DNA from: a virus
Taxonomy: Duplodnaviria > Heunggongvirae > Uroviricota > Caudoviricetes
Virus record (IMG/VR): IMGVR_UViG_2671180770_000006
Length of the DNA: 5,784 nucleotides
Strand: one strand, 5' to 3'
Shown: positions 1-5,784 of the stretch, one piece after another
Layout: every line of letters begins with the position of its first letter
How positions within the stretch are numbered: position 1 is the first letter of the stretch
Notes under the pieces: model-generated
What the model was told of the DNA's origin: nothing
Seen by the model: the letters and a program-made list of their open reading frames with translations, nothing else
The model's database searches: none
Made by a program: the position numbers and the translations under genes

Positions 1-58
1 CAACTGGCTCTCCGGAAACAAGAAAAACTGTCAGAACAAGTGCAAATGCTGTATTCAT
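1..58 (-). CDS. Hypothetical protein, partial (5' end only; gene continues beyond left edge). N-terminus MNTAFALVLTVFLVSGEPV is hydrophobic, signal-peptide or membrane-anchor like
   Basis: Minus-strand ATG at 58..56 overlaps the upstream gene's stop (plus tcat at 55-58 = ATGA on minus), a classic translational-coupling junction. The 19 codons in the window are open and hydrophobic. Not in the ORF track because it is truncated. Confidence 0.4.
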   Translation of the reverse strand, partial: MNTAFALVLTVFLVSGEPV

Positions 59-378
59 TGCCAGCATCCTTTTTGTATCGGACGTAAACGGGCCAACATT
101 GAAAGAATGCATATTTTATTTAATAGCTCCCGTTCGTGTTTTCTCTTGTTAATGGCATCTTCAGTAAATACAGGGTTACTGATAGTGACACCAATTTCAA
201 AACAACCTTCAGACGTATTAACGTTTGGTAATAACGTTTCCATTATCGCGTCCTCAACAATGAATTTTGTGATGCAGTGCCTGGTGCCTCCAGGTGACGT
301 TAACCAGTTAACAATTAACGCCGGATACAGAGCATTCCCGTTACGCCCGTAAAAGACCGCTTGTTTTAACTGTTCCAC
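55..378 (-). CDS. Hypothetical small protein (107 codons from GTG at 378; alternative ATG at 243 with GAGGA 7 nt upstream would give 62 aa)
   Basis: ORF from the six-frame track; the codon at 376-378 is GTG with no obvious SD, whereas the internal ATG at 241-243 has a good SD. Protein-like composition extends to about 378. Stop overlaps the next gene's ATG (ATGA). Confidence 0.5.
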   Translation of the reverse strand: MEQLKQAVFYGRNGNALYPALIVNWLTSPGGTRHCITKFIVEDAIMETLLPNVNTSEGCFEIGVTISNPVFTEDAINKRKHERELLNKICILSMLARLRPIQKGCWQ

Positions 379-810
379 GTGCGCTGAGCCGCATTCACCG
401 CATCACAAAATTCACTTTAAAAAAGGCGGCAGAGCAGTTACGGAGTAAAACTGGTACCGCCAAACGTCACCAGAAAATGGATAACAGAGGGCGTTGCAGC
501 GTGGTTGTCTCTTAAGCGTATGGTCAACCTGACAACCCGGTGTACTCAACGGGGAAGGAATAACCCCGCCATACTTACCGCCGCGCCATTTCGCGGATTG
601 CCACAACCGGAAGCGCACGGTCGACGAAAATTTAACGACAGGCTATCTATGAACCAGCTACCTCGCCGAGCGCTTTCGCGTTATGGTCTGACTTTTCAGG
701 GAAATATCCTTTCAGTAAACTGTCAGTGCCGGATGCTCACCCGTGTCCGGCGCACGCACTCCACCTCACCCGTGGAGAACTCCTTAATCACCAACCCTCA
801 GGAGGGTGAA

Positions 811-1086
811 ATGTCGACTGAAAATGATGAAATCATTAACTCCCTGATACGCCAGATTAATAATTTTGATAAAGCATTGCAGCATGCTGCGGCGCGTAGT
901 GATATAACTCTTTTAGCAATTTCATTTCTTGCATCTGTTATGGATAAAAATGAAGTCGTACGACAGAGTCTTGTTGATTATATCGACTCGCTTCAACCCG
1001 GCACTTTCAATCATGAGAGCTTCAATCATGAGAAAGAGCATGTTAAGTCTGTAATTAATTCTCTTATTTTGAATCAAAAGAATTAA
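811..1086 (+). CDS. Hypothetical small protein, 91 aa (MSTENDEIINSLIRQ...), one hydrophobic segment (ITLLAISFLASVM)
   Basis: ATG at 811 preceded by AGGAGG at 800-805 (5-nt spacing). The listed 193-aa ORF from 505 begins with TTG and its first 100 residues are R-rich and not protein-like, so the start is placed at 811. An intrinsic terminator follows. Confidence 0.6.
   Translation: MSTENDEIINSLIRQINNFDKALQHAAARSDITLLAISFLASVMDKNEVVRQSLVDYIDSLQPGTFNHESFNHEKEHVKSVINSLILNQKN
1006..1035 (+). repeat. Tandem 15-bp direct repeat (ttcaatcatgagagc / ttcaatcatgagaaa) inside the 811-1086 CDS, encoding FNHES-FNHEK
   Basis: Two adjacent 15-mers, 13/15 identical, read directly from the sequence. Confidence 0.8.
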
Positions 1087-1384
1087 TGCTTTTTGTTGCA
1101 AAGTAATTTTCAAGGGGTTCTATTCGAATCCCTTTCTTTTTCATTAACAAGCCAAACCCCTTATCAATGATGTCCATTAGATCCAGGAAGTATTTTTCAT
1201 GTAAATCCTGGTTATCAGAGAGCTGCTTCTCTTCGTACAGACCGATAAAGGCACGACGCACGTTACCGGATATAGTATCGATGGTTTCTTTTTCTACGGT
1301 ACTCAGGTCAAGAGTCGCCAGTTGGGAACGAACTATATTCGCTGCCATTTCCTGGAATTGCATTGGTAAATCTTTAAATTCCAT
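1064..1384 (-). CDS. Hypothetical acidic protein, 106 aa; last gene of the leftward early operon
   Basis: ATG at 1384..1382 with GAGG 6 nt upstream on the minus strand; 22-nt gap from the upstream gene; protein-like composition. Confidence 0.6.
   Translation of the reverse strand: MEFKDLPMQFQEMAANIVRSQLATLDLSTVEKETIDTISGNVRRAFIGLYEEKQLSDNQDLHEKYFLDLMDIIDKGFGLLMKKKGIRIEPLENYFATKSINSFDSK
1112..1141 (+). terminator. Putative rho-independent terminator for the 811-1086 gene
   Basis: Stem AAGGGGTTC (1112-1120), loop TATTC, stem GAATCCCTT (1126-1134): 9 bp with one G-U pair in RNA, followed by TCTTTTT (1135-1141). It lies inside the 3' end of the convergent minus-strand ORF 1064-1384. Confidence 0.45.
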
Positions 1385-1406
1385 TATTAGCCTCGTTGGT
1401 TAGCTA

Positions 1407-1625
1407 TTAACGTGGGTATGTAACCATTCTGGCAATGCTTAATGCCGCTGCTTTTTCCAGCCTGGTGATATCCTGCTCCAGAGCGGACAGATTTTCAGCC
1501 TGCTTAGTCCTGGCTTCATTGGCCCATTTCAGATCCTGCGCTGCATTAATTTTCTGGCGCATCCACTCATAAAGTTCATCATCGGTATAGTCTGGCGCGA
1601 TGATGACGGGTTCTCGTTTCTGCAT
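1407..1625 (-). CDS. Hypothetical protein, 72 aa, predicted helical/coiled (MQKREPVIIAPDYTDDELYEWMRQKINAAQDLKW...)
   Basis: ATG at 1625..1623 with GAGGA 6 nt upstream on the minus strand; follows the 42-aa gene after about 30 nt. Confidence 0.6.
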   Translation of the reverse strand: MQKREPVIIAPDYTDDELYEWMRQKINAAQDLKWANEARTKQAENLSALEQDITRLEKAAALSIARMVTYPR

Positions 1626-1654
1626 ACTGATTCCTCGCGGTGCTGTTTCGCTTA

Positions 1655-1783
1655 TCAGCCGTTAGATTTTCCCGAACTGGAAAGCGCCTGTTTAAATTCA
1701 CTGAAGCTGAGAGCTTCTTCGCCTTCGGCAAGACCATCGAAGTATTCTTCGTAAGCTTTTTCCATGATTGTGTCGAAATCCAT
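1655..1783 (-). CDS. Hypothetical small acidic protein, 42 aa (MDFDTIMEKAYEEYFDGLAEGEEALSFSEFKQALSSSGKSNG); resembles in size and position the tiny ydaF/ydaG-type ORFs of Rac-like prophages (from memory, unverified)
   Basis: Hand-translated from the minus strand (below the ORF-track length cutoff). ATG at 1783..1781 lies 1 nt after the upstream gene's TGA (GAG TGA T ATG), with AGGTGAG as SD inside the upstream gene's end. Confidence 0.5.
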   Translation of the reverse strand: MDFDTIMEKAYEEYFDGLAEGEEALSFSEFKQALSSSGKSNG

Positions 1784-1784
1784 A

Positions 1785-1940
1785 TCACTCACCTGAGTTT
1801 CTCTCCAGCCAGCGACGGGCACCATTTTCGGTTTTAAACGTTTTGCTTTTGGTATACGTCATCGCGGTGAATGTGCCGTCCTGGTTGGGAAACACGCCGT
1901 ACACCAGAGATTCGTTGTTGCCAAGCTCGATAGTATCCAT
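1785..1940 (-). CDS. Hypothetical small protein, 51 aa (MDTIELGNNESLVYGVFPNQDGTFTAMTYTKSKTFKTENGARRWLERKSGE); first gene of the leftward early operon
   Basis: Hand-translated; ATG at 1940..1938 with GAGGT 4 nt upstream on the minus strand; stop at 1787..1785 is coupled to the next gene. Confidence 0.5.
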   Translation of the reverse strand: MDTIELGNNESLVYGVFPNQDGTFTAMTYTKSKTFKTENGARRWLERNSGE

Positions 1941-2011
1941 GCTGACCTCATTTCCCCTTAACGCCGGGTGGCGGAACTAAAACCTACAGCGCCGTGCTGT
2001 TCTTGATGGGA

Positions 2012-2040
2012 ATATTAGTAACGCGGATATTTTAAGTCAA
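2012..2040 (-). promoter_or_regulatory. PL-like sigma70 early-left promoter (minus strand: TTGACT, 17-nt spacer, TAATAT)
   Basis: -35 TTGACT is the reverse complement of 2035-2040 and -10 TAATAT the reverse complement of 2012-2017, with a 17-nt spacer. It sits upstream of the leftward small-gene operon and its spacer/-10 closely resembles the PR-like promoter. Confidence 0.5.
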
Positions 2041-2137
2041 CAGTATGGCGTATGATATTTTTGATTTGGTAACTATGTAAATGTTTTTTCAAGGGAAAAA
2101 TATTAGTTATACAGCTGATTTGCAAAAGTTATGGCAC

Positions 2138-2167
2138 AAAAAAACCGACTAAGACGTCGGTTTTTTT
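2138..2167. terminator. Bidirectional rho-independent terminator just downstream of the repressor gene
   Basis: A7-CCGAC-taagac-GTCGG-T7: a perfect 12-bp inverted repeat with a GC core and A/T runs on both sides, so it gives a U-tract in either orientation. Located 27 nt beyond the repressor stop (2194-2196). Confidence 0.75.
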
Positions 2168-2193
2168 GTTGTGGATGGGGTAGTGAGCGGTGG

Positions 2194-2655
2194 CTACTGG
2201 TTACGTTTCTTTAGTGCCAGCATGTTCTCGAAGGCTTCCTCGTAGAGCTTGTTTAGTCCACGTAGCTGGTTAAGGAGTTTGGCTTTTTCTGACGCAGGTA
2301 GAATCTCGAAGAGGTTAAGTAACTCTGCCTGTTCTTCATTGACCAGCCTCCATCCTTTGCCTGAAAAGTTATCATCATAATTATCTGATGATCTTACATA
2401 ATTCATTAAGTCTTTAAGGTCTTCTCGAATGTCCTCTGGTTTTACCTTTAACAGAGCCGCAAATTTTAGCGCAGCGTCGGTATTTACCGGTATCTTGCCG
2501 TTCAGATACTGGCTAACGGTGCCTTGAGATTCGAATCCCAACAACTCAGCCGCCAGCTCTTGAGTCAGCTTCAGCTCTTTTTTTCTTGCATTCCATGCGG
2601 CTTTTAAATTCTTGCTCGCTTCTGGAGTTGCAATCACTTCGCGTGTTTTTTTCAT
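2194..2655 (-). CDS. racR: Prophage immunity repressor, CI/RacR-like, XRE-type HTH near the N-terminus, 153 aa; no recognisable LexA/S24 autocleavage domain
   Basis: HTH-like segment LTQELAAELLGFESQGTVSQYLNGK; divergent from a Cro-like gene across about 100 bp; terminator immediately downstream; C-terminal half lacks a peptidase-like motif. Symbol given by architecture match to the Rac RacR-YdaS-YdaT module, not by verified identity. Confidence 0.8.
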   Translation of the reverse strand: MKKTREVIATPEASKNLKAAWNARKKELKLTQELAAELLGFESQGTVSQYLNGKIPVNTDAALKFAALLKVKPEDIREDLKDLMNYVRSSDNYDDNFSGKGWRLVNEEQAELLNLFEILPASEKAKLLNQLRGLNKLYEEAFENMLALKKRNQ

Positions 2656-2661
2656 ACATAG

Positions 2662-2689
2662 AGTTTATTTGTTTTACCAATATTATCAA
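2662..2689 (-). promoter_or_regulatory. PRM-like promoter for the repressor (minus strand: TTGATA, 16-nt spacer, TAAACT), predicting a leaderless or near-leaderless repressor mRNA
   Basis: -10 TAAACT ends 6 nt before the repressor ATG and there is no SD upstream of that ATG, analogous to lambda cI transcribed from PRM. Hexamers read from the sequence; the start site is inferred. Confidence 0.4.
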
Positions 2690-2693
2690 AGAC

Positions 2694-2702
2694 AGTCTGA
2701 CT
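2694..2702. promoter_or_regulatory. Palindrome AGTCtGACT between the divergent -35 elements; candidate operator
   Basis: 9-bp dyad with a central T, positioned between the PRM-like and PR-like -35 hexamers. Confidence 0.3.
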
Positions 2703-2703
2703 A

Positions 2704-2732
2704 TTGATCTTTAAAATTAGCGGGGCTAATAT
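2704..2732 (+). promoter_or_regulatory. PR-like sigma70 early-right promoter (TTGATC, 17-nt spacer, TAATAT) with embedded inverted repeat ATTAGC-GGG-GCTAAT (2716-2730)
   Basis: -35 at 2704-2709 and -10 at 2727-2732. The 6-3-6 inverted repeat occupies the spacer and overlaps the -10, a typical operator position. About 30 nt upstream of the Cro-like ATG. Confidence 0.55.
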
Positions 2733-2762
2733 TTGCTCGAGGCATAACGTAGAAGGTTGGCT

Positions 2763-3038
2763 ATGAACTTAAGAGACTATTTAAAAGAGAAACATATCAC
2801 CCAGCTACAGTTTGGGAAGCTAACGGGTTTATCTCAGGTGCATGTAAGTCGAGTGCTGGGGGGCTATGAAAGATTCAGCCCTGAAAAAGCATTACGTGTT
2901 GCTGAAGTAACGAATTTCGAGGTTACACCTCATGAACTCCGGCCTGATATTTACCCGAATCCAACCGACGGCTTACCTGTTGGATTCAAGGCTAACACAC
3001 CAAATGCATCGGAGTTGATTCATGAAAATCAGGCATGA
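2763..3038 (+). CDS. ydaS: Cro-like small HTH regulator (YdaS family-like), 91 aa
   Basis: ATG at 2763 with GAAGG 6 nt upstream (the track's 2757 start is a TTG). HTH-like ITQLQFGKLTGLSQVHVSRVLGG and an ELRPD motif; divergent from the repressor. Symbol is by family resemblance. Confidence 0.75.
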   Translation: MNLRDYLKEKHITQLQFGKLTGLSQVHVSRVLGGYERFSPEKALRVAEVTNFEVTPHELRPDIYPNPTDGLPVGFKANTPNASELIHENQA

Positions 3039-3447
3039 GCACATCCGCATGGCGATGAATGCCTGGGCGCGTCCTGATGGCGAAAAAGTTCCAGCAGCTG
3101 GAATAACCCAGGCTTATTTTGAGTTGGGTATGACGTTTCCTGAACTGTATGACGACAGCCATCCGGAAGCCCTGGCTCGCAATACACAGAAAATTTTCCG
3201 CTGGGTAGAGAAAGACACCCCTGATGCAGTTGAAAAAATTCAGGCGTTGTTACCAGCGATCGAAAAAGCAATGCCGCCTCTGCTGGTGGCCCGAATGCGC
3301 AGCCACAGTTCAGCTTATTTTCGGGAGCTGGTGGAGACGCGGGAACGACTGGTGAGAGACGCTGATGATTTTGTCGCAGTGGCGATCGCTGGTTTCAACC
3401 AGATGAATCGTGGTGGCCCGGCGGGAAATATTGTGGTTGTGCATTGA
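3022..3447 (+). CDS. ydaT: YdaT-like protein (reported CII-type functional analogue in Rac/CP-933P-type prophages), 141 aa
   Basis: N-terminus MKIRHEHI and C-terminal ...VVVH match my recollection of YdaT-family proteins; GGAG 7 nt upstream; overlaps the Cro-like stop by 17 nt, consistent with coupling. Assignment is from memory, not a search. Confidence 0.7.
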   Translation: MKIRHEHIRMAMNAWARPDGEKVPAAGITQAYFELGMTFPELYDDSHPEALARNTQKIFRWVEKDTPDAVEKIQALLPAIEKAMPPLLVARMRSHSSAYFRELVETRERLVRDADDFVAVAIAGFNQMNRGGPAGNIVVVH

Positions 3448-3518
3448 CTGACAATATTCATACCGGATCGCTTCCGGCAATTCGTGAGTAAAAAGATTCG
3501 GTATCAGAAGAGGTGAGT

Positions 3519-4559
3519 ATGGCTAATGCCTGGCTCAGATTATGGCATGACATGCCAAATGATCCTAAGTGGCGAACAATTTCCAGGGTGTCAGGACAGC
3601 CAATTGCAACAGTGATGGCGGTGTATATCCACCTTCTGGTGAGCGCGTCACGAAATGTCACGACATGTCACGGCGTGTCACTACGTGGTCACATTGATGT
3701 CACGACGGAAGATTTAGCAAGTGCGCTTGATGTGACGGAAGAAGTAATTGATTCAATTTTACAGGCAATGCAGGGGCGGGTACTTGATGGAGATTTAATC
3801 ACCGGATGGGAAAAACGCCAGGTACTGAAAGAGGACAATGGCAACGTTTCACAAACCGCGAAATCCCCAGCAGAGCGCAAGAGAGCGCAGCGCGAGAGGG
3901 AAAAATTACGAAAACAGAATGAGGGGTGTCACGACGAGTCACGCATATGTCACGACATGTCACGACGAGTCACGACAGATAAAGATACAGATAAAGAATT
4001 AAACCCCACACATAACGCGCACGTGCGCGAGAGTGATCCGACCAGTGAGTCGAGTGGTACGCCGTTGCAGGCAGCAGAACCTGCATCCCTGGATGGACTG
4101 AGCGAACCCATCGGGAAATTTCCGATGGTCGATGGCTGGCATCCGTCGCCGGATTTTCGACGACGGGCTGCGTTGTGGGGGATGGCTTTGCCGGAGCCGG
4201 AATTTACACCTGCTGAACTTGCCGCTTTCCGGGACTACTGGGCAGCGGAGGGGAAAGTTTTCACGCAGGTTCAGTGGGAGCAGAAATTCGCCCGTCACGT
4301 AAATCACGTCAGGGCGCAGGTTAAGCCAGTCAGCAAGGGGGTAAACCATGCAGCAGCACCAGGTGGCACCGCATCACGGGCAGTTCAGGAAATTCGGGCA
4401 GCACGTGAGCAGTGGGAACGTGAAAACGGATTTATCAGCGACGGAAACGGTCTGGAAGCTGTGGGAACTCATGGGGGAGGTTTATTCGAACCGCTGGACC
4501 CAGAAGAACGGGGCCGCACCTTCGAAGCTCTGGATTGCACAGATTGGCGCGATGACTGA
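3519..4559 (+). CDS. Replication initiator (lambda O functional analogue): N-terminal domain, low-complexity charged linker and C-terminal domain; contains the putative origin
   Basis: Sits immediately upstream of a P-like gene; two arrays of GTCAC(GAC) direct repeats plus an AT-rich tract lie inside the ORF, the linker-embedded arrangement known for ori-lambda in gene O. ATG at 3519 with AGAGG 5 nt upstream (track start 3513 is a GTG). The last 212 nt overlap the P-like gene out of frame, so the true C-terminus is uncertain. Confidence 0.65.
   Translation: MANAWLRLWHDMPNDPKWRTISRVSGQPIATVMAVYIHLLVSASRNVTTCHGVSLRGHIDVTTEDLASALDVTEEVIDSILQAMQGRVLDGDLITGWEKRQVLKEDNGNVSQTAKSPAERKRAQREREKLRKQNEGCHDESRICHDMSRRVTTDKDTDKELNPTHNAHVRESDPTSESSGTPLQAAEPASLDGLSEPIGKFPMVDGWHPSPDFRRRAALWGMALPEPEFTPAELAAFRDYWAAEGKVFTQVQWEQKFARHVNHVRAQVKPVSKGVNHAAAPGGTASRAVQEIRAAREQWERENGFISDGNGLEAVGTHGGGLFEPLDPEERGRTFEALDCTDWRDD
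3647..3708 (+). repeat. Iteron-like array 1: six direct repeats of GTCAC(GAC) at 10-11 bp spacing (starts 3647, 3657, 3667, 3677, 3688, 3699)
   Basis: Counted directly. The helical-turn period places the repeats on one DNA face, and the phase drift makes the protein read CHD / SR / VTT in rotating frames. Confidence 0.7.
3928..4003 (+). repeat. Iteron-like array 2: five GTCACGAC-type repeats (starts 3928, 3938, 3949, 3959, 3969) followed by AT-rich GATAAAGATACAGATAAAGAATTAAA (3978-4003); candidate origin core and unwinding element
   Basis: Counted directly. The iterons-then-AT-rich layout parallels ori-lambda; the AT tract itself contains GATAAAGA twice. Confidence 0.65.
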
Positions 4560-5013
4560 GCAGCAAATCCGACAGGTCTGCCGCCAGTGCATGGACCGCT
4601 GCCGGGCGGGTGAAACATGGCCTCCGGACCTGGCTGAGTTTGTGGCACTGATTTCGGAAAGCGGAGCCAATCCATTCGGTCTGACGGTGGATGCTGTGAT
4701 GGAGGAGTACCGCCGCTGGCGCAATGAGTCCTGGCGATATGACGGAAGTGATAAGTACCCGTGGCCTCAGCCTGTGCTGTATCACATTTGCCTTGAGATG
4801 CGTTCAAAGGGGATTGAGCGCCAGATGACCGAAGGGGAATTAAAACGGCTTGCAGAACGGCAGCTGACGAAATGGGCAAAGCATGTTAGTAACGGCCTGA
4901 GCGTTCCGCCAGTCCGGCGACAACTGGCGGCACCCAAACGCCCGTCGGGGCCAACGCCAATTGAGTTGCTAAAACAGGAATATGAACGCCGGAAAGCGGC
5001 TGGGTTTGTTTGA
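4348..5013 (+). CDS. Lambda P-like replication protein (DnaB helicase loader), 221 aa
   Basis: Recalled lambda P motifs align: ...PSPGQFVAW... with PPDLAEFVAL, ESYPWK with DKYPWP, and ELRRKAADELVHMTARI with ELKRLAERQLTKWAKHV. AAGGGGG lies 6 nt upstream of the ATG at 4348. An alternative start at 4471 is possible. Confidence 0.8.
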   Translation: MQQHQVAPHHGQFRKFGQHVSSGNVKTDLSATETVWKLWELMGEVYSNRWTQKNGAAPSKLWIAQIGAMTEQQIRQVCRQCMDRCRAGETWPPDLAEFVALISESGANPFGLTVDAVMEEYRRWRNESWRYDGSDKYPWPQPVLYHICLEMRSKGIERQMTEGELKRLAERQLTKWAKHVSNGLSVPPVRRQLAAPKRPSGPTPIELLKQEYERRKAAGFV

Positions 5014-5045
5014 GTTGAGAAGTAATTTTTACCGGGAGGAAATTT

Positions 5046-5702
5046 ATGGAGACTGTTTTTGACGCACTGAAAGCGATGGGAAAAGCCACGTTGGTAGAGC
5101 TGGCTGCGCGACTTGATATCAGTCGTGAAGAAGTGCTGAACGAACTATGGGAACTGAAAAACGTTGGTTTCGTTGATAAAAGCGCGTACACCTGGCGTGT
5201 GGCTGATAACAACGTTCAGCAGGAACAGCCAGCGCAGGCAGAACTGCCGGAAGAAACCACCACAGCAACAGTAGCGAAAATCTCAGAGTGCGATTTAACC
5301 GCAACGATTGAACAACGCGGACCACAAACGGCGGATGAACTGGCTACGTTTTTCTGCATCACATCACGCAAAGTGGCTTCAAAGCTGGCAATGGCAATCA
5401 GTAAAGGTCGTCTGATTCGCGTTAATCAGGACGGTAAATTTCGTTACTGCATACCGGGCGCTGATTTACCGGCAGAGCCGGAAGCTGCATCCGTAGCGGA
5501 AACGGATGGTAAAGCCTTTCCTCAGCCAGCAGGTGCTGCGTTACCAGTCCGGGACGCAGCAACACAGGAAGAAATTAAAACAGAAACTGTGGCGGACATT
5601 GTGCAGCCGTTGCCATCGTTTACCGAAACGCAAGCAGATGAGCTGATTTTTCCGTCCCTTCGCAGGGCAAACCTAGCGCTGCGCAGGGGCTTTGTTGAAT
5701 AA
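5046..5702 (+). CDS. Hypothetical protein with two tandem winged-helix-like segments, 218 aa; first gene of the nin-equivalent region after P
   Basis: GGGAGGA 5 nt upstream of the ATG at 5046. Residues about 14-52 and 92-135 both show a helix-turn-helix then beta-hairpin pattern ([39 protein letters not shown] and [43 protein letters not shown]). Confidence 0.65.
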
Positions 5703-5784
5703 ATAAGATTTCGTGCGAACGACCCTGTAGCTGGCTGGATTTTCAGGCAATACGCACGCTTTCTGGCATCCCAGCCTTTGTCAT

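Follow-up and report, generated by a model that had tools for sequence, protein, structure and literature searches.

The 5,784-nt viral sequence IMGVR_UViG_2671180770_000006, referred to here as the window, carries at positions 379-810 a segment that had been described from the sequence alone as a GC-rich, ORF-poor island with multiple hairpins, lying between two AT-rich coding blocks. A structured 5' leader, a small RNA, a decayed gene and a recombination junction had all been suggested as its identity. The locus raises the question of which of these it is, on which strand it is read, and whether its hairpins are of any significance. We consider it very likely, and this assessment covers the scheme of DicF biogenesis outlined below as well, that the segment is the untranslated dicF part of the early-left operon of a lambdoid prophage, read on the minus strand. 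The element is an already known one, namely DicF with its untranslated region (UTR), which had been taken on the wrong strand.

Base composition, hairpins and open reading frames

The segment is indeed GC-richer than its flanks (53.2% against 41.5% for positions 1-378 and 37.8% for 811-1400). The GC content of the entire window is 48.1%, and that of its right-hand 4.4 kb (1401-5784) is 49.6%. The island is of ordinary E. coli composition, and the AT-rich parts on its two sides are the flanking dicB gene and an inserted cassette.

The stems that had been pointed out are all present with the sequences and positions given for them, CGGGG-9 nt-CCCCG at 550-568, CCGCG-6 nt-CGCGG at 581-596 and CTCCAC-7 nt-GTGGAG at 759-777. 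Neither their number nor their folding energy exceeds chance expectation: two perfect GC-rich 5-bp stems were observed, where 1.0 +/- 1.2 are expected and 138 of 500 dinucleotide shuffles reach two, and the z-scores of the minimum free energy are weak (-1.1 for the minus strand and -2.4 for the plus strand). The first two hairpins, which correspond to helices P2 and P1 of the RNA domain described below, are meaningful because of the comparative data, not because of thermodynamics. The third hairpin is conserved and its stem never varies, which is evidence neither for nor against pairing. The other hairpins of the upstream UTR have invariant stems or are broken in the Stx1c homologues, and no covariation was seen in them.

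Two repeats were noticed in this part of the sequence. The 10-mer CTCACCCGTG (CACGGGUGAG on the minus strand) occurs at 736-745 and again at 765-774, 29 nt apart, and both copies form hairpin loops in the upstream UTR; the doubled motif, which Stx1c phages with an N gene have too, looks like a paired binding site. Positions 664-680 are a partial duplicate, 85 nt upstream, of 579-595, that is, of the P1 hairpin and the junction following it. One IMG/VR locus (L028) looks like the product of a deletion between these two copies.

The scarcity of open reading frames was also confirmed, the only long ones being an in-frame upstream extension of dicB, a frame running into the ATG at 811 and a 68-aa ORF (Table 1). 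None of the long frames through 379-810 has a match in Pfam, PHROG or PADLOC. It is extremely unlikely that the segment is a decayed protein-coding gene: long frames do extend across it (505-1086 on the plus strand, 412-618 on the minus strand), but besides lacking relatives in these profile libraries they have TTG or GTG as their start codon and overlap the DicF sequence. Natural variants of the region contain 1-nt indels (CCCC vs. CCCCC) inside P2 and changes in loop length, their substitutions are compensatory and keep the RNA helices, and from E. coli prophages to P1 the region is better conserved than the genes next to it.

Identity of the segment and gene organization

Read on the minus strand, positions 805-244 share ~97% identity with the untranslated ydfC-dicF-dicB region of the E. 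coli K-12 Qin prophage and of phage Tritos, and they align with NCTC86 as well. The spacings also match, at about 330-340 nt on the upstream side of dicF and about 180 nt between dicF and dicB; in K-12 the ydfC-dicF distance is 340 nt and the dicF-dicB distance 174 nt. Homologues of dicB and ydfC flank the UTR (Table 1), and ydfB, ydfA and a DicA/cI-type repressor gene follow rightward on the same strand. From right to left the operon, which is a cell-division-inhibitor operon, would read repressor, ydfA-ydfB-ydfC, cassette, dicF, dicB and ydfD. Part of the window between 300 and 1100 is present in 4582 of 5426 complete E. coli genomes. DicF was among the first bacterial regulatory RNAs to be described.

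Table 1 Features in and around positions 379-810 of the window
Feature	Position	Strand	Evidence or remark
dicB, 62 aa	55-243	minus	Pfam PF05358 DicB, 127 bits, positions 1-62 of 62; also PHROG match
dicF-dicB spacer resembling STnc100	211-426	minus	RF02076, 32.1 bits vs. gathering score 47, E 3e-4
Putative long-range stem, 3' arm	261-279	minus	Inverted repeat I1; directly upstream of dicB ribosome-binding site
dicB in-frame upstream extension	ends 378	minus	Sets left edge of the island
Putative long-range stem, 5' arm	396-414	minus	Inverted repeat I1; just 3' of DicF U-tract
68-aa ORF overlapping DicF	412-618	minus	ORF listing
DicF small RNA, seed and Rho-independent terminator hairpin	424-475	minus	Rfam RF00039
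AU-rich linker between domain and DicF 5' end	476-488	minus	Composition, 31% GC
Structured RNA domain, 122 nt	489-610	minus	Covariance model R1, 140.7 bits
Helix P0, closing	607-600 with 500-493	minus	Also proposed by RNAalifold
Helix P1 (hairpin CCGCG/CGCGG, 581-596)	596-592 with 585-581	minus	Also proposed by RNAalifold
Helix P2 (hairpin CGGGG/CCCCG, 550-568)	568-564 with 554-550	minus	Stem variants
Helix P3, 9 bp, invariant 19-nt loop	538-530 with 510-502	minus	Pair count
Pseudoknot	574-569 with 523-518 (and 579-577 with 517-515)	minus	Also proposed by RNAalifold
Open frame running into the ATG at 811	505-1086	plus	The ATG is the right edge of the island
Upstream UTR, modules A and B	611-805	minus	~97% identity to K-12 Qin; 81-83% to Stx1c phages
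Third hairpin with loop motif CACGGGUGAG, and second hairpin with the same loop motif	within 611-805 (third, 777-759)	minus	
91-aa ORF, convergent cassette member	811-1086	plus	Good Shine-Dalgarno sequence; RefSeq hypothetical protein
106-aa ORF, operon-sense cassette member	1064-1384	minus	phrog_6937, E 3e-69; absent from K-12 and Tritos
ydfC homologue, last conserved coding gene before the UTR	1407-1625	minus	phrog_1744, E 3e-39; annotated ydfC in NCTC86

The window resembles the K-12 Qin dicBF operon (RF00039; Faubladier 1990; Balasubramanian 2016, PMC5069750) in gene order, in the seed and terminator of DicF and in its spacers. It differs in its immunity and replication modules and by a 588-bp two-gene cassette between ydfC and the UTR; in addition, two bases are substituted in the DicF hairpin and three in the upstream domain.

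The original prediction was right in regarding the region as probably non-coding and in naming a small RNA among the candidates, and wrong in the strand and the partner gene, the functional strand being the minus strand with its dicF segment. Rfam matches are confined to that strand, and the covariation model presented below fits it too, its G-U pairs becoming A-C on the plus strand. These observations speak against a plus-strand reading, in which 379-810 would be a structured 5' leader or promoter region of the gene at 811-1086, or a plus-strand small RNA. Such a reading could draw on the strong Shine-Dalgarno sequence of the 811 ORF directly after the region, on the plus-strand fold z-score of -2.4 and on the need of the 811 gene for a promoter somewhere upstream. 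A leader of the 811 gene is nevertheless unsupported, because the same ~330 nt occur in K-12 Qin and in Tritos, both of which lack that gene, and because the plus strand of 379-810 yielded no sigma-70-like site; we judge the plus-strand reading very unlikely.

The right edge and the inserted cassette

Homology to K-12 and Tritos ends at ~798-805, and the next 588 bp up to ydfC are absent from K-12. Judged from these alignments, a two-gene cassette has been inserted at the right edge (~805), which is a genuine mosaic junction; the suggested recombination junction applies at this edge and not elsewhere in the region. The two cassette ORFs overlap by 23 nt at their 3' ends. Only 197 of the 5426 genomes fully cover the cassette arrangement, and the exact 91-aa protein is always encoded at the same position and in the same arrangement, beside varying immunity modules. 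No match to this protein was found in Pfam, PHROG or PADLOC. A defence system or another known function was considered for the cassette proteins and rejected, PADLOC and Pfam giving none.

Further to the right in the window, clusters of TGTCACGAC-type direct repeats at ~3650-3700 and ~3925-3975 lie inside a 348-aa replication-initiator ORF and are probably origin iterons. A perfect A7-stem-loop-T7 bidirectional terminator at 2139-2168, between the repressor gene and the early-left promoter region, has weak Rfam matches to STnc370 and IS128. A small terminator-like hairpin, ACAGC ACGGC GCUGU, with a U-rich run is found at 1986-2000 of the minus strand, in the leader just upstream of ydfA.

DicF and its processing

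The match to RF00039 at 475-424 of the minus strand scores 70.5 bits (gathering score 48, E 1.5e-14) and extends over all 52 positions of the model. In its first 20 nt the sequence does not differ from K-12 dicF, and the terminator hairpin GGCGGUACCAG...CUGCUCUGCCGCC is followed by UUUUUU, the U-tract occupying 423-418. As in K-12, with which it is syntenic, the gene is located inside a prophage dicB operon between ydfC and dicB.

In K-12, DicF together with Hfq represses ftsZ, xylR, pykA and manX, as known from the literature. Its 5' end is made by an RNase E cut of the polycistronic transcript. Its 3' end has two origins: Rho-independent termination gives an RNA of 53 nt, and read-through RNA cut by RNase III gives one of 72 nt (PMC5069750, PMC9438474, PMC6582626). 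In the window, RNase E would presumably cut within the AU-rich linker at 488-476, and RNase III would cleave read-through RNA at a 19-bp stem formed by 414-396 and 279-261. The arms of this stem are 95% complementary and 116 nt apart, and the stem is conserved in 176 loci, its changes being wobble-neutral. The 3' end of the 72-nt form, computed as 475-71=404, falls within the 5' arm. We infer that the stem is the probable RNase III substrate yielding 72-nt DicF, and from its position it could couple the release of DicF to dicB translation.

The same stem encloses the STnc100-like part of the dicF-dicB spacer. STnc100 (RF02076) is a candidate Hfq-associated sRNA of Salmonella, and the spacer (426-211, minus strand) aligns along the entire model, although its score is below the gathering threshold and several of the model pairs are unformed. 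Sub-threshold matches of this kind also occur in K-12, pPE4 and P1.

A conserved pseudoknotted RNA domain upstream of DicF

A sensitive search of phage genomes showed that a sub-block of the UTR, ~607-485 of the minus strand, is conserved far beyond Qin-like prophages. The sample collected from IMG/VR and GenBank loci comprises 128 copies, which represent 69 distinct sequences. Base pairs were counted in a MAFFT alignment of 50 sequences, with shuffled alignments and pairing partners slid by 1-3 columns as controls. In this alignment 94.7% of the paired cells are compatible with pairing, compared with 34-50% in the slid controls, and eight pairs show changes on both sides, amounting to 23 cells, a number reached by none of 500 shuffles.

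The domain consists of four helices and a pseudoknot, in which GUAUGG in the junction between helices P1 and P2 is paired with CCAUAC in the P3 loop (Table 1). Examples of compensatory change are the replacements of U-A by C-G in the pseudoknot and in helix P3 of phages P1 and P7. Helix P1 is paired in 96% of cells and is nearly invariant, and hence shows little covariation. In helix P2 at least seven stem sequences form the same hairpin (CGGGG/CCCCG, CUGGGG/CUCCAG, CUGGG/CCCAG, CAGGGG/CUCCUG, CAGGUG/CACCUG, GGGU/ACCC and GGGGU/ACCCC), and despite these changes of the stem the loop is pyrimidine-rich (UCC/CUCC) in all variants. The junctions and the P3 loop are invariant. The window copy has three substitutions that weaken P3. 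The compensatory changes provide good, not overwhelming, evidence for a pseudoknotted four-helix domain, since the independent lineages that contribute covariation are few, namely P1/P7, cdtI/F1055 and a small set of P2 variants.

A covariance model of the domain (R1) gave exactly one match per locus in 71 of 71 loci, and a second copy in the right operon, which would have been an analogue of putR, was rejected on this ground. The one further match of R1 in the window, at 3924-3979, scores 12.6 bits, which is at chance level, and falls in the iteron-like repeats. The cloverleaf-like shape of the domain suggested a tRNA-like identity, which was rejected as ARAGORN finds no such RNA. A search of Rfam 15 with cmscan (E<=1) returned no family over 489-610, nor over the homologous positions in K-12, P1, cdtI, F1055 and pPE4. 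Judged by Rfam 15 and the searchable literature, some relevant older papers lying outside the latter, the domain appears to be undescribed as a structured RNA.

Distribution and genomic context of the domain

The domain is carried by cdtI, Stx2c phages, 2H10, Salmonella phage F1055, pPE4 and P1/P7. It is present in 4307 of the 5426 complete E. coli genomes (79%), where the matched positions carry no annotation. In each of the 18 context types inspected, a terminator lies 15-45 nt downstream of it; this terminator has a GC-rich hairpin, whose stems co-vary, and a U-tract. A DicF seed stands between domain and terminator in some lineages only; cdtI, 2H10, F1055 and P1 keep the domain with no DicF-like seed and have ~10-20 nt between domain and terminator. 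The distance from the -10 element of Pban to the start of the domain is ~30 nt in P1, and in cdtI the domain is found ~280 nt downstream of a PL close to the consensus. The repressor gene precedes the domain in mEp460 and 2H10, and no N gene intervenes.

The 'dicF-like region' in the annotation of P1 (NC_005856, 68791-68892) overlaps the domain in its 3' half and also the terminator, the annotation being a name of similarity and not of function. The P1 copy scores 86 bits with R1 and is the source of key compensatory changes. In contrast to the window, in P1 the domain is the 5'-terminal element of the ban operon, with tRNA genes after it and no DicF seed.

Two loci deserve separate mention. 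A locus of Salmonella enterica (L007) has a DicF-pattern match at 3663-3684 of the minus strand with no 122-nt domain upstream, and R1 reaches at most 9 bits elsewhere in that locus. In cdtI (L017), positions 40-228 of the minus strand, within the right-hand regulatory region, contain adjacent above-threshold Rfam matches to C4 antisense RNA (68 bits) and isrK (60 bits).

The position of the domain relative to DicF is relevant to one possible role, that of a processing or stability platform. As a folded roadblock it would determine where RNase E cuts to form DicF-type 5' ends, and it would protect the 3' end of the ydfABC mRNA, with no effect on RNA polymerase. Between the domain of the window and the DicF 5' end there are 13 nt, which form the AU-rich linker; furthermore, structured 5' neighbours are known to direct RNase E cuts of sRNAs derived from 3' UTRs, MicL reportedly being a case. 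Formation of the DicF 5' end by RNase E is itself established (PMC5069750). Against this, cdtI, 2H10, F1055 and P1 keep the domain in the absence of a DicF-like seed, in P1 it stands at the 5' end of the transcript with no upstream mRNA to protect, and DicF-like sRNA cassettes also occur without it. Weighing these points, we find a platform role doubtful.

Loci without the domain and their relation to N

Stx1c-type phages and 88 IMG/VR loci have the same UTR with P1-P3 exactly excised. What is left of the domain is P0, as the small hairpin GUUGU-GAAUA-ACAAC, and the terminator and the downstream sequence are intact. A rival to every functional proposal is that the domain has no function.

Genes for the antiterminator N, of Stx or lambda type, were searched for by tblastn with a working positive control, and were found in 0 of 128 domain-bearing loci, 107 of which have at least 1.5 kb of upstream sequence; the recurrent upstream ORF clusters of these loci have no match to Pfam N_peptide. 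Among domain-less loci with at least 2.5 kb upstream, N is present in 22 of 57, and 30 of the 57 are ydfA/DicA-type operons with no detectable N. These counts come from linked modules and the events are not independent. The domain never co-occurs with N, yet it is dispensable in N-less operons. A strict complementarity between domain and N was therefore rejected: the relation holds one way only, 30 of 57 domain-less loci being N-less. The domain is not obligatory in N-less operons, and this weakens any reading of it as an antitermination element.

Comparison with put, nut and riboswitch-like elements

The put RNAs act in cis on RNA polymerase via the zinc-binding domain of the beta' subunit and suppress termination. 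The sites putL and putR of HK022 and putL of HK639 resemble the domain in position: they lie in an early operon between the promoter and the terminators, and the phages concerned have no detectable N. Both kinds of element are cis RNAs of ~70-125 nt with invariant unpaired bases, and by eye they have short motifs in common (ACCAUGCG, GCGCGGCGG and, in putL, CGAA-GGCGCG). Their architecture differs, put consisting of two stems and a triplex and the domain of four helices with a pseudoknot between loop and junction.

A covariance model of put (R2), built from 23 put sequences, gave control scores of 96 bits for HK022 putL, 87.5 for HK639 putL and 42 (E 9e-7) for HK022 putR, on which it had not been trained. 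At E<=10 it found nothing in the window or in seven other loci that carry the domain, those of K-12, Tritos, NCTC86, P1, cdtI, F1055 and pPE4. In the other direction, a profile HMM of the domain (nhmmer) and R1 with filters off found nothing at the put sites. The identification of the domain as a put RNA is therefore rejected by nhmmer, R1 and R2, the last validated on the untrained putR. A functional analogy between the two is possible. A separate put element near the operon promoter was also considered, since sequences in the cdtI leader and at 2000-1941 of the minus strand of the window look put-like by eye, and was discarded as R2 has no match there.

Lambda N and its nut sites perform the task in question, read-through of the early-left terminators. 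By eye, a boxA-like GUGCUCUC(U/A) lies just 5' of the domain in the copies of cdtI, F1055 and the L052 type, whereas the K-12-type copies match boxA less well and there is no boxB-type hairpin. A lambda-type nut site was accordingly rejected, in view of the missing boxB hairpin and the lack of a cognate N in the 128 loci.

The layout of a riboswitch or attenuator, a conserved aptamer-like domain directly before an intrinsic terminator, is present. Inspection of the 18 context types revealed no conserved alternative (antiterminator) pairing between domain and terminator. The second rival role has to be weighed against this background, namely a ligand- or factor-sensing leader that switches the terminator, or else a ~180-nt non-coding RNA, made of domain and terminator, that acts in trans as a protein sponge or by pairing of the CU-rich P2 loop with Shine-Dalgarno sequences. 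In favour of this role are the layout of a structured domain followed by a terminator, the invariant junctions and P3 loop, and the pseudoknot; a CUCC-type motif is kept in the P2 loop while the stems change, and the predicted primary transcript of P1 would consist of domain and terminator alone. On the other hand, no conserved alternative pairing with the terminator was seen, the domain has no Rfam match, and it can be cleanly deleted from otherwise intact operons. We know of no ligand or partner for it. A sensor or trans-acting RNA thus appears unlikely.

Possible role of the domain in early transcription

The operon is normally repressed by a DicA-type repressor. Once it is transcribed, the domain would act in cis, its target being either the transcription complex or the nascent RNA. 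Stopping at the adjacent terminator would release an sRNA, and read-through would reach dicB, or kil and the recombination genes. From its sequence context we tentatively propose that the domain sets the balance between termination and read-through at this terminator. The context that supports such a role consists of the terminator that follows the domain in 18 of 18 context types, the nearby promoters Pban of P1 and PL of cdtI, and the absence of N in the 128 loci. The unremarkable z-scores, the small number of covarying lineages, the lack of an alternative pairing and the weakened P3 of the window copy count against it. In a more general form, and with equal reserve, the domain may represent a new class of cis-acting phage RNA that governs read-through of the first early-left terminator, by antitermination or attenuation independent of put and N. 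A put-like mechanism has been presumed in a recent paper for an N-less lambdoid phage (PMC12315714).

Antitermination by the domain would bear on the way in which early antitermination is achieved in lambdoid phages that lack N. If the proposal is true, a single cis-acting class would be common to Qin-like prophages, including that of K-12, to the N-less phages cdtI and 2H10, and to the ban operon of P1; it would explain the expression of kil or dicB and of the recombination genes in N-less phages, as well as the ratio of DicF to dicB mRNA. The UTR upstream of DicF, hitherto treated as a spacer, holds a domain that is conserved from E. coli prophages to P1 and that sits in E. coli K-12 itself.

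Follow-up and report, generated by a model that had tools for sequence, protein, structure and literature searches.

The four small leftward genes at positions 1064 to 1940 of the window, by which we mean the whole 5,784-nucleotide stretch of viral DNA that was analysed, most probably belong to a lambdoid E. coli prophage and make up the half of its dicBF-type early-left operon that lies next to the promoter, a reading to which we assign a probability of about 90%. This is not a novel operon, because three of the four genes are the ydfA, ydfB, and ydfC that open dicBF. We see here the dicBF operon, which is already known, placed in another immunity background and carrying one accessory cassette. 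The operon has been described since the 1980s. The sole mildly new point is a variable sense/antisense cassette between ydfC and dicF.

The four leftward genes and their continuation

The original prediction described four leftward genes of 51, 42, 72, and 106 aa with tight junctions and SDs, and the coordinates, sizes, and gaps that it gave are correct. The segment and its genes are listed here in gene order.

1064-1940, minus strand: operon segment of four co-directional ORFs (ORF list and sequence)
1785-1940, minus strand: ydfA (DUF1391), 51 aa; Pfam match, 50/51 identical to K-12 YdfA
1655-1783, minus strand: ydfB, 42 aa, acidic; phrog_2061 at 6.8e-27, 40/42 identical to K-12 YdfB
1407-1625, minus strand: ydfC, 72 aa; phrog_1744 at 2.9e-39, 69/72 identical to K-12 YdfC
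1064-1384, minus strand: orf106, hypothetical protein, 106 aa; phrog_6937 at 2.9e-69, absent from K-12 Qin

The stop-to-start gaps between these ORFs are 1, 29, and 22 nt, and an SD lies ahead of every start (GAGG, AGGTGA, GAGGA, and GAGG, from ydfA to orf106). The start of the 42-aa gene is an internal ATG within a 56-aa mechanical ORF. All four ORFs exceed chance ORFs. The PHROG E-values of the four proteins are, in order, 5e-36, 7e-27, 3e-39, and 3e-69, the differences between the window and K-12 fall mainly at third codon positions, and public collections already contain the four proteins with exactly these sequences, on 673 to at least 1000 contigs.

The genes had been presented as newly found and unassignable, which fails for three of them, since the K-12 Qin prophage has them as ydfA, ydfB, and ydfC, the names that they also carry in RefSeq. 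RefSeq relatives are annotated ydfA/ydfB/ydfC, the ydfB entry being named "protein YdfB." YdfA matches Pfam DUF1391 (PF07151) over profile positions 1-48 of 48 with 96.4 bits against a cutoff of 27.3 (E 7.4e-28). K-12 Qin is annotated in the order dicC, dicA - ydfA(51) - ydfB(42) - ydfC(72) - dicF - dicB - ydfD. By blastn, window 1387-1978 aligns with K-12 ydfABC at 96.1% identity, and window 1-796 aligns at 93.5% with the K-12 spacer, dicF, dicB, and the start of ydfD, a match that includes the processing region.

An operon of four genes ending at 1064 was too short a reading, as it continues to dicF, dicB, and ydfD within the window.

424-475, minus strand: DicF small RNA and terminator; Rfam RF00039, 70.5 bits against a gathering score of 48, E 1.5e-14, full length
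55-243, minus strand: dicB cell-division inhibitor, 62 aa; Pfam DicB 8e-37, NCBIfam 3e-39 (above cutoff), 55/62 identical to K-12 DicB
1-58, minus strand: 5' end of ydfD (DUF1482 lysis protein), running off the window; the K-12 alignment extends into it and a relative is so annotated

The 5' end of ydfD, translated by eye, reads MNTAFALVLTVFLVSGEPV. Gene identities, order, and spacing, together with DicF and DicB, were thus established on the window itself, which has ydfABC in order after a repressor, DicF downstream on the same strand, and dicB followed by ydfD, as in dicBF of the Qin type. The original prediction had called this region a slot where division inhibitors are kept, and DicF and DicB bear this out further down the same operon. 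Rfam also matches the spacer between dicF and dicB (211-426, minus strand) to STnc100, a Salmonella sRNA family, but below threshold: 32 bits, where the gathering score is 47 (E 3e-4).

Distribution and prophage context

Megablast with window 1000-2200 found some part of this region in 4104 of 5426 complete E. coli genomes, about three quarters. The features lying under the matches are ydfA (DUF1391), ydfB, ydfC, two hypothetical proteins, and an HTH protein. The closest relative of the whole window is E. coli CEA106S (98.1% identity), where the region lies in a near-complete lambdoid prophage adjoining potC. The gene order of that prophage is int-xis-exonuclease-ydfD-dicB-...-ydfCBA-repressor-YdaS-YdaT-replication (DnaT-like, P)-lysis-terminase-head, and this context makes the operon the genuine early-left arm of a lambdoid phage.

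On the replication side of the window, the initiator gene (3513-4559) contains two clusters of TGTCACG repeats phased at 10 bp (3645-3694 and 3927-3986). They resemble the iterons of an origin, set within an O-like gene.

Repressor, putative terminator, and predicted early-left promoter

Upstream of ydfA we find a repressor gene, a hairpin, a predicted promoter, and copies of a short motif.

2194-2655, minus strand: DicA-like immunity repressor, 153 aa, N-terminal HTH; Pfam HTH_3 1.1e-09
2136-2169, unstranded: hairpin with perfect 14-bp arms, flanked by an A run and a T run; inverted repeat, 100% complementary
2012-2040, minus strand: predicted early-left promoter, TTGACT-17-TAATAT; promoter scan
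2011-2018, minus strand: CYAATATT
2099-2106, minus strand: CYAATATT
2677-2684, plus strand: CYAATATT
2726-2733, plus strand: CYAATATT

The repressor gene is upstream of the operon and co-directional with it, and Pfam finds no S24 peptidase domain in its product. The protein scores 35 bits against the NCBIfam DicA subfamily, below the cutoff of 101, and is identical to K-12 DicA at 36 of 157 aligned positions (about 23%). Because of this low identity we assign it to a different immunity type, and for the same reason, together with the score under the NCBIfam cutoff, its regulation is drawn by analogy. The position of the hairpin suggests an intrinsic terminator that would end the repressor transcript before the early-left promoter, comparable to lambda t_imm.

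The early-left operon had been placed under a PL-like promoter, and this agrees with what is found: the predicted site is at a distance like that of K-12 dicBp, with 72 nt from the -10 to the ydfA ATG versus 78 nt for the K-12 TTGACC-17-TAATCT, and dicBp is stated to be analogous to lambda PL (PMC10448788). By this analogy the predicted promoter at 2040-2012 would correspond to dicBp, and transcription would start near 2005. A second promoter-like site at 2081-2052 scores nearer consensus than 2040-2012, so that the true start site is uncertain. Also in line with the original prediction, no ORF matches an N family in Pfam, NCBIfam, or PHROGs, and thus an N-type antiterminator is lacking by these searches. 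The 5' UTR shows no nut-like or unusual structure (z = +1.16).

The motif CYAATATT occurs four times in the window, solely in the two regions flanking the repressor gene, where 0.33 copies would be expected by chance for a motif that was picked post hoc, by hand search, with the sites already seen. The copies are oriented with the outward early promoters, and the -10 element of each predicted early promoter, leftward and rightward, is one of them. A generic repeat finder returned no operator repeats. We infer the exact promoter and operators of this immunity type from these features, and CYAATATT is a candidate operator or promoter element.

YdfA, YdfB, and YdfC

For the small proteins that ydfA, ydfB, and ydfC encode, the literature gives no known function (PMC5069750), and in 2024 they were still listed as uncharacterised (PMC11551758; bioRxiv 10.1101/2024.09.21.614188). 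Profile and structure searches on the four proteins yielded families, DUF1391 and PHROGs, and gave no function or fold match. Specifically, DUF1391 and PHROG families without an assigned function were all that came back from Pfam, NCBIfam, PHROGs, and PADLOC. With the PADLOC defence models all hits were at noise level (below 14 bits, E no better than 0.0091), and the sole match to one of the four genes is a sub-significant hit of YdfA to AbiEi (E 0.0091, 13.7 bits). Homology to a protein of known role, by which the original prediction said it would be overturned, was not found; the relatives are named and functionally unknown.

The YdfA family has 285 homologues, all enterobacterial, with YdaF of Rac among them. 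The AF2 model of YdfA consists of three beta strands and one helix, with a pLDDT of 78 overall and >90 in the core. Because of this predicted beta-beta-beta-alpha fold we would speculate that YdfA is the most plausible small nucleic-acid binder of the four. An AP2/ERF-like or integrase-arm-type beta3-alpha DNA-binding domain was considered for YdfA and rejected, as profile-profile comparison with PDB-derived AP2 sequences gave a probability of 3.3%.

Searches of PDB sequences with the four proteins and a YdfA profile returned only a short profile match between YdfA residues 21-39 and the head decoration protein SHP of phage 21 (PDB 1td0; E 0.012 over 19 residues). We judge this similarity spurious, an annotation artefact, and the label "head-DNA stabilization protein D" that ydfA carries in some phage records probably arose from these 19 residues. 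The plasmid gene called "ydfA" in the IbfA paper is unrelated to this one.

A variable sense/antisense cassette

In K-12 nothing corresponds to window 797-1386, a segment of 590 bp inserted between ydfC and the DicF precursor region. The segment holds orf106 and, converging on it, an antisense ORF with its own terminator.

811-1086, plus strand: orf91, convergent antisense ORF, 91 aa; strong SD CAGGAGGGTGAAATG, RefSeq WP_000102678.1
1112-1134, plus strand: intrinsic terminator; terminator scan, 26 nt past the orf91 stop and embedded in orf106 codons

The 3' ends of orf91 and orf106 overlap by 23 nt. The entire cassette is present in 198 of 5426 complete E. coli genomes, and parts of orf106 are present in 932. 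We found 235 homologues of orf106, all in Escherichia/Salmonella and every one labelled hypothetical, and an exhaustive profile search among 1.84 billion proteins recovered the family as only 43 representative clusters. Longer and distant relatives in these 43 clusters were checked for fused known domains, and no Pfam domains were found. In the alignment of variants, the N-terminal ~53 aa of orf106 are strongly conserved, and the C-terminus occurs in several unrelated versions, giving proteins of 106/109, 122, 124, and 133 aa; the frame is open through these 106-133 aa in every variant. Its AF2 model is three-helical (pLDDT 69), and Foldseek against the PDB returned no significant match for it, the best being the anti-CRISPR AcrIIC4 at E 1.4.

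In the other prophages sampled, the orf106 gene comes directly after ydfA, or ydfC, or the full ydfABC set. Every locus examined pairs it with an antisense ORF (73/127, 92, or 100 aa), and three of the antisense ORFs have the SD-ATG context (CAGGAGGGTGAAATG) in common. A cassette copy at 91% identity keeps the orf91 frame, and more than half of the substitutions between close cassette copies are synonymous. Compared with the 92-aa antisense ORF that occupies this slot in another prophage, orf91 shows 28% identity across 86 aa (pairwise E 4.8e-5), which suggests that orf91 is a real, fast-diverging gene. It is probably an independent one. A tblastn search of phage genomes with orf91 gave no match.

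Several further observations concern this stretch. The ydfC-dicF spacer carries exchangeable cassettes at loci L003-L006 and L011-L013, and the slot is empty in K-12; the antisense gene's own plus-strand terminator was noted in the window's cassette. The orf91 frame is open upstream to an ATG at 649 (649-810, plus strand), and the resulting 145-aa version is annotated by RefSeq in some genomes; this extension is antisense to the K-12-conserved DicF precursor region, and its openness may be incidental. In E. coli NCTC86 (locus L001, 4382-5236), the annotation places a gene for a Rha-family regulator between the orf91 cassette region and dicB in a prophage that is otherwise 97% identical, a further sign of a left arm that is a mosaic of inserted modules.

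It is conceivable, though we think it quite improbable, that the stretch between ydfC and the DicF precursor is a recombination hot spot with exchangeable two-gene cassettes and that orf106/orf91 is an undescribed module expressed in lysogens, for example for defence, exclusion, or as a toxin-antidote pair, which convergent early-left transcription would turn off at induction. Each cassette may then consist of a sense gene with a fixed N-terminal domain of ~53 aa and a swappable C-terminus, together with an antisense gene that diverges fast and is equipped with an SD and a terminator of its own.

Alternative roles for the small proteins

Our best guess is that the four proteins serve the phage's own early programme, in regulation or nucleic-acid transactions, and not an attack on host division. 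Host-takeover factors, meaning inhibitors of division or growth like Kil or DicB, would be in keeping with the early-left slot, which is the site of lambda kil and of Qin dicB/dicF, and a filamentation screen did recover the dicA-to-dicB region of a Qin-like prophage of UTI89, with the effect ascribed to dicB and dicF (PMC6206680). However, a K-12 Plac-dicBF strain without dicF and dicB keeps ydfABC, 94-98% identical to those of the window, under the induced promoter and is normal in growth, CFU, and morphology (PMC5069750), a result that bears on ydfABC and not on orf106. We regard a takeover role as very unlikely. An anti-defence or superinfection-exclusion factor among the proteins is possible but on the whole unlikely. 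Small, acidic (YdfB), fast-shuffling early genes of temperate phages typically house such functions, the gene content of the slot is mosaic between prophages, and the top Foldseek match of orf106, albeit non-significant, is to an anti-CRISPR. Yet neither a meaningful PADLOC match nor a significant fold match was obtained, and with dicB deleted and ydfABC expressed in the same type of strain (dicF/dicB deleted), lambda-vir plates near control, in an assay of lambda-type phages only (PMC6832061). Since induction of K-12 ydfABC without dicF and dicB is harmless and lambda-vir plates, YdfABC are disfavoured both as division inhibitors and as lambda-exclusion factors, and for these three proteins the K-12 data contradict the role that had been proposed (PMC5069750, PMC6832061).

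One of the proteins might instead regulate its own operon, either as an N-independent read-through factor at the dicF terminator or as a modulator of how the repressor binds at the early-left promoter, and this we consider rather unlikely. That some of the ORFs, orf106 above all, are not genes, merely open frames in a spacer conserved through the antisense gene or RNA features, seems to us extremely unlikely. The C-terminal half of orf106 does vary, changing together with the antisense cassette, a plus-strand terminator lies inside its codons, and the confidence of its model is moderate. Against this, its N-terminal 53 aa are conserved at the protein level in a frame that stays open in every variant, its SD is at the correct distance, the substitutions between close copies are more often synonymous than not, and YdfA, YdfB, and YdfC have curated or PHROG families.

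Proposed expression of the operon

The reading that we prefer, the promoter-proximal half of a dicBF-type operon, implies the following course of expression. In K-12, the dicBF transcript starts at dicBp upstream of ydfA, DicA represses it, and the Rem antirepressor relieves the repression; RNase III and RNase E process the transcript to give DicF (PMC10448788). Four elements of the reading come from the K-12 literature: that there is one transcript, that DicA represses it, that the RNA is processed, and that ydfABC are not toxic. In the window, a DicA-like repressor without a self-cleavage domain would be followed by the terminator and then by a repressor-controlled sigma-70 promoter at 2040-2012. 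Once repression is lifted, one leftward polycistronic RNA would carry ydfA, ydfB, ydfC, and orf106, with ydfB translationally coupled to ydfA across their 1-nt gap. A long untranslated stretch would follow in the RNA, with DicF being cut out of it by RNase III and RNase E, and transcription would go onward to dicB and ydfD and, in intact relatives, also to the exonuclease, xis, and int genes. The four small products would be genuine, conserved, accessory early proteins, and non-toxic as judged for ydfABC from the K-12 literature.

The annotation can be taken as settled: the segment is ydfA-ydfB-ydfC with an accessory ORF, part of a dicBF operon and no new gene cluster. YdfA, YdfB, and YdfC belong to the "known unknowns" of the E. 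coli y-ome, and their biochemical role is a long-recognised gap rather than a new finding. The variable cassette is a reasonable spot in which to seek accessory prophage functions.

Comparison with known systems

YdaF of the Rac prophage belongs to the Pfam family of YdfA as a DUF1391 paralogue, and some members of the cluster carry the name "YdaF family protein." It lies in another prophage among other neighbouring genes, and because it is equally uncharacterised it adds no functional information.

The lambda PL operon has the same layout of repressor gene, terminator, repressor-controlled leftward promoter, and small accessory genes, with a division inhibitor, recombination genes, xis, and int further along. 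In contrast to lambda, the window has no N antiterminator and no recognisable nut sites, and its first genes are those of YdfA, YdfB, and YdfC. It also differs in having a processed small RNA in the operon and a repressor without the S24 self-cleavage domain.

The dicBF operon of K-12 Qin shares with the window its gene order, the lengths of 51/42/72 aa, and the junctions, and the ydfABC proteins are 94-98% identical. In both, DicF, DicB, and the start of ydfD lie downstream, and the upstream side has a co-directional HTH repressor that lacks a cleavage domain. Unlike Qin, the window has a repressor and a Cro-like gene of another immunity type (~23% identity), a terminator hairpin between the repressor gene and the promoter, and the 590-bp orf106/orf91 cassette between ydfC and the DicF precursor region. 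With its antisense gene and plus-strand terminator, this cassette could alter read-through relative to K-12. Finally, the element that hosts the window looks like a near-complete prophage, whereas Qin is a cryptic remnant.

Follow-up and report, generated by a model that had tools for sequence, protein, structure and literature searches.

The window, i.e. the whole stretch of 5,784 nucleotides analysed here (IMG/VR record IMGVR_UViG_2671180770_000006, Caudoviricetes), almost certainly spans the immunity region of a Rac/Qin-type lambdoid E. coli prophage, with positions 2007-2108 as its PL/OL control region. The immunity repressor is a 153-aa protein encoded on the minus strand (2194-2655), which PHROGs places in repressor families and which joins a lambda-CI-like N-terminal HTH to a DicA-like C-terminal helical tail: the N-terminal domain matches that of lambda CI in the PDB, and DicA shares 38% identity with the C-terminal 42 aa. 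BLASTP detected no similarity to the N-terminal domain of DicA, and no sequence match to RacR was detected. Pfam matches are to HTH_3 and HTH_31 only, the S24 peptidase domain being absent, and distant homologues that bear PF00717 align to the repressor over the HTH alone. On its sequence we judge the repressor to be orthologous to neither DicA nor RacR, and to represent an immunity specificity of its own in a shared architecture. Divergent from the repressor gene is a cro-like HTH gene of the YdaS family (2763-3038, plus strand), the 107-bp intergenic region containing the early promoter PR and a PRM-like site; the cro-like YdaS and cII-equivalent YdaT genes downstream of PR match PF15943 (30.9 bits) and PF06254 (39.6 bits), respectively, and a YdaT-like site, TTGATTcatgaaAATCAG, occupies 3015-3032 at the ydaS/ydaT junction. 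A candidate YdaT site in OL was rejected, only a lone TTGATT being present there; the junction site is the real YdaT-like one. The leftward (PL) operon opens with ydfA/ydaF (DUF1391; 1785-1940, minus strand; Pfam E=7e-28, 96 bits), an identity also given by RefSeq annotation of near-identical loci, and includes DicF (70.5 bits) and a DicB-like ORF at 55-246. An intrinsic, bidirectional terminator hairpin (2136-2169), recognised from its fold and from a perfect inverted repeat with 14-bp arms flanked by an A-run and a T-run, closes the repressor transcript, and an equivalent hairpin is found in all relatives. The module is carried by 180 of 5,426 E. coli genomes (~3%) and by phage Rac-SA53; a scan of genome contigs for it returned three loci only.

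The two early promoters lie either side of the repressor gene, with sequences and coordinates that agree with those in the first-pass annotation. PL, directed leftward (2012-2040, minus strand), has TTGACT as its -35 (2040-2035) and TAATAT as its -10 (2017-2012), separated by the 17-nt spacer TAAAATATCCGCGTTAC; it is supported by both the sequence and a promoter scan and is kept in all relatives, the pattern TTGNNN-17-TAATAT occurring at this position in every repressor subgroup. Since its operon begins with ydfA and extends to dicF and dicB, PL is the counterpart of dicBp of Qin, which in the Qin alignment lies at an equal position relative to the shared leader. The fold of the PL leader is no more stable than those of shuffled sequences. 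PR (2704-2732, plus strand) comprises TTGATC (2704-2709), a 17-nt spacer and TAATAT (2727-2732), and is the promoter of the cro-like ydaS, of ydaT and of the replication genes. The earlier description of PL as a near-duplicate of PR is too strong, as ungapped comparison from the -35 to -10+1 gives only 20 matches in 30 and ten of these sit in the promoter hexamers; the two resemble one another because they follow one promoter plan (TTGAYN-17-TAATAT), into which a common operator is apparently built. The promoter scan also identified the PRM-like site (2662-2689, minus strand; TTGATA-16-TAAACT), from which transcription is predicted to begin at the A of the repressor's ATG, a geometry that would yield a leaderless mRNA of the kind known for cI and paaR2 (PMC8630535), and a secondary promoter-like site (2052-2081, minus strand; TTTACA-18-TATCAT) with 10/12 matches. 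The hexamers of the latter are polymorphic (TTTAGT/TTTACT; CATAAT/TATTAT/TATAAT), and in the alignment the site is absent from the Enterobacter relatives.

The proposal that both early promoters carry a common regulatory site is supported by a 15-bp frame that they share, by natural variants and by the 15-mers of related subgroups, and it is highly likely, as judged from the sequences, that this site is a repressor operator of the form ATTAG-N5-CTAAT (6-3-6: ATTAGC-N3-GCTAAT). In both promoters the frame ends 4 nt into the -10 (ATTAGCGGGGCTAAT at PR, ATCCGCGTTACTAAT at PL). OR1 (2716-2730, plus strand) is a perfect palindrome, ATTAGC-GGG-GCTAAT, within the PR spacer and -10. The putative primary operator OL1 (2014-2028, minus strand; ATCCG-CGTTA-CTAAT on the PL strand), at which the repressor would bind, reaches from the spacer through the fourth nucleotide of the -10 and is both a degenerate copy of the OR1 frame and the top match of a position-weight model built from the five candidate operators. 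Across some 45 natural variants the pattern is the one that an operator should show, with conserved arms around 5 central bp that are hypervariable: for OL1 this holds in 44 variants (centre 2023-2019), and for OR1 in 30, with only two singleton changes in the arms, both in the same variant (L078), and at least 12 haplotypes in the central 5 bp (2721-2725). Non-singleton polymorphisms occur at 14/20 positions in operator centres, 7/40 in arms and 26/280 elsewhere (Fisher 1e-9), and each related repressor subgroup has its own 15-mer in the same place in PL and PR. The GC core that had been put forward, with TTAAAAT, as the shared site corresponds to the variable centre, and is probably uncontacted. 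Precedents for such operators are the footprinted O1-O3 sites of Rac racR/ydaS, which have the same 6-3-6 layout ((T/A)TAGGC-n3-GCCTA(T/A), here ATTAGC-n3-GCTAAT; PMC9638921), DicA Oc (TTGTTAGTCATAACTAACAA; PMC3441716), and the PaaR2 OR/OL sites and PL933P (PMC8630535). It counts against the operator model that, in both OL1 and OR1, the CTAAT right arm is confounded with TAATAT, the universal -10. A covariation between residue 6 of the recognition helix (Q/H) and arm position 5 was considered and rejected, the L017 group (QATVSH with ATACG/ATGCG) breaking the pattern.

Weaker candidate operators can be placed on either side of the repressor gene. The OL2 candidate (2039-2053, minus strand; ATACG-CCATA-CTGTT) overlaps the -35 of PL at a lambda-like spacing of 25 bp from OL1; it is a weak motif match that resembles OR2, its centre is hypervariable, and its right arm has the same A/G polymorphism as OR2. 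The OR2 candidate (2691-2705, plus strand; GACAG-TCTGA-CTATT) would lie 25 bp from OR1, overlapping the -35 of PR, and is polymorphic at 2693, 2697, 2700 and 2703. Both of these candidates depend mainly on spacing. The OR3 candidate (2667-2681, plus strand; ATTTG-TTTTA-CCAAT, ACCAATATT), in the PRM spacer and 24 bp from OR2, is, like OR2, a weak motif match; in E. coli-type variants it is unchanged save for a singleton in L077, where A at 2679 is replaced by G. A middle half-site (2065-2070, minus strand; ACCAAA, with ACTAAA or ACTAAT in relatives), 26 bp from OL2, may be part of an OL3; its TAGTTAC flank is conserved, and it shows a C/T/A polymorphism at 2068, the arm position that varies also in OL1, in OR3 and in the distal copy considered below. 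A full operator frame at this middle site (2065-2079) was rejected, a credible left arm being found in no registration.

The first-pass annotation also noted that the motif over the PL -10, gggaatattagtaa (2008-2021), recurs as gggaaaaatattagtta (2093-2109), between PL and the terminator, and suggested that this second copy might be an auxiliary operator. The recurrence itself stands, whereas the distance of 85 bp that had been given applies only to the GGG triplets: the exact core held in common is the 9-mer AATATTAGT (2011-2019 and 2099-2107), the copies of which are 88 bp apart. The pattern AATATTAG(T/C) or AATATTGGT has four copies in the window and none elsewhere, at 2011, 2099, 2676 (minus strand) and 2725 (minus strand), and AATATTAG itself is seen three times against 0.12 expected from whole-window shuffles. 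On the earlier concern that AT-rich background alone could account for the repeat, dinucleotide shuffles of the local AT-rich stretch 2026-2193 give P=0.004 for recurrence of the 9-mer itself; the less specific test, which accepts every match of at least nine nucleotides that the PL core has with the region upstream of it, gives P=0.055. The single sequence is thus only marginally significant, and conservation in relatives therefore carries the argument.

What is conserved at the distal copy is the element ACTAATATTTTT (2096-2107, minus strand), which lies 88 bp upstream of its proximal counterpart and repeats exactly the right half-site of OL1 (ACTAATATT), with ATT in addition. The corresponding putative full frame (2102-2116, minus strand; AGCTG-TATAA-CTAAT) fails a match to the operator consensus on both half-sites, the right half alone agreeing; of its left arm AGCTG, 2/5 positions are kept in E. 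coli (A1, G5) and none in Enterobacter. The frame scores 11.5 bits in the position-weight model, equal to the leave-one-out scores of OR2, OR3 and OL2, and ranks 39th of 11,540 positions, a result that cannot settle its role because 0.56 chance matches are expected in 168 AT-rich bp.

When both copies were sought in related prophages, the distal 12-mer was found to be kept, almost always at 88 bp from its proximal counterpart: it is invariant in nine diverse aligned sequences, Enterobacter included, with a spacing of 88 bp in eight of the nine first aligned and 87 bp in one, and IMG/VR homologues likewise show 88 bp in nearly all cases and 87 bp in a few. An alternative is that the distal copy is functionless, a short AT-rich word whose recurrence is due to chance or to some old duplication nearby and which looks conserved only through the close relationship of all its known carriers. 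Several results would fit such an origin: the P value of 0.055 and the position-weight score, which is within chance; the GGGAA part of the motif, which contrary to the original description is not conserved, GGG at 2008-2010 being ATA, AGA or GTG in relatives and the distal GGG becoming GAA in Enterobacter (plus strand; CCC to TTC on the PL strand); and the E. coli-type variants, which do not single out the motif because the whole block 2086-2193 is low in diversity. Nor do the natural variants include any by which the loss of the distal copy could be tested, none that keeps OL1 without it having been found and the extra pattern matches being unrelated chance occurrences. Against this, in the Enterobacter relatives, whose upstream flank cannot be aligned, homology breaks off precisely at the 12-mer, which remains intact amid 97 columns of 71% identity (P=0.013 for an invariant run of 12 columns); the alignment across genera shows no indel from one copy to the other; every other long run of invariant columns coincides with the promoter or operator arms; and a sister group with only 69% identity has a related block, ACACTAAAATTTTCATTAG, fixed 74 bp upstream of its OL1. 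We regard a functionless copy as rather unlikely. Within the 44 unique E. coli-type variants, four positions of the distal element have a single variant each: T to C at 2105 (giving ACCAAT), and singletons at 2100, at 2097 and in the T-run. The change from ACTAAT to ACCAAT, the sole one in the distal half-site, recurs at OR3 and in OL1 variants, and the sole non-singleton polymorphism of the putative frame (2110) falls in its centre. Clean covariation of the distal block is not seen in subgroups whose right arm differs.

Between the distal copy and the middle site lies a second conserved block, the A-tract AAAAAACATT (2080-2089, minus strand), with ten consecutive invariant columns between E. 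coli and Enterobacter. The A-tract block and the distal T-tract resemble an UP element. It is conceivable, albeit doubtful, that the distal copy and this A6 block together form an AT-rich upstream element that contains no repressor site, e.g. an UP-like contact for the alpha subunit, bent DNA or a patch for H-NS, Fis or IHF, which would determine how active or how silenced PL, or the secondary promoter (2081-2052), is, the likeness to a -10 then being a by-product of composition. The UP consensus, NNAAAWWTWTTTTNNNAAANNN, compared by hand, is matched at 11/14 specified positions at -59 to -38 of the secondary TTTACA (2081-2076), which speaks for an element of this type, as do the conservation of the T5 and A6 tracts, the presence of A8 and AAAATTTT at this place in the sister group, and the fact that one half-site alone is conserved. 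Interference of H-NS/Cnu with DicA at the Qin operator (PMC3441716) provides a further parallel. However, the secondary promoter is polymorphic and missing in Enterobacter, yet the distal block is kept; relative to the main PL the block would lie at approximately -90 to -100, past the normal reach of the alpha subunit; inspection by eye revealed no good or consistent IHF consensus in the distal block; and composition does not explain the exact 9-mer identity with OL1 or the conservation of ACTAAT.

As the distal core contains TAATAT, the universal -10 of this phage family, it might instead belong to a separate promoter, either a third tandem leftward PL or one on the plus strand, where a start near 2112 would give an RNA of about 60 nt that ends at the bidirectional terminator. 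The small hairpin and the terminator fold well, and sub-threshold Rfam matches were obtained for plus-strand positions 2096-2172 (STnc370, 30.7 bits against a cut-off of 54; IS128, 25.1 against 80). The fold z-score is, however, due to the terminator hairpin, which also drives the Rfam matches, and the sequence between motif and terminator is not conserved in Enterobacter; a plus-strand small RNA (2098-2172) was rejected on these grounds. The earlier statement that no good -35 accompanies the distal copy is borne out. The best candidate, TTGCAA, has a spacer of 14 nt, and nothing was reported by the promoter scan; in E. coli neither strand offers a -35 at 16-18 nt, and Enterobacter, whose sequence at this position is C-rich, lacks one altogether. 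A separate promoter is highly improbable.

The anatomy of the region, its pattern of conservation and its homology to systems already characterised are shown by the sequences; all protein binding, cooperativity and looping in the scheme that follows we infer. The repressor would most likely act as a dimer on 15-bp ATTAG-N5-CTAAT operators, the strongest being OR1 and OL1. As these lie between the -35 and -10 of both promoters and extend into the -10, bound repressor would block RNA polymerase and so silence the ydaS/ydaT/replication operon rightward and the ydfA-dicF-dicB operon leftward, with the weaker sites OL2, OR2 and OR3 (over PRM), in 24-26-bp steps, probably being filled cooperatively. 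The distal half-site would most likely be a low-affinity auxiliary site, its protein held there by contacts with repressor at OL1/OL2 or OR, and might serve to tighten repression of the toxic leftward operon or to block read-through past the repressor terminator. That the distal copy is an auxiliary operator is plausible, although we advance it only tentatively; it would not be "OL2-like" in the lambda sense, as it had been labelled, since the candidate 25 bp from OL1 at 2039-2053 is the better OL2. Taken with all its parts together, this explanation has our moderate confidence. A more specific possibility, which we consider questionable, is that the distal half-site is a true fourth repressor contact in OL, bridged to OL1 by a repressor whose DicA-type C-terminal domain would span the fixed 88-bp, A-tract-bent spacer, or alternatively joining an OL-OR complex across the 0.7-kb repressor gene. 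At ~8.4 turns for 88 bp and ~7.0 turns for the 74 bp of the sister group, no common helical phasing supports a loop. Were a fourth contact real, the complex would be compact and wrapped or looped, unlike the three-adjacent-site design of lambda, and the hypervariable centres would be where natural variants tune their hold on the toxic dicBF-type operon.

The module controls a cell-division-inhibitor operon of the dicF/dicB type together with prophage lytic genes, and knowledge of its operators would help to predict immunity specificity and cross-talk between Rac/Qin-like prophages. Lambda, Qin, Rac and CP-933P have already provided good descriptions of the architecture, so that the present result is mainly one of annotation: a further immunity specificity, with the proposed operator ATTAG-N5-CTAAT and one conserved upstream half-site. 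With lambda the module shares the homology of the repressor N-terminal domain to CI, divergent repressor and cro genes, operators that overlap PL and PR, with candidate sites here 24-25 bp apart, and an OL-OR distance (0.7 kb) that would allow OL-OR looping. In contrast to lambda, the operators are of 15 rather than 17 bp, and no isolated half-site is found ~90 bp upstream of lambda PL; the repressor also lacks the S24 autocleavage domain, so that induction presumably proceeds through an antirepressor.

The dicA/dicC/dicBp region of Qin has the same order of elements (cro-like gene, short non-SOS repressor, PL, ydfA (DUF1391), dicF and dicB), and its dicBp (TTGACC-17-TAATCT) is the positional equivalent, in the alignment, of the present PL; each of the two has its spacer and -10 filled by an operator that contains TTAG/CTAA, with another copy upstream (PMC3441716, PMC10448788). 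The DicA site Oc is, however, a 20-bp sequence (TTGTTAGT-CATA-ACTAACAA), the extra copy is ~35 bp away in Qin as against 88 bp here, and the terminator that separates repressor gene from PL belongs to the present locus. Rac resembles it in having three OR sites with A/T-rich linkers (PMC9638921), YdaS and YdaT downstream and ydaF in the left operon, and its OL, like that of Qin, has the same layout as the one here, the three Rac sites containing TTAGG and the outermost of them being a degenerate half-site. The outermost OL site lies ~45 bp from OL1 in Rac and 88 bp from it here, and the half-site sequence differs, as does the repressor, which has no detectable similarity to RacR. In the paaR2/ydaS region of CP-933P, a paaA2-parE2 toxin-antitoxin pair follows the repressor gene, where the present locus has the terminator only, and the operators are 18-bp palindromes bound by a PaaR2 that forms octamers. 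The two loci nevertheless share a lambda-like switch with PRM, PR and PL (PMC8630535), operators with a TTAGT core (half-site consensus GTTTAGTAA) that overlap the promoters, identical PL and PR hexamers and a leaderless repressor mRNA (predicted here), and the YdaT site of CP-933P, TTGATTN6AATCAA, has its counterpart at the same ydaS/ydaT junction (PMC8630535, PMC9986795).

An ORF map and family scans of the window show a lambdoid immunity region, and we are highly confident that 2007-2108 represents the PL/OL segment, i.e. the leftward early promoter with its operators, of a Rac/Qin/CP-933P-type lambdoid prophage. The repressor gene (2655..2194, minus strand; 153 aa, with HTH_3 the only domain) is divergent from a YdaS-family cro-like gene (2763..3038, plus), which is followed by a YdaT-family gene (3022..3447, plus) and then by replication genes. 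A perfect bidirectional terminator hairpin (2136-2169) separates the repressor gene from the leftward genes, with the ydfA/ydaF (DUF1391) gene (1940..1785, minus) and several small phage ORFs lying beyond it. As the leftward operon contains a full-length DicF sRNA (424-475, minus; 70.5 bits in Rfam, against a gathering score of 48) as well as a 63-aa DicB-like ORF (55-246, minus), the operator region studied here controls cell-division inhibitors; for STnc100 the Rfam search of the window gave a sub-threshold match only (211-426). A 91-aa ORF without a Pfam or PHROG match (811-1086, plus) occupies the opposite strand within this operon. Phage Rac-SA53 is 97% identical over the central 900 bp, where its genes are annotated dicA and dicC, and 180 of 5,426 complete E. 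coli genomes carry at least 80% of the same segment.

By gene content and operator layout the system groups with the Rac/Qin/CP-933P modules; it works like lambda OL/OR, and its PL corresponds to Qin dicBp. The repressor N-terminal domain matches that of lambda CI in a PDB search, identity to DicA is 38% over the last 42 residues, and sequence comparison detected no similarity to RacR, which together argue that the repressor is, as judged from its sequence, a separate immunity specificity inside this known architecture; orthology to either DicA or RacR failed on testing, so the specificity is a further one of a known kind. From a PRM-like promoter for the repressor gene, TTGATA-16-TAAACT (within 2655-2689, minus), transcription is predicted to begin with the A of the ATG itself, which is not preceded by a Shine-Dalgarno sequence; the repressor mRNA is thus probably leaderless, for which lambda cI and paaR2 are reported precedents (PMC8630535). 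The sequence TTGATT-catgaa-AATCAG (3015-3032, plus), spanning the ydaS stop and ydaT start, is a single mismatch away from TTGATTN6AATCAA, the YdaT operator footprinted at the same gene junction in CP-933P (PMC9986795).

Re-reading of the window bore out all sequences and coordinates in the first-pass annotation, in which PL was described as a near-duplicate of the rightward early promoter, PR. PL comprises TTGACT (2040-2035), a 17-nt spacer and TAATAT (2017-2012), and PR comprises TTGATC (2704-2709), a 17-nt spacer and TAATAT (2727-2732); both promoters have the form TTGAYN-17-TAATAT in all repressor subgroups examined. The likeness is real, but as ungapped identity is 20/30 the term is generous. 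Overall, the observation of PL/PR likeness and of a second motif copy is confirmed and the interpretation placed upon it is partly supported; nothing in the system would surprise a phage geneticist, the modest leads being a conserved half-site and hypervariable operator centres.

These centres belong to a 15-bp frame of two five-base arms and a five-base centre. In PR it is the perfect palindrome ATTAGC-GGG-GCTAAT (OR1, 2716-2730), ending 4 nt into the -10, and the same frame is found in PL as ATCCG-CGTTA-CTAAT (OL1, 2028..2014); candidate second sites with variable centres are OL2 (ATACG-CCATA-CTGTT, 2053..2039, minus) and OR2 (GACAG-TCTGA-CTATT, 2691-2705, plus). Relatives were drawn from E. 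coli genomes, from contigs that encode a repressor homologue at 58-92% identity, and from IMG/VR, metagenomes and a single scan of a genome collection, the variant set of this immunity type comprising 46 unique OL and 30 unique OR sequences. Among the latter the OR1 arms ATTAG/CTAAT are conserved, except for two singleton changes within one variant, and the central five bases occur as at least 12 haplotypes; in the OL1, OL2 and OR2 frames the variable part is again the centre. All four centres (2019-2023, 2044-2048, 2696-2700 and 2721-2725) are hypervariable among prophages otherwise 97-99% identical, with non-singleton polymorphisms at 14 of the 20 positions in centres, 7 of the 40 in arms and 26 of the 280 elsewhere in non-coding sequence (Fisher 1e-9 for centres versus these remaining non-coding positions, 1e-4 versus arms), although the OL2 and OR2 frames were picked partly by eye and the counts are not independent events because the sequences are related. 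This variability may reflect a natural adjustment of how tightly the operators bind or how strong the promoters are. The "GC core" earlier taken as shared is this variable centre, the conserved contacts being the AT-rich arms.

Each repressor subgroup examined has its own 15-mer at the same exact position in both PL and PR (e.g. ATACG-N5-CTAAT, ATGAA-N5-(C/G/A)TAAT, ATTAA-N5-TTAAT). The layout matches that of operators known from experiment, namely of the footprinted RacR operator, (T/A)TAGGC-n3-GCCTA(T/A) (PMC9638921), of DicA Oc, TTGTTAGTCATAACTAACAA (PMC3441716), and of the PaaR2 operators in CP-933P, where four repeats with the half-site GTTTAGTAA accompany OL1-3 at PL933P (PMC8630535); the OL regions of K-12 Rac and Qin have the same arrangement. 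The proposal that both early promoters bear the same regulatory site therefore holds, and PL and PR probably carry a common operator. In one other subgroup (loci L015 and L016, repressor 73% identical) the distal OL carries AATAATCATATTAATTT, ~85-115 nt past the repressor stop, which nearly equals ATTAATCATATTAAT, the PR operator plus spacer of another subgroup (L012); this hints that operator segments have been swapped between immunity types by mosaic exchange.

The claimed second copy, between PL and the terminator, exists, but the 85 bp assigned to it is the GGG-to-GGG distance: the exact word common to both copies, AATATTAGT, sits at 2011-2019 and 2099-2107, so that the cores are 88 bp apart. 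The GGGAA flank included in the motif is conserved in neither copy among relatives, which speaks against a function. If one mismatch is allowed, the window contains the word at four places only: in PL, at the distal copy, in PR (2725-2733, minus) and beside PRM (2676-2684, minus). In shuffles keeping the local AT-rich composition, recurrence of the 9-mer within 2026-2193 has P=0.004, and a less specific test, for any word of at least 9 nt common to the PL core and its upstream region, gives P=0.055; on a single sequence the repeat is suggestive, not compelling. As previously stated, a promoter scan found no -35 accompanying the distal copy, which counts against its being a separate promoter, whilst a small RNA there is opposed by Rfam hits that are sub-threshold only and by a body that is not conserved.

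A copy without function might simply be conserved by descent: 2086-2193 is nearly invariant in the E. coli-type set, so conservation there is uninformative, and no natural variant lacking the distal site was found among the relatives, which was counted against function. Three results favour a function: conservation in Enterobacter, the steady spacing of the copies, and a related block in a sister group. When both copies were sought in more distant prophages, ACTAATATTTTT was intact in two from Enterobacter (repressors 91-92% identical to that of the window) despite 71% identity over the 97 columns from distal to proximal copy (P=0.013 for the intact 12-mer under random placement of the 28 variable columns). 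Other long runs without change between E. coli and Enterobacter cover the -35 plus OL2 arm (14 columns), AAAAAACATT (10), the right arm of OL1 plus the -10 (9) and the left arm of OL1 (8). No indel separates the two across this interval, and upstream of the 12-mer they are not alignable at all, so the 12-mer lies at the outer boundary of the control region that is conserved. The copies sit 88 bp apart in 8 of 9 diverse sequences, the ninth having 87 bp, and almost all IMG/VR homologues likewise have 88 bp; the few at 87 bp differ via single-base changes in homopolymer runs. A sister group (repressors 69% identical, OL1 ATGAA-N5-CTAAT) retains a related block (ACACTAAAATTTTCATTAG), there at a constant distance of 74 bp; that the 88- and 74-bp spacings share no common helical phase counts against a function. 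A lesser point in favour is that among the 46 variants the sole substitution in the distal ACTAAT half-site is T to C (ACCAAT), a change also seen as a fixed difference in OR3 and as a polymorphism in two OL1 variants.

Also against a function, only the right half-site of the distal 15-mer is conserved, the left arm (AGCTG) being a poor match in E. coli and absent from Enterobacter. The 15-mer scores 11.5 bits in the position-weight model, comparable to what the weaker sites reach under leave-one-out, and ~0.56 hits of this level are expected by chance in the region. Since a more conventional OL2 candidate sits 25 bp from OL1, the distal copy is not "OL2-like" as first proposed; if an operator, it would be an extra outlying half-site, for which the third TTAGG site of Rac OL, ~45 bp from Rac OL1, is the closest precedent. 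That it acts as an auxiliary operator we hold tentatively, and with some doubt. Repressor would occlude PL at OL1 with assistance from weaker flanking sites, and the distal half-site would be the outermost low-affinity contact, filled via cooperative contacts between proteins; it could make repression of the toxic leftward operon tighter or, alternatively, act as a roadblock immediately past the repressor terminator. The copy might instead be an UP-like, bent-DNA or nucleoid-protein element: seen from the promoter-like TTTACA-18-TATCAT (2081..2052, minus), the T5 and A6 tracts are a reasonable match to the UP consensus, but this promoter is polymorphic and Enterobacter lacks it. This promoter-like sequence (10/12 matches, 41 bp upstream of PL) has a perfect TATAAT in some natural variants and may be a tandem second leftward promoter.

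The PL leader (1941-2004, minus) is kept across all repressor subgroups and the K-12 Rac and Qin prophages. Its small CAGC-ACGGC-GCTG hairpin (1986-2000) precedes a U-rich stretch, after which GTTCCGCCACCCGGCGTTAAGGGG extends to the ydfA start; the leader folds no more stably than shuffles and may have a nut-like or attenuator role. Polymorphism also clusters just downstream of the PL and PR -10s (2008-2011, 2735-2736), in the discriminator or start-site region, where PL variants have CCC, TCT, TAT or CAC directly after the -10.

Follow-up and report, generated by a model that had tools for sequence, protein, structure and literature searches.

The immunity region described here raises two linked questions: how a prophage repressor is translated when its start codon follows no evident ribosome-binding sequence, and how repression is relieved when the protein appears to lack the means to cleave itself. 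We examined a stretch of 5,784 nucleotides (the window), which comprises the 5.8-kb immunity and early region of a lambdoid prophage of Escherichia coli. Many E. coli chromosomes are 99% identical to the segment from 1950 to 3100, and the best complete-genome match to the whole window has 98.1% identity; of 5,426 complete E. coli genomes, 140 to 180 match at least 80% of the two DNA queries used. The repressor, WP_000753626 (WP_000753626.1), is widespread but unnamed in E. coli prophages, and a literature search found no paper mentioning the accession. Its amino acid sequence shares 98.7% identity with that of the "dicA" product of phage Rac-SA53, and relatives were found in E. albertii, Enterobacter, Hafnia, Salmonella, and Serratia.

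The gene neighborhood is summarized in Table 1. To the left of the repressor gene lie a terminator, PL-like promoters, ydfA (DUF1391), small open reading frames (ORFs) that are ydfB and ydfC in the PGAP annotation of related prophages, the DicF small RNA, and dicB. To the right, past ydaS and ydaT, are a DnaT/O-like gene with iterons, a lambda-P-like gene, and a DUF1627 gene. The repressor gene diverges from the Cro-like gene across an intergenic region of 107 bp. This is the layout of the DicA/PaaR2/GtgR class, in which the repressor would be expected to act on the PR and PL operons.

Table 1. Positions of genes, promoter elements, and candidate regulatory sites in the window.
Feature	Position	Strand	Basis or remark
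dicB	55-243		Leftward operon
DicF sRNA	424-475		Rfam, 70.5 bits
Candidate OL-like operator, ATATTAGT-AAC-GCGGATAT	2012-2030		13/16 matches; overlaps the -10 of the leftward promoter
Candidate bidirectional intrinsic terminator (probable)	2136-2169	-	Repeat I1; perfect 14-bp stem with T runs, directly past the repressor stop codon
Repressor gene, 153 aa	2194-2655	-	ORF; Pfam; PDB match; AF2; Foldseek; hhalign
6-nt spacer, ctatgt	2656-2661	-	Between -10 and start codon; without Shine-Dalgarno sequence
-10 hexamer of PRM-like promoter, TAAACT	2662-2667	-	Ends 6 nt before the ATG; predicted +1 is the A of AUG, 2655
Candidate OR3-like palindrome	2665-2683		11/16 matches; overlaps the PRM-like -10; chance level on its own
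Weak -35 hexamer, TTGATA	2684-2689	-	16-nt spacer to the -10; only TT at -35/-34 conserved across homologs
PR-like promoter, TTGATC (2704-2709)-17-TAATAT (2727-2732)	2704-2732	+	Read from the sequence; predicted to drive the ydaS-like cro
Candidate OR1-like operator, 19-bp palindrome AAATTAGC-GGG-GCTAATAT	2714-2732		Predicted; overlaps the PR -10
ydaS-like Cro analogue	2763-3038	+	Pfam YdaS_toxin and HTH_3; SD energy -5.8 kcal/mol
YdaT-box-like inverted repeat, TTGATTCATGAAAATCAG	3015-3032		ydaS/ydaT junction; 1 mismatch to TTGATTN6AATCAA
ydaT-like CII analogue	3022-3447	+	Pfam YdaT_toxin; PDB 3c4r, E = 1e-88; CP-933P YdaT 8bt1, E = 1e-78

We began with the protein itself. Pfam placed an HTH_3 domain at residues 23 to 75 and, at E <= 0.1, matched only HTH families; Peptidase_S24 (PF00717) was absent, and the C-terminal half, for which the preliminary description had suggested a domain search, returned nothing else. 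The translated sequence contains no Ala-Gly or Cys-Gly dipeptide and no cysteine. An AF2 model built from 10 sequences, of moderate confidence (mean pLDDT 67.5; 57 to 69 in the C-terminal domain), is entirely helical with no beta strand. It has helices within residues 11 to 89, a disordered linker of about 17 residues (90 to 106, pLDDT <50), and two further helices at 107 to 117 and 121 to 152. The best Foldseek matches of this model were structures of the lambda cI N-terminal domain (target TM-scores 0.79 to 0.85), and none was to an S24 fold. In a phmmer search of the PDB, the N-terminal domain likewise matched lambda cI (3kz3 and 1lmb; E = 3e-4 to 9e-4). The architecture is thus a lambda-CI-type HTH domain (about 11 to 89), a linker (about 90 to 106), and a two-helix, DicA-type C-terminal domain (107 to 152). 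Both hallmarks of the autocleavable S24 class, the Ser/Lys peptidase domain and an Ala-Gly or Cys-Gly scissile bond, are missing, and the earlier claim that the protein has no recognizable LexA-like autocleavage domain is borne out by the Pfam, AF2, Foldseek, and motif results alike. Because the S24 Ser/Lys peptidase fold and the Ala-Gly site are absent, RecA should be unable to trigger self-cleavage, and derepression would therefore have to follow another route.

The C-terminal domain indicates which family of repressors this one resembles. By BLASTP, residues 111 to 152 align with DicA residues 91 to 132 (38% identity, E = 8e-6). Alignment of the whole family by hhalign gave a probability of 94.9% against DicA (E = 4.7e-8), 89.5% against PaaR2 (E = 2e-6), and a marginal 62.8% against Gifsy-2 GtgR (E = 7e-5). 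The NCBIfam DicA model NF007257 aligns over nearly its full span (repressor residues 18 to 152, model positions 7 to 132 of 135) at E = 1e-8, with a score of 35.1 bits that falls below the cut-off of 101. A C-terminal motif, ELLxxFxxxPxxE, is invariant in the window repressor, three close homologs, PaaR2, and DicA, and GtgR has the similar LLxLFxxLPxxEK. The protein therefore has the short-repressor architecture of 120 to 160 aa, in which an HTH domain is joined to a short helical C-terminal domain with this motif. BLASTP found no significant similarity between PaaR2 and the repressor. K-12 RacR was also considered as a homolog and set aside, since it has no BLASTP similarity to the repressor although the gene context is Rac-like. 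An exhaustive HMMER search with the 69-aa C-terminal domain yielded just 4 matches, each a close relative or a fragment; so short a domain is inadequate as a single-sequence query against a database of that size. Judged from these alignments, the repressor belongs, as a distant relative, to the DicA/PaaR2/GtgR architecture class and lies outside the curated DicA subfamily. Short, noncleavable, leaderless repressors of this kind (DicA, PaaR2, RacR, and GtgR) have been described before, and the window repressor presents no new mechanism.

Comparison with the individual members of this class shows which features are shared. PaaR2 of CP-933P/Sp12 in E. coli O157:H7 is also a leftward repressor gene divergent from ydaS-ydaT, across an intergenic region of 97 bp; both proteins lack a peptidase motif and share the C-terminal motif, and the YdaT encoded beside PaaR2 is matched by the ydaT-like product (E = 1e-78). 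PaaR2 differs in being 123 aa long and in heading the paaA2-parE2 toxin-antitoxin operon, whereas the window repressor gene is followed by a probable terminator of its own; BLASTP detects no similarity between the N-terminal domains, and the operators are different. In the cryptic K-12 prophage Qin, DicA is likewise short (135 aa), with an HTH domain and without Ala-Gly; it is homologous over its full length and controls a leftward operon, ydfA-ydfB-ydfC-dicF-dicB, that resembles that of the window. Its N-terminal domain, however, is P22-C2-like whereas that of the window repressor is lambda-CI-like, its partner is DicC rather than YdaS/YdaT, and its operator sequences differ. The Salmonella Gifsy repressors (GftR/GtgR, GfoR, and GfhR) are of similar size (about 136 to 150 aa) and carry the LLxLFxxLPxxEK form of the motif, but the homology is marginal (hhalign 62.8%). 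Lambda CI shares the sequence and fold of the N-terminal domain, with E34 and D38 of CI aligning with the acidic residues E33 and E37 of the repressor, and lambda likewise has PRM and PR back to back. Lambda CI differs in its S24 C-terminal domain and RecA-dependent self-cleavage, in place of which the window repressor has the two-helix domain.

If the repressor is not cleaved, what relieves repression? Two relatives point to antirepressors. Repression of dicBp by DicA is relieved 165-fold by Rem, a protein that in K-12 has no known inducer (PMC10448788), and the Gifsy repressors are displaced by small LexA-controlled antirepressors, encoded elsewhere in the prophage, that are needed for induction (PMC3121763). 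By analogy with DicA/Rem and Gifsy GftR/GftA, antirepressor control of the window repressor is plausible (PMC10448788, PMC3121763); control of the antirepressor by LexA is the Gifsy arrangement. We searched for an antirepressor within the window by tblastn with Rem, a Rem variant (below), and the 73-aa ORF beside Gifsy-2 dinI, a query that is possibly GftA, and found none. Outside the window, an identical repressor is present in two E. coli prophages (L005 and L006), each with a 57-aa ORF at the hokD-rem-DUF968 position, which in L006 spans 28226-28399. The first 25 residues of this ORF are 76% identical to Rem, and PGAP marks it as a partial pseudogene; in Rac-SA53, the annotated rem product is 68.5% identical over 95% of the ORF. 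The neighboring 90-aa ORF beside the DUF968 gene was considered as a Rem homolog and rejected, the adjoining 57-aa ORF being the Rem-like one. Because this Rem variant co-occurs with the repressor, a Rem-type antirepressor is the leading candidate.

A different possibility is that no antirepressor is involved: the YdaS Cro analogue might flip the switch at random or under stress, or the prophage might simply not be SOS inducible. There is precedent for such behavior: in about 1 to 2% of K-12 cells dicBp switches on spontaneously, with no need for RecA or Rem (PMC10448788), and PaaR2, which has no peptidase motif, is unresponsive to mitomycin C and forms a bistable module with YdaS (PMC8630535). 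Nor does a link to LexA stand out. LexA-like boxes with one mismatch number 4 in the window against 1.7 expected, a count reached in 13 of 200 shuffles, and we judged them to be chance matches since they have either poor centers or a broken CAG; no CTGT-N8-ACAG box was noticed in a reading by eye, rather than a pattern scan, of the sequence preceding the Rem variant. Against this stand the strength of derepression of dicBp by Rem, the requirement for antirepressors in Gifsy induction, and the presence of the Rem variant alongside this repressor allele in three prophages examined (L005, L006, and Rac-SA53). We regard induction without an antirepressor as a serious possibility, although one with somewhat less than even odds.

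We next turn to how the repressor is made. The ATG at 2655 is the start chosen by PGAP in E. coli genomes; an in-frame TAA lies 4 codons 5' of it, no alternative start codon precedes the HTH domain, and an N terminus of the form M-[KR]-[KR]-x-R-E-x-I-A is common to most homologs. On the minus strand the order is TTGATA (2689-2684), 16 nt, TAAACT (2667-2662), ctatgt, and the ATG (2655), just as the preliminary description had it in placing a leftward -10 hexamer 6 nt before the start codon. Its statement that no Shine-Dalgarno (SD) sequence lies within the 15 nt before the ATG also holds: for the 20 nt preceding the start codon, the predicted energy of pairing to the 3' tail of 16S rRNA is +1.6 kcal/mol, compared with -5.8 to -10.8 kcal/mol for 8 of the 9 other starts tested and -3.1 kcal/mol for the ninth, an uncertain P-like start. 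The repressor gene thus has the layout of a leaderless mRNA, with a -10 ending 6 to 7 nt before the start and no SD. In a promoter scan of the window, however, 5 matches were observed against 2.1 +/- 1.4 expected, and the repressor promoter scores 9 of 12; taken singly, such a match is weak evidence and is not statistically significant.

Because the single promoter match was not significant, we compared homologous loci from E. albertii, Enterobacter ludwigii, Hafnia, Salmonella, Serratia, and metagenomes, whose repressors are 58 to 99% identical in protein; the nonredundant set comprised 11 loci with proteins 58 to 91% identical to the window repressor. One of TAAACT, TAAAAT, TAAGAT, or TAGAAT occupies exactly positions -12 to -7 in 12/12 sequences. 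Across the 11 nonredundant loci, A at -13, T at -12, A at -11, and T at -7 are invariant, while positions -6 to -1 are variable (0.06 to 0.43 bits) save for a G at -2 in 8 of the 11. Mean ungapped upstream identity among these loci is 54%, and through shared ancestry the conservation is partly nonindependent. This pattern marks a sigma-70 -10 element whose distance to the start codon is kept constant.

Lambda PRM has an identical spacing (TAGATT-taacgt-ATG), which recurs at paaR2 (GATAAT-taccac-ATG), a locus that we recovered via a published primer sequence, and at Gifsy-2 gtgR (TAAAAT-gtgaat-ATG) when the gene is taken from the 136-aa start of Lemire et al. For PaaR2 the consequence has been established experimentally: Jurenas et al. 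mapped the transcription start to the A of the AUG by 5' RACE and found the N terminus MQKKE by N-terminal sequencing (PMC8630535). In E. coli K-12, Romero et al. found no more than five leaderless mRNAs, and prophage regulators account for three of them (PMC4681348); the mapped leaders of racR, ymfK, and dicA are 0, 0, and 3 nt, respectively (PMC4681348, Table S3). From the conserved geometry and the mapped 5' ends of relatives, the window repressor mRNA very probably starts at its own AUG, which strongly supports the earlier proposal of a leaderless transcript like that of lambda cI from PRM.

The PRM-like promoter lies back to back with the PR-like promoter, whose hexamers and 17-nt spacing are kept in 8 of 9 homologous intergenic regions; the PR call of the promoter scan, AAGACA-17-TAAAAT, was dropped in favor of this conserved pair. 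A leftward, PL-like promoter (TTGACT-17-TAATAT) lies at 2040-2012. The two 19-bp palindromes that overlap the -10 hexamers of PR and PL are the better operator candidates. No shuffle of 500 yielded two sites scoring at least 13/16, where the half-site was derived from the copy at 2714-2732, so that this copy is nonindependent; at a loose threshold, a palindrome scan remained at chance level (7 observed versus 6.0 expected). The palindrome over the PRM-like -10 is a possible site for negative autoregulation. A 9-mer, AATATTAGT, occurs in 4 copies against 0.96 expected; we considered it as an operator half-site, but two of the copies coincide with the TAATAT -10 hexamers of PR and PL, and the repeat was partly reinterpreted as an overlap with these.

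At the ydaS/ydaT junction, the inverted repeat listed in Table 1 resembles the binding site described for YdaT (PMC9986795), and PRE933P of CP-933P occupies the matching position (PMC8630535). By analogy with lambda, a second repressor transcript with a long leader is likely to arise from a PRE-like promoter here during establishment. Neither this promoter, with its second, leadered transcript, nor membership of the DicA/PaaR2/GtgR class had figured in the preliminary description.

One group of relatives departs from both the domain structure and the promoter geometry described above. The CI of Stx phage Lyz12581Vzw and Stx2a phages has an N-terminal domain that is 50% identical to that of the window repressor (E = 5e-24) and a homologous promoter/operator intergenic region, but its C-terminal domain is Peptidase_S24, and a 4-nt insertion gives TAAAAT-tggaggcact-ATG, which includes GGAGG. 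Further homologs of the N-terminal domain are fused to PF00717. This distribution suggests that different C-terminal induction modules have been exchanged on a common DNA-binding and promoter module, which is unsurprising given phage mosaicism. Tentatively, the window repressor and the S24-type CI may both derive from a natural domain swap, in which a lambda-like DNA-binding domain with its operators and PRM/PR acquired in one case a RecA-cleavable domain and in the other a DicA-type, antirepressor-dependent one, with a 4-nt change converting a strictly leaderless start into a short leader with GGAGG; we consider this idea less likely than not. If it were true, a single immunity lineage could exchange, as cassettes, both the induction pathway and the mode by which its maintenance repressor is translated.

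These observations also bear on whether the repressor might instead be translated mainly from leadered, SD-less transcripts, initiated at the PRE-like promoter or another upstream start and read by means of an AT-rich, S1-dependent enhancer, with TAAACT conserved as part of an operator. The YdaT box with its single mismatch at the PRE933P position could supply such a transcript, the weak palindrome at 2665-2683 does overlap the hexamer, and the GGAGG of the S24-type relative would be usable only by a longer transcript. The conserved positions, however, are those of a sigma-70 -10 (T1, A2, and T6), which place +1 on the A of the AUG in 11/11 homologs, and PaaR2, RacR, and YmfK share the layout and have been mapped as leaderless. 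Furthermore, a PRE transcript would supplement the PRM-like transcript rather than replace it, as in lambda. Predominantly leadered translation is, on balance, improbable. Inactivation by proteolysis, whether RecA stimulated at a noncanonical site or by a host protease of the Lon/ClpXP type, is very improbable indeed: the disordered linker at 90 to 106 could be protease accessible, but the protein has no S24 domain, Ser/Lys dyad context, Ala-Gly or Cys-Gly, or beta structure, and tagged Gifsy repressors of the same class remain uncleaved during induction (PMC3121763).

Taken together, the best explanation as a whole, to which we assign a probability of about 0.8, is that this protein is the lysogeny-maintenance repressor of a Rac/Qin-like lambdoid prophage, a noncleavable, DicA-type repressor made leaderless from a PRM-like promoter and relieved by a route other than self-cleavage. 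In the lysogen, the weak PRM-like promoter would transcribe the repressor gene leftward from the -10 hexamer 6 nt before the ATG. The mRNA would begin at the A of the AUG and be translated independently of an SD, as for lambda cI, PaaR2, and RacR. The product would bind DNA via its lambda-CI-like HTH domain, probably at the 19-bp palindromes over the -10s of PR (ydaS-ydaT-O-P) and PL (ydfA...dicF-dicB), and would probably oligomerize via its short helical C-terminal domain. Derepression would most likely be brought about by a small antirepressor of the Rem/GfoA type whose gene lies in another part of the prophage, and stochastic switching by the YdaS Cro analogue may contribute. During establishment, activation of the PRE-like promoter by YdaT would probably provide the long-leader transcript.

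These findings leave the current understanding of such switches unchanged. They add a widespread E. coli prophage repressor, WP_000753626, to the leaderless, noncleavable lambdoid class, and they lend comparative support to the view that selection acts on maintenance promoters to keep the -10 element six nucleotides from the AUG. Prophages with the immunity type of the window should not be induced by direct RecA-mediated cleavage, which bears on their predicted mobilization by SOS-inducing antibiotics, including that of the LT-II toxin phage Rac-SA53.

The window contains two palindromes of the form ATATTAGy-N3-rCTAATAT that match at 13 or more of 16 positions, compared with 0.034 expected from shuffled sequences. 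Together with a weaker copy of the same form, these sites, each of which lies over a promoter -10 element, are candidate operators. Immediately downstream of the repressor gene, a perfect inverted repeat with A and T runs on its flanks probably acts as a bidirectional terminator that parts this gene from the PL-like promoters; our terminator scan of the window did not pick it up.

Features of the window and of related phages and prophages
Feature	Location	Strand	Details
19-bp palindrome	window 2714-2732		overlaps PR -10
19-bp palindrome	window 2012-2030		overlaps -10 of PL-like promoter
19-bp palindrome, weaker	window 2665-2683		overlaps PRM-like -10
14-bp inverted repeat	window 2136-2169		directly past repressor stop codon
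YdaT-box-like TTGATTCATGAAAATCAG	window 3015-3032		ydaS/ydaT junction
(T)GTCACGAC-type repeats, 2 clusters	window about 3650-3710 and 3925-3975		within DnaT/O-like gene
91-aa ORF	window 811-1086	+	strong SD, -10.8 kcal/mol
DicF sRNA	window 424-475	-	Rfam RF00039, 70.5 bits
dicB	window 55-243	-	
S24-type cI	L068 859-1578; upstream region 745-858		phage Lyz12581Vzw
57-aa Rem-variant ORF	L006 28226-28399; L005 27600-27776; KU052037 18365-18526		

In Gifsy-2, the annotated start of gtgR (L067 7274-7280) is a GTG two codons 5' of an ATG, and the 136-aa GtgR of Lemire et al. is the product from the ATG. The geometry here, TAAAAT-gtgaat-ATG, suggests that a leaderless mRNA begins at this ATG. The cI of Stx phage Lyz12581Vzw shares 50% identity with the window repressor in the N-terminal domain and has a homologous operator/promoter region, but a 4-nt insertion there puts a GGAGG between the cI -10 and the ATG.

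To the right, the YdaT-box-like sequence differs at a single position from TTGATTN6AATCAA, the YdaT site described in PMC9986795, and is probably a PRE-like promoter with the CII analogue as its activator. The repeat clusters further along are probably origin iterons, placed inside the DnaT/O-like gene as those of lambda are inside O.

Prophages with the window repressor allele, including loci L005 and L006, carry a Rem-variant ORF in which the N-terminus of Rem is conserved and the C-terminus differs; PGAP labels it a partial pseudogene of 75 nt.

Left of the repressor, a 91-aa ORF, oriented opposite to the leftward operon, had no match in Pfam or PHROG. Because the DicF sRNA is found upstream of dicB, the leftward operon, predicted to be under the window repressor, is a Qin-type dicBF cell-division-inhibitor operon.

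Follow-up and report, generated by a model that had tools for sequence, protein, structure and literature searches.

Among the hallmarks of lambda-type immunity switches are opposite orders of operator affinity for Cro and the repressor, cooperative binding of the repressor at OR1 and OR2, and activation of PRM from OR2, which in lambda is centred at −42 of PRM and is the site from which cI stimulates this promoter, with E34 and D38 being the positive-control residues of cI. Sister modules with at least three reiterated operators have already been described for RacR (PMC9638921), PaaR2/YdaS (PMC8630535), and DicA/DicC (PMC10448788). In the Rac prophage of Escherichia coli K-12, the RacR operators O1–O3 are three 6-n3-6 inverted repeats of the form (T/A)TAGGC-n3-GCCTA(T/A), and YdaS does not repress racR (PMC9638921). 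DicA of the Qin prophage has three operators at each of dicCp and dicBp, and its repression is relieved by the antirepressor Rem (PMC10448788), while in CP-933P of E. coli O157:H7 the paaR2 mRNA was shown experimentally to be leaderless and the footprints of PaaR2 and YdaS overlap (PMC8630535).

Here, we analysed a stretch of DNA of 5,784 nucleotides (hereafter “the window”) from a Rac/Qin-like lambdoid prophage of E. coli, of which it forms the immunity and early region, with a focus on the 107-bp region (2656–2762) that separates its divergent repressor and Cro-like genes. The layout of this region is that of lambda OR. It is likely to be the right operator of an immunity switch in a lambdoid prophage, with the architecture known from lambda, in which the two palindromes that an earlier note on this DNA took to suggest two different binding specificities are the inner parts of OR2 and OR1.

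As in lambda, three related odd-centred dyads lie about 24 bp apart between divergent promoters, where OR1 overlies the −10 region of PR, OR2 overlies the −35 of PR beside that of PRM, and OR3 overlies PRM. The two switches also have in common a cI-like N-terminal repressor domain, a leaderless repressor mRNA (predicted here), and a matching left operator at PL, and the position of OR2 relative to PRM is nearly the same (about −43 here versus −42 in lambda). They differ in that the half-site reads AATATTAGY-N3 here versus TATCACCGC in lambda, the repressor is without the S24 self-cleavage domain, YdaT replaces CII, the Cro-like protein is a YdaS-family helix-turn-helix (HTH) protein and not a lambda Cro fold, and the left operator consists of two adjacent sites plus a putative displaced one.

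Resemblance to the other three modules is divided among different parts of the locus. The Qin DicA/DicC module has a short non-cleavable repressor whose C-terminal segment is homologous to that of the window (BLASTP, 38% identity over 42 aa, E = 8e-6; residues 111–152 versus DicA 91–132), as well as a leftward operon with DUF1391, DicF, and dicB; however, the DNA-binding domain of DicA gave no BLASTP alignment with the repressor N-terminus, DicC did not align with the Cro-like protein of the window and is unrelated to it, and one dyad of the DicA region is even-centred by our own reading of the sequence (TTGTTAGT-CATA-ACTAACAA). K-12 Rac likewise has YdaS-family and YdaT-family genes to the right, transcribed from PR (32% and 33% identity to the Cro-like protein and YdaT of the window, respectively), and its RacR operators superficially resemble the ATTAGC-n3-GCTAAT element of the window, but RacR is not detectably related to the repressor (BLASTP E = 26) and RacR O3 overlaps the racR start codon. 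As K-12 YdaS leaves racR unrepressed, the Cro-like protein of the window need not share the operators with the repressor. Operators of RacR or DicA type were considered on grounds of homology and rejected, given that no RacR similarity was detected and that the resemblance to DicA is limited to the C-terminus. With CP-933P, the window shares YdaT, which matches its CP-933P counterpart over the full length (PDB 8bt1, E = 1.4e-78), the YdaT operator OM at the ydaS/ydaT junction with one mismatch (PMC9986795), an intergenic region of about 100 bp, and a leaderless repressor mRNA (again predicted here). The two differ in repressor and Cro specificity, the CP-933P repeats being four inverted repeats with the consensus GTTTAGTAA, and in the genes that follow the repressor: for the small ORFs located there in the window, Pfam gave DUF1391 or nothing, and no paaA2-parE2 toxin-antitoxin genes were found.

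Gene content and predicted promoters

Window positions 2100–3045 match phage Rac-SA53 at 97.8% identity, with dicA and dicC as the gene names in the phage annotation, and about 180 of 5426 complete E. coli genomes contain the repressor/Cro segment. Our literature search found no paper on this immunity type, and the sole full-text match to Rac-SA53 concerned an unrelated topic. The features of the locus are collected in Table 1. The leftward operon comprises DUF1391, DicF, further small ORFs, and an ORF presumed to be dicB-like from its sequence; the window also holds an O-like gene with iterons, a P-like gene, and a DUF1627 gene, and a terminator-like hairpin can be read 3' of the repressor gene.

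Table 1 Features of the immunity region in the window; matrix scores are from the half-site weight matrix built on distant relatives
Feature	Position	Strand	Sequence or assignment	Matrix score (bits)	Rank	Occurrence by chance
OR1	2713–2733		AAAATTAGC-GGG-GCTAATATT; centre 2723; contains the 6-3-6 dyad of the earlier note	19.5	1/5764	never reached in 2.3 million simulated positions
OR2	2688–2708		AAAGACAGT-CTG-ACTATTGAT; centre 2698; core is AGTCTGACT	12.2	4/5764	per-position p = 1.4e-5
OR3	2664–2684		TTTATTTGT-TTT-ACCAATATT; centre 2674	8.4	7/5764	per-position p = 1.3e-4
OL1	2011–2031		AATATTAGT-AAC-GCGGATATT; over PL −10 and spacer	15.2	2/5764	per-position p = 3e-6
OL2	2036–2056		GTCAACAGT-ATG-GCGTATGAT; over PL −35; 25 bp from OL1	6.3	11/5764	per-position p = 3e-4
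Extra operator-like site	2099–2119		AATATTAGT-TAT-ACAGCTGAT; one strong half-site	12.1	5/5764	p = 1.5e-5
PR-like promoter	2704–2732	+	TTGATC (2704–2709), 17-bp spacer, TAATAT (2727–2732); predicted
PRM-like promoter	2662–2689	−	TTGATA (2689–2684), 16-bp spacer, TAAACT (2667–2662); scan 9/12; predicted
PL-like promoter	2012–2040	−	TTGACT-17-TAATAT; scan 9/12; predicted to drive the DUF1391...DicF-dicB operon
Repressor gene	2194–2655	−	153 aa; Pfam HTH_3 and HTH_31 only
Cro-like gene, YdaS family	2763–3038	+	91 aa; Pfam YdaS_toxin and HTH_3
Shine-Dalgarno of Cro-like gene	2752–2755	+	AAGG; read from sequence
YdaT gene	3022–3447	+	Pfam YdaT_toxin
YdaT operator OM	3015–3032		TTGATTCATGAAAATCAG; one mismatch
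DUF1391 gene	1785–1940	−	Pfam; leftward operon
DicF RNA	424–475	−	70.5 bits; leftward operon
Presumed dicB-like ORF	within 55–378	−	leftward operon

The best PDB sequence match of the repressor is the N-terminal domain of lambda cI (E = 2.6e-4), and the top Foldseek match of its modelled N-terminal domain (pLDDT 79–91) is 1lmb, with a target-normalised TM-score of 0.77. As modelled, this domain is lambda cI-like, which fits an odd-centred operator, and in the PDB sequence alignment its residues E33 and E37 align with lambda E34 and D38. Pfam found no S24 peptidase domain in the 153-aa protein. The C-terminal part of the model (pLDDT 43–60) is too low in confidence for inference on oligomerisation, so that cooperativity is hypothetical here.

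The locus is a compact divergent PRM/PR immunity switch between the repressor and Cro-like genes, with symmetric operator elements overlapping the promoters. Direct reading of the sequence located all of the elements listed in the earlier note, namely the two divergent promoters, the 9-bp palindrome AGTCTGACT at 2694–2702, the 6-3-6 inverted repeat ATTAGC-GGG-GCTAAT at 2716–2730, and a GATC inside the PR −35 (2706–2709); the distance between the −35 hexamers, given there as about 15 bp, was read as 14 bp (2690–2703). The consensus scan for promoters had a threshold of 9 of 12 positions and did not list this PR because it matches 8 of 12 by hand count, one below the threshold. Its hexamers and their spacing are kept in Salmonella-type relatives, and most distant relatives have TTGAC/TTGAT...TAATAT; the −10 of PL is identical to that of PR (TAATAT). 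An alternative PR that the scan did list, AAGACA-17-TAAAAT (2689–2717), was rejected, as the Salmonella-type relatives conserve TTGATC-17-TAATAT and not this pair of hexamers. On the other strand, the PRM −10 ends 7 nt before the repressor ATG and no Shine-Dalgarno sequence was seen in the reading; PRM is predicted to start at the A of this ATG (2655), giving a leaderless repressor mRNA. In relatives, hand reading of the printed sequences shows a −10-like hexamer equally far from the ATG. No direct repeats were found within 2620–2790, and the YdaT motif TTGATT-N6-AATCAA had no match in 2656–2762 at up to three mismatches; an action of YdaT in the intergenic region was discarded as a candidate, the good site being at the ydaS/ydaT junction instead.

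A three-site operator family conserved in relatives

Full-length relatives of the repressor are 58–92% identical to it, and the other homologues share the N-terminal domain only. The latter group has a nearly identical recognition helix (ESQG[TS]VSQYLNGKIP), and most members carry an S24 peptidase C-terminus (PF00717). A first scan of viral contigs with a mixed alignment yielded almost only near-identical or 69%-identical loci, and the loci of distant relatives were obtained by exact-protein look-ups; those with organism labels are from Azonexus, Azoarcus, and Thauera, and most of the set consists of metagenome contigs, along with some sequencing-run contigs. The half-site weight matrix was built from 29 operators in ten distinct upstream regions of these distant repressors, with the window excluded.

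The upstream regions of the distant relatives (about 82 bp) align with that of the window, and most contain three AGY-N3-RCT dyads, with centres spaced 24/25 bp apart in 9 of the 11 non-window rows. A typical OR3 in this set reads ATTATTAGS-NNN-GCTRWT, a typical OR2 GCAAGCAGY-NNG-ACTGTTGAC, and a typical OR1 AAWCAGT-CGG-ACTAATATT, the core of which is AGT-CGG-ACT. The counterparts of AGTCTGACT include AGC-CCG-ACT, AGC-CTG-ACT, and AGT-CAG-GCT, and one distant relative (L305) carries AGTCTGACT itself at OR2. The Cro-like proteins are also related across this distance: that of the window is 36% identical over 45 aa, HTH included, to that of another distant relative (L300), and the HTH segment G[LV]SQxxVS is common to the Cro-like proteins of the window and the distant relatives.

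Scoring of the window with this matrix placed OR1 and OL1 at the top (Table 1), and none of 400 simulated windows contained a triple of sites scoring 8.4 bits or more with a spacing of 23–26 bp. OR3 is the weakest of the right sites, with about 0.7 sites of 8.4 bits expected per window by chance, and the assignment of the weak sites OR3 and OL2 relies on spacing, OR3 being exactly 24 bp from OR2. The right-operator centres are spaced 24 bp (OR3–OR2) and 25 bp (OR2–OR1); OR1 covers the PR spacer and −10, OR2 overlaps the −35 of PR and adjoins that of PRM, and OR3 covers the PRM spacer and part of the PRM −10. Judged by sequence, OR1, OR2, and OR3 are one operator family of 21-bp odd-centred dyads, with the half-site AATATTAGY and the core AGY-N3-RCT. 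The earlier note had argued that its two dyads suggest two DNA-binding specificities rather than lambda-style reiterated operators. This is not supported: the dyads share core and half-site at 25-bp spacing, and a third related site, which the note had missed, lies 24 bp further left and completes a three-site layout also present in distant relatives whose recognition helix is the same.

The same grammar extends to the left of the repressor gene. The heptamer AATATTA occurs in four copies in the window, all of them in the two regulatory regions flanking this gene, and when every 21-mer was scored as a 9-3-9 match to AATATTAGY, the best four were OR1, OL1, OR3, and the 2099–2119 site. By hand alignment, OL1 matches OR1 at 15 of 21 positions and in the same register relative to the −10, and the exact 9-mer AATATTAGT is common to OL1 and the 2099–2119 site. 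The latter lies 63 bp from OL2 and is a possible displaced OL3. An OL3 at the position expected from lambda, near 2070, was rejected, with weight-matrix scores at 2069–2072 running from −11 to −28 (−13 at 2070).

Symmetry was less informative than comparison. Dyad pairs number eight of nine in OR1, six of nine in OR3, and five of nine in OR2, which has one poor half-site. Only the extended 9-3-9 dyad of OR1 is unusual (2 of about 5760 centres, this one included, pair to that extent). Perfect 4-1-4 palindromes number 30 in the window (23.5 expected), and there are 5 perfect 6-3-6 inverted repeats (1.6 expected). Neither of the dyads in the earlier note is above chance on its own, and significance arises only from comparison with related loci; dyad symmetry alone was dropped as an operator criterion, as neither OR2 nor OR3 stands out by it.

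Natural variation and competing explanations

Close relatives, with repressors 97–99% identical, supplied 25 distinct intergenic alleles; because some loci had been fetched twice, distinct alleles and polymorphic sites were used instead of allele frequencies. Among the 12 polymorphic operator positions, 11 fall within the 21 positions that are degenerate in the distant-relative matrix (the N3 spacer, position 9 as Y/R, and position 6 as T/C) and 1 within the other 42 (Fisher p = 5.7e-6). Half-site positions 4, 7, and 8 of OR1–OR3 showed no polymorphism in the 25 alleles, and variants at position 9 were always Y to Y or R to R. In OR1, variants were confined to the N3 spacer, position 9, and position 3, with the GGG spacer varying at all three of its positions, and in OR2 to positions 6, 9, and the spacer. 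Many alleles break the palindromes of the earlier note, reading AGTCTGGCT or AGTTTGACT at the shorter one and ATTAGT-NNN-GCTAAT (e.g., ATTAGT-GGG-GCTAAT) at the longer one; the perfect palindromes are therefore accidents of this allele, and the operator pattern is the conserved part. For the left operators, hand reading of ungapped differences, a comparison made rough by indels, placed OL1 variants mostly in the spacer and position 9, with one rare allele altering position 7, and OL2 variants at positions 6, 9, and the spacer. Since the operators overlap promoter hexamers, promoter function may account for some of the conservation.

In Salmonella-type homologues (69% identical), the helix reads E[TA]QS[TA]VSHYLNG (e.g., ETQSTVSHYLNG) and the promoter geometry is kept, and position 8 of the half-sites is mostly A, not G, in many alleles in both halves of OR1 (e.g., TAAATTAAT-ATA-GTTAATATT). 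The change of the operator in step with the recognition helix is suggestive of covariation.

Several other explanations of the region have to be weighed against a single operator family. The two palindromes differ in length and outer sequence, and HTH proteins are encoded on both sides, as would be expected if they were different elements for two proteins and not reiterated operators, for instance with the repressor on ATTAGC-N3-GCTAAT and the Cro-like protein on AGTCTGACT. We consider this very improbable: both dyads share AGY-N3-RCT and match one matrix derived elsewhere, and the 24/25-bp spacing and the third site are conserved in most distant relatives. Moreover, C2697, which belongs to an arm of the 4-1-4 palindrome, is an operator spacer position that varies freely in close and distant relatives, and the change of A2700 to G in many alleles breaks the 9-bp palindrome but keeps R at position 9. 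A separate question is whether three real operators are used by the repressor only, with the YdaS-family protein not serving as a lambda-type Cro at OR3/PRM and perhaps being just a toxin or anti-repressor, or binding elsewhere. The operator sequences track the recognition helix of the repressor, and K-12 Rac YdaS did not repress racR (PMC9638921), both of which favour exclusive use; nonetheless, it seems unlikely to us, as the footprints of CP-933P YdaS overlap those of PaaR2 and YdaS represses PRM there (PMC8630535), and as the shared HTH segment of the Cro-like proteins implies that these, too, stay paired with the operators.

A role for chance can be argued from the 35% G+C of the region (48% for the window) and from the perfect 4-1-4 and 6-3-6 dyads, which are not rarer than chance in the window; the dyads would then have arisen in an AT-rich promoter region, or been conserved through their overlap with the −10 and −35 hexamers, and would have no operator function. 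This we find scarcely credible, since the conserved A4, A7, and G8 are largely in promoter spacers or between the promoters, where there is little polymerase constraint, the pattern persists across enterobacterial prophages and distant relatives that include the Azonexus, Azoarcus, and Thauera genomes, and polymorphism follows the operator model. Finally, the GATC at 2706–2709 is inside OR2 as well as inside the PR −35 and is kept in E. albertii and most Salmonella-type relatives, which raises the idea that its Dam methylation is a regulatory input to the switch. However, TTGATC occurs in only 1 of 10 distinct distant relatives (L305), the others having TTGACG, TTGACC, TTGATA, TTGATT, TTGCAA, and similar hexamers; the window contains nine GATC sites, and TTGATC is one step from TTGAC/TTGAT. 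With this distribution, kept among enterobacterial relatives but present in one of ten distant ones, the GATC gives no pointer to function here, and we regard Dam control as very improbable.

Proposed mechanism and wider meaning

We hypothesize that, with the 107-bp region serving as a lambda-like right operator, dimers of the 153-aa repressor would fill OR1 and OR2, and also OL1 and OL2 at PL, and would thereby shut off both the Cro-like/YdaT/replication operon and the dicBF-like operon. The dimer at OR2, near −43 of the leaderless PRM, may stimulate this promoter in the manner of lambda cI, and occupancy of OR3 would provide negative autoregulation at high repressor levels. The Cro-like YdaS-family protein would use the same operators with a different order of preference. 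The DicA-like C-terminus and the lack of an S24 domain suggest that induction probably proceeds via an antirepressor or bistable switching, not RecA-stimulated self-cleavage, by analogy with DicA/Rem (PMC10448788) and PaaR2/YdaS (PMC8630535), and YdaT would act at its own site at 3015–3032 (PMC9986795). All of these protein-DNA assignments are computational.

More tentatively, and with considerable doubt, the repressor N-terminal domain, the operator grammar (AATATTAGY-N3-RCTAATATT, three sites, 24/25 bp), and the Cro-like HTH might together form an ancient portable immunity cassette, shared by enterobacterial Rac/Qin-like prophages and distant relatives including phages of Azonexus, Azoarcus, and Thauera, in which only the C-terminal control domain is swapped (S24 self-cleavage versus DicA-like, antirepressor-controlled). 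If this were true, homo-immunity at the level of DNA binding would extend across phages of very different hosts even though the signals that induce them differ, and the extra strong operator-like sites at 2099–2119, 5630–5650, and 166–186 could serve long-range repressor looping.

The understanding of lambdoid switches is unchanged by these results, which document that the control domain of the repressor has been naturally swapped while the module of DNA-binding domain and operators stayed unchanged. They also carry the lesson that seemingly “different” palindromes can belong to one degenerate operator family. Overall, our analysis provides a testable operator map (OR1–3, OL1–2, half-site AATATTAGY) for an immunity type, carried by about 180 of 5426 complete E. 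coli genomes, that controls a dicBF-type cell-division-inhibitor operon.

A DNA-binding and operator cassette shared among relatives

Repressor genes and their upstream regions were compared at the fetched relative loci L007, L009, L013 and L296-L306, where both the recognition helix and the operator layout were the same as in the window, while the C-terminus was mostly an S24 peptidase rather than DicA-like; in L305 and L306, a short repressor is followed by a HipA_2-family gene. This pairing of the same helix and operator layout with mostly S24 C-termini indicates that the control domain has been swapped while the cassette of DNA-binding domain and operators was conserved.

The regions upstream of the repressor were also compared at Salmonella-type loci (L005, L006, L109-L135), in which the repressor is 69% identical and the promoter geometry is kept. 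Position 8 of the operator half-site (AATATTAGY in the window) changes there from G to mostly A, alongside changes in the recognition helix. Another 4-1-4 palindrome, AGACAGTCT, overlaps the palindrome highlighted in the earlier note (2694-2702, at the centre of the predicted operator OR2); it needs C2693, and nearly all related alleles have T at this position.

Further sites in the window

Outside OR and OL1-OL2, the operator matrix (built from 29 sites of distant relatives) gave three more strong matches, with per-position p of 4e-6 to 3.5e-5; they may be distal operators or may have arisen by chance. What looks like a bidirectional intrinsic terminator, with the hairpin ACCGAC-N6-GTCGGT set between an A-run and a T-run, separates the stop codon of the repressor gene from the PL region; a terminator scan of the window did not have this hairpin among its listed sites. 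Inside the O-like replication gene, repeats resembling TGTCACGAC recur with 10-bp phasing in two clusters and look like origin iterons.

In CP-933P, the YdaT operator OM (TTGATT-N6-AATCAA) was placed at the ydaS/ydaT junction (PMC9986795), and the window carries in the same place, exactly where ydaS ends and ydaT starts, the sequence TTGATTCATGAAAATCAG, which is OM with one mismatch.

Features of the window; ranks are among 5764 positions
Feature	Position	Strand	Score	Remark
dicB-like ORF	55-378	-
Operator-matrix match	166-186		11.05 bits, rank 6	within dicB-like ORF
DicF sRNA	424-475	-	70.5 bits	Rfam RF00039
Operator-matrix match	2099-2119		12.1 bits, rank 5
Terminator-like element	2138-2167
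Second palindrome	2690-2698
OM-like site	3015-3032
Repeat clusters	3645-3706, 3924-3986
Operator-matrix match	5630-5650		14.5 bits, rank 3	within DUF1627 gene

The leftward operon

Both the DicF sRNA and the dicB-like ORF lie downstream of the PL-like promoter, and therefore the repressor of the window probably controls a dicBF-type cell-division-inhibitor operon, in the same role as DicA, which controls the dicBF operon of Qin.

Follow-up and report, generated by a model that had tools for sequence, protein, structure and literature searches.

The window, by which we mean the whole stretch of 5,784 nucleotides that was analysed, is on its gene content the immunity and early region of a lambdoid prophage of the Qin/Rac type. 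Read rightward, ORF calls and Pfam give the order repressor, cro analogue, cII analogue, O and P. Read leftward, Pfam, Rfam and synteny give ydfA-ydfB-ydfC, the DicF small RNA and dicB. The individual genes are the following.

55-243, minus strand: dicB, cell-division inhibitor gene at the distal end of a PL-type operon (Pfam DicB, 127.4 bits)
424-475, minus strand: DicF small RNA (Rfam RF00039, 70.5 bits against a gathering score of 48, full-length match)
1407-1625, minus strand: ydfC-like gene (ORF; synteny with ydfC of E. coli 042 and CEA106S)
1655-1783, minus strand: small ydfB-like gene (positioned as ydfB in CEA106S and 042; no Pfam match)
1785-1940, minus strand: ydfA/ydaF-like DUF1391 gene, first in the leftward operon (Pfam DUF1391, 96.4 bits)
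2194-2655, minus strand: CI-analogue repressor gene, 153 aa (Pfam HTH_3 only, residues 23-75)
2763-3038, plus strand: ydaS-like gene, Cro analogue, 91 aa (ATG ORF; Pfam, PHROG and BLASTP matches)
3022-3447, plus strand: ydaT, CII analogue, 141 aa (Pfam, PHROG and PDB matches)
3513-4559, plus strand: replication initiator gene, O analogue, with a DnaT-like domain (Pfam DnaT, 63 bits)
4552-5013, plus strand: replication protein P homologue (Pfam Phage_lambda_P, 58 bits; start as annotated in 042 and CEA106S)

The preliminary description of this DNA had seen a pair of overlapping Cro-like and YdaT-like genes facing a divergent helix-turn-helix (HTH) repressor, and the ORFs bear this out. The repressor gene and the ydaS-like gene diverge across 107 bp, and the two downstream ORFs have 17 nt in common (3022-3038). 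The description had also likened the arrangement, overlap included, to the RacR-YdaS-YdaT system of the K-12 prophage Rac. This comparison stands for the gene order and for the homology of the two downstream proteins. It does not stand for the repressor: a RacR-type identity is ruled out (BLASTP E 26, no meaningful alignment, different HTH Pfam matches). Nor is the overlap a Rac feature, since Rac ydaS and ydaT are instead separated by a gap of 22 nt. The same 17-nt overlap does occur in a paaR-type locus of O157, in E. coli 042 and between dicC and ydfX of the K-12 prophage Qin.

Annotated relatives have an equivalent gene layout; among them is the phage record Tritos, which labels these genes CI and Cro. 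The ydaT homologue is called 'activator protein cII' in the records vB_EcoS-689R5, -813R8 and -640R1. In the RefSeq annotation of E. coli 042 and CEA106S the equivalent genes appear as 'YdaS family helix-turn-helix protein' and 'toxin YdaT family protein'.

The ydaS-like gene has the Shine-Dalgarno sequence AGAAGG (2750-2755). Its product gives a borderline match to Pfam YdaS_toxin (PF15943, 30.9 bits against a cut-off of 30), also matches HTH_3, and matches PHROG 35 with an E value of 2e-25. BLASTP aligns it with Rac YdaS of K-12 at 32% identity over 50 aa (E 5e-7), ELRPDI included, and the conserved YdaS motif EV..(H/E)ELRPD is present in the alignment. It is 49% identical to the O157 paralogue, and its match to CP-933P YdaS is weak (E 0.005 to PDB 8C7K, an entry that we took to be CP-933P YdaS from the primer F-YdaS-EcoRI). 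The sequence is identical to RefSeq WP_001053425.1 (YdaS family), as carried by 042 and CEA106S. We assign the 91-aa protein to the YdaS family.

YdaT matches Pfam YdaT_toxin (PF06254) with 39.6 bits against a cut-off of 21, and PHROG 163, 'CII-like transcriptional activator', with an E value of 8e-45; no NCBIfam model matched it. Its match to PDB 3C4R (E 1e-88) corresponds to about 95% identity. For CP-933P YdaT (PDB 8BT1, E 1e-78) the identity is 84%, a figure that refers to the published CP-933P construct sequence. Rac YdaT of K-12 is 33% identical over the full length (BLASTP, E 3e-16). With Pfam scores above the cut-offs and BLASTP matches to both Rac proteins, the proposed homology of the downstream pair with ydaS and ydaT has held on alignment. 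The YdaT family has a recognition-helix arginine followed by a tryptophan, the arginine being R60 in CP-933P (PMC9986795) and R57 in Rac (PMC11879457). Both residues are present in helix alpha3 of the window's protein, as R60 and W61 (...QKIFRWVEK...). Residues 97-128, the C-terminal alpha6 tetramerisation helix, align without gaps with 8BT1 and 3C4R. On these alignments YdaT is a POU-like HTH domain followed by a tetramerisation helix, and is predicted to form a tetramer. The dN/dS ratio of ydaT is 0.05-0.16; the gene is under purifying selection. The earlier suggestion that YdaT is a CII-type analogue finds support in PHROG 163 and in the characterised relatives.

The N-terminal HTH of the repressor resembles the N-terminal domain of lambda cI (PDB match, E 2.6e-4). 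The NCBIfam DicA model (NF007257) aligns with residues 18-152 at 35.1 bits, against a cut-off of 101, and the C-terminus is 38% identical to that of DicA. Identity to the PaaR-type repressor of O157 is 24% over 108 aa. A C-terminal ELLxLFxxLPxxE motif is common to all three proteins in the alignments. The repressor is of the short DicA/PaaR type by sequence, with the architecture of DicA, and falls outside the DicA subfamily. Only about 75 residues follow the HTH, Pfam gave no Peptidase_S24 match at E <= 0.01, and the translation contains neither an AG nor a CG dipeptide. As had been proposed, the repressor is predicted to be non-cleavable, that is, not of the self-cleaving LexA/lambda-CI type.

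The control regions around the repressor gene and the junction of the pair contain the following candidate sites.

2011-2040, minus strand: candidate PL, TTGACT (2040-2035), spacing 17, TAATAT (2017-2012) (promoter scan, 9/12)
2099-2109: second operator-like 11-mer, AATATTAGTTA, left control region (from the motif count; putative function)
2136-2169: perfect 14-bp hairpin, ACAAAAAAACCGAC/GTCGGTTTTTTTGT, with a 6-nt loop (inverted repeat, 100% complementary)
2662-2689, minus strand: candidate PRM, TTGATA (2689-2684), spacing 16, TAAACT (2667-2662) (promoter scan)
2704-2732, plus strand: candidate PR, TTGATC (2704-2709), spacing 17, TAATAT (2727-2732) (found by eye, below the scan threshold)
3015-3032: YdaT box, TTGATTCATGAAAATCAG, OM-type operator (match to the published operator)

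The operator-like 11-mer occurs in seven copies where 1.15 are expected, and four of these lie inside the two control regions. The -10 hexamer of the candidate PL sits within one of them, AATATTAGTAA (2011-2021). Downstream of AATATTAGTTA the scan gives another candidate for a leftward promoter, TTTACA (2081), spacing 18, TATCAT (2052). On the right, the candidate PR lies in GCTAATATTTGC, and its -10 hexamer is identical to that of the candidate PL; the scan itself offers an alternative PR, AAGACA (2689), spacing 17, TAAAAT (2717). The candidate PRM overlaps the pseudo-palindrome TTACCAATATTATCAA (2674-2689). The transcription start predicted from it is the A of the repressor ATG (2655), upstream of which the sequence contains no Shine-Dalgarno motif. 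The repressor mRNA is probably leaderless, by analogy with the leaderless paaR2 and cI messages (PMC8630535). The hairpin at 2136-2169 is likely to be a bidirectional intrinsic terminator that closes the repressor transcript. The operators, PR, PRM, PL and the reverse promoter discussed below are all sequence predictions. This immunity type, in which a DicA-like repressor is combined with AATATTAGTAA-type operators, has itself not been characterised so far.

The YdaT box can be compared with experimental work on relatives. The tetrameric YdaT of CP-933P footprints TTGATT-N6-AATCAA at the ydaS/ydaT junction (PMC9986795) and activates the promoter PRE933P (PMC8630535, PMC9986795). Rac YdaT binds ATGATTCATGAAAATCAA, as footprinted, and stimulates a reverse promoter of racR by as much as 29-fold (PMC11879457). 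The window's box differs from the CP-933P operator by one mismatch, at the outermost position. It spans the ydaT start codon within the 3' end of ydaS, and Rac, the O157 paralogue and phage Tritos have a near-identical sequence at the same position. Within ydaS the promoter scan found a single weak reverse-promoter candidate (2818-2791, 8/12). There is also a weak minus-strand promoter match near the 3' end of ydaT (3454-3427). An antisense RNA like lambda oop, which we looked for at this 3' end, was rejected: the structure z-score is -0.18, with no stable structure and no Rfam match, and the window holds no counterpart of oop by these two measures.

Leftward of the repressor, the dicB product is 89% identical to K-12 DicB, and the gene is annotated as dicB in CEA106S. 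DicF is an antisense regulator of ftsZ. [quoted passage not shown] In K-12, DicA represses dicBp and the antirepressor Rem relieves this repression (PMC10448788). We identified no antirepressor, and what CEA106S carries at the rem position is a gene without relationship to Rem. Rightward of the pair, the O analogue contains TGTCACGAC iterons in two clusters, at 3656-3706 and 3927-3976, with nine matches to the motif against 0.98 expected.

We conclude that the pair very probably consists of a Cro analogue (2763-3038) and a CII analogue (3022-3447) that belong to the immunity switch of a Qin/Rac-type lambdoid prophage. This reading builds on the gene content, the homologies, the conservation of the box and the purifying selection on ydaT that we observed. 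By analogy with characterised relatives, the DNA binding, the promoter positions and the direction of regulation would be as follows. The repressor would bind AATATTAGTAA-like operators at two places, over the rightward promoter within the 107 bp between the divergent genes and over a leftward promoter upstream of ydfA. It would thereby silence both early operons and autoregulate its own transcript. With neither a peptidase domain nor an Ala-Gly bond in the repressor, release would not proceed by RecA-stimulated self-cleavage but by an antirepressor or by loss of repressor stability, as has been shown for DicA. Once repression lapses, the YdaS-like protein would be made, then YdaT, then O and P. 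The YdaS-like protein would act as a Cro-type counter-repressor at the repressor's operators. YdaT would occupy the TTGATT-N6-AATCAG box, which straddles the start codon of its own gene, and would switch on a weak promoter from which leftward transcription runs back into the repressor gene. Such back-transcription would follow the logic of lambda PRE and favour the re-establishment of repression. Any lethality on repressor loss would then arise incidentally from de-repression of the early region as a whole, with dicB, DicF, replication from the integrated origin and possibly the overproduced regulators as its sources, and not from a dedicated toxin function of the pair.

A similar system is that of CP-933P (Sp12) in E. 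coli O157:H7, PaaR2-YdaS-YdaT (PMC8630535, PMC9986795; PDB 8BT1, 8C7K/8CO2). Here too, a short repressor without a peptidase domain diverges from a cro analogue and ydaT, a TTGATT-N6-AATCA(A/G) box lies at the ydaS/ydaT junction, and the repressor mRNA is probably leaderless. CP-933P differs in having the paaA-parE toxin-antitoxin genes after the repressor, where the window has a terminator and then the ydfA operon. The paralogous paaR-paaA-parE locus of O157:H7 combines the 17-nt overlap with a C-terminal YdaS-like tail that is nearly identical to the window's. We rejected this locus as CP-933P itself: its repressor begins with MMSALE instead of MQKKE, and its YdaT is not identical to that of 8BT1. 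The HTH part of its cro analogue differs from the window's, which indicates a different immunity specificity, and the repressors of the two loci diverge as noted above.

Rac is like the window in gene order, in its YdaS and YdaT families and in the box over the ydaT start (PMC5700373, PMC5700377, PMC11879457). It also has a DUF1391 gene to the left of the repressor and replication genes to the right. These, however, are ydaU and ydaV and not of the O/P type. Qin (DicA-DicC(-YdfX)) shares the complete leftward operon ydfA-ydfB-ydfC-DicF-dicB with the window (PMC10448788). DicA shares the architecture and the C-terminal motif with the window's repressor, and both lack Ala-Gly, although the repressor remains far below the cut-off of the DicA subfamily. 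DicC is unrelated to the window's YdaS-like protein. YdfX is a YdaT relative truncated to 96 aa (38% identity over 95 aa), whereas the window's YdaT is full length. With lambda CI-Cro-CII the window has the circuit logic, the gene positions and a P-type replication gene in common, and the N-terminal domain of its repressor resembles that of lambda cI. Lambda CI, however, has an S24 self-cleavage domain, and lambda CII is structurally unrelated to YdaT in its overall fold, YdaT binding an inverted and not a direct repeat (PMC9986795).

One could also argue, as the preliminary description did, that the genes form a toxic module that addicts the host to the repressor. The YdaS-like protein, YdaT or both would then be the lethal effectors on repressor loss, and the three genes together an addiction cassette that stabilises the prophage. 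A harmful effect of the window's pair is possible, because Rac YdaS and YdaT, which belong to the same families, are toxic when expressed. The earlier account of Rac is accurate (PMC5700373, PMC5700377, PMC11879457). In Rac, racR is essential: when it is silenced, ydaS-ydaT are de-repressed and viability is lost (PMC5700373, PMC5700377). Expression of Rac YdaT lowers CFU by four orders of magnitude, also when the host lacks rac (PMC11879457), and prolonged overexpression of CP-933P YdaS and PaaR2 leads to growth defects (PMC8630535). Nevertheless, we consider the addiction cassette unlikely. Rac YdaT is the distant relative here, at only 33% identity. For the nearest tested homologue, CP-933P YdaT, no toxic effect was detected (PMC8630535), and it does not switch on the rcsA promoter of the host, the target by way of which Rac YdaT is reported to act (PMC11879457). 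Overexpressed lambda CII is toxic too, yet it is not considered a toxin (PMC5917428). Furthermore, dicB and DicF, established division inhibitors, are sufficient to make DicA essential in Qin of K-12 (PMC10448788, PMC11481867), and the window has both under the same presumed repressor. If loss of the repressor is lethal, dicB and DicF are more likely to be the cause than YdaS and YdaT. It is plausible that the host depends on the repressor; this would be a generic property of prophages and not one of the gene pair.

Less probable still are two further claims: that the YdaS-like protein and YdaT, and not dicB, DicF or the replication genes, are the main lethal determinant, in a self-contained cassette that preserves an IS-damaged prophage; or that YdaT makes use of a second box. 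The sequence at 5412-5429 is such a box-like palindrome, CTGATT-N6-AATCAG, and is conserved in Rac ydaW and in CEA106S. YdaT might use it for looping or for a PaQ-like antisense promoter. We do not claim it as a YdaT site because coding conservation explains the palindrome: it encodes a conserved LIRVNQ motif, and alleles with LARVNQ do not have it.

Could the prophage instead be decaying and the pair an inert leftover that no longer regulates anything? This copy of the prophage is damaged by an IS5-family element, which disrupts the DUF1627 gene some 2.2 kb downstream, and the related prophage of CEA106S has pseudogenes in its lysis region. However, all three regulator ORFs are intact, as are the YdaT box and the control-region motifs, and the dN/dS of ydaT speaks of selection. 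The cryptic prophages Rac, Qin and CP-933P keep working switches (PMC8630535, PMC10448788, PMC11879457). We therefore think decay to inertness very improbable. We give almost no credence to a type II toxin-antitoxin pair. It might be suggested by the Pfam names 'YdaS_toxin' and 'YdaT_toxin', by the small, adjacent, overlapping genes and by a weak similarity between the YdaS-like protein and the HigA-type HTH (NCBIfam, 18.8 bits, below the cut-off of 47.7). Against it, both proteins are DNA-binding regulators, YdaT being a POU-like HTH protein that forms tetramers and has a defined operator (PMC9986795). Experiments saw no toxin-antitoxin behaviour (Christensen-Dalsgaard 2010, as cited in PMC5917428; PMC8630535), and the two genes stand in the places of cro and cII, between repressor and replication genes, in phage genome records as well. 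YdaS and YdaT have themselves been argued to be Cro and CII analogues and neither a toxin nor a toxin-antitoxin pair (PMC5917428, PMC8630535).

The Cro/CII pair has been annotated and studied in close relatives, and its members are ordinary lambda-type switch regulators. The importance of the locus goes little beyond correct annotation. The Pfam family names invite a toxin reading, while the evidence points to Cro and CII analogues in a switch that is common among E. coli prophages. If the repressor were deleted, we would expect filamentation from dicB and DicF, and not necessarily from YdaS or YdaT. Among 5426 complete E. coli genomes, 3070 have ydaT and 138 have the window's type of repressor plus cro. 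A widespread ydaT next to a rare repressor-plus-cro type is the usual mosaic pattern of immunity modules.

The arrangement described for 2763-3447, two overlapping genes downstream of a divergent repressor gene, is confirmed by ORF calls and Pfam, and its interpretation as a Rac-type toxic or addiction module is partly supported. The most probable function of the pair is that of Cro and CII analogues.

Features of the window, from left to right
55-243, minus: dicB (Pfam 127 bits; 89% identity to K-12 DicB)
424-475, minus: DicF sRNA (Rfam 70.5 bits)
811-1086, plus, and 1064-1384, minus: two convergent, overlapping ORFs between ydfC and DicF
1407-1625: ydfC-like gene, left of the repressor
Left of the repressor: ydfB-like gene
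1785-1940: ydfA-like DUF1391 gene, left of the repressor
2011-2021 and 2099-2109: AATATTAGTAA-like 11-mers upstream of ydfA
2040-2012 and 2081-2052, minus: promoter-like sites (promoter scan)
2136-2169: perfect 14-bp hairpin left of the repressor, likely a bidirectional terminator
2194-2655, minus: divergent repressor ORF, 153 aa, 107 bp upstream of the pair
2674-2684 and 2679-2689: AATATTAGTAA-like 11-mers forming the pseudo-palindrome TTACCAATATTATCAA between repressor and ydaS
2689 to 2662, minus: candidate repressor promoter TTGATA(2689)-16-TAAACT(2662) (promoter scan)
2689-2717: alternative candidate rightward promoter AAGACA-17-TAAAAT (promoter scan)
2704-2732: candidate rightward promoter TTGATC-17-TAATAT, read by eye; its -10 hexamer is also that of the predicted leftward promoter upstream of ydfA
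2725-2736: a further GCTAATATTTGC
2763-3038, plus: YdaS-like ORF, ATG start, 91 aa
3022-3447, plus: YdaT ORF, ATG start, 141 aa
Right of ydaT: O-type initiator gene with a DnaT-like domain and two TGTCACGAC iteron clusters
Right of ydaT: lambda P homologue
5046-5702: DUF1627 gene, cut short by an IS5-family terminus

The 91-aa protein narrowly passes the Pfam cut-off for YdaS_toxin (30.9 bits against 30) and also matches HTH_3, while the 141-aa protein matches YdaT_toxin at 39.6 bits (cut-off 21). Their proposed relationship to YdaS and YdaT holds, since both can be aligned with the K-12 Rac proteins, the YdaS-like protein across 50 residues (32% identity, E 5e-7) and YdaT along its entire length (33% identity, E 3e-16). 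RefSeq WP_001053425.1, which has the name 'YdaS family helix-turn-helix protein', is the same sequence as the YdaS-like protein. The latter also weakly matches PDB 8C7K/8CO2, which is the CP-933P YdaS starting MTLKEFIKS (primer table of PMC8630535). The 17-nt overlap of the two ORFs (3022-3038), which had been taken as Rac-type, is real, but in Rac itself ydaS and ydaT lie 22 nt apart. The same overlap is shared with the O157:H7 paaR-type locus (a paralogue of CP-933P), with E. coli 042 and with dicC-ydfX in K-12 Qin. Because K-12 YdfX (96 aa; minus strand, 4347-4637 of the Qin locus L005) is a truncated YdaT homologue (38% over 95 aa) that overlaps dicC in the same way, Qin formerly had this cro/cII-type pair too.

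The repressor is not of the Rac type, as had been proposed: similarity to RacR is not detectable (E 26). Judged by its sequence, its family is DicA/PaaR-like. Its sole Pfam match is HTH_3 at residues 23-75, and the lambda cI N-terminal domain resembles its N-terminal part (E 2.6e-4). The NCBIfam DicA model spans residues 18-152 at 35 bits, below the cut-off of 101. The C-terminus carries an ELLxLFxxLPxxE motif, which alignment also finds in DicA (38% over 42 aa of the C-terminus), in the O157 PaaR-type repressor (24% over 108 aa) and in the 'CI repressor' of phage Tritos. 'Non-cleavable' is a fair label, since there is no Pfam match to an S24 peptidase, only about 75 residues follow the HTH, and the sequence contains no Ala-Gly or Cys-Gly dipeptide. 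DicA has no Ala-Gly bond either; its repression is lifted by Rem, an antirepressor, and by heat and urea (PMC10448788).

AATATTAGTAA-like 11-mers with at most two mismatches occur seven times in the window against 1.15 expected, a count reached in 0 of 200 shuffles, and the two control regions hold four of the seven. The minus-strand candidate promoter would place its start near 2655, on the A of the repressor ATG, and no Shine-Dalgarno sequence lies upstream of that ATG, which suggests that the repressor mRNA may be leaderless. The lambda cI mRNA is known to be leaderless. The same has been shown for paaR2 (PMC8630535).

A CII-analogue role for YdaT is supported. YdaT matches the solved structures PDB 3C4R (E 1e-88; about 95% identity by count) and 8BT1 (E 1e-78), is 84% identical (117/140) to the published CP-933P YdaT construct, and keeps the recognition-helix residues R60 and W61. 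PHROGs places it among 'CII-like transcriptional activator' proteins (E 8e-45), and homologues in phages vB_EcoS-689R5, -813R8, -640R1 and vB_EcoM-606R7 are labelled 'activator protein cII'. In CP-933P, PaaR2 plays the part of CI, YdaS that of Cro and YdaT that of CII, with YdaT activating PRE933P, a leftward promoter (PMC8630535). YdaT combines a POU-like HTH domain with a C-terminal helix that tetramerises as a four-helix bundle, and its footprint is a 5'-TTGATT-N6-AATCAA-3' repeat (OM) where ydaS ends (PMC9986795). In Rac, YdaT binds ATGATTCATGAAAATCAA across the start codon of its own gene; it also switches on, by up to 29-fold, a reverse promoter located within ydaS that drives racR (PMC11879457). 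The module is already known and annotated, with solved structures of near-identical proteins.

In the window, TTGATTCATGAAAATCAG at 3015-3032 differs from the YdaT operator only at the outermost base, because residue 4 of YdaT has an Arg codon instead of Lys. It can be aligned with the boxes of Rac, the O157 paralogue and Tritos. The sole reverse-promoter candidate, TTCCCA-16-TATGTT at 2818-2791, is weak; about 208 bp separate it from the box, and the Rac distance is about 190 bp. Box-like sites with at most two mismatches number three against 0.46 expected. A second box-like site, the perfect palindrome CTGATTcgcgttAATCAG, is found within the DUF1627 gene (5412-5429), in Rac ydaW (8119-8136 of the Rac locus L002) and in CEA106S (17407-17424 of locus L006). 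Since this palindrome encodes LIRVNQ and is missing from LARVNQ alleles, conservation of the coding sequence may account for it.

Of 5426 complete E. coli genomes, 3070 match the ydaT portion of the query and 138 have the full pair along with this repressor. In most genomes homology begins at query positions 246-255, that is 3008-3017 of the window, right at the YdaT box. Compared with 042 and CEA106S, the repressor and ydaS show no synonymous differences whereas ydaT has a dS of 0.15-0.17, which places a recombination junction at the box; 3008-3017 is a recombination hotspot. ydaT is under purifying selection (dN/dS 0.05-0.16). The pattern is the mosaicism usual in lambdoid immunity regions, in which a conserved CII-type cassette brings its own site and is combined with repressor/cro specificities that can be exchanged.

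One could also argue that the pair itself is lethal once the repressor is lost, as in Rac, and this is partly supported. The preliminary description summarised the Rac literature correctly: racR is essential, and silencing it de-represses ydaS-ydaT (PMC5700373, PMC5700377). Rac YdaT causes killing and filamentation, partly by activating host rcsA (PMC11879457). However, CP-933P YdaT, a close relative of the window protein, showed no toxic effect, growth defects appearing only with prolonged overexpression of PaaR2 and YdaS (PMC8630535), and it cannot switch on the rcsA promoter, even though the box of Rac YdaT does respond to it (PMC11879457). Jobling (PMC5917428) and Jurenas et al. have argued that YdaS/YdaT are regulators rather than toxins, lambda CII being toxic too when overexpressed. 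Prophage repressors, dicA included, often score as essential (PMC11481867), and both dicB and DicF are in the window. Together these points speak against carrying the Rac findings over to the window. Host dependence on the repressor is plausible, the likely effectors being dicB and DicF and perhaps replication from the integrated origin.

The leftward genes are the dicBF operon of Qin-type prophages, and its known division inhibitors DicB and DicF are the obvious toxic cargo, most likely under repressor control. The ORFs 811-1086 and 1064-1384 have no Pfam matches; relatives list both as hypothetical proteins, and K-12 Qin lacks them at the corresponding position. Among complete genomes the nearest is CEA106S, 98.1% identical across 98% of the window, where the region belongs to a prophage inserted beside potC. 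In that prophage, genes for integrase, excisionase and exonuclease lie beyond dicB. To the right, TGTCACGAC repeats (nine matches against 0.98 expected) form two clusters of four in the O-like gene (3656-3706 and 3927-3976) and are probably origin iterons. The IS5-family terminus at the window end (about 5679-5784) leaves a DUF1627 product of 218 aa, shorter than in relatives (250-257 aa), so this prophage copy is damaged downstream of its replication genes. The spacer that separates ydaT from the O-like gene holds a small hairpin, CCGGA-TCGCT-TCCGG (3463-3477), which lies within the outer inverted repeat ATACCGGATC/GATTCGGTAT (3460-3469 and 3495-3504), and the region 3460-3504 is conserved in Tritos.

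Follow-up and report, generated by a model that had tools for sequence, protein, structure and literature searches.

A predicted replication origin of two phased GTCAC arrays within the initiator gene of a lambdoid Escherichia prophage

The DNA analysed here, a window of 5,784 nucleotides (IMG/VR record IMGVR_UViG_2671180770_000006), comes from a lambdoid (Qin/Rac-like) Escherichia prophage. The replication module follows cro/cII-like genes within the rightward early operon and includes the genes of an initiator and of a lambda P-like helicase loader (Table 1). Relatives of the initiator carry the NCBI name 'phage replisome organizer', and in a 99.6%-identical E. coli locus PGAP labels it as a DnaT-like ssDNA-binding domain-containing protein. 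For the P-like gene ('replication protein P'), PGAP places the start at 4552, and the polymorphism per codon position suggests a start at 4471. A promoter-like site further upstream is a weak candidate for the rightward early promoter, from which a transcript would cross the origin; in the promoter and terminator scan of the region, the number of sites was not above the shuffled expectation.

Table 1 Features of the replication module and the candidate origin (window coordinates).
Feature	Position	Strand	Description
Promoter-like site	2689..2717	+	Upstream of the cro/ydaS-like gene; consensus scan only, 9/12 matches
Initiator ('phage replisome organizer') gene	3519..4559	+	346 aa; whole candidate origin lies inside; from the open reading frame list
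N-terminal domain coding region	3519..3818	+	aa 1-100; predicted winged-helix reader of the repeats
Upstream array	3647..3708	+	Six head-to-tail units: GTCACGAA, GTCACGAC, GTCACGGC, GTCACTAC, GTCACATT, GTCACGAC
Inverted unit	3732..3736	- (GTGAC on + strand)	Single; 33 bp past the last unit of the upstream array
Linker array	3928..3976	+	Five head-to-tail units: GTCACGAC x4 and GTCACGCA
AT-rich, A/G-rich tract	3975..4010	.	ACAGATAAAGAT x2, then AATTAAACCCCACACATAA; candidate DNA unwinding element
DnaT-like DNA-binding domain coding region	4119..4319	+	aa 201-267; Pfam PF17948
Lambda P-like helicase loader gene	4471..5013	+	Pfam Phage_lambda_P (PF06992), E 2.5e-16; phrog_109

The initiator is composed of an N-terminal domain predicted to bind DNA, a disordered linker and a C-terminal DnaT-like domain. 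The latter matches DnaT in Pfam (E 2e-17) and NCBIfam (aa 192-278, E 1.5e-27, below the equivalog cutoff) and presumably serves as an adaptor towards single-stranded DNA and the helicase loader. The initiator also matches the PHROG replication-initiation families phrog_1408 and phrog_3729, while 'replisome organizer' matches of the full-length protein in PHROG are weak (E 3.6e-5 to 1.6e-3). Matches of the N-terminal domain are likewise weak, both to the replisome-organizer N-terminal family TIGR01714 (E 7e-4, 19.8 bits vs a cutoff of 49.8) and to HTH_Crp_2 (E 0.03), and PF09681 matched one of eight family members below its cutoff (E 0.015). In the AlphaFold model of this domain (mean pLDDT 67), helices at residues 2-11, 16-25, 29-48, 63-70 and 74-84 are followed by a beta hairpin at 85-95; 10-residue means of pLDDT reach 81-91 over residues 11-40 and 61-90 and are lower elsewhere. 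A Foldseek search of the model against the PDB gave no significant match (best E 0.4), the top matches all being winged-helix regulators, and a profile search of the domain against PDB sequences returned nothing relevant. As modelled, the N-terminal domain would be an orphan, winged-helix-like domain that weakly resembles replisome organizers.

Within the initiator gene, eleven GTCAC units, all on the plus strand and spaced by 10-11 bp, form two arrays. The units start at 3647, 3657, 3667, 3677, 3688 and 3699 in the upstream array (spacings of 10, 10, 10, 11 and 11 bp) and at 3928, 3938, 3949, 3959 and 3969 in the linker array (10, 11, 10 and 10 bp), the period being 10.3-10.4 bp. The gap between the arrays is ~230 bp, and ~229 bp is conserved in the GTCAC clade. 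Outside both arrays, only five copies of GTCAC are found on either strand of the window. With at most one mismatch, GTCACGAC has 12 matches vs 3.3 expected, and 0 of 200 shuffles reached 12. Tandem Repeats Finder detects arrays of period 10 at 3647-3692 and 3927-3977 as well as two copies of the 12-mer ACAGATAAAGAT at 3975-3997. Positions and shuffles thus agree with the initial annotation, made from the sequence by a model, which had noticed eleven same-strand units in two clusters with a 10-11 bp period.

As the units occur in every reading frame, they impose a rotating peptide pattern, CHD / SR / VT(T), and this footprint, described earlier as CHD / SR / VTT, can be followed in the translation. 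The upstream array codes for aa 43-63, corresponding to the last part of helix 3 and a loop modelled with low confidence (pLDDT <50 at aa 48-55), while the linker array codes for aa 137-153 of the disordered linker (pLDDT <50 at aa 136-150). Together with the AT-rich tract, the linker array falls in the predicted disordered segment of aa 136-160. Judging from the model, the arrays appear to sit where the initiator tolerates arbitrary sequence, i.e., in a loop and in the disordered linker. A twelfth unit, inverted and missed by the initial annotation, falls inside the 'DVT' turn of the helix-turn-helix.

Neither chance nor protein coding explains the GTCAC repeats. When the codons of the initiator gene were shuffled, any 5-mer gave at most two phased pairs vs nine observed, and resampling of synonymous codons with the protein held fixed produced a mean of 1.67 GTCAC and a maximum of 8 in 5000 resamplings vs 11 observed. 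In a comparison of 22 GTCAC-type genes, taken from different genera and 62-91% identical in amino acids, third-codon positions are 97.9% conserved in the cores vs 57.3% outside the arrays (Mann-Whitney p 4e-7; the shared ancestry of the homologues makes this value overstate independence, but synonymous sites in other parts of these genes are near saturation). Fourfold-degenerate sites of the cores stay conserved across genera, in contrast to the spacers and the remainder of the gene, which have drifted. Comparison of homologues, proposed in the initial annotation as a check, finds the repeats conserved beyond what the protein needs, the same amino acid being encoded by the same codon in 97-99% of pairs inside the cores and in 44% outside. 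The Val codon of the inverted unit is GTG in 20 of 20 GTCAC-type homologues, compared with 24% of other Val codons, and the AT-rich tract has a codon bias of its own (GAT 93% vs 54% elsewhere; AAA 86% vs 50% elsewhere).

The linker array runs directly into this AT-rich, purine-rich tract, where GC drops to 35-37% at 3960-4019 with a strong excess of A, in line with the earlier observation that the second cluster continues into an AT-rich run within the initiator linker. Among 70 relatives' loci, the equivalent 36 nt after the linker array are more AT-rich than the gene in 69 (65% vs 42%) and are purine-rich (77% vs 56% for the gene). Megablast matches to Evi-type and to Rac-type phages overlap only at 3977-3997, and, as read from these matches, the N-terminal and C-terminal halves of the gene meet in a mosaic joint at the AT-rich tract. 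A joint exactly at this tract is what would be expected of a cassette made up of a DNA-binding domain and its iterons, and lambdoid phages likewise exchange the two as a cassette. From 3977 on, the 3' half is 93% identical in nucleotides to ydaU of Rac-SA53, which also has the P-like gene downstream and a GATACAGAT-type AT tract at the domain boundary. However, the N-terminal domain of the Rac-SA53 YdaU is unrelated, and no DUF1376-type domain, typical of Rac-type YdaU, was matched in the initiator by Pfam. The N-terminal sequence of the Rac-SA53 YdaU has no GTCAC units either; instead of the arrays, an inverted pair, GTGTTCAAACA / TGTTTGAACA, is located just upstream of the AT tract.

Related prophages throughout the Proteobacteria show the layout again, but the repeat sequence differs by clade. 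At least 818 homologues are known. Of 87 related loci, 45 carry both arrays and 26 the linker array only (0 of 1740 codon-shuffled controls), so that under the strict criterion a linker array is present in 71 and recognisable arrays are absent from 14. At least five unit classes are found (GTCAC, GTGAC, GTAAC, GCAAC and CGAACGC), three of them within the genus Pseudomonas alone. In 44 of the 45 two-array loci, both arrays of a gene carry the identical unit class, where permuted pairing predicts 21.8, and both hold their positions down to ~30-36% amino-acid identity as the unit sequence changes jointly. The upstream array is more variable: four units are found in most relatives, six in the studied lineage through a gain of 21 bp (7 codons) and eight in locus L086, while L037 has units in mixed orientation. 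In a xanthomonad clade, the upstream array is placed in a different loop, which argues for repeated selection for a second array. From these distributions, the linker array would be the near-universal core and the upstream array an accessory in part of the family.

Across the loci, the arrays stay linked exclusively to the N-terminal domain in which they lie. Of the 45 two-array loci, only 3-4 have detectable counterparts of the YdaT-like, Cro-like, C-terminal and P-like genes of the window, and the downstream partners vary (P-like loaders, DnaB-type helicases and others). Binding of the repeats by the neighbouring YdaT-like or Cro-like proteins was rejected, as their genes rarely accompany two-array loci. 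An alignment sorted by unit class yielded no residues that would determine specificity, the recognition-helix region varying too much to give a simple code. A search for a small-plasmid replicon with the N-terminal domain found none; the plasmid records containing it are large plasmids, chromosome-sized records of 4.8-4.9 Mb and phage-like circles of 50 kb.

On the best reading of these comparisons, the closest described layout is oriL of the Bacillus phage SPP1, while ori-lambda is similar in logic. As predicted here, the SPP1 origin is embedded in the gene of its organizer (gene 38, protein G38P), whose ~11 bp direct repeats (GAAACGACA-type, L173 5936-5990) occupy the part coding for the linker, directly behind the N-terminal DNA-binding domain. 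The repeats of gene 38 pass at once into an A-rich, AT-rich tract (L173 5936-6040), matching the layout at 3928-4010 of the window. G38P binds the oriL repeats, and for replication in vitro a fragment of 356 bp that includes these repeats and the unwinding element is enough (PMC5737612, PMC6316719). Yet the initiator shows no significant similarity to G38P by BLASTP (E 0.44), its C-terminal domain is DnaT-like (PF17948) instead of Phg_2220_C (PF09524), its partner is a lambda P-like loader instead of G39P/G40P, and its host is a proteobacterium. In addition, the second array, within the region encoding the DNA-binding domain, has no counterpart seen in SPP1 gene 38.

The iterons of lambda and Stx phages are 18-19 bp long, have internal dyad symmetry and are bound by O dimers. 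Unlike ori-lambda, the candidate origin has direct head-to-tail units of 10-11 bp in two arrays ~230 bp apart. No Pfam match to Phage_rep_O or HTH_36 was obtained for the N-terminal part at E values up to 10, nor in eight family members, and the absent match rules out lambda O homology of the initiator. The initial annotation had compared the locus with ori-lambda; the logic of that comparison holds, while a lambda O-type initiator does not, and SPP1 oriL is closer in layout. What is shared with ori-lambda are iterons with a downstream AT tract in the middle of the initiator gene, in the linker between the N- and C-terminal domains, a P-like loader gene directly downstream and cro/cII-like genes upstream (PMC7466680). 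The number of iterons is four in lambda and six in Stx phages (PMC7466680). The locus also resembles iteron plasmids in its phased direct repeats beside an AT-rich tract and its predicted winged-helix-like initiator domain. The plasmid origins of P1, F, R6K, RK2 and pPS10 combine phased direct iterons, an adjacent AT-rich unwinding element and a winged-helix initiator, and a second, separate array is common, but their iterons are 17-22 bp long and usually lie outside the rep gene. Here, in contrast, the 10-11 bp units lie inside the initiator gene, and Pfam finds no Rep_3-type domain. Finally, DopC/DopE of Cellvibrionales is a domesticated lambda O/P-like pair in which, as here, an initiator-like protein with a DnaT C-terminal motif (DopC) is paired with a P-like loader (PMC5509034). 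However, DopC has an HTH_36 (O-like) N-terminal domain and no iterons according to the authors (PMC5509034), while the present initiator combines another domain with prominent iterons. The papers retrieved on this type of origin were those on SPP1, lambda/Stx and DopCE, and none of them describes this family.

Taken together, 3647-4010 is very probably the vegetative replication origin of the prophage and lies within the gene of the prophage's own initiator. The initial annotation had proposed an origin with iterons and an unwinding element inside this gene, and the synonymous conservation, the co-variation of the arrays and the AT-rich tract in 69 of 70 loci all speak for that proposal. The core of the origin would be the linker array with the adjoining AT-rich polypurine tract, each unit being bound by one monomer through the N-terminal winged-helix-like domain. 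Because the period is 10.3-10.4 bp, the monomers would align on one face of the helix and may build a nucleoprotein filament comparable to the O-some. Strain from this filament, possibly aided by rightward transcription, could then open the AT-rich tract, after which the C-terminal DnaT-like domain and the P-like loader would bring in the host DnaB. The upstream array and the inverted unit may be accessory sites for the same protein, located ~230 bp from the core; their most likely role would be a loop to, or cooperation with, the core complex, or the modulation of initiation. In the loop and in the linker, selection at the DNA level would dictate the peptide.

It could alternatively be argued that only the linker array and the AT-rich tract form the origin, while the upstream array, like the inverted unit, exerts negative control, for example by titrating the initiator, by handcuffing arrays or copies to each other, or by acting as a roadblock through which the initiator-P operon is autoregulated. 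Second iteron arrays of the plasmids P1, F and RK2 serve copy control, and the distribution among relatives fits such a role: the linker array is nearly always kept, while the upstream array occurs in about half of the 87 loci, is absent from whole clades and varies in copy number and position. Yet the origin of a lytic phage has little obvious need to limit its copy number, and the agreement of the two arrays in orientation and unit, ~229 bp apart, is equally compatible with a cooperative looped complex. We consider a control element rather unlikely; if true, it would represent an unusual, plasmid-like iteron control in a phage. A reader other than the initiator (a host factor, a phage regulator, a ParR-like protein or a small terminase), with a function in regulation, segregation or packaging, seems very improbable. 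The parC centromere of plasmid R1 and some pac sites do contain 10-11 bp direct repeats in two blocks, and the fold of the N-terminal domain is only weakly assigned, which leaves room for such a protein. However, the N-terminal domain is the only constant companion of the arrays, and next to them there is regularly an AT-rich tract, a feature of proven origins. Three unit classes inside Pseudomonas alone argue against a host factor, DnaA-box and IHF consensus sites are not enriched, with none inside the candidate origin, and neither partition genes (parM/parR, parA/parB) nor terminase genes were found nearby, in the window or in the annotated twin locus (9 kb for the partition genes).

That the repeats have no function at the DNA level, and are a by-product of slippage in a low-complexity coding region or of selection for a repeated peptide, is barely credible. 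Close relatives differ in copy number and disorder is predicted for the encoded segments, as such an origin of the repeats would allow, but a period that is not a multiple of three places the units in all three frames, only 1.7 GTCAC are expected with the protein fixed, the cores keep their fourfold-degenerate sites across genera next to drifted spacers, and the unit sequence switches jointly in both arrays between clades. At the codon level, fixed-protein resampling and the same-codon comparison contradict both a peptide repeat and a slippage by-product.

Beyond the origin itself, it may tentatively be speculated, from the loci compared, that this large family of replisome organizers in proteobacterial phages and prophages uses an undescribed origin design with two arrays of 10-11 bp head-to-tail units inside the coding sequence of the domain reading them, at least five interchangeable unit specificities and an independently placed upstream array, a reading we regard as possible but doubtful. 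Under this design, each unit (GTCAC, GTGAC, GTAAC, GCAAC or CGAAC) may precede G or GC. Independent placement of the upstream array in different loops would point to selection for a two-site, looped complex of initiation or control, and differing units would give co-resident prophages orthogonal origins. Clade-specific units with their matched N-terminal domains would provide a ready set of orthogonal initiator/origin pairs, useful for questions of how winged-helix initiators read DNA and of cross-activation between prophages. The locus is also a clean natural example of dual coding, as selection on the DNA sets the protein sequence in all three frames. For hundreds of uncharacterised proteobacterial phages, the layout offers a rule for finding the origin, namely phased units of 10-11 bp that lead into an A-rich polypurine tract, to be searched for in the linker of the replisome-organizer gene. 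In Escherichia, it locates the predicted origin of a very common class of prophage, in which PGAP annotates the proteins only; parts of the 1.2-kb module match 2592 of 5426 complete E. coli genomes.

Both GTCAC clusters of the initiator gene lie on the plus strand, and only five further copies are found elsewhere in the window on both strands. The motif GTCACGAC, with at most one mismatch, gave 12 matches where 3.3 were expected, a count reached in 0 of 200 shuffles, and Tandem Repeats Finder reported period-10 arrays as well as a duplicated 12-mer, ACAGATAAAGAT, around which GC falls to 35-37% with a strong A excess. The arrays and the AT-rich run had been described in an initial annotation, whose account of them proved accurate, while a twelfth, inverted unit (GTGAC), located 33 bp past the upstream array in the DVT turn of the helix-turn-helix, had been overlooked. 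The units are distributed over all three reading frames. Resampling synonymous codons with the protein held fixed gave a mean of 1.67 GTCAC (maximum 8 in 5000) compared to the 11 observed, and codon-shuffling the initiator gene left at most two phased pairs of any 5-mer, compared to nine in the native gene.

Homologous loci came from phage records, a set with a single genome for each species (80 loci), and IMG/VR, which supplied 80 close relatives. Conservation was assessed in 22 GTCAC-type genes of different genera with 62-91% amino-acid and 63-89% nucleotide identity to the window, in which the cores aligned perfectly, whereas the spacers and the remaining gene had diverged. Third-codon positions were 97.9% conserved in the cores and 57.3% outside the arrays (Mann-Whitney p 4e-7), and gene pairs used the same codon for the same amino acid in 97-99% of cases in the cores compared to 44% elsewhere. 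The repeats are thus conserved beyond what the protein requires. The initial annotation had named the absence of such conservation as grounds for refuting its reading, and the comparison instead speaks for a function at the DNA level. In the lone inverted unit, Val is encoded by GTG in 20 of 20 genes, compared to 24% among other Val codons, while the AT tract prefers GAT for Asp (93% vs 54% elsewhere) and AAA for Lys (86% vs 50%).

When the best 10/11-phased 5-mer was sought without bias and separately in the two regions of each gene, 45 of 87 loci proved to have both arrays, 26 only the linker array, two only the upstream array, and 14 neither, while codon-shuffled controls gave 0 of 1740. 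The unit varies by clade (GTCAC(G), GTGACG, GTAACG, GCAACG, and CGAACGC), and independently called units match between the two arrays in 44 of the 45 two-array genes (21.8 expected from permuted pairing), the single mismatch being an offset of one common CGAACGCAA repeat. Ralstonia phage Hennie (36% identity) carries 5 + 4 copies of GCAACG at equivalent relative positions. Pseudomonas alone holds three unit classes, and this is evidence against a host factor that is conserved. The tract following the linker array is more AT-rich than the gene in 69 of 70 loci (65% vs 42%), purine-rich on the coding strand (77% vs 56%), and usually composed of hexamer repeats, e.g., GATAAA, GATACA, or GAGAGG. 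Two enterobacterial relatives (L054 and L061), without ACG-type units, instead show CTACGTAG / TACTACG-type repeats in the linker region (about +320 to +380 within the gene), possibly a further specificity class. Clear GTCAC arrays are also present in initiators of this family from Gilvimarinus (Cellvibrionales; L020 and L024). The domesticated DopC/DopE pair described in Cellvibrionales was reported without iterons (PMC5509034); as the 1.5 kb around L020 and L024 showed no P-like gene, the two loci probably belong to prophages and not to dopCE.

The upstream array is missing from whole clades and has four units in most relatives; the lineage of the window reached six via a 21-bp gain (10 + 11 bp = 7 codons). 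Both arrays are expanded in homologous locus L086, with ~8 upstream and 6 linker GTGAC units (about +145 to +240 and +447 to +508), and in Pseudomonas locus L037 the upstream array combines three direct units with three inverted ones (about +165 to +225). In a xanthomonad clade, the upstream array lies in another loop, where 6 aa are inserted between helices 2 and 3 (+83 to +110 rather than +128 to +180). Prophages of Stenotrophomonas, Luteibacter, and Noviluteimonas (L066, L071, and L072) carry this GTCAC array with the insertion LSRNVTVGH, which suggests that the second array was gained independently. Independent placement implies that having a second array is of selective benefit when it lies 200-300 bp upstream from the core, and this benefit may be cooperative (looping) or regulatory.

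Homologues of the window's YdaT-like, Cro-like, C-terminal, or P-like genes could be detected in only 3-4 of the 45 two-array loci, and the downstream partners vary (P-like loaders, DnaB-type helicases, and others); the sole constant companion of the arrays is the N-terminal domain containing them. The E. coli gene is a mosaic: phages Evi, Tritos, and 689R5 match it at ~87% over 3400-3997, and ydaU/ydaV of Rac-SA53 at 93% over 3977-4600, the two sets of matches sharing only the AT tract. The N-terminal domain of Rac-SA53 YdaU is unrelated, and the repeat there also differs, being an inverted GTGTTCAAACA pair just 5' of the common AT tract. Since the matches meet in the AT tract and Rac-SA53 has its own repeat, the predicted DNA-binding domain and its putative sites form one cassette with the AT tract as the joint, like the domain-plus-sites cassette of classical lambdoid O hybrids. 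In Rac-SA53 ydaU (L003, 2436-2520), the pair GTGTTCAAACA / TGTTTGAACA adjoins the GATACAGAT AT tract upstream and may be a binding site of the DUF1376-type N-terminal domain.

The DnaT DNA-binding domain (PF17948) is found at aa 201-267, in the C-terminal half of the initiator, and no Pfam family was found for the N-terminal 160 aa. The latter matched TIGR01714 (phage replisome organizer N-terminal region) below the cutoff (E 7e-4) and HTH_Crp_2 at E 0.03, they fall in PHROG replication-initiation families, and NCBI names close relatives "phage replisome organizer". The AlphaFold model (mean pLDDT 67; 81-91 in the blocks at residues 11-40 and 61-90) begins with three helices, which a low-confidence loop (aa 48-55) separates from two more at 63-70 and 74-84; a beta hairpin, a long helix at 117-133, and a disordered tail at 136-160 follow. 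When the N-terminal model was compared with the PDB by Foldseek, no match reached significance, the top ones all being winged-helix regulators. As the upstream array encodes the loop (aa 43-63) and the linker array with the AT tract encodes the disordered tail (aa 137-160), the model places both arrays where the initiator could take any sequence.

[quoted passage not shown] Read directly, gene 38 has ~11-bp GAAACGACA-type repeats and then an A-rich tract in its linker-coding segment, which is the layout of the linker array in the window; pairwise comparison of G38P with the initiator detected no protein similarity. Ori-lambda is alike in logic, place in the gene, and P-like partner, but its iterons differ in size and symmetry and its initiator is of another family (PMC7466680); the feature in the window is not a member of the lambda O family. 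By analogy with both systems, the feature would work like a phage iteron origin of the replisome-organizer type, in which the initiator would bind, the DNA unwind, and the helicase be delivered. The origin proposed in the initial annotation has strong comparative support, and we consider it highly likely that the repeats and AT tract are an origin of replication. While an origin inside the initiator gene is expected for a lambdoid prophage, the dual-array design seen across the family, in which the specificity of the unit switches, appears to be new and merits a bench test. No publication describing an origin of this initiator family was found in a search that covered the older lactococcal and lambdoid origin literature thinly, so an earlier description is possible.

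Features of the window
Feature	Position	Strand	Remark
dicB 3' end		minus	cut
DicF antisense sRNA gene	424-475	minus	Rfam RF00039, 70.5 bits (gathering score 48)
ydfC, ydfB, DUF1391 gene		minus
GC-rich hairpin	2140-2170		putative terminator
cI/DicA-like repressor	2194-2655	minus
Cro/YdaS-like gene	2763-3038	plus
YdaT-like gene	3022-3447	plus
Initiator	3519-4559	plus
Upstream array, GTCAC		plus	3647, 3657, 3667, 3677, 3688, 3699
Inverted unit, GTGAC	3732-3736	minus
Linker array, GTCAC		plus	3928, 3938, 3949, 3959, 3969
Duplicated 12-mer	3975-3997
Lambda P-like loader	ends 5013	plus
DUF1627 gene		plus

The window corresponds to the region for immunity and replication in a lambdoid prophage of Escherichia, which is of the Qin/Rac (DicA-DicF-DicB) type and is assigned to the Qin/DicB group because of its DicF gene, which lies between the cut dicB and ydfC/ydfB. 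The 1.2 kb surrounding the repeats is 99.6% identical in E. coli 025542-1, and parts of it are matched in 2592 of 5426 complete E. coli genomes. The hairpin 3' of the repressor gene, with an A-run on one side and a T-run on the other (aaaaaaaccgactaagacgtcggttttttt), resembles an intrinsic terminator that works in both directions and divides the ydfA-dicB operon from the repressor.

Read from the ATG at 4348, the P-like ORF is open and shares 212 nt with the initiator ORF in a different frame (4348-4559), while PGAP places the start at 4552. Among 50 relatives, codon-position polymorphism changes from the initiator-frame to the P-frame pattern near 4471, so translation of P probably starts at the ATG at 4471 (MGEVYSNRW), and the final ~29 initiator codons look free of constraint. 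PHROG 15931 (482 positions) covers both the initiator and P proteins, and fused gene calls therefore exist.

Follow-up and report, generated by a model that had tools for sequence, protein, structure and literature searches.

The O and P genes of phage lambda are the closest described system: an origin-binding initiator carries iterons within its own gene, and the gene of the helicase loader lies directly after it. In classical lambda genetics, work attributed to Furth et al. in 1978, the C-terminal end of O is said to be the part that contacts P. The two genes overlap by 4 nt, and this end of O comprises 31 residues closing with TNTDWIYGVDL. The ydaU-ydaV pair of the K-12-type Rac prophage occupies the same position in a module that runs from a dicA/racR-like repressor through ydaS/ydaT, initiator and loader to ydaW/DUF1627, but its loader is DnaC-like, its initiator ends in IPPGFRG, and its genes stand 6 nt apart with no overlap. 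Coding in two frames is known from phiX174 A/B/K and D/E, lambda Rz/Rz1 and MS2 L, where constraint is asymmetric, one product being conserved and the other free to vary or disordered. We searched the literature for a description of an overlap between an initiator gene and a P-like gene of the present kind and found none.

The DNA analysed here is a 5,784-nt stretch of a Caudoviricetes record (IMGVR_UViG_2671180770_000006), hereafter the window, and the module concerned serves replication in a Rac-like lambdoid prophage. Among 5426 complete E. coli genomes, 1256 carried the element, and a single genome could hold as many as 6 copies. The initiator and P-like open reading frames have 212 nt in common, the P frame running one base ahead of the initiator frame. 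All positions given by the first-pass annotation (the ends of both frames, the ATG at 4348, the ATG at 4471 with its 89-nt overlap and the ATG at 4552) were confirmed on recheck. The features of the locus are as follows.

3513-4559, plus strand: replication initiator frame from the list of open reading frames, 348 aa from GTG 3513 with stop TGA at 4557-4559, made up of an origin-binding N-terminal part, a DnaT-like domain and a C-terminal tail
4119-4319, plus strand: DnaT-like ssDNA-binding domain, initiator aa 203-269 (Pfam DnaT PF17948, 63 bits)
4335-4341, plus strand: Shine-Dalgarno (SD) sequence AAGGGGG for the P-like gene, 6 nt before the ATG, in the disordered linker of the initiator
4348-4350, plus strand: proposed true start codon ATG of P, from the conserved ATG, the SD and the initiator residues across the ATG
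4348-5013, plus strand: P-like helicase loader frame, 221 aa plus stop (PF06992, phrog_109, Foldseek of the AF2 model)
4348-4559, plus strand: dual-coding overlap of 212 nt, the last 70 initiator codons (aa 279-348) and the first 70 P codons (aa 1-70)
4348-4431, plus strand: P leader, aa 1-28, predicted disordered and unconstrained, sharing DNA with the initiator tail helix
4377-4424, plus strand: conserved amphipathic tail helix, initiator aa 289-304, RAVQEIRAAREQWERE (AF2, substitution classes, polymorphism)
4432-4559, plus strand: first helices of the equivalent of P domain II, aa 29-70, under P-frame purifying selection
4432-4559, plus strand: distal initiator tail, aa 307-348, acidic and Gly-rich, predicted disordered
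4471-4473, plus strand: ATG of Met42, the start of many annotations of about 180 aa in other genera, probably internal to helix 29-54
4552-4559, plus strand: ATGACTGA, the ATG of Met69 overlapping the initiator stop TGA (4557-4559), RefSeq/PGAP start of a 153-aa 'replication protein P'

The initiator matched phrog_1408 and phrog_3992 (replication initiation / primosomal protein), and its RefSeq homologue, from a locus 99.5% identical to that of the window, begins at the ATG equivalent to 3519. In the AF2 model of its C-terminal fragment the DnaT-like domain reached a pLDDT of 85-90, and a helix was predicted at fragment residues 95-110 with pLDDT below 50 on both sides. Repeats of the TGTCACGAC type with 10-nt spacing, at 3645-3706 and 3924-3986 within the initiator gene, form iterons of a putative origin. 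The frame thus has the predicted features of a phage initiator with a DnaT-like domain and with iterons in its own gene, as in lambda. Another parallel with lambda is that the C-terminus of the initiator varies with the kind of loader encoded after it. Nevertheless, the overlap is 212 nt long and out of frame, and the initiator carries a tail of about 80 aa with a conserved helix. Compared with the classical phage overlaps, this one is terminal rather than an embedded gene, the lambda counterparts of its two genes interact physically, the dominant frame switches midway, and the overlap coincides with the boundary of a recombination module.

Profile scores assign the P product to the lambda-P-like helicase loader family, as a predicted loader. 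PF06992 was matched with 60.3 bits against a cut-off of 26, with an alignment from residue 55, and phrog_109 ('P-like helicase loader') with an E value of 5.9e-64, residues 19-220 corresponding to profile positions 22-235 of 236. The AF2 model of P had a mean pLDDT of 69; residues 1-29 fell below 50, indicating disorder, and the rest was helical, with a helix at 29-54. The top three PDB matches in Foldseek were lambda P chains of the DnaB-lambda P structure 9oa1 (E 8e-5 to 2e-4), at TM scores of only 0.36-0.39. In lambda P, residues 1-29 form a disordered domain I and domain II starts at about residue 30 (PMC12661323); the leader of about 28 residues in the window P is positionally equivalent to that domain I. 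It was unconstrained, whereas in the lambda-type P of two other loci (L033 and L034) the first ~30 residues resemble lambda P.

The overlap is widely conserved. In 26 independent loci, drawn from about 15 enterobacterial genera (Escherichia, Citrobacter, Enterobacter, Klebsiella, Salmonella, Pluralibacter, Phytobacter, Kluyvera, Pectobacterium, Erwinia, Buttiauxella, Samsonia, Limnobaculum and others), neither frame was interrupted over an overlap of 149-224 nt, even where P identity had fallen to about 45-50%, and the relative frame of the two genes was identical in every one. Two orphan P genes with no initiator upstream (L026, L029) and two degraded loci (L028, L032) had been excluded. The arrangement was also found in the complete genome of Citrobacter phage Chris1 and in all 69 analysable near-identical viral contigs; the scan of viral contigs returned only sequences of 96-100% identity, so it served for polymorphism and not for deeper divergence. 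Over the same stretch the third frame contained 2-10 stops in every locus, and beyond the overlap, along the remainder of the P genes, the initiator frame met one stop per 19 codons. When the P protein was held fixed and synonymous codons were randomised, the initiator frame stayed open through the overlap with a probability of 0.007-0.12 per locus. These comparisons indicate that both frames are open beyond chance and conserved in diverged relatives.

Constraint was divided between the two frames. Within 4360-4407, changes silent in P but altering the initiator occurred at a rate of 0.025-0.05, the reverse class at 0.10-0.12 and neutral changes at 0.149. The initiator frame is under purifying selection across 4360-4410, where the P frame is nearly neutral. 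Ten phylogenetically independent pairs gave a ratio of 0.57 for the initiator helix zone (p = 0.014), and among 48 haplotypes the polymorphisms of this zone altered P only in 5 cases, the initiator only in none and both in 1. The balance was reversed in 4432-4559, with changes silent in P at 0.09-0.16, near neutral, and changes altering P at 0.00-0.06; zone Z3 within it had a ratio of 3.2 (p = 3e-10, independent pairs). P-frame constraint starts at about 4432, upstream of the ATGs at 4471 and 4552, and over 4444-4551 its strength matches that seen in the P-only portion of the gene. Strictly upstream of M42 the ratio was 1.68, only moderately significant (p = 0.018, independent pairs); W39 was invariant and Met42 nearly so. 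No segment was strongly constrained in both frames at once. Comparison of conservation in the two frames, which the first-pass annotation had proposed as a check, therefore points to purifying selection specific to each frame, on the initiator in 4360-4410 and on P from about 4432.

We consider it likely that the overlap is genuine, evolutionarily maintained dual coding, with P made from its own SD and ATG and with constraint split between the frames. This was one of three options in the first-pass annotation, and it agrees with the 26 diverged loci, the conserved ATG and SD and the frame-specific constraint.

Beyond about 4430, residue-specific constraint on the initiator frame was detected neither by substitution classes nor by pairs nor by polymorphism, and changes silent in P ran at 0.117-0.164 in the distal tail against 0.149 in the control. 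The distal tail is preserved as an open frame whose first codon position is rich in G and poor in T, not in its individual residues. A stop-forming T occurred in 0 of 299 risk contexts in the overlap, compared with 27.7% in the P-only region, and a second count gave 1 of 187 against 140 of 466 in control columns; the sites at risk varied freely among G, C and A. At four-fold third positions of P in the overlap, G made up 52% and T 8.8% (35.5% and 21.4% in the control), in the same direction in 22 of 26 loci (chi-square p = 1.6e-14, a value that, like the pooled counts, overstates independence because the lineages are related). The resulting G-start codons encode acidic and small residues. It is nevertheless conceivable, though unlikely, that the tail matters only to the end of its helix (about 4424) and that the other ~45 codons are tolerated read-through whose openness is unrelated to the protein. 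The lack of residue-specific constraint there, the disorder predicted by AF2 and an end point that ranges over alignment columns 64-88 are all consistent with this. However, stop-forming codons are systematically avoided at sites that vary, the tail extends to at least column 64 in every locus, the stop at column 76, the ATGACTGA position, is kept in 18 of 26 loci, and the base bias at the first codon position argues for selection on tail composition. A possible reason for tolerated read-through would be that ribosomes do not terminate within the 5' part of the P message.

The start signals of P point to a conserved independent start within the initiator gene. An ATG equivalent to that at 4348 was found in 27 of 27 aligned loci, with an SD-like GGAGG, GGGGG or GAGG at most ~12 nt upstream in nearly all of them. 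The mean energy of the anti-SD duplex was -9.6 kcal/mol at this ATG, -5.2 at M42 and -2.5 at M69, the last being equal to the background of -2.5 kcal/mol. In the window the P frame is closed by TAA at 4342-4344, and the ATG at 4348 comes two codons later. The initiator residue pairs over the ATG were exclusively those compatible with xAT|Gxx (H, N, Y or D followed by A, V, G or E), and in L010 and L019 there is no alternative ATG, GTG or TTG between this ATG and the equivalent of M42. RNA folding near the start (4300-4420) was not unusual (z = -0.96), which leaves a structure-gated start unsupported. Given the initiator protein, openness of the P frame over its first 36 codons was not significant (median probability 0.69), and the first ~28 P codons showed no P-frame constraint; the 4348 start therefore rests on its signals, on constraint from about 4432 and on the profile alignments.

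A start at the ATG of Met42 (4471), which would leave 41 upstream P-frame codons untranslated and a true overlap of 89 nt, is quite improbable on this evidence. Near-invariance of Met42 agrees with it, as do the unconstrained codons 1-28 with their non-significant openness and the forms of about 180 aa that PGAP and others call in many genera, from which phrog_33198 was built. On the other hand, it would not explain the conserved ATG at 4348 with its strong SD, next to which the SD at Met42 is weak, nor the P-frame purifying selection and the invariant W39 upstream of 4471; it would halve the predicted helix 29-54, and the phrog_109 alignment begins at residue 19. Even with a Met42 start, the 89-nt dual-coding overlap would stay.

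The annotated start at 4552, with a product of 153 aa, an 8-nt overlap at ATGACTGA and an upstream P frame open by chance, is very hard to sustain. It is the choice of RefSeq/PGAP and of several phage records, and ATGACTGA resembles a termination-reinitiation junction. In addition, hhalign aligned the P family to lambda-type P over residues 76-221 only, starting downstream of M69, so that the N-terminal ~75 residues were unalignable to lambda-type P by this method. The first-pass annotation had held that lambda P similarity reaches upstream of 4552; this stood for Pfam (residue 55), for HMMER with the solved lambda P (starting at profile position 58 of the A2 alignment, near window residue 62) and for PHROG (residue 19), but not for hhalign. 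Since hhalign begins only at residue 76, similarity to lambda alone cannot place the start, and as similarity reaches upstream only in part, the decisive evidence is the within-family P-frame selection from about 4432. That selection runs through 4444-4551, and the ATG at 4552 has no SD above background. Moreover, 4 of the 26 loci have Leu at the position of Met69, 8 of them have the initiator stop at another place than ATGACTGA, and a product begun at 4552 would be missing domain I and roughly half of domain II. The homologues share the ATG and SD equivalent to 4348 rather than those of 4552, in line with the doubt raised earlier about a 4552 start. The RefSeq start, 68 codons late, is thus very probably a truncation.

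Programmed frameshifting into an initiator-P fusion protein is a highly doubtful purpose for the overlap. Fusions exist in databases (the 482-position profile phrog_15931, P0108 and P0186), but P0108 is a 1-nt deletion directly after the P ATG and P0186 is fused at another place; passing from the initiator frame to the P frame would need a +1 shift, no prfB-like site was seen on reading the sequence, and P has a conserved SD and ATG of its own. The chance that an artefact or a recent lesion produced the overlap, either a sequencing indel near 4340-4380 or a frameshift past an ancestral initiator stop, as had also been offered, is negligible: the frameshifted relatives in databases (P0108, P0186, L028, phrog_15931) are sporadic and nothing in them is specific to the window, whereas the arrangement recurs in the 69 near-identical contigs and, in one relative frame, in the 26 diverged loci, the same DNA is present in the 1256 complete E. 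coli genomes with both genes annotated intact in the two RefSeq loci inspected, and no initiator homologue paired with this type of P stops near 4350-4380.

With dual coding as the preferred reading, we examined where the tail occurs. The same tail was found behind initiators with DnaT, Phage_rep_O, HTH_36/DnaD_N or DUF1376 domains or with no Pfam match, and tail and P together behind at least 4 different Pfam-defined initiator cores. The initiator of L021 shares 50% identity with lambda O over aa 159-268 before changing to this tail, and IPPGFRG is the terminus of initiators that have no P-type loader as partner. With the tail alone as query, a word-index protein search gave nothing but fragments at contig edges; in an exhaustive search the full-length proteins with the tail, few in number, always had it at the extreme C-terminus, and the remaining matches were fragments or low-complexity noise. 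The end of the tail, LDCTDWRDD, was likened to the end of lambda O, and this likeness was set aside, because W alternates with R depending on which Ile codon the P frame uses. The division of constraint between frames and the movement of tail and P as one recombination cassette are two points that go beyond the first-pass annotation.

These observations suggest that the initiator tail, above all its helix, is a putative loader-specific docking end of the initiator. In the preferred reading, the P-like loader is translated from its own SD and ATG inside the linker after the DnaT-like domain, and the initiator is read on, one base behind the P frame, for 70 further codons to its TGA. In the first third of the overlap the predicted initiator helix lies over the free-to-vary, disordered leader of the loader; in the last ~125 nt the DNA encodes the first helices of loader domain II, with the distal initiator tail kept open and compositionally biased. 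The tail may act toward the loader as the C-terminal end of lambda O does toward lambda P, and, being embedded in the 5' end of the loader gene, a matched tail and loader would stay together through lambdoid recombination. More tentatively, the 212-nt segment may be a two-frame specificity cassette that joins the docking helix and tail of the initiator to the N-terminal, initiator-facing region of the loader. That loader region comprises domain I and the beginning of domain II, where this P departs from the lambda type.

For annotation, 'replication protein P' is 153 aa in both RefSeq E. coli loci inspected and often about 180 aa in other genera; in such forms the leader and as much as half of the domain II equivalent are missing, and anyone cloning or modelling the annotated P would be working with a fragment. 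The overlap also provides a natural example of constraint split in overlapping frames, with an ordered segment set over a disordered one. For phage mosaicism, it means that the exchangeable unit is not bounded by the ends of genes, the loader gene carrying the tail of the upstream initiator in its second frame. If the two-frame cassette is real, matching interaction surfaces would be inseparable by recombination, and an origin-binding core of any kind, once recombined in frame ahead of P, would gain the right adaptor for that loader. This offers a hypothesis for how initiator-loader specificity, the subject of the 'chain of interactions' of lambda genetics, may survive rampant recombination.

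The window represents the early-right part of a Rac-like lambdoid prophage and carries the following genes:

2194-2655, minus strand, dicA/racR-like repressor
2757-3038, ydaS/cro-like gene
3022-3447, YdaT-family gene
3513-4559, replication initiator with a DnaT-like domain
4348-5013, lambda-P-like ORF (P, 221 aa)
5046-5702, DUF1627/YdaW gene

The nearest records are Rac-SA53, the PPompW prophages of Stx2a phages and one E. coli chromosome (99.5% identity over 4250-5013). The initiator and P are two overlapping ORFs, and both are ordinary members of known families, a DnaT-domain phage initiator and a P-like helicase loader. All results on them are computational. The DUF1627/YdaW-like ORF encodes 218 aa, while its homologues in three compared loci (L001-L003) have 244-275 aa and extend ...RELRRAK.HVQKWERVCAALRELNKHRD; the shorter end in the window could come from a frameshift near the C-terminus or from divergence of this end.

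The initiator frame runs without a stop as far as the TGA at 4557-4559, while the P frame opens at 4345 directly after a TAA and has an ATG at 4348 with AAGGGGG upstream (4335-4341), giving an out-of-frame overlap of 212 nt. All coordinates stated in the first-pass annotation proved correct, including that a P start at the ATG at 4471 would leave an overlap of 89 nt and that the ATG at 4552 shares ATGACTGA with the initiator stop. Relative to the initiator, P is shifted one base ahead, P position 3 being initiator position 1 and initiator position 3 being P position 2, and almost no change is synonymous in both frames. A sequencing indel near 4340-4380 had been proposed as one explanation, which was dismissed because both frames are open in the same relative phase in 26 loci with an intact initiator before a P of the window type. 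Comparison of these homologues, from a scan of one genome per species that gave 32 loci, showed that the overlap, taken from P ATG to initiator stop, spans 149-224 nt and that the arrangement is kept at P identities down to about 45-50%. Exceptions were two orphan P genes without an upstream initiator (L026, L029), L028 and L032 as degraded copies, and four loci with a lambda-type P, in which the two open frames share 22-113 nt (22-29 nt for three of them); in lambda itself O and P overlap by 4 nt, in contrast to 212 nt in the window. A 221-aa P and the 212-nt overlap were kept in 69/69 analysable loci on IMG/VR contigs with 96-100% identity to the window. The phage genome of Citrobacter phage Chris1, deposited as complete, shows this arrangement too, its overlap being 215 nt. 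The third frame contains 2-10 stops over the overlap stretch in every locus. A Buttiauxella locus (L024, 2563-3582) has a P frame of 339 open codons that extends well before the conserved ATG (2929) and covers much of the initiator gene; we take this to be chance.

Public annotation of P varies, with lengths of 153 aa (start at 4552, Met69; RefSeq E. coli and Rac-SA53), 136-140 aa (other phage records), about 180 aa (start equivalent to 4471, Met42; many other genera) and 221-223 aa elsewhere. Annotations in compared loci that give 153 aa (Met69 equivalent) or a still later start (136-140 aa) are:

L039, 4803-5264
L040, 1800-2261
L001, 2079-2540
L003, 2074-2535
L002, 2093-2515
L121, 1739-2149

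Five lines of evidence, from sequence comparison and structure prediction, favour the start at 4348. An internal, conserved ribosome-binding site and ATG mark this position: an equivalent ATG is present in 27/27 loci, with an SD-like GGAGG/GGGGG/GAGG immediately 5' of it in nearly all of them, and the overlying initiator residues differ among loci yet are always compatible with xAT|Gxx (H/N/Y/D then A/V/G/E). The mean anti-SD duplex energy is -9.6 kcal/mol at this ATG, -5.2 for Met42 and -2.5 for Met69, where it equals the background mean. These start signals sit within the disordered linker of the initiator, immediately before its tail helix. In L010 and L019, no further ATG, GTG or TTG occurs before the Met42 equivalent. 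P residues 19-220 align to positions 22-235 of 236 in the 'P-like helicase loader' profile phrog_109. Purifying selection in the P frame, detailed below, is visible from about 4432, and W39 is invariant. In the AF2 model of P, which like that of the initiator is of moderate confidence (mean pLDDT 69 and 64 for the two), residues 1-29 are disordered and the first helix spans 29-54 with Met42 inside it. This predicted layout mirrors that of lambda P, whose intrinsically disordered lasso, domain I (1-29), precedes a domain II beginning near residue 30 (PMC12661323). Within the first ~28 P codons, a variable leader whose alignment is uncertain among distant sequences, P-frame constraint was not detected, and openness was not significant with the initiator protein held fixed (median probability 0.69).

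Selection is partitioned within the overlap, where constraint switches cleanly from one frame to the other; comparison of the two frames, which the first-pass annotation had proposed as a check, placed initiator constraint at 4360-4407 and P constraint from about 4432. When substitutions were counted in sliding windows across 82 sequence pairs, with multiple hits ignored, P-silent, initiator-altering changes were rare at 4360-4407 (0.025-0.05) and initiator-silent, P-altering changes were near neutral (0.10-0.12). From about 4432 P-silent changes reached 0.13-0.16, close to the 0.149 obtained for neutral synonymous change in the P-only part, and P-altering changes were already 0.03-0.06 in windows wholly upstream of 4471. 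Since such pairwise counts ignore multiple hits and pooled statistics overstate independence, we added analyses of independent pairs and of polymorphism. Across 10 phylogenetically independent pairs, purifying selection in the P frame was supported at 4432-4470 (ratio 1.68, p = 0.018) and 4471-4554 (ratio 3.2, p = 3e-10), while the independent-pair ratio at 4360-4407 was 0.57 (p = 0.014). Among 48 haplotypes of close relatives, five P-only and no initiator-only polymorphisms fell at 4360-4410, and 15 initiator-only, two P-only and three affecting both at 4444-4559. Both frames are weakly constrained at about 4408-4443. The stretch with initiator constraint matches a predicted helix (aa 289-304, RAVQEIRAAREQWERE, nt 4377-4424), which in the initiator model follows a confident DnaT-like domain and has low-confidence, presumably disordered flanks.

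In the distal initiator tail (aa 307-348), residue-by-residue constraint was not detectable, and its apparent motifs LFEPLDPEERG and DW.DD are dictated by the conserved P residues YSNRWTQKNG and QIG.MT. A rival reading is that this segment is tolerated read-through, open for translational reasons. Stop avoidance and composition show that the initiator frame is maintained through it. A synonymous T at P third positions that would form an initiator stop occurred in 0/299 contexts in the overlap versus 203/734 (27.7%) in the P-only region; column by column these stop-risk sites still vary freely (G 108, C 65, A 13, T 1; control columns T 140, C 133, A 99, G 94). When synonymous P codons were randomised, the initiator frame stayed open across the whole overlap with a probability of 0.007-0.12 per locus, and across the post-helix part with 0.05-0.22 in 25/26 loci (0.54 in L031, which has a short overlap). 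In the overlap, G makes up 52% and T 8.8% of four-fold degenerate P third positions, compared with 35.5% and 21.4% downstream (chi-square p = 1.6e-14; same direction in 22/26 loci), a G-rich, T-poor pattern that is that of a coding first position favouring Gly, Ala, Val, Asp and Glu. The earliest initiator termination is at alignment column 64, and 18/26 loci stop at one common column, at ATGACTGA; this stop at GATGACTGA (4552-4559) is held via a conserved P-frame ACT Thr codon, and the P-silent change rate falls there to 0.09 from about 0.13. Either the stop position or the acidic DD/DE tail end seems to be under selection. We read the distal tail as selected to be open, acidic, flexible and of roughly fixed length.

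Tail and P are co-inherited behind different initiator cores: DnaT-domain proteins with several N-termini, Phage_rep_O (L020), HTH_36/DnaD_N (L021), DUF1376 (L023) and three further initiators without a significant Pfam match (one spurious sub-threshold hit). Between loci with differing cores, similarity starts at about the P Shine-Dalgarno sequence, and close relatives in E. coli carry the same tail and P behind initiator open frames of 355, 374 and 392 codons. An exhaustive search placed the tail at the extreme C-terminus of full-length proteins (317-360 aa). Over lambda O aa 159-268 the L021 initiator shows 50% identity; it then carries the tail of ~80 residues, whereas lambda O ends with 31 residues (...TNTDWIYGVDL) exactly where the L021 protein diverges. 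Two initiators without a P-type partner end in IPPGFRG: YdaU of K-12-type Rac (L038 1228-2016), followed by DnaC-like YdaV, and the 'O' protein of vB_EcoS-689R5 (L037 2620-3690), with no annotated loader next. This motif could be a short element that docks DnaC or DnaB. With the tail on unrelated cores and IPPGFRG or lambda O ends elsewhere, the extreme C-terminus of the initiator thus co-varies with loader type, and in the window-type family its coding sequence lies within the loader gene. Initiator-P fusions also occur in databases, such as phrog_15931, a 482-position profile matching the initiator at 1-347 and P at 280-482. The fusion in database protein P0108 arose from a 1-nt deletion immediately following the P start codon, and P0186 is fused near EERGG|TSDMWIAQIG. 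These entries are probably sequencing errors or pseudogenes, a real fused variant being less likely.

Within the initiator gene, TGTCACGAC-type repeats with 10-nt spacing form two clusters (3645-3706 and 3924-3986, at least three copies each), and account for recurrent peptide motifs (for example VTTCHD and MSRRVTT) in several frames. These are probably iterons of the module's replication origin; the lambda ori is located within O. A mosaic joint lies at about 3977-3997, at the end of the second cluster in the DKDTDKELNPTHNA segment, with 87-88% identity to phages including vB_EcoS-689R5, Evi and Tritos upstream and 94-95% to Rac-SA53 and PPompW downstream.

We propose that the tail helix would recruit the P loader or a loader-DnaB complex, by analogy with lambda O, whose C-terminal part reportedly contacts P according to classical genetics and biochemistry (Furth et al. 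1978; Zylicz et al. 1984; Wickner and Zahn 1986). The overlap would then keep a matched tail and loader inseparable during recombination. Speculatively, both specificity surfaces lie within the overlap segment, which fits the fact that P residues 1-75, opposite the tail, are the part not aligning with lambda-type P. Long overlaps read out of frame, with asymmetric constraint, are a familiar feature of phages. We found no description of this one in literature searches covering lambdoid replication modules, ydaU/ydaV or overlapping genes, or in the consulted lambda P papers. What is new is a version of the initiator-loader module, unlike the lambda architecture, that carries a long overlap of a known type. 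The annotated P is very probably truncated in both RefSeq loci inspected (2/2), and the practical importance lies in how common the arrangement is, its element being present in 1256/5426 complete E. coli genomes (23%), with several copies in O157:H7.
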